Shown here piece by piece: positions 1-32,000 of a stretch of 32,000 bases of DNA. How positions within the stretch are numbered: the stretch's first letter is position 1; each line of letters opens with the position of its first letter. The notes beneath the pieces were generated by a model. It was not told the origin of the DNA and ran no database searches. It saw only the letters and a list, made by a program, of their open reading frames with translations. Both the position numbers and the translations under genes were made by a program. The stretch is from Geobacter metallireducens GS-15 (GTDB lineage: Bacteria; Desulfobacterota; Desulfuromonadia; Geobacterales; Geobacteraceae): the NCBI RefSeq assembly GCF_000012925.1, contig NC_007517.1, positions 900,001 to 932,000 of the forward strand, written 5' to 3'.

Positions 1-2708
1 CCCCGGCCCTCTGCCTGAGCCAGGAGACCCGCGAGGCGATCTGCGCCGCGGCCCTCAAGATCGCCGGCCAGGTGGGATACCGCAATGCCGGTACTGTCGA
101 GTTCCTCCTGGACCAGGAGGGGAACTTCTTCTTCATCGAGATGAACCCCCGTATCCAGGTGGAGCACACGGTGACCGAAATGATCACCGGCCGCAACCTG
201 GTCCAGGCCCAGATCCTCGTGGCCGAGGGGAAAAAACTCTCCGATGCCCCCATCAACATCCCCAACCAGGAAGCCATCGCCATGCGGGGGTACGCCATCC
301 AGTGCCGGATCACCACCGAGGACCCGAACAACAACTTCGCCCCGGACTTCGGCACCATCACCACCTATCGCTCCTCGGCGGGTTTTGGAGTGCGGCTCGA
401 CGCCGGCAACGCCTTTACCGGTTCGGTGATCACTCCCCACTATGACTCGCTCCTCGTGAAGGTCACCTCCTGGGGGCTCACCTTCGACGAAGCAGCCCAC
501 ATCATGAACCGCTCGCTCCAGGAATTCCGGGTCCGGGGGGTCAAGACCAACATCGGCTTCCTGGAGAACGTCATCACCCACCGGGTCTTCCTCGACGGCA
601 AGTGTGATACCTCCTTCATCGAGAAACACTCGGAACTGCTGCAGATTATCGAGAAGAAGGACCGGGCCACGAAGGTTCTCAGCTTCCTCGGTGACGTCAT
701 CGTCAACGGTTCGCCGGGAATCACGAAGCCCCTCAAGTCGGCGGAGCTCATGGAGGCCCATGTGCCGGAGGTGGATCTCACCCAGCCCCGCCCCGCCGGG
801 AGCCGCGACCTCCTCATGAAGCTCGGGGCCGAAGGGCTCTCCAAGTGGATCCTTGAGCAGAAGAAGCTTCTCATCACCGACACCACCATGCGTGACGCCC
901 ACCAGTCGAACCTAGCCACCCGGGTCCGCACCTATGATCTCCTGAAGATTGCCGAGCCCACTTCCTATCTCGGTGCCGGGCTTTTCTCCATCGAGTGCTG
1001 GGGGGGCGCCACCTTCGACGTCTCCATGCGCTTCCTGAAGGAAGACCCGTGGCAGCGGCTCCACAAGCTCTCGGAAGCGATCCCCAACGTTCTCTTCCAG
1101 ATGCTCCTGCGGGGCTCCAACGCCGTGGGGTACACCAACTACCCGGACAACGTGGTGCAGCGCTTCGTGGAGGAGGCGGCCTCCTCCGGCATAGACATCT
1201 TCCGGGTCTTCGACTCCCTCAACTGGACCCGCGGCATGGCCGTAGCCATGGAGGCGGTCCGCAAGAGCGGCAAGATCTGCGAGGCGGCCATCTGCTACAC
1301 CGGCGACATCACCGATCCGACCCGGGACAAGTATCCCCTGGAATACTACGTGAACATGGCCAAGGAACTGGAGCAGATGGGGGCCCACATCCTCGCCATC
1401 AAGGACATGGCTGGCCTCCTGAAGCCCTTCGCCGCCTACAAACTGGTGAAGGCCCTCAAGGAGAACATCGGCATCCCGGTCCACCTCCATACTCACGACA
1501 CCTCCTCCAATGGGAGCGCCACGCTCCTCATGGCCTGCCAGGCAGGGGTCGACATCGTCGACGCGGCCCTGTCGTCCCTGTCGGGGCTCACGGCCCAACC
1601 GAACCTGAACGCCTTGGTGGCGGCCCTGAAGGGGACCGAGTGGGACACCCGGCTGGATGAGGACGGGCTCCAGAAACTGGCCAACTACTGGGAGACGGTG
1701 CGCGACTACTACGCCCCCTTCGAGTCAGGGCTCAAGAACGGCACCGCCGAGGTCTACCACCACGAGATTCCCGGCGGCCAGTACTCCAACTACAAGCCCC
1801 AGGTGGCCGGCCTCGGCCTCCTGGATCGCTGGGAGGAGTGCAAGGAGATGTACCACAAGGTGAACCTCCTCTTCGGCGACATCGTGAAGGTCACGCCGTC
1901 CTCCAAGGTGGTGGGGGATATGGCCATGTTCCTCGTGAAGAACAACCTGGATGTACAGGATGTCTTTACACAGGGTGATGAGCTTGCCTTCCCCGAGTCG
2001 GTCATCGGGATGTTCAAGGGGATGCTGGGCCAGCCTTACCAGGGATGGCCCCGGGAACTCCAGAAGATCATCCTGAAGGGAGATGAGCCCATCACCTGCC
2101 GCCCCGGCGAACTCCTGGAGCCGGCCAATTTCGACGAGGAGCGGGACAAGGTGGAGGAGAAGGTCGGCCACGCCGTGGACGACAAGGCGCTCATGAGCTA
2201 CATCATGTACCCCCACGTCTACCCGGAGTTCCACAAGCACCGCCATGAGTACTCCGACACCTCGGTCATCCCGACCCCCATCTTCTTCTACGGCCTGGAG
2301 CCGGGGCAGGAGACCTCCATCGAGATCGAGGCGGGCAAGACCCTCATCATCAAGCTGAACGCCATCGGCAAGGTCCACCCCGACGGCACCCGGCACATCT
2401 TCTTCGAGCTGAACGGCAATGCCCGGAGCGTGGTGGTACGCGACCAGTCGGTTCAGACCGACGAGTCGGTGCGCGAGAAGGCCGACAAGGGGAACGCCAA
2501 GCACGTGGGGGCGCCGATGCCGGGGAAGGTCCTGAAGCTCAACGTCAAGGTGGGCGACGAGGTCAAGGCCGGCGATGTCCTCATGGTCACCGAGGCCATG
2601 AAGATGGAGACCAACATCAAAGCCAAGGAGGACGGCATCGTCGCCGAGGTGAAGTTCAAGGAAGGCGACAAGGTGGAGAAGGAGGATCTTCTCATCGTTA
2701 TGGGGTAA
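1..2708 (+). CDS. pyc: Pyruvate carboxylase, 5'-truncated at the window edge (end of biotin carboxylase domain, carboxyltransferase domain, biotinyl carrier domain)
   Basis: Frame 3 is open from base 3 (PALCLSQETREAICAAALKIAGQVGYRNAGTVEF...). The M at 72 in the ORF track is an internal GTG. ATP-grasp motif NPRIQVEHTVTE, carboxyltransferase TIM-barrel region (LRGSNAVGY, HLHTHDTSS) and C-terminal biotin attachment motif EAMKMET are present. Stop TAA is at 2706-2708. Confidence 0.95.
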   Translation, partial: PALCLSQETREAICAAALKIAGQVGYRNAGTVEFLLDQEGNFFFIEMNPRIQVEHTVTEMITGRNLVQAQILVAEGKKLSDAPINIPNQEAIAMRGYAIQCRITTEDPNNNFAPDFGTITTYRSSAGFGVRLDAGNAFTGSVITPHYDSLLVKVTSWGLTFDEAAHIMNRSLQEFRVRGVKTNIGFLENVITHRVFLDGKCDTSFIEKHSELLQIIEKKDRATKVLSFLGDVIVNGSPGITKPLKSAELMEAHVPEVDLTQPRPAGSRDLLMKLGAEGLSKWILEQKKLLITDTTMRDAHQSNLATRVRTYDLLKIAEPTSYLGAGLFSIECWGGATFDVSMRFLKEDPWQRLHKLSEAIPNVLFQMLLRGSNAVGYTNYPDNVVQRFVEEAASSGIDIFRVFDSLNWTRGMAVAMEAVRKSGKICEAAICYTGDITDPTRDKYPLEYYVNMAKELEQMGAHILAIKDMAGLLKPFAAYKLVKALKENIGIPVHLHTHDTSSNGSATLLMACQAGVDIVDAALSSLSGLTAQPNLNALVAALKGTEWDTRLDEDGLQKLANYWETVRDYYAPFESGLKNGTAEVYHHEIPGGQYSNYKPQVAGLGLLDRWEECKEMYHKVNLLFGDIVKVTPSSKVVGDMAMFLVKNNLDVQDVFTQGDELAFPESVIGMFKGMLGQPYQGWPRELQKIILKGDEPITCRPGELLEPANFDEERDKVEEKVGHAVDDKALMSYIMYPHVYPEFHKHRHEYSDTSVIPTPIFFYGLEPGQETSIEIEAGKTLIIKLNAIGKVHPDGTRHIFFELNGNARSVVVRDQSVQTDESVREKADKGNAKHVGAPMPGKVLKLNVKVGDEVKAGDVLMVTEAMKMETNIKAKEDGIVAEVKFKEGDKVEKEDLLIVMG

Positions 2709-2759
2709 ACCGCTCCTAACGGAAAACACTCGAAACCGCCGCGGTAACGTGGTATTAAA

Positions 2760-2791
2760 GGGGGGCCGCCCATGAGGCGGTTCCCCTTTTT
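2760..2791 (+). terminator. Rho-independent terminator after pyc
   Basis: GGGGGGCCGCC (2760-2770) pairs with GGCGGTTCCCC (2776-2786), including two G-U pairs, around loop CATGA. The stem is followed by TTTTT (2787-2791). Confidence 0.6.
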
Positions 2792-2865
2792 CTATAACGG
2801 GAATTTAGTTCTACGACCATAACGGGGACAAATCCCACTACCATGCAAGGAAGGAGATACAGAAC

Positions 2866-3252
2866 GTGTCCAAAAAACCGGAAGTGACCTTCAAGTACAT
2901 CTTCACCTACGACTACAACCCGGTCTACGTGAACGGCGCCCATGGCGGCGTCTCTCCCCGGGGCGACCTGGTCGTGAACTTCTACCTGGAGCGACCGCCG
3001 CTCCCCAACGAGATCACCCACGAGGTGAACCCCAACGGCACCATCGGCGCCGAGACCGGCGTGGAGCCCGAGGATTTCGCCCAGAGCCTCGTGCGCTTCG
3101 TTCCCACCGGCGTGGTCCTCAACTACCAGACCGCCCGCGAACTCCACCACTGGCTCGGCGAGAAGGTCCGGGAGCTGGAGACCCTGGAGCAGCACAAGGC
3201 AGCCATGCGCGCCGCGGCCCAGCAGCCCGGCGGTGAGGGCGTGCAGCACTAA
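2866..3252 (+). CDS. Small conserved hypothetical protein (128 aa), possibly DUF3467-like
   Basis: GTG start lies 8 nt after SD AAGGAAGGAGA. GC3 codon bias is strong throughout. The pattern Y-x-N...(D)L-x-x-(N)F...(R)-V/F-V-x-x...A-x-x-L-x-x-x-L-x-x-x-V-x-x-x-E recalls DUF3467, from memory only. Confidence 0.7.
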   Translation: MSKKPEVTFKYIFTYDYNPVYVNGAHGGVSPRGDLVVNFYLERPPLPNEITHEVNPNGTIGAETGVEPEDFAQSLVRFVPTGVVLNYQTARELHHWLGEKVRELETLEQHKAAMRAAAQQPGGEGVQH

Positions 3253-3264
3253 GTCTGGAATGAT

Positions 3265-3300
3265 GAGGGGAAGGGGTGATTGTGCCGCCTCCCCTTTTTT
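3265..3300 (+). terminator. Weak terminator-like hairpin with T-run
   Basis: AAGGGG (3271-3276) can pair with CCCCTT (3291-3296), and a run of six T (3295-3300) includes the last two stem bases. The stem is short and the loop long (14 nt), so support is weak. Confidence 0.3.
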
Positions 3301-3341
3301 GTCCCGGCATGCCGGGAAACTCTGCCGGAAGGAGAACCGAG

Positions 3342-4190
3342 ATGACGAACGTTTCACGGATGGTGGCGGGAGGAGCCCTCTGTCTATTCCTGGCGATTCC
3401 GCTGGCGACCTTTGCCGACGGAGCGAAGGTGACGCAGTTGGAGCCCCCCCGTAAGGAGGGAGGTGTGCCCCTCATGGATGCCCTGCGGGAGCGCAAGAGC
3501 GTGCGGGAGTTCAGTGGAGAAGCTCTTTCTCCACGCCAACTTTCGGACCTTCTCTGGGCCGCTTTCGGTATCAATCGCCCTGAGAAGGGTGGGCGCACCG
3601 CCCCCTCTGCCATGAATCGGCAGGAGATCGACGTTTACGTGGCCACCTCCGATGGCCTCTATCTCTACGACGCCCGGGGGCACCGGCTGATCCAGGAGGG
3701 GACCAGGGATATCAGGGCGCTGACCGGCCGGCAGCCCTTTGTGGCAGAAGCCCCGGTAAATCTCATCTACGTGGCCGATTATGGTCAGATGGGAGAGGCC
3801 TCCCTGGAGGAGAAGGCCTTTTATGCAGCCGCCGATGCCGGCGCCATCAGCCAGAACGTCTATCTCTTCTGCGCCTCCGAGGGGCTTGCCACCGTGGCGC
3901 GGGCATCCATTGATTCCCCGGCCCTGGCAAAGGCCATGGGGCTGCGCAACGAGCAGCGGATCGTCCTTGCGCAGTCGGTGGGGGTGCCGAAGGTGAAGGC
4001 CGGCGTTACGAAACCCTCGAAGCATCTCACCCCTCCGGAGCAGATCTGGTCGACTCCTGCCCGGCTCGCAGACCCTCCCACATCGGGAGCCCCTGAGGAT
4101 GCGGTGACGTTGCCGAAAAAGTCGTCCGAGCATCCGCGCAATCCCCTCGGTCAGCCGAAGCTGACGATCGAGAAGCCCACGGAATACTGA
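3342..4190 (+). CDS. Nitroreductase-family (SagB/ThcOx-like subgroup) protein with N-terminal signal peptide and Pro-rich C-terminal tail
   Basis: ATG 3342 is preceded by SD GGAAGGAG (3328-3335). The longer track ORF from 3276 has no SD. Signal-like N-terminus is MTNVSRMVAGGALCLFLAIPLATFA/DG. Nitroreductase-fold motifs are RKSVREFSGEALSPRQLSDLLWAAFG, GRTAPSAMNRQ and DGLYLYDARGHRL. Confidence 0.8.
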   Translation: MTNVSRMVAGGALCLFLAIPLATFADGAKVTQLEPPRKEGGVPLMDALRERKSVREFSGEALSPRQLSDLLWAAFGINRPEKGGRTAPSAMNRQEIDVYVATSDGLYLYDARGHRLIQEGTRDIRALTGRQPFVAEAPVNLIYVADYGQMGEASLEEKAFYAAADAGAISQNVYLFCASEGLATVARASIDSPALAKAMGLRNEQRIVLAQSVGVPKVKAGVTKPSKHLTPPEQIWSTPARLADPPTSGAPEDAVTLPKKSSEHPRNPLGQPKLTIEKPTEY

Positions 4191-4214
4191 TCTCCAGTTG
4201 CTTGCATCAATAGA

Positions 4215-4244
4215 AAAAGCCTGCCGGATAACTGGCAGGCTTTT
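4215..4244. terminator. Bidirectional Rho-independent terminator between convergent genes
   Basis: AAAAGCCTGCC (4215-4225) and GGCAGGCTTTT (4234-4244) form a perfect inverted repeat around loop GGATAACT. It has an A-run on one side and a T-run on the other. Confidence 0.75.
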
Positions 4245-4270
4245 CTGCGTCTGGATTGGAAAATAGTCGG

Positions 4271-5554
4271 CTACTTCTGGCTTGCAGCCAGGGCCTGGTC
4301 CACGTCGGCGATGATGTCGTCGATGTGCTCGATGCCGACGGAGAGGCGGATCAGGTCCGGCGTGACACCGGAGGCGGTCTGCTGCTCGGCGGTTAGCTGG
4401 CGGTGGGTGGTACTGGCCGGGTGAAGGACGCAGCTGCGGGCGTCCCCCACGTGGACCACGAGGGCCACGAGCCGGCACGCCTCCATGAACTTCTTGCCGG
4501 CCTCGGTGCCCCCCTTGATGCCGAAGGTGAGGACGCCGCTGCATCCTTGCGGCAGGTACTTTTGCGCCCGGTCGTGGCTGGCGTGGCTTGAGAGACCGGG
4601 GTACTTGACCCAACTGACCGATGGGTGGCTTTCCAGGAACTGGGCCAGGGCCAGGGCGTTGTCGCTGTGGCGCTGCATCCGGAGCGGCAGGGTCTGGAGG
4701 CCGTTGGTGAAGAGGAATGAGTTGAAGGGGCTCGGCGTGGTGCCGATGTCGCGCATGAGCTGGACCCGGGCCTTGATGATGTAAGCCAGGTTCCCGAAGG
4801 TCTTCACGTACTGGAGGCCATGGTAGGAGGAGTCGGGCTCGGTCAGCTCAGGGAAGCGGCCGTTCCCCCAGTCGAAGTTCCCCCCGTCCACGATGACGCC
4901 GCCGACGCTGGTGGCGAGACCGTCGATGTATTTCGTGGCCGAGTGGACCACCACGTTGGCCCCGTGCTCGAAGGGGCGGCAGAGGTAGGGAGTGGCGAAG
5001 GTGCTGTCGATGATGAGTGGCACCCCCTTCTCCTGGGCGATGGCGCTGAATTTGGCGAAGTCCAGGACGTTCAGGCCGGGGTTGCCGATGGTCTCGGCGA
5101 AGAGGGCCTTGGTGTTGGGGCGGAAGGCGGCGAGGATCTCGTCGGCCGGGGCCTCCGGGTCCACGAAGGACACTTCGATCCCCATCTTGGGGAGGGTGCA
5201 GGCGAAGAGGTTGTAGGTGCCGCCATAGAGGGTGCTGGCGGTCACGAAGTGCTGGCCCGCCTGGCAAATGTTGAAGATGGAAAGGGTTGTGGCCGCCTGG
5301 CCGGCGGAGGTGGCCAGGGCCCCGACTCCCCCCTCCATCATGGCCAGCTTCTGCTCGAAGGCGTCGGTGGTGGGGTTGCCCAGGCGGGTATAGAAAAAGC
5401 CGGGCTCTTCCAGGTCGAAGAGCTTCGTCACGTGGTCGGCATTGTCGTACTTGAAGGTGGTGCTCTGGCAGATGGTGACGACGCGGGGGTCGCCCGCCTT
5501 GGGGGTGTATCCCCCCTGGATGGCCTGGGTCTCGATCTTCCACGAACTGCTCAT
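4271..5554 (-). CDS. metY: O-acetylhomoserine sulfhydrylase (Cys/Met-metabolism PLP enzyme)
   Basis: 427 aa with typical N-terminus (ETQAIQGGYTP), PLP-lysine motif SATKYIDG and C-terminal RLSVGIE motif. Confidence 0.92.
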   Translation of the reverse strand: MSSSWKIETQAIQGGYTPKAGDPRVVTICQSTTFKYDNADHVTKLFDLEEPGFFYTRLGNPTTDAFEQKLAMMEGGVGALATSAGQAATTLSIFNICQAGQHFVTASTLYGGTYNLFACTLPKMGIEVSFVDPEAPADEILAAFRPNTKALFAETIGNPGLNVLDFAKFSAIAQEKGVPLIIDSTFATPYLCRPFEHGANVVVHSATKYIDGLATSVGGVIVDGGNFDWGNGRFPELTEPDSSYHGLQYVKTFGNLAYIIKARVQLMRDIGTTPSPFNSFLFTNGLQTLPLRMQRHSDNALALAQFLESHPSVSWVKYPGLSSHASHDRAQKYLPQGCSGVLTFGIKGGTEAGKKFMEACRLVALVVHVGDARSCVLHPASTTHRQLTAEQQTASGVTPDLIRLSVGIEHIDDIIADVDQALAASQK

Positions 5555-5623
5555 GGCGGTCTCCTTTCAACGAGTAATGGGACCGCGATGATACCAAAGA
5601 ATTTCCGTACGGGAAACCCGGAT

Positions 5624-5887
5624 TTAATGCAGCTCCATCTCCCGCGCCACCTGGCCCAGCATCCGCCGGATGGTCCGCTCGTCCACGAAGCTGAAGAGGT
5701 CCCCCTTGCCGAAATTCACGTCGGTCCAGTCGCGCCAGCTCCGAATGGTGACCGGCACCTCGCTGACCCCGTTCCCCAGGAGGCCGTGGAGGATATGCTC
5801 CTGTCCGCCGGCCCGACGGGGATGCTCCGTTTTGCGGAGATCGAAGTAGACTGCCTGGTCGAACTGGTCTGTGGTGAGATAGATCAT
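5624..5887 (-). CDS. Hypothetical protein (87 aa), no family recognised
   Basis: SD GGAGG lies 6 nt upstream of ATG 5887. GC3 bias is strong across the whole ORF. The gene lies 69 nt upstream of metY on the same strand. Confidence 0.6.
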   Translation of the reverse strand: MIYLTTDQFDQAVYFDLRKTEHPRRAGGQEHILHGLLGNGVSEVPVTIRSWRDWTDVNFGKGDLFSFVDERTIRRMLGQVAREMELH

Positions 5888-5949
5888 GACGCACCTCCCG
5901 GTTGTGTGATAATGACAGTAAACCCGAGAGGTGCGACATAATACGTCGT

Positions 5950-7587
5950 TTATACCTTGAACTGCCCCACGAGCCCCTGCAGTTCCGTTGCCAGGTCTGT
6001 CAGCCTGCTTGCCGCCGTGGCGGATTCCTGGGCGCCGCGAGCCGTGGCTTCCACCACCGTCGTGATCTGCTGGATGTTGTTGGTGATCTCGGCGGTGGTG
6101 GCGGTCTGCTCTTCCGCTGCTGTGGCGATTTGGCTCACCTGGCCGGTTACGCCGGTGATCCTGTCGAGAATCTCCCGCAGGGCATCGCCCGACTTGGCCG
6201 CTTCAGCGGTGCCGCTGGCCACCTCTTTGACCCCTTCTTCCATGGAAGAGACTGCCCGCCCGGTTTCCTGCTGGATCCCCTTGATCATCTCGCCGATCTC
6301 CCGGGTCGCCTTCGTGGTCCGTTCGGCCAGGGCTCGCACTTCGTCGGCAACCACGGCAAACCCTCGCCCCTGCTCCCCGGCCCTGGCTGCCTCGATGGCC
6401 GCGTTCAGGGCCAGCAGGTTGGTCTGATCGGCAATGTCCTGGATGGTGCCGATGATTTCGCCGATCTGATCCCCGCGGGCTCCCAGCCCTTCAACGGTGT
6501 GGGCTGCCTCTTTCACCCGCTCGGCAATGCGGTTCATCACTGCTACGGTCTGCTCAACCACCTGGCTGCCGCCTGATGCCGAACCGCTTGCCTCCCGCGA
6601 TCCTTCCGCCGCCAGCATGCAGTTGTTGGCGATTTCGTTGGATGTCGCCGCCATCTCCTCGCTGGCGGTGGCAACCGTTCCGGCCTGGGCCGCCACTTCC
6701 TCGGCGCCGGTGGCCATCTGCTCGGAAGAGGAATAGACCTGGCCGGCTGCCGCAGCCACCTGGGCCGTGTTATCCGCCACCATGGCAATGGTCTTCTGGA
6801 GCTTCTCGACAAAGAGGTTGAAGGAGCGCCCCAGGTGCCCCAGTTCATCGTCGGAGCGGACTTCGATCCGCCTGGTCAGGTCGCCTTCCCCCTGGGCAAT
6901 GTCGTCCATCATGACGTTCATCGCCCGCAGCGGTTTGGTGATGCCGCGGGTAATGACCACGGTTATAACCACGGCGAGCACTAGAGCAGCGAACAGGCAG
7001 ATGACTATTGTCGTAACCGATCTCTGCCCGATGGCGTCGACTTCCTTGGTCTTCTTGTCGCTCATCTCGTAGGCCGCCCGGTTTCCTTCCGTGGACAGTT
7101 TTTCAATGGCTTGGGCCGCCTCCTTGACCGGTTTCATCGCCTCGTTTGCCTGCTGGGTGCTGGTGATGGCGCCGGATTTGATCTGCCCCATGAGCTGCCC
7201 GAAACCGTCAACGTATTGTTTGTAGTTTTCCTGTATCGCGGCGTACTGACCCTTTTCCTTGTCGTCCAGCTTCAGTTTGCCCAACTTGCCAAGCCACTCA
7301 TCGAGACGCCCCTTTTTCTCGGTCCATTTCTTTTCGTATTCCGCGATCTTATCGGGATTGTTTATGTTGATGAACGCGTCCTTTTCATACATCCTCATGT
7401 AGAGGATATTGGCCCTCACCCGGGAAAAGTATTCACCGATCTTGACCTCCTGGGAGAGAATCTCGTTGCTGGCCTTGTCGATCTTTTCGACTCCCAGAAA
7501 TCCCGCGCCCCCGGTAATCACCAGCAGCAGCACCACAAGTCCGAACCCCAGACCGAGCCGCGTTCCGATCTTCATACGATGTAACAT
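5950..7587 (-). CDS. Methyl-accepting chemotaxis protein (TM - periplasmic helical sensor - TM - HAMP - MA domain)
   Basis: TM1 is [22 protein letters not shown] and TM2 is [27 protein letters not shown] region follows TM2. The signalling hairpin [38 protein letters not shown] is conserved. SD AAGGAGA lies 5 nt upstream of ATG 7587. Confidence 0.93.
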
Positions 7588-7699
7588 GTCATTCTCCTTG
7601 GCTGATGTTCTTGCGCACAGTTAGTTCCTTGGAATTACGAGGAAAAAGTTCAGTTTTCAGTAGTATTTATCGGTAAAAGTTTGCGGGGCTTGAGAAAAT

Positions 7700-7727
7700 T
7701 TTACAGTCATTTAATGCTGGTTATAGA
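7700..7727 (+). promoter_or_regulatory. Candidate sigma70 promoter for the phosphatidyltransferase gene
   Basis: TTTACA (7700-7705), 16-nt spacer, TATAGA (7722-7727), inside an AT-rich 240-bp divergent intergenic region. Confidence 0.25.
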
Positions 7728-7830
7728 GGAATAAATAAGGGCGCGAAGTGGCGAGAGTAGACGGATGATGTTTCTTTGGGTATCATAAGAACAACGTTTT
7801 AAGGTCTGAAAGTGTAACAAAATACCATCA

Positions 7831-8427
7831 ATGGGCACTGTATCAGTCAATGAATCCGAAGGCCGAGGCGCCGCCACTGTGAACGGCATTGTGACCATAC
7901 CCAACGCGTTGACGGCGCTCCGGATAGTCCTGGTTCCCGCTCTCATCACGTTTCTTCTGGACGGAAACTTCCGGGCGGCCCTGACGGTTTTCCTCGTGGC
8001 AGGCGTGAGCGATGCCCTCGACGGTTTCATCGCCCGGCGCTTCAACCAGCAAAGCCGCCTCGGTTCGTTCCTCGATCCGCTGGCCGACAAGCTCCTGGTG
8101 GTTACCTCATCCCTTGTTCTTGCGGCCATCGGGCGGCTGCCATGGTGGCTCGCTCTGGTCATTGTCGGCCGTGACCTGGTAATCGTTGCCGGTGCAATCG
8201 CCTATTACGGCCGCACGGGAACCCTGGAGATGGATCCCAGCATTGCCAGCAAGGCCAATACCTTTGTGCAGATATCCCTGATCCTGACGGTGCTCGCCCA
8301 TGGGGCGGGGATGGAATTCCTTGGAGTTGTGCTGAAGCCCCTCTTTGTTCTTGCGCTCGCGATGACACTGGTTTCGGGGGGAGACTACATGGTGGTGTGG
8401 GGACGCCGGGCTTTCAGGAAAAACTGA
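7831..8427 (+). CDS. CDP-alcohol phosphatidyltransferase (PgsA / ClsU-like)
   Basis: Complete signature D-x2-D-G-x2-A-R-x8-G-x3-D-x3-D in DALDGFIARRFNQQSRLGSFLDPLADKL. The protein is multi-pass hydrophobic. The start has no obvious SD, so its position is uncertain. Confidence 0.85.
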   Translation: MGTVSVNESEGRGAATVNGIVTIPNALTALRIVLVPALITFLLDGNFRAALTVFLVAGVSDALDGFIARRFNQQSRLGSFLDPLADKLLVVTSSLVLAAIGRLPWWLALVIVGRDLVIVAGAIAYYGRTGTLEMDPSIASKANTFVQISLILTVLAHGAGMEFLGVVLKPLFVLALAMTLVSGGDYMVVWGRRAFRKN

Positions 8428-8460
8428 GCGATTGGGGAGAACAGCCAGCCGTGAGTAGTA

Positions 8461-8490
8461 TTGACATGATTCCTCCTCAGGTGGTATTAG
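8461..8490 (+). promoter_or_regulatory. Candidate sigma70 promoter for the SDR gene
   Basis: TTGACA (8461-8466), 18-nt spacer, TATTAG (8485-8490). Confidence 0.35.
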
Positions 8491-8532
8491 AGCTGATTCG
8501 CTAATGAGCGGCGGTTATGGGGTGCCGGTGTC

Positions 8533-9432
8533 GTGACACCGGGGATGGGAGAAGCAAACGTGGCGCAGGTGTTCATCGTCGGGTGCGGCGATATCGGAAA
8601 ACGGGTGGCACGGCTTGCCATGGATAAGGGAGTTGCGGTGACAGCCCTTGTCCGTTCGGAGGAAAGCGCCGCCAAACTGCATGAACTTGGCATCGAAACG
8701 GTGGAAGGGCACCTTGACGACCCCGAATCCCTTGCGGGCCTCCCCCTCCGGGGGGCGACCGTGTTCTACTTTGCCCCTCCGCCGGGTGGAGGGATAACCG
8801 AGCCGAGGGTTCGGGCCTTCTGCGCAGCCGTCAGGCCGGGCGACGAGCCGGCACAGGTGGTTTACCTCAGCACCAGCGGCGTCTATGGCGACTGCGGCGA
8901 CATGATCGTGACCGAAGATACGCCTGCCAATCCCCAGACGGCACGGGCCAAGCGCCGCTACGACGCCGAAACGGTCTTTCGCGCCTGGGGCAAGGAGCGA
9001 GGCGTTCCGATCGTCGTGCTTCGGGTCACGGGCATCTACGGTCCGGGGCGGCTTCCGCTCCAGCAGCTGACGAGCGGCCAGCCGGTTCTCTTCGAGAGTG
9101 AGGCCTCCTATACCAATCGGATCCATTCCGAGGACCTGGCCCGGGTCTGCATGGCTGCTGCCGAGAAGGGCGAGGACGGCGACATATTCAATGTGAGTGA
9201 CGGCAACCCGGGCACCATGACCGAGTACTTCAACGCCTGCGCCGATGCCCTCGGTTTTCCGCGCCCCCGGCAGGTGACCATGGAGGAGGCGAAGAAAGTC
9301 ATGACACCCCTCATGCTTTCCTATGTTACGGAGTCGCGGCGGATGGACAACGCGAAAATGGTGGGTAAACTAGAGGTTAAACTTCTGTACCCGACCCTCC
9401 AGGATGGTCTGAAGGCAAGCGTTGCCAAATAG
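8533..9432 (+). CDS. NAD-dependent epimerase/dehydratase family (extended SDR) protein
   Basis: N-terminal Rossmann motif VFIVGCGDIGKRV and overall SDR-e layout. The start is GTG 8533 or ATG 8545. Confidence 0.85.
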   Translation: MTPGMGEANVAQVFIVGCGDIGKRVARLAMDKGVAVTALVRSEESAAKLHELGIETVEGHLDDPESLAGLPLRGATVFYFAPPPGGGITEPRVRAFCAAVRPGDEPAQVVYLSTSGVYGDCGDMIVTEDTPANPQTARAKRRYDAETVFRAWGKERGVPIVVLRVTGIYGPGRLPLQQLTSGQPVLFESEASYTNRIHSEDLARVCMAAAEKGEDGDIFNVSDGNPGTMTEYFNACADALGFPRPRQVTMEEAKKVMTPLMLSYVTESRRMDNAKMVGKLEVKLLYPTLQDGLKASVAK

Positions 9433-9456
9433 TCGGGGAGTGCGGCAGCAAAGGGG

Positions 9457-9780
9457 TTATTGCAGATAGCGTTCCGATGACATCACCTTGGAGATGAGGA
9501 GTAACTGCCTGAGGTGGGGCGAACTGTTGCCCCTGCGGATAACCTCCCGAACCGACAGCAGATCATTGATCAGGGTTTTTCCCTTTCTGACAAGTCGACG
9601 CGCCCTGTGGTTCCGCCGGGCGTAGGGAGCAAGGAGATCCAAGGCCTCGGCGATTTTCAGGCCGGCGATGACCTGATCCTTGAAGCTCTTGAACTGTCCC
9701 GTTTCCAGATGGTTGCGGAGAGCTTCTATCTCGCTTTCAAAATAGCCGAGAATGCGGGTATGGAGGGTGTCGATCGCCAT
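9457..9780 (-). CDS. Hypothetical helical protein (107 aa from ATG 9780)
   Basis: Coding-like GC3 begins at ATG 9780 (MAIDTLHTRILGYFESEIEALRNH...). The track extension up to 9864 uses rare AT-ending codons (CGA AGA GTA TAT CAA CTA). No SD was found for any candidate start. Confidence 0.45.
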   Translation of the reverse strand: MAIDTLHTRILGYFESEIEALRNHLETGQFKSFKDQVIAGLKIAEALDLLAPYARRNHRARRLVRKGKTLINDLLSVREVIRRGNSSPHLRQLLLISKVMSSERYLQ

Positions 9781-9949
9781 AGTGTATACCATCGCAGGAT
9801 ATGGGCTGAAATCGCAAAACATGGAGCAAATGCGTAGTTGATATACTCTTCGGCAGTCCGTCATTTTTCTTTAGGGCATAAAAGAGGATAGCGTGTTGAT
9901 ACTGCGTCGTTTTCTCCGGTTTGCCACGGGGGGAATTCCCGGTTTTCGG

Positions 9950-9979
9950 TTGACATGACGGCTAGTTAAGGGGTATTAA
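9950..9979 (+). promoter_or_regulatory. Candidate sigma70 promoter of the cytochrome/porin cluster
   Basis: TTGACA (9950-9955), 18-nt spacer, TATTAA (9974-9979), about 80 nt upstream of ATG 10059. Confidence 0.45.
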
Positions 9980-10058
9980 TACGCGCTAATTCACAGTGTT
10001 TGGTATGCTGAAAAGGTGCAAGAGGGGTTCTTGATCTCTCGGAAAGGGACTGTATCCG

Positions 10059-10976
10059 ATGAAACAGGGAGTGAACAGGTTCGGTAGATTGCTGGTAAGT
10101 GTGGCGTTGTTGGGGTGGGCCACGGCCAGTGCCGGTTTCGCATTTGCCGCCGAGCAGACCTCCGGCGCGACTGAGATGGGAAAACGGTCGTCGTCGCCGG
10201 TGGCAACGGTCCAGATCCAGAAGCAGCCCGAGCTTTACGCCGTCGAGCCCCCTCCACTCACCGTTACCCAGTGCGGCCAATGCCACCCCGGCGTGTTTCA
10301 GGACATCAAGAAGGACGGCGGGCGCCACGCCTTCACCTGTCAGAACTGCCACAAGAGCTTCCACAGCTATAGTCCCCGGAAGAACAACTGGGACCAGATC
10401 ATGCCCAAATGTTCCGATTGCCACTCGCCGGCAACGGTGGCCCATGCGCAGGTCTTCACCCAGTGTGCCGAGTGCCATTCAAATCCCCACTCGATAAAGG
10501 TCATGCCCATGAGCCAGAAACTTCTGGCCTCCTGTGCCACCTGCCATGCCGGACCGCCGGCGGACCTGAAGCAGTTCCCGAGCAAGCATACCAAGCTTTC
10601 CTGCGCCGACTGCCACACCCGTCACGGCCTCATACCATCTTGCAACATGTGCCACAAGCCCCACTACGAGGGGCAGGATTTCAAGACCTGCGCGAGCGAA
10701 TGCCATCCGGTTCACAAGCCGAAGGAAATTTCCTACAAGAAGGACGTTGGAACCCGTACCTGCGGAGCCTGCCACGAGGGTGTCTATGCCACCTGGACCA
10801 AGACTCCGAGCCGCCACGGCAAGGTCAGCTGCGCCCTCTGCCACACCAAGCACGGCTTCATCCCGCAGTGCACCGACTGCCACGGACTGCCCCACAGCAA
10901 GCAGCTCCACGAGCGGTTCCCGAAGTGCCTCACCTGCCACCAGGATGCGCACAACCCGCCGGTGCGCCAGCGCTGA
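10059..10976 (+). CDS. extA: Periplasmic dodecaheme c-type cytochrome (ExtA-like)
   Basis: Signal peptide MKQGVNRFGRLLVSVALLGWATASAGFAFA/AEQ has no lipobox. There are 11 CXXCH sites plus one CX3CH site (CASECH), so 12 heme sites in 305 aa. The gene symbol is assigned by analogy only. Confidence 0.9.
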   Translation: MKQGVNRFGRLLVSVALLGWATASAGFAFAAEQTSGATEMGKRSSSPVATVQIQKQPELYAVEPPPLTVTQCGQCHPGVFQDIKKDGGRHAFTCQNCHKSFHSYSPRKNNWDQIMPKCSDCHSPATVAHAQVFTQCAECHSNPHSIKVMPMSQKLLASCATCHAGPPADLKQFPSKHTKLSCADCHTRHGLIPSCNMCHKPHYEGQDFKTCASECHPVHKPKEISYKKDVGTRTCGACHEGVYATWTKTPSRHGKVSCALCHTKHGFIPQCTDCHGLPHSKQLHERFPKCLTCHQDAHNPPVRQR

Positions 10977-10986
10977 CAGCAGATGC

Positions 10987-11020
10987 CGAGATCTCCTCTC
11001 CCTTGGGGGAGGAGATCTCG
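10987..11020 (+). other. Strong intercistronic RNA hairpin between the extA-like and extB-like genes
   Basis: CGAGATCTCCTC (10987-10998) and GAGGAGATCTCG (11009-11020) form a perfect 12-bp inverted repeat. It is extendable by CCC/GGG with one bulged T. No immediate U-tract follows. Confidence 0.6.
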
Positions 11021-11063
11021 AACGATTTGCCTTTAATGTCGTGATCTTATTAAGGAGGGATGC

Positions 11064-12347
11064 GTGAAGCTTCACCAAGGCTTTACCCTGGGGGTGACGA
11101 TCCTGGCGGCGCTGCTTGCGGCGTCGGCGCCGGGTTCGGCCGCCGATCTCGGCATCACCTCCGACACCATCGTCCGCCTCTACGAACGGAACGAGAGCGG
11201 GGGGCGGCAACGGTCCCTCCTGCCGGTCTACGAGTTCCTCCGCTTCGACTATACCGTTCCCAAAACGCCGGGGCTCTCGCTCCACGCCTACGGGTGGGGG
11301 CGGGCGAACCTCCGGGACGACTTTGGCAATGCCGACGGCACTACCGACGGTGAACTCCTCTATGCCTATCTGGATTATCTGGATCCGAAGAACCGTGATT
11401 ACCAGGTTCGCCTCGGGCGCCAGTACATCTTCGAGGGGGTGATGAGGGAGAGCATCGACGGCGTCTACGTCAAGACCGACCTGGTGCCGACCGTGACCGC
11501 CTCGGCCTACGCCGGCTTCCCCGTAAATCTGCAGGATGTCAAGGGGATGGGGGGCGACTGGATCTACGGCGCCCGGGTCGCCCAGGGGATTCCCGGCCGC
11601 TACGACGTTGCCTTGGCCTACAAGCACACGGGAAATGACGGCTCTACCGATGAGCAACTCCTAGGGGCCGACGCCACCCTCCTCCTTCCCGCTAACATTA
11701 CCCTGCTCGGCCATACCACCTGGAATCTCGTCACCGGCGGCCTGGGAGAGCAGTCCTACGAGCTGAGGCTTCCCTTCAAGGCCTTCGAGCTTCGCCCCTT
11801 CTACCAGCACTACCGGTACGAGGATTTCCTCAACAGGAAATCGGGTGGTGCCACTCCCTTCCTGTACACATCCCAGTTCGGGGAGCAGGTGGACATCGCG
11901 GGGACCGAGGCCTTCTGGTACCCGGCGGAAAATATCGAGTTCGGCGCCCGCTACAAGCATTACGAGTATGGCAAGCGTTATGGTTCCGCCGACATGTACA
12001 CGGTTCTGGCCGCTGTCCGGCGCAAGATCTTTTCCGAGGCGGGGGTGGAATTCGGCCGGGTGGAGGGTGATATCGCCCAGAACCGGTACTATCTCGGGCG
12101 GGCCTATGTTTACTGGGATGTGGCGCCGGCCTTTGTCACGGCTGACGTGGTCTATGTGAACTACGACGACGGCAATGTCTGGAGCATGTACCGCAAGGAC
12201 AGCGCCTTCTTCGCCTCGGTCGGCGGGGGAAGCAAGTTCCTCGGCAAGGCCCTTACCGTGAAGCTCTCCCTCGACTACAGTCAGGACCCCTACTTCGACA
12301 AGGATTACCGTGGCACGCTGGCCGCCTCCTATGCCTTTGGCAAGTGA
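11064..12347 (+). CDS. extB: Outer-membrane beta-barrel protein (porin component, ExtB-like)
   Basis: GTG start lies 5 nt after SD AAGGAGG. Signal peptide is MKLHQGFTLGVTILAALLAASAPGSA/ADLG. The 427-aa protein has no Cys or heme motif and is rich in Y/G/D, with alternating hydrophobic short strands (e.g. YDVALAYKH, ATLLLPANITLLGHTTWN, LTVKLSLDYS) and an aromatic near the C-terminus (SYAFGK). It sits between cytochrome genes. Confidence 0.8.
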   Translation: MKLHQGFTLGVTILAALLAASAPGSAADLGITSDTIVRLYERNESGGRQRSLLPVYEFLRFDYTVPKTPGLSLHAYGWGRANLRDDFGNADGTTDGELLYAYLDYLDPKNRDYQVRLGRQYIFEGVMRESIDGVYVKTDLVPTVTASAYAGFPVNLQDVKGMGGDWIYGARVAQGIPGRYDVALAYKHTGNDGSTDEQLLGADATLLLPANITLLGHTTWNLVTGGLGEQSYELRLPFKAFELRPFYQHYRYEDFLNRKSGGATPFLYTSQFGEQVDIAGTEAFWYPAENIEFGARYKHYEYGKRYGSADMYTVLAAVRRKIFSEAGVEFGRVEGDIAQNRYYLGRAYVYWDVAPAFVTADVVYVNYDDGNVWSMYRKDSAFFASVGGGSKFLGKALTVKLSLDYSQDPYFDKDYRGTLAASYAFGK

Positions 12348-12371
12348 CGGCCATAGATGGAGCACCTACCC

Positions 12372-12842
12372 ATGAAAAAAGGAATGATTCTAACCCTCTT
12401 GGCGACAGGGCTGATACTCGCGCTCCTGGCGGCGTGCGCCTCGACCCCGGCCTATCGGCTGCCGGCCAAACACCCCAACATCTATGAGCTGGGCGACCGC
12501 CGCGAGTTCTGCACCAAGTGCCACGGCTACAAGAAGACCCCGGTGGATTTCGAACGGTACAACCATACCCCGCTTTTCACCGAGTCCCATCGCCTTGTGG
12601 CCTACCAGGACCAGCGAATCTGCGCCCTCTGCCACGAGCAGAGCTTCTGCAACGACTGTCACGTGACCCACACGGAACTGAAACCGTCGGTCAAGAACCA
12701 GACGGAGAACTACCGGCGGATGCAGCACCGGGGCGAGTACCTCTCCCGCCACCGGATCGACGGTCGTCTCGACCCCACCTCGTGCTACCGTTGCCACGGC
12801 AATCCCCAGTCGTCCCAGACGTGTCGGCCATGCCACGGTTAG
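12372..12842 (+). CDS. extC: Pentaheme c-type cytochrome lipoprotein (ExtC-like)
   Basis: Lipoprotein signal MKKGMILTLLATGLILALLAAC carries lipobox LAAC. The five CXXCH sites are CTKCH, CALCH, CNDCH, CYRCH and CRPCH. ATG 12372 is preferred over 12357 (GGAG lies 9 nt upstream). Confidence 0.88.
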   Translation: MKKGMILTLLATGLILALLAACASTPAYRLPAKHPNIYELGDRREFCTKCHGYKKTPVDFERYNHTPLFTESHRLVAYQDQRICALCHEQSFCNDCHVTHTELKPSVKNQTENYRRMQHRGEYLSRHRIDGRLDPTSCYRCHGNPQSSQTCRPCHG

Positions 12843-12847
12843 AGGGT

Positions 12848-13603
12848 ATGAGTATGCAAGCCAAGCTGAAGCTAACGGCCGGGATTTTCCTCTGTGCCAT
12901 GGTACTGGCGGGATGTGGCGGCGGGCTCAATGCGTCGAACCCGGACGCACCGTCGTCGGTCAACGCCCACGAATGCACGTGGGTCACGACGCACCCCAAG
13001 AAGATCATAGAGATGGTAACCTTTCGGGTAATTTCGTCGGCTACGCAAGCCACCTTCAACGCCACCTACGGCGAAGACGAACTGATCCAGTGCCGCGTCT
13101 GCCACGGAAGCAGCTTTCTCGGGGCCGGCGGGGGGGCTGCGGGGCCGGCGTGCCTCGACTGCCACATAGCAGACCCGGTCAGATATCCTGCTGGATGTTA
13201 TTCATGCCACGGGGGGGTTATTGTCGATTCCCGGTTTCCAGATCAAGTGTCGTCCGGTCCCTATGAGAAATTCTACGCCCGGTACTCAACGACACCGCAG
13301 TTTTCCCAGTACTCGGCGGCGCGCCAGGCTTTCATCGACCGGGTCAAGTCCGGCTCGATCCATAACCGGTTGAGCCCCACCCTTCCCCGGAATCACAATG
13401 CCCTGGGCTACGTCTTTGCCGACGCGAATCCGCAGGATACCTGTGTATATTGCCATAATCAGGAAGCGAACGCCAATATCCATCACTCAGAGGCAATCAC
13501 GAACCGCTTTTCCTGTGGCTTCTGTCATTTCAGATTTATTGGGGGCGAATTACAGTTTGTAATCATACGGGACTGCAAGGTATGTCATGTGCAGCCCATT
13601 TGA
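12848..13603 (+). CDS. extD: Hexaheme c-type cytochrome lipoprotein (ExtD-like)
   Basis: M(SM)QAKLKLTAGIFLCAMVLAGC carries lipobox LAGC. The six CXXCH sites are CRVCH, CLDCH, CYSCH, CVYCH, CGFCH and CKVCH. The start is ATG 12848 or 12854 (SD AGAGGG at 12841-12846). The track ORF start at 12518 is an out-of-gene extension overlapping extC. Confidence 0.85.
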   Translation: MSMQAKLKLTAGIFLCAMVLAGCGGGLNASNPDAPSSVNAHECTWVTTHPKKIIEMVTFRVISSATQATFNATYGEDELIQCRVCHGSSFLGAGGGAAGPACLDCHIADPVRYPAGCYSCHGGVIVDSRFPDQVSSGPYEKFYARYSTTPQFSQYSAARQAFIDRVKSGSIHNRLSPTLPRNHNALGYVFADANPQDTCVYCHNQEANANIHHSEAITNRFSCGFCHFRFIGGELQFVIIRDCKVCHVQPI

Positions 13604-13665
13604 ATGTCGAGGCATAAAATGTGCTTGTCGAAAGGTGGTAATATTCCACCGATGAGGATAGCGCC

Positions 13666-14379
13666 ATGATGGCCGAATCATCACGACCGGAAAAACAGAG
13701 CGGCTTTGAAGGATCGATCGCCGGTCTTCCGCTGACCGACGTCATCCAGCTCAAGGGCCATAACCGCTTTACCGGCGCCATTTCGGTGGAGTACCGGCAG
13801 CGGCAGGGGATGATTTTTTTCCGCGACGGCGAGATCATCCACGCGGAGCAGGAGGGCGTGGTAGGCGAGCAGGCCCTGTACGAGATCCTCCGCTGGCCCG
13901 GCGGGCGCTTTGCCGTTCAGCCGAAGGTGACCACTACGGGGCGATCCATCCAGCAGAGCATCGCGTATCTTCTCCTTGAGGCCCACCGCATTATTGATGA
14001 GGAAAATGCGGGGCTGCGGCCGAAGGGAGAGGGAGCAGGGGCTGCCCAGCGGAGGATGAGCGTTATCGCGGAACGGCTGCTCCAAATCGCCGGAGTTGGG
14101 TATGCGGTGCTTTTCAAGAAGGACGGTTTGCCGGTCGACGACGAAGGCGCCGAGGCCAAGGCCCTTGCCGAAAAAGGGAGTGAGCTGTCGCGCCTCGGCA
14201 ACAGACTTGGCGATCTGCTGGGCCTCGGCGGGGTGAAATCCGCTGCCGTTCAGGCAAAGGGGGAGCAGCAACTCCTCTTTGAGGCGAAAAATCACTACAT
14301 CTCCATTGCGGTGAATAAAGAGACTTCCCTTGCTCAGGTGGAATCGGATATCCGCGCCACCTTCGGGAGCAGGAAATAG
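13666..14379 (+). CDS. PATAN (DUF4388) domain fused to a Roadblock/LC7 (MglB-like) domain
   Basis: SD GAGGA lies 7 nt upstream of ATG 13666. The N-terminal half shows the DUF4388 pattern GSIAGLPLTDVIQLKGHNRFTGAISVEYRQRQGMIFFRDGEIIHAEQEGVVGEQALYEILRWPGGRFAV. The C-terminal half is Roadblock-like (LLQIAGVGYAVLFKKDGLPVDD...QLLFEAKNHYISIAV). Confidence 0.8.
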   Translation: MMAESSRPEKQSGFEGSIAGLPLTDVIQLKGHNRFTGAISVEYRQRQGMIFFRDGEIIHAEQEGVVGEQALYEILRWPGGRFAVQPKVTTTGRSIQQSIAYLLLEAHRIIDEENAGLRPKGEGAGAAQRRMSVIAERLLQIAGVGYAVLFKKDGLPVDDEGAEAKALAEKGSELSRLGNRLGDLLGLGGVKSAAVQAKGEQQLLFEAKNHYISIAVNKETSLAQVESDIRATFGSRK

Positions 14380-14406
14380 CGGGCTGGGACAGGGTACGAG
14401 ATTCGG

Positions 14407-15081
14407 ATGGACGAAGTTCTTCAACAACTCAATGCTGTTCCGGGAGTGATCGGAAGCCTCGTCTGCGGGCGCGATGGCGATCCCATTGCCTGTGCGTTTC
14501 CTCCCCTGTTCGACTCAGCCATTATCGAGGGGGTTACGGCCGCCGTAACAGATTCCGCACGTGGAGTCTTTGACGCAACAGGACCGGCAGAGCTCCTTGA
14601 TTTCCGCTATGGCGACGGAAGGGTTATCATTAAACCCCTGCAGGATGCCTTTGTACTGCTGCTCTGCACCAAAAAGGTCAACCTCGGGGTGCTCGCCATT
14701 TCCCTCAACGTGGCAAAGATAAAGCTGGAATCGCACCTTGTTGCACGGGGAGAGCGGCAGAAACCCGCTGCAGCTGCTCCCGATCTCTTGGAGCTTGCGG
14801 TATGCCATCTCGCTGACGGGACAAAGGGGAGTTCCTTCGAACAGTTCGGCATGGCAGCCCTTACGCCTGCCACTGCCCGGCAGGTTTCTTCCTTCTACAA
14901 GAGGGAGGCCTTCAAGAAGCTGAAGATCACCAACAGGGTGAACGGAATTTTCGATATTTTCCCTGTAATGATCGTTAACGAGAGCGATTCTTCCTACGAC
15001 GGTAAAATTATCCTCTGCAAGTCCATCGAGAAGAAGCTGGAAGCCCTCCAGGGCGATGGCCTCCTCGTCGAAATTCCGTAA
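14407..15081 (+). CDS. Roadblock/LC7 (MglB-like) domain protein with an uncharacterised roughly 100-aa C-terminal domain
   Basis: The N-terminal 110 aa, LQQLNAVPGVIGSLVCGRDGDPIACAF...ELLDFRYGDGRVIIKPLQDAFVLLLCTKKVNLG, match the Roadblock/LC7 pattern. The C-terminal part ends ...DGKIILCKSIEKKLEALQGDGLLVEIP. The gene starts 27 nt after the preceding gene. Confidence 0.8.
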   Translation: MDEVLQQLNAVPGVIGSLVCGRDGDPIACAFPPLFDSAIIEGVTAAVTDSARGVFDATGPAELLDFRYGDGRVIIKPLQDAFVLLLCTKKVNLGVLAISLNVAKIKLESHLVARGERQKPAAAAPDLLELAVCHLADGTKGSSFEQFGMAALTPATARQVSSFYKREAFKKLKITNRVNGIFDIFPVMIVNESDSSYDGKIILCKSIEKKLEALQGDGLLVEIP

Positions 15082-15282
15082 CGCGCGTCCCTGGACGGTT
15101 CTTCTCTCCCGGTTCATCCCTTCCCCGCAGCTTGTTATCCCCACCCTCTCCATCTCCGGAGTTTGCCATGGCGGGAAAATCGGGTAGAGTGTAGTCGGTG
15201 GGTCCTTCCCAAGGTCGCGACCCCTCCTGCGCCTTCCGCAGCCAAAATGTCACCAACTTCACCAACTTCCCAGAGGTCTGTC

Positions 15283-17355
15283 ATGTTTGTCCATGATTCG
15301 TCACTGTCTTTCGTTGAGGCTGAGGAGGCCGATGTCGCCGCCGTCCACCGTTCATTGGGGTCGGCCTCCGCAGCCCCTGAAGGGATATCCCCCCGCCCGT
15401 GCAATGCATATGTTTGTGCCATTCAACGCAAAGGGCTGACCCGTGTCTACGTAGTCCTTGAACACGCTGACCGGAGGGGACGCTGGGTTTTTGCCTCGCC
15501 CAAGGGTATCCCGGTGGGTGAGGCATATCTCCCGCTTCTCAAGGAAGGACTGGCCTTCGCAACGTCGCTCGGGTTCACCATGCAGGAGGTCAATCTCAGC
15601 TATGGCAAGGCGATGCGGGAAGTGGTCATCCGCGATATCCCGGTCCTTCGCCGCCCGTCCGCCACGGGACCGGCGAGCGCCGATGGGGCAAAGGATGCTC
15701 CCGGCGATGCAAAGAGAGAGGCGGCTCCGAAGGAGAACAAGGAGGAGCCCCCCCCTGCGGAAAAGCGGGAAGAGAAACCTTCGCCCAAGGACGAGAGCGA
15801 AGCAACGGCTTTGGCAGACCGCCTTGCCGCCGAAAAGGCCGCAGCGGAGCGGGAGTCGCGGGAGCGCTTTGCGGAGCTCAAGGCCCGCGTCGATAGTCTG
15901 TTTGCAGAGCGGAAGGAGCAGGACGCCGCCATGGCGGCCCAGGAAGCGGCCCTGCAGGGTGAAATTGCGCGCTTGACCGCGGAGAAGGAGGAGGCCGGCC
16001 AGGAGCACGCCCAGGCAACAGCTTCCCTCCGGAGCACGGTGGAACGTCTCAAGGGAGAGTTGGAGGCCTTGGGGAAGGGGGGATCGTCGGCTGCCGCTTC
16101 CCTGCGGGATGAGATTGCCTGGCTGAAGGCCGAGAAGGACAAGGCCGGCGAGGAAACCGCTCGGGAGGAAGAGCGGTTACGCGCGGAAGTGGATAAACTT
16201 GCCGCAGCGCGGGATAAGGGGGCAAGCGCAGCGGCCAAGCGGATTGAATCCCTCACGACGCGGCTGGCCGACCTTGCCACGGAACAGGCAACTGCCGCCA
16301 AGGGGAATGCGGCCAGGATCAAGGAGCTTGAAGCCGAGGCGGAGCGGCTGACGGCCGAGATTGCCTCTGCCGAAAAGAAGGCCGCGGCGGACATTGCCGC
16401 TTTGGAGGCGGTGATCGAGAAACGGGCGGCGGAGAAGGAGGCGGCCCGTAAGCTGGCAGTCGACCGGCTCGTTCGGCTGGCCGCCGAGGTCGAGGTTCTT
16501 GTGGCCGAGCGGGAGGCCGTCGAGCAGGTTATCTCCCGGAAGGGGGGCGGCGAGATGGCGGGAGCCCTGGCCCGGGCCGAGGCCGAAGCGGCAACCCTCA
16601 GGAGGGAAATCGAACGGCTGGCGGCGGAGAAGACCCTTGCTACGCAGGCGAGCACCGCGCGGGTTTCGACCCTTCAGGCTGAAGTCACGCGGCTTGCCTC
16701 CCAGGGAGAGCCCCCGGCTTCGGCGCGCCGTGGCCACGGGGAGCAGGTCAAGCATGAGCCCGAGAAGCCGGAGTCGGTTATTGCCGCGACAGGAGAGGCC
16801 GCAGCGGCTTCGGAGGCGTCAACGTCGGTCGATTGGGACGATGAAGTGGCCGCTGTCGTGGGAGAGGTCCTTGCGGAAGGGCAAACCGATCCCTTCAGCT
16901 TCATGGGGGAAGGGGAGGAGTTCGTTTCGTTCGGCGCCGCCGGTGGAGGAGGGGACTCCGGGGCGGGTGTGGGGTTCAGTCTCGACAAAGGGCTGGAAAC
17001 GATCGAGTACGACGGCCCGGCGGATGTTATCGAGGTCCACAACTCCCTCAACGTGGTCAACATCACCCCGGCGGGGCACACTCCCCAGCCCTGCGGCGCC
17101 TATATCGTTGCCCTCAAAAAAAGAGAGTGTTTTCGAGTCCACGTGGCCTGGAGCCTCACCGCCGACCACTCCACCCTTGTCTACTCTCCCGAGAAGCAGC
17201 CGGCGGATGCCGGCGAGTGCGCCAAGGTGGTGCGGGACGCCCTGGCCTTTGTGGAAACCGTCGGCTTCATGATGGACACGGTCCGGCTGAACCCCGATCC
17301 GGACAAGCGCGGAAGGGCTCTGGCGAAGATTCCCGTCCTCCGCCTGAAGCGGTAG
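15283..17355 (+). CDS. Large coiled-coil protein with homologous N- and C-terminal globular domains (no family recognised)
   Basis: The frame is open from 15163. ATG 15283 is preferred (AGAGG lies 6 nt upstream, and the N-terminus then aligns with the start of the C-terminal repeat copy). ATG 15247 and 15163 are alternatives. A weak promoter-like TTTGCC-17-TAGAGT (15162-15190) would exclude 15163. The Ala/Glu/Lys/Arg-rich heptad-like region spans about 15800-16705. Stop TAG is at 17353-17355. Confidence 0.75.
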   Translation: MFVHDSSLSFVEAEEADVAAVHRSLGSASAAPEGISPRPCNAYVCAIQRKGLTRVYVVLEHADRRGRWVFASPKGIPVGEAYLPLLKEGLAFATSLGFTMQEVNLSYGKAMREVVIRDIPVLRRPSATGPASADGAKDAPGDAKREAAPKENKEEPPPAEKREEKPSPKDESEATALADRLAAEKAAAERESRERFAELKARVDSLFAERKEQDAAMAAQEAALQGEIARLTAEKEEAGQEHAQATASLRSTVERLKGELEALGKGGSSAAASLRDEIAWLKAEKDKAGEETAREEERLRAEVDKLAAARDKGASAAAKRIESLTTRLADLATEQATAAKGNAARIKELEAEAERLTAEIASAEKKAAADIAALEAVIEKRAAEKEAARKLAVDRLVRLAAEVEVLVAEREAVEQVISRKGGGEMAGALARAEAEAATLRREIERLAAEKTLATQASTARVSTLQAEVTRLASQGEPPASARRGHGEQVKHEPEKPESVIAATGEAAAASEASTSVDWDDEVAAVVGEVLAEGQTDPFSFMGEGEEFVSFGAAGGGGDSGAGVGFSLDKGLETIEYDGPADVIEVHNSLNVVNITPAGHTPQPCGAYIVALKKRECFRVHVAWSLTADHSTLVYSPEKQPADAGECAKVVRDALAFVETVGFMMDTVRLNPDPDKRGRALAKIPVLRLKR

Positions 17356-17387
17356 CCGGGCATTATGACCGCTCTCCGGATTTCCTG

Positions 17388-17416
17388 TTTACACAATCCC
17401 GCCACTTCGCTAGAGT
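17388..17416 (+). promoter_or_regulatory. Candidate sigma70 promoter for qor-like gene
   Basis: TTTACA (17388-17393), 17-nt spacer, TAGAGT (17411-17416). Confidence 0.3.
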
Positions 17417-17463
17417 TGCCGGATTGATTTTGTCAGCTATCCAATGCAAGGAGGAAAAGGCGT

Positions 17464-18450
17464 ATGAAAGCAGTTCTGCTCAATGGTTTCGGCGGTCTCG
17501 ATGTGCTCACGGTGGGGGAGGTTGAGAGGCCGAAACCGGGGGAGGGGCAGGTTCTTGTGAAAGTGGTGGCAACGTCCATCAATCGTCCGGACCTGGTGCA
17601 GCGGGAAGGGAAGTATCCCCCTCCGCCGGGCGATTCTGAGATCCTGGGGTTGGAGGTTTCCGGCACCGTTGAAGAGTTGGGCCCCGGCGTGACCGGCTGG
17701 CAGGTGGGGGACCGGGTCATGACGCTGGTGGGTGGCGGCGCCTACGCCGAGTATGCCGTGGCCTACGCCAGTCACCTGATGCGGATCCCCGAGTCCATGA
17801 GCTTCGAGGAGGCGGCCTGCGTCTGCGAATCGTGCATCACGGCGTTTCTCAACGTCTTCATGATCGGCGGCCTCAAGGACAACAACACCGTCATCCTCCA
17901 CGGCGGCGGCGGGGGGGTAAATACCGCCGGCCTTCAACTCTGCAAGGCCCTGGTTCCCAATACGAAGATCATCGTCACCTCCCATCCGAGCAAGATGGCG
18001 CGGGTGAAGGAACTGGGCGCCGACCTGGTCATCGACTTCACCCAGACCCCCGATTTCTCGGAGGCGGTGAAGGAGTTCACCAACAAGAAGGGGGCTGACG
18101 TGATCCTCGACCATGTGGGGGCCAAGTACCTGGCGCCCAACATGAACTCCCTGGCCTATGCCGGCCGCCTCGTCATCATCGGGGTCATCAGCGGCATCAA
18201 GGCGGAGTTGAACCTGGCCCTCATGATGGTGAAGCGGCAGCAGATCATCGGTTCCGTGCTCCGCTCCCGCCCCGTGAAGGACAAGGGGGAGATCGTTGCC
18301 GAGTTCACCAGAACGGCGCTGCCGAAATTCGCCGACCGGACCATTGTCCCCATCATCGAGAAGGTGTTCACCATCGACCAGGTGGTGGAAGCCCACCGGA
18401 TGATGGAAGAAGACAAGCACTTCGGGAAGATCGTGCTGAAGATATCGTAG
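17464..18450 (+). CDS. qor: NAD(P)H:quinone oxidoreductase, zinc-independent medium-chain dehydrogenase/reductase family
   Basis: SD AAGGAGGA lies upstream of ATG. N-terminus MKAVLLNGFGGLDVLTVGEVERPKPGEGQVLVKVVATSINRPD and EGKYPPPPG are typical of Qor/PIG3-type MDRs. The nucleotide-binding glycine motif is ILHGGGGGVNTAGLQL. Confidence 0.9.
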   Translation: MKAVLLNGFGGLDVLTVGEVERPKPGEGQVLVKVVATSINRPDLVQREGKYPPPPGDSEILGLEVSGTVEELGPGVTGWQVGDRVMTLVGGGAYAEYAVAYASHLMRIPESMSFEEAACVCESCITAFLNVFMIGGLKDNNTVILHGGGGGVNTAGLQLCKALVPNTKIIVTSHPSKMARVKELGADLVIDFTQTPDFSEAVKEFTNKKGADVILDHVGAKYLAPNMNSLAYAGRLVIIGVISGIKAELNLALMMVKRQQIIGSVLRSRPVKDKGEIVAEFTRTALPKFADRTIVPIIEKVFTIDQVVEAHRMMEEDKHFGKIVLKIS

Positions 18451-18463
18451 GGTACACGACACA

Positions 18464-18498
18464 GGAAGGGGCGCGGCGAACGGCGCCCCTTTCCTCTT
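18464..18498 (+). terminator. Terminator-like hairpin after qor
   Basis: AAGGGGCGC (18466-18474) pairs with GCGCCCCTT (18483-18491) around an 8-nt loop. A T/C-rich tract TCCTCTT follows. Confidence 0.5.
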
Positions 18499-18512
18499 GG
18501 GGAGATGACGCC

Positions 18513-20366
18513 ATGACGGTACCGCAATCGATCACGGAACTGGATCTCAAGAACCTCACGAATCGCACGTTTCACCCTTCGCCCGTGGCCTGGGAAGACC
18601 AGGTGCTCTACTTTCTCCTGCTCGACCGCTTTTCCGACGGGAAGGAGACCGGATACCGCGACAACCGGGGGAGGCGGGTCGCGAAGGGGGAAACGCCCCT
18701 TTACCAGCCAGGCGACGCGGGGAATGCCATCCGCACCGAGCCCGAGGCTGCCGTCTGGCGCGAGTCGGGGAGCCGCTGGTGCGGCGGAACCCTGAAGGGG
18801 CTAGCCAGCAAGATGGGGTATCTCAAGCGCATGGGAGTGACCGCCGTCTGGGTCAGCCCCCTCTTCAAGCAGTGCTCCTTCGTCCCTACCTACCACGGCT
18901 ACGGCATCCAGAACTTCCTCGAGGTGGACCCCCATTTCGGCACCGCCGACGACCTGCGGGAACTGGTCCATGTTGCCCATGCCAACGGCATCTACGTCAT
19001 CCTCGACATCATCCTGAACCACGCCGGCAATATCTTTGCCTACGACCGGGGCTATACCCCCTATGACGGCTCCACCGTCTACCCGGTGACGGGGTTTCGC
19101 TCCGCCGACGGCACGCCGAACCTCCCCTTCGGCCCCATCGATACCAAGGCCAACCCCGATGCCTGGCCCGATGGCGCGGTCTGGCCCCGGGAGCTTCAGG
19201 CGGCCAACGCCTATACCCGCATGGGCCACATCCGGGATTGGGACAGCTACCACGAATACCTGGACGGTGACTTCTTCGACCTGAAGGACATCCACCTGGG
19301 TGAGGGCGAGGTTGATGCTTTCCGTCCGTCGCCGGCACTCCTGGCCCTCTGCGAGGTTTACAAGTACTGGATTGCCCTCTCCGATGTGGACGGATACCGC
19401 ATCGACACGGTGAAGCACATGGGTGCCGGGGCCACCCGGTTTTTCGCCTCGGTGATCCACGAGTTCGCCCAGGCCATCGGCAAGGAGAACTTTTACCTCA
19501 TCGGCGAGATCACCGGCGGCCGCGACAATGCCTTCAACACCCTGGCGACCACCGGCCTCAACGCGGCACTCGGCGTGGACGACATTCCGCTGCGCCTTGA
19601 GGACCTGGTGAAAGGGAGGGCAAACCCCGCCGACTACTTCAACCTCTTCCGCAACTCCCTCCTGGTGCGGAAGGAGTCCCACGTCTGGTTCCGGGACAAG
19701 GTGGTGACGGTCATCGACGACCACGACCAGGTCTGTCGGGGGGCCAAGAAGGAGCGTTTCTGCGCCGGCGATCCCAAGTGGCGCCGGCTCGTGCTGAACG
19801 CCCTGGCCCTGAACACGACCACCCTCGGCATCCCCTGCGTCTACTATGGCACCGAGCAGGCCTTTGACGGCGAGGGGGGCGATGACCGGTATCTGCGCGA
19901 GTGCATGTTCGGCGGTCCTTTCGGCGCGTTCAGAACCCGGGGCGTCCAATTTTTTGACGAGGAAAACCCGGTCTACCGCGAGTTCGCGAAGATTCTCGCC
20001 CTGCGCCGGGAGAAGCTCCCCCTGCGGCGCGGGCGCCAGTATCTGCGGGAGATCTCGGGGGACGGGGTCACTTTCGGGCTTCCCTATGTCATCGGGGGCG
20101 AGATTCGCTCGGTGGTCCCCTGGTCCCGCATCTTTGACACCGAAGAGATGGTTCTTGCCATCAACACCGATGCCGACTCCCCCCGCACCGCCTGGGTGCT
20201 GGTTGACGGGAGCCTCCACCGGGAGGGTGACCGCTTCGCCTACCGCTACTCCACCGATCCGGGGCAGGTACGCGGAACAACCGCTGTCCAGCGGATCAAC
20301 GATGCCGTTCAGGCGATACAGGTGACGGTTCCCGCAGCCGGTTTCGTGATGCTTGAACAGCGATGA
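18513..20366 (+). CDS. Alpha-amylase family glycoside hydrolase (GH13), cytoplasmic
   Basis: The four GH13 conserved regions are present: DIILNHAG, GYRIDTVKHM, LIGEI and VIDDHD. No signal peptide is visible. Confidence 0.9.
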   Translation: MTVPQSITELDLKNLTNRTFHPSPVAWEDQVLYFLLLDRFSDGKETGYRDNRGRRVAKGETPLYQPGDAGNAIRTEPEAAVWRESGSRWCGGTLKGLASKMGYLKRMGVTAVWVSPLFKQCSFVPTYHGYGIQNFLEVDPHFGTADDLRELVHVAHANGIYVILDIILNHAGNIFAYDRGYTPYDGSTVYPVTGFRSADGTPNLPFGPIDTKANPDAWPDGAVWPRELQAANAYTRMGHIRDWDSYHEYLDGDFFDLKDIHLGEGEVDAFRPSPALLALCEVYKYWIALSDVDGYRIDTVKHMGAGATRFFASVIHEFAQAIGKENFYLIGEITGGRDNAFNTLATTGLNAALGVDDIPLRLEDLVKGRANPADYFNLFRNSLLVRKESHVWFRDKVVTVIDDHDQVCRGAKKERFCAGDPKWRRLVLNALALNTTTLGIPCVYYGTEQAFDGEGGDDRYLRECMFGGPFGAFRTRGVQFFDEENPVYREFAKILALRREKLPLRRGRQYLREISGDGVTFGLPYVIGGEIRSVVPWSRIFDTEEMVLAINTDADSPRTAWVLVDGSLHREGDRFAYRYSTDPGQVRGTTAVQRINDAVQAIQVTVPAAGFVMLEQR

Positions 20367-20403
20367 CATCTGCTGATGTCGTGGCGGCGAAGGAGGTGTC
20401 GTC

Positions 20404-20871
20404 ATGGCCCATACTTTGCTGTGTGAACCAAGTTCTACATTTCAATTCAGGGAGAGCTGCATGTGGACCGATGATCTGGCAGTGGGGATCGATGAAATTG
20501 ACAGCCAGCACAAGGCGCTGTTCGAGCAACTGGATAAGCTTCTGGACGCATGCGTGGCCGGGGGGGAGCGGGAAGAGGTGGTGACCATGCTCTGCTTCCT
20601 CGATCAGTACGTGGTGGCCCATTTTTCCGCCGAGGAGAAGCTGCAGCAAGAGTACGGCTATCCCGGCTACGAGAAACACCGGGCCGAGCACGAAGAATTC
20701 ATGCGGCGAATCAACCGTTTTGTGGAAGAGGTGGCCGCCGCGGCCCCGACTCGGGACCTCGTTCTCAGGGTGAACCAGACGCTCATTGACTGGCTCAAGT
20801 TCCATATTCTCGCCGTGGACAAGGAAATGAGCGAATTTCTTCTCAAGAAAATGCGTTGCAATCCGATATAG
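20404..20871 (+). CDS. Bacteriohemerythrin (hemerythrin-like metal-binding protein)
   Basis: The family-typical N-terminus MWTDDLAVGIDEIDSQHKALF starts at ATG 20461 (SD GGGAGAG). An upstream in-frame ATG 20404 has a stronger SD (AAGGAGG, 7-nt spacer) and adds 19 aa. His/Glu/Asp ligand motifs are present (HFSAEE, HRAEHEEF, WLKFHILAVD). Confidence 0.85.
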   Translation: MAHTLLCEPSSTFQFRESCMWTDDLAVGIDEIDSQHKALFEQLDKLLDACVAGGEREEVVTMLCFLDQYVVAHFSAEEKLQQEYGYPGYEKHRAEHEEFMRRINRFVEEVAAAAPTRDLVLRVNQTLIDWLKFHILAVDKEMSEFLLKKMRCNPI

Positions 20872-20927
20872 TTAACCGGGGGAAGCATCAGCTTTCCAGT
20901 CAATCAACCGGAACGGTGGGGGAAGGT

Positions 20928-21263
20928 ATGCCAGAATTTTCAGATGTACCGCGGGATATGGACGTGTTGGACTCGATTCTGTCCAAAGAAACAAAGAATG
21001 GATTCCTCGTCGACGTGCGCCTCGTGAAACGGCCACGCCAGTACGAGGCGGCCCTGTTCCTGAACGGCAAATACAAGCCGGGACCGCCGGTGCCGCGTCC
21101 CCTGGACAACCCCACGACCGATGCCTCCCACTGGATGGGGGTGAGGCCCAGCGTCGGGTTCAGCCCGGAGGAGGCCGATGCCATCACCGACGAGGTTATG
21201 TCCCAGAACAGGCTTCGCCGCCTGACGTTCACCGACCGATGGGGCAGGGAATACGACGACTAA
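20928..21263 (+). CDS. Hypothetical protein (111 aa)
   Basis: ATG 20928 follows SD GGGGGAAGG. Codon bias is coding-like. No family was recognised. The track ORF start at 20856 overlaps the hemerythrin gene end and lacks an SD. Confidence 0.55.
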   Translation: MPEFSDVPRDMDVLDSILSKETKNGFLVDVRLVKRPRQYEAALFLNGKYKPGPPVPRPLDNPTTDASHWMGVRPSVGFSPEEADAITDEVMSQNRLRRLTFTDRWGREYDD

Positions 21264-21285
21264 CGTTCTCCCGAGGTCACACGAC

Positions 21286-21325
21286 AAAAAGCGGGACTCC
21301 GGCGCACTGCCGGGTCCCGCTTTTT
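21286..21325. terminator. Bidirectional Rho-independent terminator between convergent genes
   Basis: In AAAAAGCGGGACTCCGGC...GCCGGGTCCCGCTTTTT, GCGGGAC(T)CCGGC pairs with GCCGGGTCCCGC (12 bp, one bulge). An A-run and a T-run flank the stem. Confidence 0.8.
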
Positions 21326-21350
21326 GTTGCCCGCAAACGACCCCACTAGC

Positions 21351-21941
21351 TCACCCCGGCGGGTTGAGCCGCTCCGCCATCGCCAGGTAGTCCTCCCACA
21401 CATCCATGTCCATGACCACCCCCTCGTCGGCCACCGGCACCAGCCGAACCTTGTCGCGGTGCCGTCCGATGATGTCCCGCAGGGTGGCCACCTGGCCAAT
21501 CTCCTGGAGGATGGCGGCGGGGAAGAGGGTCGGGTGACCCTTCGCACCGTCGTGGACCGGAATGAGGATGGCGTCTGGCTCCTCTCCGTGGCGGTTCACG
21601 AGGGCCCGTACCGTGTCGGGCCTGACAAGGGGATGGTCGGCCAGGGCCACGAGAACTCCCGTCGGATCCGATATCAGCCGGGCAAGGCCCGTTCTGGCCG
21701 AGTCGGCCATGTCACAGGAGTCTGATTCATTAACGGCCACCACGACGGGGTAGCGGGAAACGGCCGCGGCAACCTCGTCTCCACCGGGGCTGACCACGAC
21801 GATGATCTCCTGCAAGCCGACGGCGGTGAGGGTGTCGAGGCAATGGGCCACGGCGGGGCGGTCGGCAAGCTGCAGGAGTTGTTTGCAGAGTCCCATCCGT
21901 TGCGACTTGCCGGCAGCCAGAAGGATTGCGGCGACGTTCAT
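21351..21941 (-). CDS. mocA: Molybdenum cofactor cytidylyltransferase (MobA-like NTP transferase)
   Basis: N-terminal [17 protein letters not shown] nucleotide-binding motif. The protein is 196 aa. The start overlaps the upstream stop (ATGA at 21938-21941). Confidence 0.85.
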   Translation of the reverse strand: MNVAAILLAAGKSQRMGLCKQLLQLADRPAVAHCLDTLTAVGLQEIIVVVSPGGDEVAAAVSRYPVVVAVNESDSCDMADSARTGLARLISDPTGVLVALADHPLVRPDTVRALVNRHGEEPDAILIPVHDGAKGHPTLFPAAILQEIGQVATLRDIIGRHRDKVRLVPVADEGVVMDMDVWEDYLAMAERLNPPG

Positions 21942-24112
21942 GTCTTGCCCGTTGCAGCCAGAACCCGTTCCGGCGTCATCGGCAGGGTCCGCAGGCGGGC
22001 TCCGGTGAGGGCGAACAGGGCGTTAGCCACGGCAGGAGCCACTGGCGGGACTCCCGGCTCGCCGATCCCTCCCGGCTTCTCCCCGTTCCGGACAATGTGG
22101 GTCTCCACCCGGGGCATCTCATTCATCCGGATGATGGGGTAGTCATGGTAGTTGGACTGCTCCACCCGGCCGTTCTTGAAGGTGATGGCTCCGTGAAGGG
22201 CCGCCGAGAGGCCGAAGGCGATCCCCGACTCCATCTGGGCCTCGATGATGCCGGGATTCACGAACCGGCCGCAATCCACGGCGCAGACGACCCGGTGCAC
22301 CCGGATTTCTCCTTTCGCACCGACCGATACCTCTGCCACCTGGGCCACGATGCTCCCGAAGGACTCATGGACGGCGATTCCCCGTCCCCGCCCCTCGGGC
22401 AGCGCTTTTCCCCACCCAGCCTTTTCCGTAGCCAGGTCCAGGGCTCCCACGAGTCGCGGATGCTTCCCCAGGAGTTGCCGGCGGTACTGATAGGGATCCT
22501 TCCCCGCCAGGTGGGCAAGTTCGTCGATGAAGCTCTCCTTCACGAAGGCGGTGGCCGAATGCCCCACCGACCGCCACCAGAGGACCGGCACTCCGGCCGG
22601 CGCCATGTGGTAGTCGCAGAGGAAGTTTGGCACCGCGTAGGGTGAATCGGCGGCCCCCTCCACGGAGGTGTCGTCGACGCCGTTTTTCACCATTCCCTTC
22701 TCGAAGGGGGTGCCGATGGCGATGGACTGGCAGACGATCCGGTGTTTCCAGGCAACGGGCATTCCGGCGGCGTCAAGGCCGGCGGAGAGCTCGTTATGGA
22801 AAGTGGGGCGGTACCAGCCGCCGTGGATGTCGTCATCCCGGGTCCAGACCACCTTCACCGGCTTGCCCATGGCCTTGGATGCCTGCACCGCTTCCCGCAC
22901 GAAGTGGGAATCGGGGACTGCCCGCCTCCCGAACCCGCCCCCCAGGAACATGGTGCGGAGGGTTATCTTCTCGGGGGGAAGGCCAGTGATCTTTGCCGCC
23001 GCGTTCCGGTCCCCGGTCTGCATCTGGGTGCCTGTCCAGATGTCGCAGCGGCCGGGCTCCACCCTCGCCACGCAGTTCAAGGGCTCCAGAGGGGCGTGGG
23101 CCAGGTACGGGAGCTCGTAGACGGCGTCGATCCGCTTTACTGCTTGCTTCAGCGCGGCGTCCGGGTCTCCCCGGCGGGCAGCCACGGCTCCGGGGCGTTT
23201 TGCCATCTCCGCGTACTCATCCCGCTGGCGGCCGCTGTCGAGGCCTGCCAGGGGCCCTTCGTTCCATTCGATTTCCAGGGTCTCCCGTCCCTTGACGGCA
23301 GCCGGGAAACTCTCGGCAATGACCGCCACCCCCGCATCGATGGGGATCACCCTCTTCACTCCCGGCACCTTTTCCGCCTTGTCATGGTGAATCTTCATGG
23401 CCTTGGCGCCGAAGACCGGCGGCCGCGCCACCACGGCGGTGAGCATGCCGGGTATGGCGACATCGAGGCCGAAGAGTGCGGTGCCGTCCACTTTGGCAGG
23501 AGTGTCGAGCCGTTTGACCGGCCGGCCGATGACGCTGTAATCCTTGGGTGACTTCAGCTGCACCTCCGCCGGGGGCTTCAGCCGGGCGGCCCGTTCAGCC
23601 AGTTTCCCGTAGGAGAGGCGCCTGCCGCTGGCCTGATGGAGGACAAATCCCTTTTCGGCCCGGCACTGACCAGGCTTCACCTTCCAGGTTTCGGCGGCGG
23701 CAGCCACGAGCATCATCCGGGCCGTTGCCCCCGCTCTTGCGAGACGGTCCCATTCGGACCGCACGCTCGTGCTGCCACCGGTCGCCTGGATCCCCCACTC
23801 GGCGTGGTTGTAGGGCGGGGTCACCGGCGCCGCCTCAACCCGGATGGTGGCCGGATCCACCTCCAGTTCCTCGGCAACGATCATGGGAAGCGCGGTATAG
23901 ACCCCCTGGCCCATCTCCGACTTGTTGACGATCACCGTCACCGAATCGTCGGTGCCGATCCGGATGAAGGCGTCGGGAGCGAAGGTCTCGCGGGGGGGCT
24001 CCATGCCGGCGGCGGTTCCTCCCGGCAGGTGGACCCCTATGATCAGCCCGCCCCCCAGAACGATGCCTGCCTTCAGAAAATCACGGCGGCTCACGATGAC
24101 GATTCCGCTCAT
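21938..24112 (-). CDS. Molybdopterin-binding large subunit of a xanthine dehydrogenase/aldehyde oxidase-family enzyme (IorB-like), Tat-exported
   Basis: The preferred ATG 24112 gives [21 protein letters not shown], a twin-arginine motif SRRDFLK. This start overlaps the stop of the 2Fe-2S subunit gene (ATGA 24109-24112). The roughly 724-aa length and sequence are typical of IorB/PaoC-like subunits. Confidence 0.9.
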
Positions 24113-24573
24113 GACGCACCCCCTTTCGCCGGCGTGCCGGCGGCCCGGTGGATTGCCCGGCGGATGCGCTGGTAGGTGCCGCATCGGCAGAGGATTCCCT
24201 CCATGGCCTCGTCAATGGCGGCATCGTCGGGCTTGGGGTTAGTTGCCAGAAGGGCCGTGGCAGCCATAATCTGTCCCGGCTGGCACCAGCCGCATTGGGG
24301 GACATCATCGGCGATCCACGCCTGCTTCACCGGGTGAGACTCGGGAATCCCCTCGATGGTGGTTACCTCCTTGCCGGCCACGGCCGACACGGGGGTGACG
24401 CAGGAGCGGATCGCCCGCCCCTCCACGTGGACGGTACAGGCGCCGCAGAGGGACATGCCGCAGCCGAATTTGGTTCCCGTGAGGCCGATCACCTCCCGGA
24501 TCACCCAGAGAAGCGGCGTGTCGGGGGGAACGTCCACCTGGTGCCGCGTGCCGTTGACAGTCAGAGCTATCAT
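24109..24573 (-). CDS. (2Fe-2S)-binding small subunit of the molybdenum hydroxylase (IorA-like)
   Basis: Both cluster motifs are present: [12 protein letters not shown], and [11 protein letters not shown] with CRCGTY. SD GGAAGGAGGG lies 7 nt upstream of ATG 24573. Confidence 0.92.
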
Positions 24574-24606
24574 GCGTTTTCCCTCCTTCCGTGGATGGGG
24601 GTGCGG

Positions 24607-25224
24607 CTACCGCACCGTAAAGCTGGTTTCGCGGCTATCCTTTGCCGTGGCGCTCTTGACCGTGGAGATTACCCGGTAGTTCCCCGTCTTAGCGTCTTTG
24701 GGGAGGACGATGGGGATGGTGAAGGTGTAGGTGCCGCCGCCATGGGTGACCATGGCCTCGGGATTCCCGACGAGTTCACCCCCGTGGTAGATTTCGACGG
24801 ACTCGGTCAGCCCTACCTGCTCGGTGGTGGACGGGGTGAGGAGTGCGTAGGTGGTCTGGACCTCCACCCGTTCTCCGGGGTTCACGGTTATGGGGGTGGT
24901 GGTCACGTTTTCGAGGCGCACCATGGTCCCCGACGATGGCTGGACGTTGTACTTAGCGGCGGTCTCCTCGGCAGTGAGCTTCTTGTCGATGGTGTAGTTG
25001 CCGATGACGCCGCCGATGAGCGCTCCGGCCAGACCGCCGAGAACGGCTCCCTTGGTCCGTGAACCCTCTCCGGCCAGCAGTGCACCGGCCAGGGCGCCGG
25101 CGGCGCCGCCGTAGCCTGCCCCCTTTGCCGCTCCCTCGTGTTCCTTCTGAATGGTGACGCACCCCGTGATGCCCCCCAACGTGAATGCCGCAAGCGTAAC
25201 GAGTGAAATCAGCCTGATTTTCAT
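24607..25224 (-). CDS. Lipoprotein with glycine-zipper segment and beta-rich C-terminal domain
   Basis: Signal MKIRLISLVTLAAFTLGGITGC carries a lipobox. Glycine zipper is GAGYGGAAGALAGALLAG...GAVLGGLAGALIGGVIG. SD AAGGAGGGAA precedes ATG 25224. The gene ends 33 nt upstream of the iorA-like gene on the same strand. Confidence 0.75.
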   Translation of the reverse strand: MKIRLISLVTLAAFTLGGITGCVTIQKEHEGAAKGAGYGGAAGALAGALLAGEGSRTKGAVLGGLAGALIGGVIGNYTIDKKLTAEETAAKYNVQPSSGTMVRLENVTTTPITVNPGERVEVQTTYALLTPSTTEQVGLTESVEIYHGGELVGNPEAMVTHGGGTYTFTIPIVLPKDAKTGNYRVISTVKSATAKDSRETSFTVR

Positions 25225-25290
25225 GGGTTCCCTCCTTGGCGGTGCCGTGTTCCCGTCATCGCGCGTACTTGTTTGGTGAGTAACGGAAAA

Positions 25291-25318
25291 AGTATAGCGG
25301 GGAGGGAAACGAATGCAA
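25291..25318 (-). promoter_or_regulatory. Candidate sigma70 promoter for the lipoprotein-iorAB-mocA operon
   Basis: On the minus strand: TTGCAT (25318-25313), 16-nt spacer, TATACT (25296-25291). Confidence 0.35.
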
Positions 25319-25362
25319 CGGGGGGGAGGATGAGAAGGAGTGAATGGAGGGGGGGCGTGCCG

Positions 25363-26598
25363 TCAGCTGCAGACGCGGTTGCGACCGCCACCTTTGGCCC
25401 GGTAGAGGGCCTGGTCGGCCGCCTTGATGACGTCGGCGGGGCGGCGGCGGTCGGCGCTGCTCTCGGCAACGCCGATGCTGACGGTCACTGAGACGGTGGC
25501 GTTGCCGCGTCCGGTGCCGTAGCGGAGTTTTTTCCCCTCTTTGGACGAACTGGGGCGGTCGGTGCCGCGCAGGCGCATCTGGTAGTCGGCAATGGTGCGG
25601 CGCAGCCCTTCCAGGTCGGCGAGAACCTCCTCTCGCTCCTTGCGGTGGAAGAGGATAGTGAACTCTTCACCGCCGTAGCGGTAGACCTTTCCGCCCCCGC
25701 CCACGCCCCGCAGCTTCGATGCAACCATCCGCAGCACCTGGTCCCCCACGTCGTGGCCGTAGGTGTCGTTGAACCTCTTGAAATGGTCCACGTCCACCAT
25801 GGCCACGGTGTAGCGCCGCCCGAGCCATGTGAGCTGCTCGTTGAGGGCGCGGCGGGAGGGGAGGCCGGTCAGCTCGTCCCTGAAGGCCATGTTGTAGGAG
25901 TCCTTCAAAACCCCGAGGGTGAGGATGGCGGCGGCGGCAGCCATGAAAACCGGCGTGACGAACTCTGTCCCGATGCCGTTGCAGGCCACCACAAAGGCCG
26001 CCATGACTCCCAGAAGGCTTGCGTCTATGGGAGACTGGCCCCTGGCGGCCCGACCGATTACCACGGCCGTCCCGAGGACGATTACCGGCAGTGCCGGCTG
26101 GGGAAGCTGGAGCCCAGCCAGGAGGTGGCTCTCGGTGAACCGGCAGGAGAGAAGTTGCTGGACCGCCACATGCCCCGGTTCCATGGCCCATCCCACGAAA
26201 AGGGCCTGGAGCGCCAGGAAGGCGAAACGGAGCCGGCCGGCAACGGTCATGATCCCCCGCTCGCGCATGAGGGAGAAGAGCGCGATGTTCAGGGGGACAA
26301 GAACGCAAACGGACTGGAACAGGACCGTGGCCGTGATTCCGGTCGGAGCGCCGTTCAGGTGCCCCCGGAAGCTCCAGTAAACGGCAATCAGAACGAGAAA
26401 AACGAAAAATGCCCTCCCCCGGTGAAAATGGAACGAGAGCATCATGCCCAAAGCCATGGTCAGATAGGGAATGAAGGGGAGAAGCTCCAGCCGCCCCGGC
26501 GGTAGCGTTGCCACCTGGGGGAAGAACCAGATGGTGGCTGTGAGAAACGCAGCGGGAATAAGGAAAATGGTCAGGTTTTTCATTGAAAGAGCATGCAT
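25363..26598 (-). CDS. Membrane-bound diguanylate cyclase (multi-pass N-terminal domain plus GGDEF)
   Basis: About 230 aa of hydrophobic helices are followed by a GGDEF domain (DELTGLPSRRAL, DVDHFKRFNDTYGH, RYGGEEF). The positions of the RxxD inhibitory site are occupied by GGGG. Confidence 0.9.
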   Translation of the reverse strand: MHALSMKNLTIFLIPAAFLTATIWFFPQVATLPPGRLELLPFIPYLTMALGMMLSFHFHRGRAFFVFLVLIAVYWSFRGHLNGAPTGITATVLFQSVCVLVPLNIALFSLMRERGIMTVAGRLRFAFLALQALFVGWAMEPGHVAVQQLLSCRFTESHLLAGLQLPQPALPVIVLGTAVVIGRAARGQSPIDASLLGVMAAFVVACNGIGTEFVTPVFMAAAAAILTLGVLKDSYNMAFRDELTGLPSRRALNEQLTWLGRRYTVAMVDVDHFKRFNDTYGHDVGDQVLRMVASKLRGVGGGGKVYRYGGEEFTILFHRKEREEVLADLEGLRRTIADYQMRLRGTDRPSSSKEGKKLRYGTGRGNATVSVTVSIGVAESSADRRRPADVIKAADQALYRAKGGGRNRVCS

Positions 26599-26668
26599 GC
26601 TGCAAAGGCTCCTGGTTGATGGGTCCTAAGCAAACATATCGGAGAAAAATGAGAAAACTTTAGAAGGC

Positions 26669-27349
26669 TTAATCAATATTTTCCTGAAAAGAGAGGGTCA
26701 TTGAGTCCAGCTCCAGGGCGGCCAGGCACCCCATGCCGGCCCGCTCCCGGTAGACGCAGCCGTTGTCGAGGACGATACGGTCGGTGGAAAGTCCCCTGAG
26801 AATTTCTGAGCGGCTCATGGGGGTGTGGCCGCCGATGACGCGCCGGCCACCGATCACCTCCTTGCGGACCTCCAGGGATCGGCTCCAGAGCATTGCCTCG
26901 GTGTCGGCAAAGGGGGAGGGGATGGCAAAGTTGAGACTCGCGTGGAGCAGCACGAAGTCGGGTAGAATGCGATAGTAGGGCATCTCGGCCATGAAGCGGC
27001 GGTAAGGGAGAGGGATCTCGCAAGCATCCTCCACGCCGAAACTGTCGAGGGTGGCGCGACCGCCGTTTTCGAACCACATCCGGAACATGTTGCGGTCGCC
27101 GCAGCTCTCCAGGAGCATCTCCTCGTGGTTTCCCCGCACGGGGAAGACCCGATATCCTTTCAGGGTGAGCCCCATGAGGATGTCGAGGACTTCCCTGCTG
27201 CGGGGGCCCCGGTCGATGTAGTCCCCCAGGAGATAGAGCTCGTCGCTGCGTCTCAGGTGGATGACTTCCCGGAGAAGGCGGTCCAGAGTCAGGGCGCAGC
27301 CGTGGATATCGGGGATGACAAAGCGGCGGGAGAGTTGGGTTCTTTTCAA
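26669..27349 (-). CDS. PPP-family metallophosphoesterase (Ser/Thr phosphatase / ApaH-like)
   Basis: Motifs DIHGC, GDYIDRGP and GNHE are present in the canonical order. The only in-frame start upstream of DIHG is TTG 27349, with no clear SD. Confidence 0.85.
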   Translation of the reverse strand: MKRTQLSRRFVIPDIHGCALTLDRLLREVIHLRRSDELYLLGDYIDRGPRSREVLDILMGLTLKGYRVFPVRGNHEEMLLESCGDRNMFRMWFENGGRATLDSFGVEDACEIPLPYRRFMAEMPYYRILPDFVLLHASLNFAIPSPFADTEAMLWSRSLEVRKEVIGGRRVIGGHTPMSRSEILRGLSTDRIVLDNGCVYRERAGMGCLAALELDSMTLSFQENID

Positions 27350-27433
27350 TGCGATACCATTCGGGAAGCAAAATTCATTCGAAGTAATGACCCCTTATAC
27401 CATGCGGACCCCTGTCAAGTAAACGGTCACTGA

Positions 27434-27465
27434 TTGTCAACCTTTGTGTCTGGCTTGGTTGACGA
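27434..27465. promoter_or_regulatory. BirA-type biotin operator overlapping the candidate bio promoter
   Basis: The inverted repeat is TTGTCAACC (27434-27442), 14 nt, GGTTGACGA (27457-27465), with core GTCAACC/GGTTGAC perfect. The right half contains a -35-like TTGACG (27459-27464), followed after 18 nt by TACAAA (27483-27488). Confidence 0.55.
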
Positions 27466-27498
27466 AAAGGCGGCGAATGTGCTACAAACGGAGCGCCG

Positions 27499-28689
27499 AT
27501 GAAAGGAGAACCCGTGTCGAAAAGCTTTGCCGAAGAACTGGAGATGCTGAAGGCCCAGGGGCTTCACCGGAGGATGCGCCGCATCGCCGGAAGCCAGGGG
27601 AGCAGGGCCGTTGTGGACGGGAAGGAGGCTCTCCTCCTCTGCTCCAACAACTACCTGGGGCTGGCCGACCATCCCCGCCTGGCGGAGGCGGCCATCCGGG
27701 CCGTGGAGCGCTACGGCACCTCCAGCGGCGCATCGCGTCTCGTCTCCGGCACCATGGAACTCCACGCCCTCCTCGAAGAGCGGATCGCCCGCTTCAAGGG
27801 GACCGGCGCGGCCCTGGTCTTCAACTCGGGCTATGCCGCCAACAGCGGCATCATCCCGGCCCTGGTGGGGAAGGGGGACGTGGTCTTCTCCGACCGGCTC
27901 AACCACGCGAGCATCGTGGATGGCTGCCTCCTCTCCCGGGCCACCATGGTCCGCTATCCCCATAACGACACGGCTGCCCTGCGGCGGCTTATGGAGCGGC
28001 ACGAAACCGCGGGCCGGCGGCTCCTCGTCACCGACGGGGTCTTCAGCATGGACGGTGACATGGCGCCGCTGCGGGAGCTGGCGGCCCTCAAGCGGGAATT
28101 CGGCGCCCTCCTCATGGTGGACGATGCCCACGGCACCGGCGTTCTGGGCGCGACCGGCCGGGGGAGCGCCGAGCTTCAGGGGGTGATGGCGGAGATCGAC
28201 ATCCACATGGGAACCCTCGGCAAGGCCCTCGGCAGTTTCGGCGCCTACGCCGCGGCTTCGGAGGACGTGATCGATTACCTGGCGAACAAGGCCCGCAGTT
28301 TCATCTTTTCCACGTCGCTCCCACCGGCGGTCCTGGCCGCATCCCTTGCCGCCGTCGATCTGGTCGACTCCCCCGATGGCGCGGCGCTCCGGGAGCGGCT
28401 TGCCCGCAACACCGCTTTTTTCAGAGAGGGCTTGTGCGCCGCCGGTTTCGACACCATGGGGAGCGAGACCCAGATCGTTCCCCTCTTCGTGGGGGGAGCC
28501 GAAGAGACCATGGCCTTCACGGCCCGGTTGCTGGAGGCAGGGGTCTTTGCCCAGGGGATACGCCCTCCCACGGTCCCGGCCGGGACCTGCCGGCTCCGTT
28601 GCACTCTCATGGCGACCCATGCAGAGGAGGACCTGGCTCGGGCAGTGGCGCTCATGGCGGCAATTGGCAAAGGGATGGGGGTAATCTGA
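27499..28689 (+). CDS. bioF: 8-amino-7-oxononanoate synthase
   Basis: Class-II aminotransferase fold with PLP-lysine motif GTLGKALG, plus SNNYLGL and DDAHGTG motifs. An alternative start is GTG 27514, 5 nt after AAAGGAGA. That start fits better if transcription begins near 27495. Confidence 0.92.
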
Positions 28690-28692
28690 CCG

Positions 28693-29511
28693 ATGCCCTT
28701 TGTGGAAACCGCTCAGAAGGTAACGATCCACTATGAGGACGAAGGTTCGGGCTTTCCCCTTGTCTTCGTCCATGGCTGGGCCATGTCCGGGAAGGTCTGG
28801 GCCTTCCAGAAGCCCCTGGCTGACCATTTTCGCCTCATTACGTTGGACCTTCGGGGGCACGGAAAATCGTCCGCTGCTCCCGGTTACGCCTTTTCCGACT
28901 TCGCCGCCGACCTGGCAGCCCTCTTCGACCGGTTGGGACTCGAGCGCGCTGCACTTGTCGGCTGGTCCCTGGGGGCCCAGGTGGCCCTGGAGGCCGTTCC
29001 GCTCCTGGAGGACCGCGTTGCTGCCCTGGTGCTCGTGGCCGGCACCCCCAAGTTCACCACCGCAGACGGCTGGCCCCACGGCCTCCCGCCACATGAGGCA
29101 CGAGGGCTCGGCCTGCGGCTGAAGCGGGCCTATGACGCCACCCTGGGGGACTTTTTCCGGCAGATGTTCGCGGAGGGGGAGCTGTCCCACGATCAGTATC
29201 AGCGCATCGTCCGGGAGATCGTGATTCCCCGGCACCTCCCCGATCCCGGCGCGGTGCAGGCATGCCTCGTCACCCTCGCCGGCGGCGACCACCGCAATCT
29301 CCTGCCCGCTATCGCCGCGCCGACCCTCGTCATCCACGGCGACCGGGATGCCATCTGTTCCCCCAGTGCTGGCCGGTACCTGGCCGAGGGGATTCCCGGC
29401 GCCCGCTTCCTCTCCCTGGAGGGGACAGGGCATGCCCCGTTCCTCTCGCAGCCAGAGCGGTTCAACCAGGAGCTGAGCCGCTTCCTTACGGAGGTGATCG
29501 ACCGTGATTGA
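28693..29511 (+). CDS. bioH: Alpha/beta hydrolase, pimeloyl-ACP methyl ester esterase
   Basis: HGW motif (VFVHGWAM) and nucleophile elbow GWSLGA, in the position between bioF and bioC. The start lies 3 nt after the bioF stop. Confidence 0.8.
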   Translation: MPFVETAQKVTIHYEDEGSGFPLVFVHGWAMSGKVWAFQKPLADHFRLITLDLRGHGKSSAAPGYAFSDFAADLAALFDRLGLERAALVGWSLGAQVALEAVPLLEDRVAALVLVAGTPKFTTADGWPHGLPPHEARGLGLRLKRAYDATLGDFFRQMFAEGELSHDQYQRIVREIVIPRHLPDPGAVQACLVTLAGGDHRNLLPAIAAPTLVIHGDRDAICSPSAGRYLAEGIPGARFLSLEGTGHAPFLSQPERFNQELSRFLTEVIDRD

Positions 29512-30313
29512 CCGCCGCAGGGTGAGACATTCCTTCCACCGGCAGGCCCTGGAGTACGACGCCCATGCAGCTGTCCAGAAACGGGTCGTGGAACGGTTTC
29601 TCCAGATCTTGGACGACGAGGTGGGCTCTCCCCTCCGGATCCTCGACGTGGGGGCGGGCACCGGACTCCTGGCCCGTCAGCTTGCCGACTGTCACCCCGC
29701 GGCGCTTCTCTCCTGCGTCGACCTGGCCCCCGGCATGGCCGCAACGGCGCGACAACGCCTCGGCTCCCGGGCACTGGTGGCCGTGGCAGATGCGGAACAC
29801 CTCCCCTTTGCCGGCGCCTCGTTCGACTGCGTCGTCTCCACCTCCACCTTCCAGTGGCTCACCACCCTCGACGCCGCTTTTGGCGAGGTGTGGCGGGTGC
29901 TGGCCCCCGGCGGGCTCTTCGCCTTCGCCCTCTTCGGCCACGGCACCTTCCACGAGCTGAAAGACTCCTACCGGTCTGCTCTGACCGCCGTGGGGCGCGA
30001 GGATGAGGACCGGACCCAGCGCTTTTTCACCGAAGCCGAGGCCGGAGCGGCCCTGGAGCGGACCGGCTTCGGGGTGAGGCGCCTCTGCGTCGAGGATGAG
30101 GTGGAGTGGCACCCGGACGTGCCGGCTTTCCTCCGCTCCGTGAAGCGGGTCGGTGCCGGCAACGCCTCGCCGCTCCGGGGCCGGGGCCTCGCGGAGCGGC
30201 GGGTCATGGTGGAGATGATGCGGGTCTACGGGGAACGGTACGGCGGGGAGCGGGGGATTCCGGCCACCTACACGGTGATTTACGGGGTGGGAGTGAAGAG
30301 TGGGCGCAAGTAG
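29504..30313 (+). CDS. bioC: Malonyl-ACP O-methyltransferase
   Basis: GTG start overlaps the bioH stop by 8 nt (GTGATTGA). SAM motif I is ILDVGAGTGLLARQL. The N-terminus RRVRHSFHRQALEYDAHAAVQ is typical of BioC. Confidence 0.85.
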   Translation: MIDRRRVRHSFHRQALEYDAHAAVQKRVVERFLQILDDEVGSPLRILDVGAGTGLLARQLADCHPAALLSCVDLAPGMAATARQRLGSRALVAVADAEHLPFAGASFDCVVSTSTFQWLTTLDAAFGEVWRVLAPGGLFAFALFGHGTFHELKDSYRSALTAVGREDEDRTQRFFTEAEAGAALERTGFGVRRLCVEDEVEWHPDVPAFLRSVKRVGAGNASPLRGRGLAERRVMVEMMRVYGERYGGERGIPATYTVIYGVGVKSGRK

Positions 30314-30368
30314 CGAGGTAGCGAGATGGTTTTGCTGCTTGCTATCTCGCTATCTCACCATCTCGCTT
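30311..30368. repeat. Nested inverted repeat built from AGCGAG/CTCGCT units between convergent genes (possible terminator or REP-like element)
   Basis: In TAGCGAGGTAGCGAGATGG...ATCTCGCTATCTCACCATCTCGCT, AGCGAGATGG (30320-30329) is the exact reverse complement of CCATCTCGCT (30358-30367). A second arm pair is AGCGAG/ATCTCGCT. No U-tract lies on either side. Confidence 0.4.
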
Positions 30369-30370
30369 CG

Positions 30371-31558
30371 TTACACGCACTGCAGCACGAAACACTTGAG
30401 GTACTCGGTCTCCGGCACGGCCAGGAGCGCGGGGTGATCCGGGGCCTGGGAGCGGGTCTCCACGATCCGCACCTGACGCCCCGCCTGGCGGGCCGCCTGG
30501 GCCAGGAGATCCCTGAACAACTCCCGCCCCATGTGGTAGGAACAGGAGCAGGTGATCAGGTACCCTCCAGCGTCGAGGAGTTCCAACCCACGCCGATTGA
30601 TGGTGAGATATCCCTTCTCCGCCTCCTTCAACGCCTTCTTGTTCTTCACGAAGGCAGGGGGATCGAGGACCACCACGTCGAAGCGCCGCCCCTCGTGCCT
30701 CAGGCTCCGGAGCCGGTCAAAGGCGTCGCAGACCTCCACGCTCACCACTCCTTCAAGCCCGTTCAGGGCCGCGTTCTCCCGGGCAAGGGCCGCGGCCCGC
30801 TCCGAGATGTCGAGGCAGGTCACTTCCGCGGCACCAAAGGCCGCGGCATGGACTCCCCAACTCCCCGAGTAGGAGAAACAGTCCAGAACCCTCTTTCCTG
30901 CAGCCATTCCCTTCAGTACGAGATGGTTTTCCTTCTGGTCCAGAAAGTGGCCAGTCTTCTGGCCTCCGGCCAGGTCGACCCGGAAGCGCAGACCGTGCTC
31001 CTCCGCCTCCACCGTCTCCGGGATCTCTCTATACAAAATTTCCACGGTTTCCGCCAGCCCCTCCAGTGACCGCACGGCCACGTCGTTGCGGGCGATGATC
31101 CCCTTGGGGGCGAAAAGTTCCACGAGGGCCTCCACGATGGCTCCCCGGCGTGCCTCTATCCCCGCGGTCAGTATCTGGACCGAAAGCCGGTCGCCGTACT
31201 TGTCGACGACGAGACCGGGGAGAAAGTCCCCTTCGCCGTGGACGACCCGGAAGGTGGCCATGTCCGGGTAGAGGCTGCGACGCAGTTTCAACGCCTGGTT
31301 GATTCGCTCCTTGAAAAACGCCGGCGAGTCGATCTCCTCCCGCTCCCGGGAGAGGAGCCGCACCGCGATGAGGGAGTGGGGGTTGTAGTAGCCGGTGCCG
31401 AGAAACCCGCCCCCCACATCGTAGACCTCGGCGGTGGCGCCGGGGATCCGTTCCCCCTTTGCCTCCCGGATCTCGTTACTGAAGACCCAGGGGTGGCCTC
31501 CCTTGATTCGGCGGTCTTCGCCACGGTTGAGGGTCACGCGGATAGTGGTCGTTTCCAT
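30371..31558 (-). CDS. rlmI: Class I SAM-dependent 23S rRNA (cytosine-C5) methyltransferase RlmI-like (PUA plus MTase)
   Basis: N-terminal LNRGEDRRIKGGHPWVFSNEI (PUA-like), MTase motifs VLDCFSYSGSWG and VVLDPPAF. ATG 31558 is preferred (GGAGA lies 6 nt upstream). The track start at 31570 is TTG inside the upstream terminator tail. Confidence 0.88.
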   Translation of the reverse strand: METTTIRVTLNRGEDRRIKGGHPWVFSNEIREAKGERIPGATAEVYDVGGGFLGTGYYNPHSLIAVRLLSREREEIDSPAFFKERINQALKLRRSLYPDMATFRVVHGEGDFLPGLVVDKYGDRLSVQILTAGIEARRGAIVEALVELFAPKGIIARNDVAVRSLEGLAETVEILYREIPETVEAEEHGLRFRVDLAGGQKTGHFLDQKENHLVLKGMAAGKRVLDCFSYSGSWGVHAAAFGAAEVTCLDISERAAALARENAALNGLEGVVSVEVCDAFDRLRSLRHEGRRFDVVVLDPPAFVKNKKALKEAEKGYLTINRRGLELLDAGGYLITCSCSYHMGRELFRDLLAQAARQAGRQVRIVETRSQAPDHPALLAVPETEYLKCFVLQCV

Positions 31559-31568
31559 GGTCATCTCC

Positions 31569-31597
31569 AAAAAAAATCCCCTCGCCGGGAGGGGATT
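31569..31597 (-). terminator. Rho-independent terminator after the ArsR-family gene
   Basis: Minus strand reads AATCCCCTC-CCGGC-GAGGGGATT followed by TTTTTTTT. The stem is a perfect 9 bp (31575-31583 / 31589-31597). Confidence 0.8.
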
Positions 31598-31625
31598 CGT
31601 GTGGTGTCGGTATGCAGGCTGCCGT

Positions 31626-31901
31626 TCAGCCGAGAACCTCGATGAGTTTCTTGGCCAGGGGATGTACCACCGAGTAGTGGACTTCCACCCCGTCCCGCTT
31701 CCCCTCGATGATTCCCTTGTTCTTCAGAAGGGCCAGATGCTGGGAGACGGTGGCCTGGGGAAGTCCGAGGCACTCCCAGATATGCTTCACGTTGCACTCC
31801 CGCGTACAGAGCCCTGCAACGATCTTGAGCCGGATCGGGTGGCCGAGCACCTTGAAGATTTCCGCTTCCTCGGAGAAATTCCTGCTGATGTCGAAGTCCA
31901 T
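31626..31901 (-). CDS. ArsR/SmtB-family metalloregulatory transcriptional repressor
   Basis: From ATG 31901 the sequence reads MDFDISRNFSEEAEIFKVLGHPIRLKIVAGLCTRECNVKHIWECLGLPQATVSQHLALLKNKGII. It has a winged HTH with the HPxRLxI motif and a Cys pair (CTREC) at the alpha3 metal-site position. Confidence 0.88.
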   Translation of the reverse strand: MDFDISRNFSEEAEIFKVLGHPIRLKIVAGLCTRECNVKHIWECLGLPQATVSQHLALLKNKGIIEGKRDGVEVHYSVVHPLAKKLIEVLG

Positions 31902-32000
31902 GGATTCCGTCCTGTGGCCGGGGGAGAACCCTTGCCATGCAGAGTGCAACTCCCCTCACGTTTGAGGAGAAATCTAAATATATTTATATTGTTCCCGACC

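Follow-up and report, generated by a model that had tools for sequence, protein, structure and literature searches.

Three cytoplasmic genes downstream of an Ext cluster

Do the three genes that follow the ExtABCD-type porin-cytochrome cluster of Geobacter metallireducens belong to that electron conduit, or do they form something of their own? The genes Gmet_0829, Gmet_0830 and Gmet_0831 (g1, g2 and g3) are all encoded on the + strand of the window, the 32,000-nucleotide stretch analysed here, and sit downstream of Gmet_0825-0828 (10059..13603, + strand), a cluster treated as context outside the unit. The initial annotation had read them as an undescribed three-gene module that might organise the adjacent conduit. 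To us they look like two separable cytoplasmic units, placed downstream of the Ext genes by happenstance, and not like a conduit accessory; all three are real, mostly uncharacterised genes.

The Ext genes encode a periplasmic multiheme cytochrome, an outer-membrane barrel and two lipoprotein cytochromes. The cytochromes have Pfam cytochrome matches and carry 11, 5 and 6 CXXCH motifs, and the Ext proteins have signal or lipobox N-termini, with CXXCH in all of them except the ExtB porin. No signal peptide, transmembrane segment or CXXCH heme motif was found in the products of g1, g2 and g3, which are, as predicted from sequence, cytoplasmic.

The product of g1 (237 aa; 13666..14379, + strand) combines a PATAN/DUF4388 domain (residues 15-113; nt 13708-14004), detected by Pfam with an E-value of 7e-23 and 81 bits against a cut-off of 25, and a divergent Roadblock/LC7 domain (residues about 136-233; nt 14071-14364). 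The Robl_LC7 score of the latter, 19.2 bits over residues 136-211, lies under the 23-bit Pfam cut-off; an orthologue clears this threshold with 25.5 bits, and profile matches to solved Roadblock proteins in the PDB back the assignment. The gene is not undescribed: existing annotation already calls Gmet_0829 and GSU2641, its orthologue in G. sulfurreducens, putative GAPs with a PATAN domain, and both were placed in the MglB family and catalogued as orphan homologues by Wuichet & Sogaard-Andersen (2014). Since 328 of the 749 MglB homologues in that study are uncoupled, Roadblock proteins without a GTPase are common.

The product of g2 (224 aa; 14407..15081, + strand) was assigned from its AlphaFold model (pLDDT 81), Foldseek and a PDB profile search. 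Its Robl_LC7 score, 19.8 bits, is sub-threshold in Pfam; residues 1-116 of the model (nt 14407-14754) match Roadblock structures, LAMTOR and MglB among them, with Foldseek E-values of 8e-8 to 1e-5 and TM values of 0.7-0.79, and the profile matches 7yh1 with an E-value of 1.9e-4. A disordered linker joins this Roadblock domain to a separate folded C-terminal domain of about 95 aa (residues 128-222; nt 14788-15072), the matches of which are all sub-threshold and of the GD-box type (CDC48_N, AbrB and TOBE). In structural alignments both Roadblock domains, that of g1 and that of g2, show 10-13% identity to MglB, and they are very divergent from each other (hhalign probability 4.5%), so that a GAP-type function is not to be assumed.

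The architecture of g3 (690 aa; 15283..17355, + strand) was established from duplication, composition and periodicity. Its start at 15283 is the choice of the gene callers, with which a conserved GAGG ribosome-binding site and an equally conserved MFVxD N-terminus agree. The N end domain (residues 1-125; nt 15283-15657) and the C end domain (residues 576-690; nt 17008-17352) share 34% identity (E 1e-17) and flank a coiled coil (residues about 176-490; nt 15808-16752) that is rich in Ala, Glu, Arg, Lys and Leu, with a hydrophobic periodicity of 3.5-3.6 residues; the linkers are of Pro/Glu/Lys after the N end domain and acidic/Gly before the C end domain. No Pfam or NCBIfam family was matched, and the C end domain is modelled with a pLDDT of about 97, yet has no PDB fold match. 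Judged by its sequence, g3 is one of the members, in this case from the Geobacter lineage, of an uncharacterised family in which long coiled-coil proteins have twin end domains; the family comprises 288 clusters, with the domain at both ends in nearly all. The domain content given earlier for the three proteins (PATAN plus Roadblock, Roadblock plus an extra domain, coiled coil with duplicated ends) is borne out, as is the missing P-loop neighbour: there is no Walker A motif in g1-g3, and no MglA-like ORF in the window.

The conserved unit is the g1-g2 pair

The g1-g2 pair forms a compact two-gene cassette that is widely conserved, with a gap of 9-44 nt in Geobacter/Geotalea and in distant loci. 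At least six other lineages or contigs have it without ext genes, and Oryzomonas, Anaeromyxobacter and several MAGs have it with neither ext genes nor g3; in Oryzomonas and another MAG the second gene of the pair shares 39-40% identity with g2 along its entire length. The next gene varies: a CbbX/EccA-type AAA+ gene in a Geobacteraceae MAG and a metagenome contig, a gene for a dCache_3/HAMP-like membrane protein without kinase domain in Anaeromyxobacter, and, after a g2-like gene in two Geobacterales MAGs, one for a HAMP membrane protein. No g3-type protein was found in the distant g1-g2 loci, and one g3-like protein was found alone, without the pair. The trio is intact only within one Geobacter/Geotalea synteny block, and the proposed three-gene module thereby reduces to a conserved pair with a separable g3.

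Within 10 kb of the cassette, none of about 30 loci has an MglA gene. A cognate GTPase beside the trio in relatives, which the initial annotation had named as evidence that would count against its reading, did not turn up, there being no MglA-like ORF in any related locus.

Spacers and promoter-like elements

The extD-like gene ends with a stop codon at 13601-13603, 62 nt before g1. The 5-bp hairpin without a U-tract reported in this gap was found at 13634-13650 (+ strand; GGTGG-TAATATT-CCACC); it is not conserved, has a z-score of -0.73 and is unreported by the terminator scan, which detected no terminator-like site in the three spacers. Since extD has no terminator behind it, transcription from the ext promoter could read through.

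The same spacer holds a sigma-54-type -24/-12 element, GGCATAAAATGTGCTT (13611..13626, + strand; GG at 13611-13612, GC at 13623-13624), about 57 nt before the ATG of g1, which fits the RpoN consensus of G. sulfurreducens, TTGGCACGGTTTTTGCT. The motif GGCA-N8-GC has this single match in the whole window. It lies at -49 to -59 before g1 in 10 of 11 syntenic loci and at -76 in the other, for which an offset g1 start was used; the remainder of the spacer is about 36% identical across these loci. Outside the Geobacter synteny block the element is missing, and published RpoN promoter lists do not contain it. The 201-nt spacer between g2 and g3 holds a sigma-70-like element, TTGCCA-N16-TAGAGT (15163..15190, + strand), recognised by consensus scan and by conservation: TTGCC-N17-TA(G/A)AGT is kept in 10 of 10 syntenic loci, the surrounding spacers having diverged. 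Both elements would function as promoters, and g1 and g3 are likely to have separate ones. The initial annotation had held that a promoter and a terminator between extD and the trio would speak against their association; conserved promoter-like elements are present, but no terminator is.

Comparison with known systems

One of the closest known systems is the MglA polarity module of Myxococcus xanthus and Thermus with its regulators MglB and MglC, which share the Roadblock fold of g2 (matches to MglB structures 6h5b and 6hjm) and provide a precedent for two different Roadblock proteins working together. In contrast to these, the cassette has no adjacent MglA, its GAP role is putative, and it carries an N-terminal PATAN domain in g1 and an extra C-terminal domain in g2, both missing in MglB and MglC. 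Some of the best structural matches of the g2 Roadblock domain (7yh1, 6ehr, 5y3a, 1veu) are to Ragulator LAMTOR2/LAMTOR3 (p14/MP1) and to Roadblock dimers from Asgard archaea, which exemplify a divergent Roadblock heterodimer as a GTPase platform; unlike g1-g2, these proteins come from eukaryotes or archaea, lack a PATAN domain and have known partner GTPases (Rag). The Streptomyces conservon (CvnA kinase, CvnB Roadblock, CvnC and CvnD GTPase) likewise has a Roadblock protein in a small conserved cassette, and some distant g1-g2 cassettes resemble it in adjoining sensor-type membrane proteins, whereas g1-g2 has no kinase, DUF742 protein or GTPase.

The PATAN/DUF4388 domain of g1 is common to the cyanobacterial PatA-type regulators (PixG, PixE, LsiR), in which it is the PilB1/PilC-binding output, but in g1 Roadblock stands in place of REC and no chemotaxis-like genes are nearby. 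The cyanobacterial pathway also uses a long coiled-coil protein, HmpF, to which g3, with its own twin-end-domain architecture, has no detectable homology. The polar scaffolds FrzS, AglZ, SgmX and SopA, which in Myxococcus act with MglA on type IV pili, are like g3 cytoplasmic, with folded ends split by a long non-globular segment, and SopA also shares two conserved folded ends and the lack of a Foldseek match. No sequence or fold relationship between g3 and these scaffolds was detected, and g3 differs in having two mutually homologous ends with about 315 residues of coiled coil between them.

Proposed mechanism and alternatives

The explanation that we favour, and to which we give an even chance, is that g1 and g2 form a Roadblock heterodimer that is MglB-like, has a PATAN output and acts on an NTPase encoded elsewhere, and that g3 is a separate scaffold. 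The two divergent Roadblock domains would pair in the way usual for Roadblock proteins (MglB dimers, LAMTOR2/3), and the resulting platform would bind and regulate the NTPase. This deltaproteobacterium-type host has three MglA-family GTPases, Gmet_3417, which is coupled to an MglB, and the orphans Gmet_3475 and Gmet_1982; the orphans would be the likeliest partners, and the earlier idea of a GTPase encoded elsewhere is plausible. The PATAN domain may serve as an output or targeting domain by which the complex attaches to a membrane or polar machine. Documented PATAN targets are limited to the type IV pilus motor (PilB/PilC): in Synechocystis, PATAN domains bind both PilB1 and PilC and suffice for output, and PATAN-MglA/MglB neighbourhoods are already known. 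For g3, a role as tether or scaffold would be most plausible.

The missing nearby MglA fits a GTPase-independent role as well as action in trans, and it is possible, if rather unlikely, that the cassette serves a CbbX/EccA-type AAA+ protein or a PilB-type secretion ATPase, or is a pure adaptor. PATAN domains bind the PilB1 ATPase directly, and Koonin & Aravind (2000), as quoted elsewhere, first proposed the Roadblock superfamily as general NTPase regulators. The AAA+ gene, and not a GTPase gene, that adjoins the cassette in two distant relatives also favours this reading, as do the weak matches of the g2 C-domain to the N-domain of CDC48 and to further barrels of the GD-box type. The AAA+ neighbour is, however, limited to one small clade, and the similarity to CDC48_N is not significant (E 0.06-1.7; hhalign probability 9.5%). 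All experimentally characterised bacterial Roadblock regulators (MglB, MglC, CvnB) work in small-GTPase circuits, and two MglA paralogues stand unpartnered in the genome. Least probable, we consider, is a signal-transduction adaptor that relays membrane-sensor input, as the conservon Roadblock protein does, and has no part in cell polarity. The membrane proteins following the cassette in Anaeromyxobacter and the g2-like gene in the two MAGs would suit it, as would GSU2641 being among the genes down-regulated in csrA mutant biofilm, but the neighbours vary by lineage, the Geobacter cassette adjoins no sensor gene, and the conservon-type partners are missing.

That the trio is one module for the Ext conduit, positioning or organising it in the envelope and co-transcribed with extABCD, is improbable. 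The common strand, the short gap without terminator and similar wild-type RNA levels (27.6 and 23.9 for Gmet_0826/0827, 21.9 for Gmet_0829) are in its favour. In the published Gmet0825-0828 deletion, Gmet_0829 and Gmet_0830 are still expressed and reported up; the deletion takes out 10058-13601 of the window, moving the ext promoter nearer, and leaves 13602 onward, including the sigma-54-type element. The persisting expression favours the two-unit reading; the rise could equally be read-through from the retained ext promoter. The trio adjoins ext genes in all Geobacter/Geotalea loci examined, including G. sulfurreducens, but this is uninformative synteny, because unrelated genes on the flanks (NAD-epimerase, Zn-ADH, amylase) are kept in these loci as well. 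Against the module stand the pairs without ext genes, the conserved promoter-like elements ahead of g1 and g3, and the cytoplasmic location predicted for products that would serve a periplasmic and outer-membrane conduit. ExtB-type clusters beyond the Geobacter/Geotalea synteny block have none of the three genes. Among 39 ExtB loci from metagenomes the trio is missing in 37, about 17 of which have at least 4 kb of downstream sequence, and it is missing from every ext cluster with an ExtB identity of 60% or lower; it accompanies ExtB in two Geobacter-like loci, and with these counts, the promoter-like elements and the missing export signals the conduit link is largely unsupported.

A two-gene PATAN-Roadblock cassette beside the ext cluster

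The genes that follow the ExtABCD-type porin-cytochrome cluster Gmet_0825-0828 (10059-13603) on the forward strand, g1 (Gmet_0829, 13666-14379), g2 (Gmet_0830, 14407-15081) and g3 (Gmet_0831, 15283-17355), encode products 100% identical to ABB31071, ABB31072 and ABB31073, respectively. ORF, profile and fold checks confirm in every particular the initial annotation's description of the ORF positions, domain content, extD-g1 gap with its hairpin and missing local GTPase, and g1-g3 are still without a characterised function, as it claimed. Its proposal of a three-gene module contiguous with the electron conduit does not hold, as g1-g2 occur without g3 at L013, L024, L025, L033 and L034, among other loci, and a g3-type protein occurs alone in another (L031). 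Instead, g1 and g2 are an orphan MglB-type cassette with a PATAN domain and an extra domain, lying beside a member of an unannotated family of twin-domain coiled-coil proteins.

We compared 17 genomic loci retrieved via g2, 39 metagenomic loci retrieved via ExtB, the contexts of individual homologues and the G. sulfurreducens locus. Geobacter, Geotalea and close MAGs have all three genes directly after extD, within a block of NAD-epimerase, a small divergent ORF, extABC(D), the trio, Zn-ADH, amylase and hemerythrin. Since this whole neighbourhood is kept, the adjacency of trio and ext genes in the block is ordinary synteny. The cassette is found with neither ext genes nor g3 in a Geobacteraceae MAG (L013), a metagenome contig (L025), a further MAG (L034), Anaeromyxobacter diazotrophicus (L024), Oryzomonas sagensis (L033) and several Anaeromyxobacter-type MAGs, and an HMM search detected no g3 end domain in these distant pair loci. 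There the second gene always lies immediately downstream of g1, and in all loci with g1 the adjacency is strict, with spacers of 9-44 nt. In L013, L025, L033 and L034 the second gene is homologous to g2 along its whole length, extra domain included, while that of Anaeromyxobacter, whose high-GC contexts are based on tblastn and gene calls, has only the Roadblock half in common with g2. Because the pair, g3 and the ext genes occur apart outside the block, the two-gene cassette is the conserved functional unit; it is conserved across two phyla-level lineages, and g3 is its lineage-specific neighbour.

The gene after the cassette varies. A CbbX/EccA/SpoVK-type AAA+ ATPase of about 290 aa comes next in L013 (10142-10999) and L025 (10837-11727), so that these clades have a P-loop NTPase in the third position, where Geobacter has the coiled-coil protein. 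A membrane protein with Cache and/or HAMP and no kinase domain follows the cassette in Anaeromyxobacter (L024, 10665-11867), and also follows a g2-like gene that lacks g1 in two Geobacterales MAGs (in L020 at 10684-11574). The small divergent ORF between the NAD-epimerase gene and extA (9457-9864, reverse strand) is present in all syntenic loci; it encodes 135 aa as the longest ORF and 107-121 aa in gene calls, and matches no Pfam or NCBIfam family.

Domain architecture of the cassette proteins

The PATAN/DUF4388 domain (PF14332) of g1 spans residues 15-113 and is unambiguous by profile (E 7e-23, 81.4 bits against a cut-off of 25), as it is in the orthologues. The Roadblock match in the C-terminal half of g1 scores 19.2 bits, under the 23-bit Pfam cut-off, and the same region of the L013 orthologue passes the threshold with 25.5 bits; a family profile also retrieves Roadblock entries from the PDB at E 0.04-0.1. 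Taking either an alpha-beta-beta-alpha-beta-beta-beta fold or a profile match as the mark of the Roadblock/LC7 superfamily (PF03259), these profile matches place the C-terminal half of g1 in the superfamily as a predicted member. Profile search found no Response_reg (CheY-like receiver) domain in g1, its C-terminal half being Roadblock-like instead, so g1 is not a PatA-type response regulator, in which PATAN is joined to a C-terminal REC domain.

In g2 the Roadblock match to the Pfam profile is likewise sub-threshold, and the assignment comes from structure. An AlphaFold model built from an alignment (pLDDT 81) gives residues 1-116 the canonical Roadblock topology and matches Asgard Roadblock, LAMTOR2/3 and MglB structures in Foldseek (E 8e-8 to 1e-5, TM 0.7-0.79), and the g2 profile retrieves PDB entry 7yh1 at E 1.9e-4; g2 thus belongs to the Roadblock/LC7 superfamily. 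The AlphaFold model contains a second folded domain at residues 128-222, to which the whole-model fold search says little, its matches being dominated by the Roadblock half. Sub-threshold hints point to a GD-box beta-barrel of the CDC48 N-domain, AbrB/MazE or TOBE kind: profile comparison with the PDB gave GD-box barrels, the CDC48 N-domain and SpoVT at E 0.08-1.8, and per-member Pfam searches gave CDC48_N, MazE, AbrB and TOBE at E 0.05-0.2, all below significance, and an approximate human p97 N-domain query gave an hhalign probability of 9.5%. We therefore assign this domain to no family.

Geobacteraceae, Desulfuromonadaceae and Oryzomonas have a large set of PATAN-Roadblock proteins of about 233 aa (P0149-P0242), 50-54% identical to g1 and possibly paralogues of the kind of Gmet_0980 or Gmet_1175. 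The single member examined, from Oryzomonas, also has a g2-like gene downstream.

A twin-end-domain coiled-coil family

The g3 product matches no Pfam or NCBIfam family. Its N and C ends are homologous to each other (34% identity, E 1e-17), revealing an internal duplication, and its centre has the composition and periodicity of a coiled coil. The end domain is modelled with high confidence (pLDDT about 97) as beta-rich with two helices, and a Foldseek search of 350,542 PDB chains returned no significant match; the best one, the PARP2 WGR domain (E 0.086, TM 0.31), was treated as a non-match. An exhaustive HMMER search gathered 288 clusters at E <= 1e-3, nearly all with the domain at both termini, in proteins of 430-1160 aa. 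Defined by the same globular domain of about 120 aa at both termini and a long helical region between, these proteins form a coherent family, unnamed in Pfam and NCBIfam, and g3 has this architecture, which is also visible in the protein alignment. Its end domain is a reasonable structure target, given the confident predicted fold, the lack of a solved relative and the roughly 290 unannotated clusters.

Two members, P0243 and P0245, contain four end-domain stretches rather than two, which suggests a tandem or internally duplicated architecture. The longest g3 ORF would begin at a TTG at 15163 (730 aa), and a shorter, 613-aa form of Gmet_0831 in RefSeq (WP_238378973) would truncate the N end domain; we placed the start at the ATG at 15283 because of a conserved GAGG ribosome-binding site and an MFVxD N-terminus in all homologues.

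Possible partners of the cassette

No Walker A motif is present in g1, g2 or g3. The window and the 10-kb surroundings of about 30 related loci yielded neither an MglA-like ORF nor a Walker A protein, and an approximate sequence of M. xanthus MglA gave no match at any locus (E <= 10 for the first set of loci, E <= 1 for the ExtB loci). Because the probe was approximate, the absence of MglA also rests on the called neighbours having no Walker A or GTPase Pfam match. By the definition of Wuichet & Sogaard-Andersen, an MglA-MglB system is coupled if the gene for an MglA-family GTPase lies no more than four genes away from that for the MglB homologue, and g1 has none at that distance. Gmet_0829 and its G. 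sulfurreducens orthologue GSU2641 were in fact already catalogued as orphan MglB homologues (Wuichet & Sogaard-Andersen 2014), so the locus is not an undescribed system, as had been proposed; both proteins also carry annotations as PATAN-domain putative GAPs. The same census lists one coupled MglA (Gmet_3417) and two orphan MglA-family GTPases (Gmet_3475, 225 aa; Gmet_1982, 289 aa) in G. metallireducens, all three of which are candidate partners encoded outside the window, and counts 328 of 749 MglB homologues as uncoupled and uncharacterised. With GTPases encoded elsewhere and so many MglB homologues uncoupled, "GTPase-less" is accurate for the g1-g2 locus, and names a common and catalogued state. 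Orphan MglB-type proteins are essentially unstudied save MglC; what is new here is a specific, widely conserved two-gene form, a PATAN-Roadblock protein with a Roadblock protein carrying an extra domain.

Interactions among the g1-g3 proteins, or with others, we infer from precedent. Roadblock proteins are dimers that bind small GTPases (MglB, LAMTOR2/3), MglB and MglC are a bacterial precedent for two cooperating Roadblock proteins, and PATAN genes recur near those for MglA and MglB, an association first noted by Makarova et al. 2006 (as quoted elsewhere). In the reading that we favour, the cassette would form a g1-g2 Roadblock heterodimer acting on an NTPase whose gene lies elsewhere, with an orphan MglA paralogue as the likeliest candidate, the PATAN domain of g1 coupling the heterodimer to a membrane or polar machine and g3 perhaps serving as an adjoining scaffold. 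The only experimentally defined PATAN function is cyanobacterial: there the domain alone binds the N-terminal region of PilB1 and the N-terminal domain of PilC, localises to the membrane and is enough to switch the polarity of the pili, in pathways where the coiled-coil protein HmpF also acts. For M. xanthus, phylogenetic co-occurrence links PATAN proteins to the pilus regulator SgmX. The main rival reading, that the cassette acts without any GTPase, draws on the same binding of PATAN to an ATPase and on the CbbX/EccA-type gene that follows the cassette in two distant relatives. In its fullest form, which we consider improbable, a GTPase-independent g1-g2 heterodimer would control a PilB-type or AAA+ ATPase through PATAN and, with g3 as a tether, set the site at which the type IV pilus-like secretion machine of Geobacter is active; if so, the locus would decide at which places on the cell surface cytochrome nanowires and conduits appear, and its link to extracellular electron transfer would be real, if indirect.

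In Geobacterales and Myxococcota, the regulator so far missing for orphan MglA/SofG-like GTPases, or else for pilus-type ATPases, could be this cassette. The pilus-type machinery of Geobacter is tied to extracellular electron transfer, and a regulator of polarity or positioning would therefore be of practical interest. The cassette is not a Streptomyces conservon (CvnABCD), which combines a sensor kinase, a Roadblock protein, a DUF742 protein and a GTPase, since only the Roadblock component is present here. A role in anti-phage defence was rejected, PADLOC giving no match for g1 or g2 and only a coiled-coil-type match for g3 (E 0.005).

Putative promoters of g1 and g3

The 62-nt gap between extD and g1 contains a 5-bp hairpin without a U-tract, and no terminator-like site was found in the three spacers; structured RNA was also rejected there (fold z-scores -0.7 to +1.0). 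Alignment across the synteny block revealed two short conserved islands in the otherwise diverged spacers. One, GGCA-N8-GC at 13611-13626 (forward strand; GGCATAAAATGTGCTT in G. metallireducens), agrees exactly with sigma-54 promoters in its -24/-12 spacing and resembles the G. sulfurreducens RpoN consensus TTGGCACGGTTTTTGCT. It sits 49-59 nt before the g1 ATG in 10 of 11 loci, and at -76 in L036, where the g1 start is offset. The element was recognised only via the multi-species alignment, as a strict search (TGGCAC-N5-TTGC, up to two mismatches) gave nothing relevant and fewer matches than by chance; it is absent, before GSU2641/g1, from published RpoN promoter and regulon lists, and is not present 5' of the distant cassettes. 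The other, a sigma-70-like TTGCC-N17-TA(G/A)AGT at 15163-15190 (forward strand), precedes g3 in 10 of 10 loci. Judging from their conservation, both may be promoters, of g1 and g3, respectively.

The published deletion of Gmet0825-0828 (mBio 2024) removes 10058-13601, as located here from its primers, and leaves in place the region upstream of ext as well as the sigma-54-type element. In this mutant Gmet_0829 and Gmet_0830 are still expressed and reported up (log2FC 2.8 and 2.1), so that the ext genes are not required in cis for their expression; this result is equally compatible with an own g1 promoter and with read-through from the ext promoter region. The published phenotypes of ext and Gmet0825-0828 deletions need no re-reading as the outcome of polarity on a dedicated accessory module, with the caveat of possible read-through into g1-g2.

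In G. sulfurreducens (L029, 15393) the g3 element ends about 7 nt before the ATG, compared with 60-140 nt upstream in other species, which would imply a near-leaderless g3 mRNA in that species. By eye, we also noted TTGACA-N18-TATTAA at 9950-9979 (forward strand), about 80 nt upstream of extA and within the region kept by the deletion; a consensus scan missed it because the last base of its -10 hexamer is not T.

Relation to the Ext conduit

Gmet_0825-0828 is the ExtABCD-type cluster studied by deletion in mBio 2024, and a link between it and g1-g3 had been proposed. The trio is present at 2 of the 39 metagenomic ExtB loci, both Geobacter-like, and tblastn and family HMMs never found g1, g2 or g3 in the available flanks of ext clusters with 35-60% ExtB identity, flanks that reach at least 4 kb downstream in about 17 of these loci. 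The linkage is thus confined to one clade, with no co-occurrence of trio and ext genes beyond synteny. The Ext proteins have leaders, and the cytochromes among them carry heme motifs (CXXCH: 11 in ExtA, 5 in ExtC, 6 in ExtD), as expected of a conduit operon with exported redox or porin products, whereas g1-g3 lack CXXCH motifs, TM segments and any signal or lipobox N-terminus. Given these missing features, a direct structural role on the outer-membrane conduit is unlikely. The cassette is found elsewhere without ext genes, and the proposed link does not hold.

Within the conduit itself, the extD-like Gmet_0828 (12854-13603) is the fast-replaced component. Its identity is 75% in the closest relative, G. 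hydrogenophilus, and only 28-36% at most of the block's other loci, while ExtA-C are 65-98% identical, a pattern that agrees with the non-orthologous replacement of the outer lipoprotein cytochrome (Otero et al. 2018).
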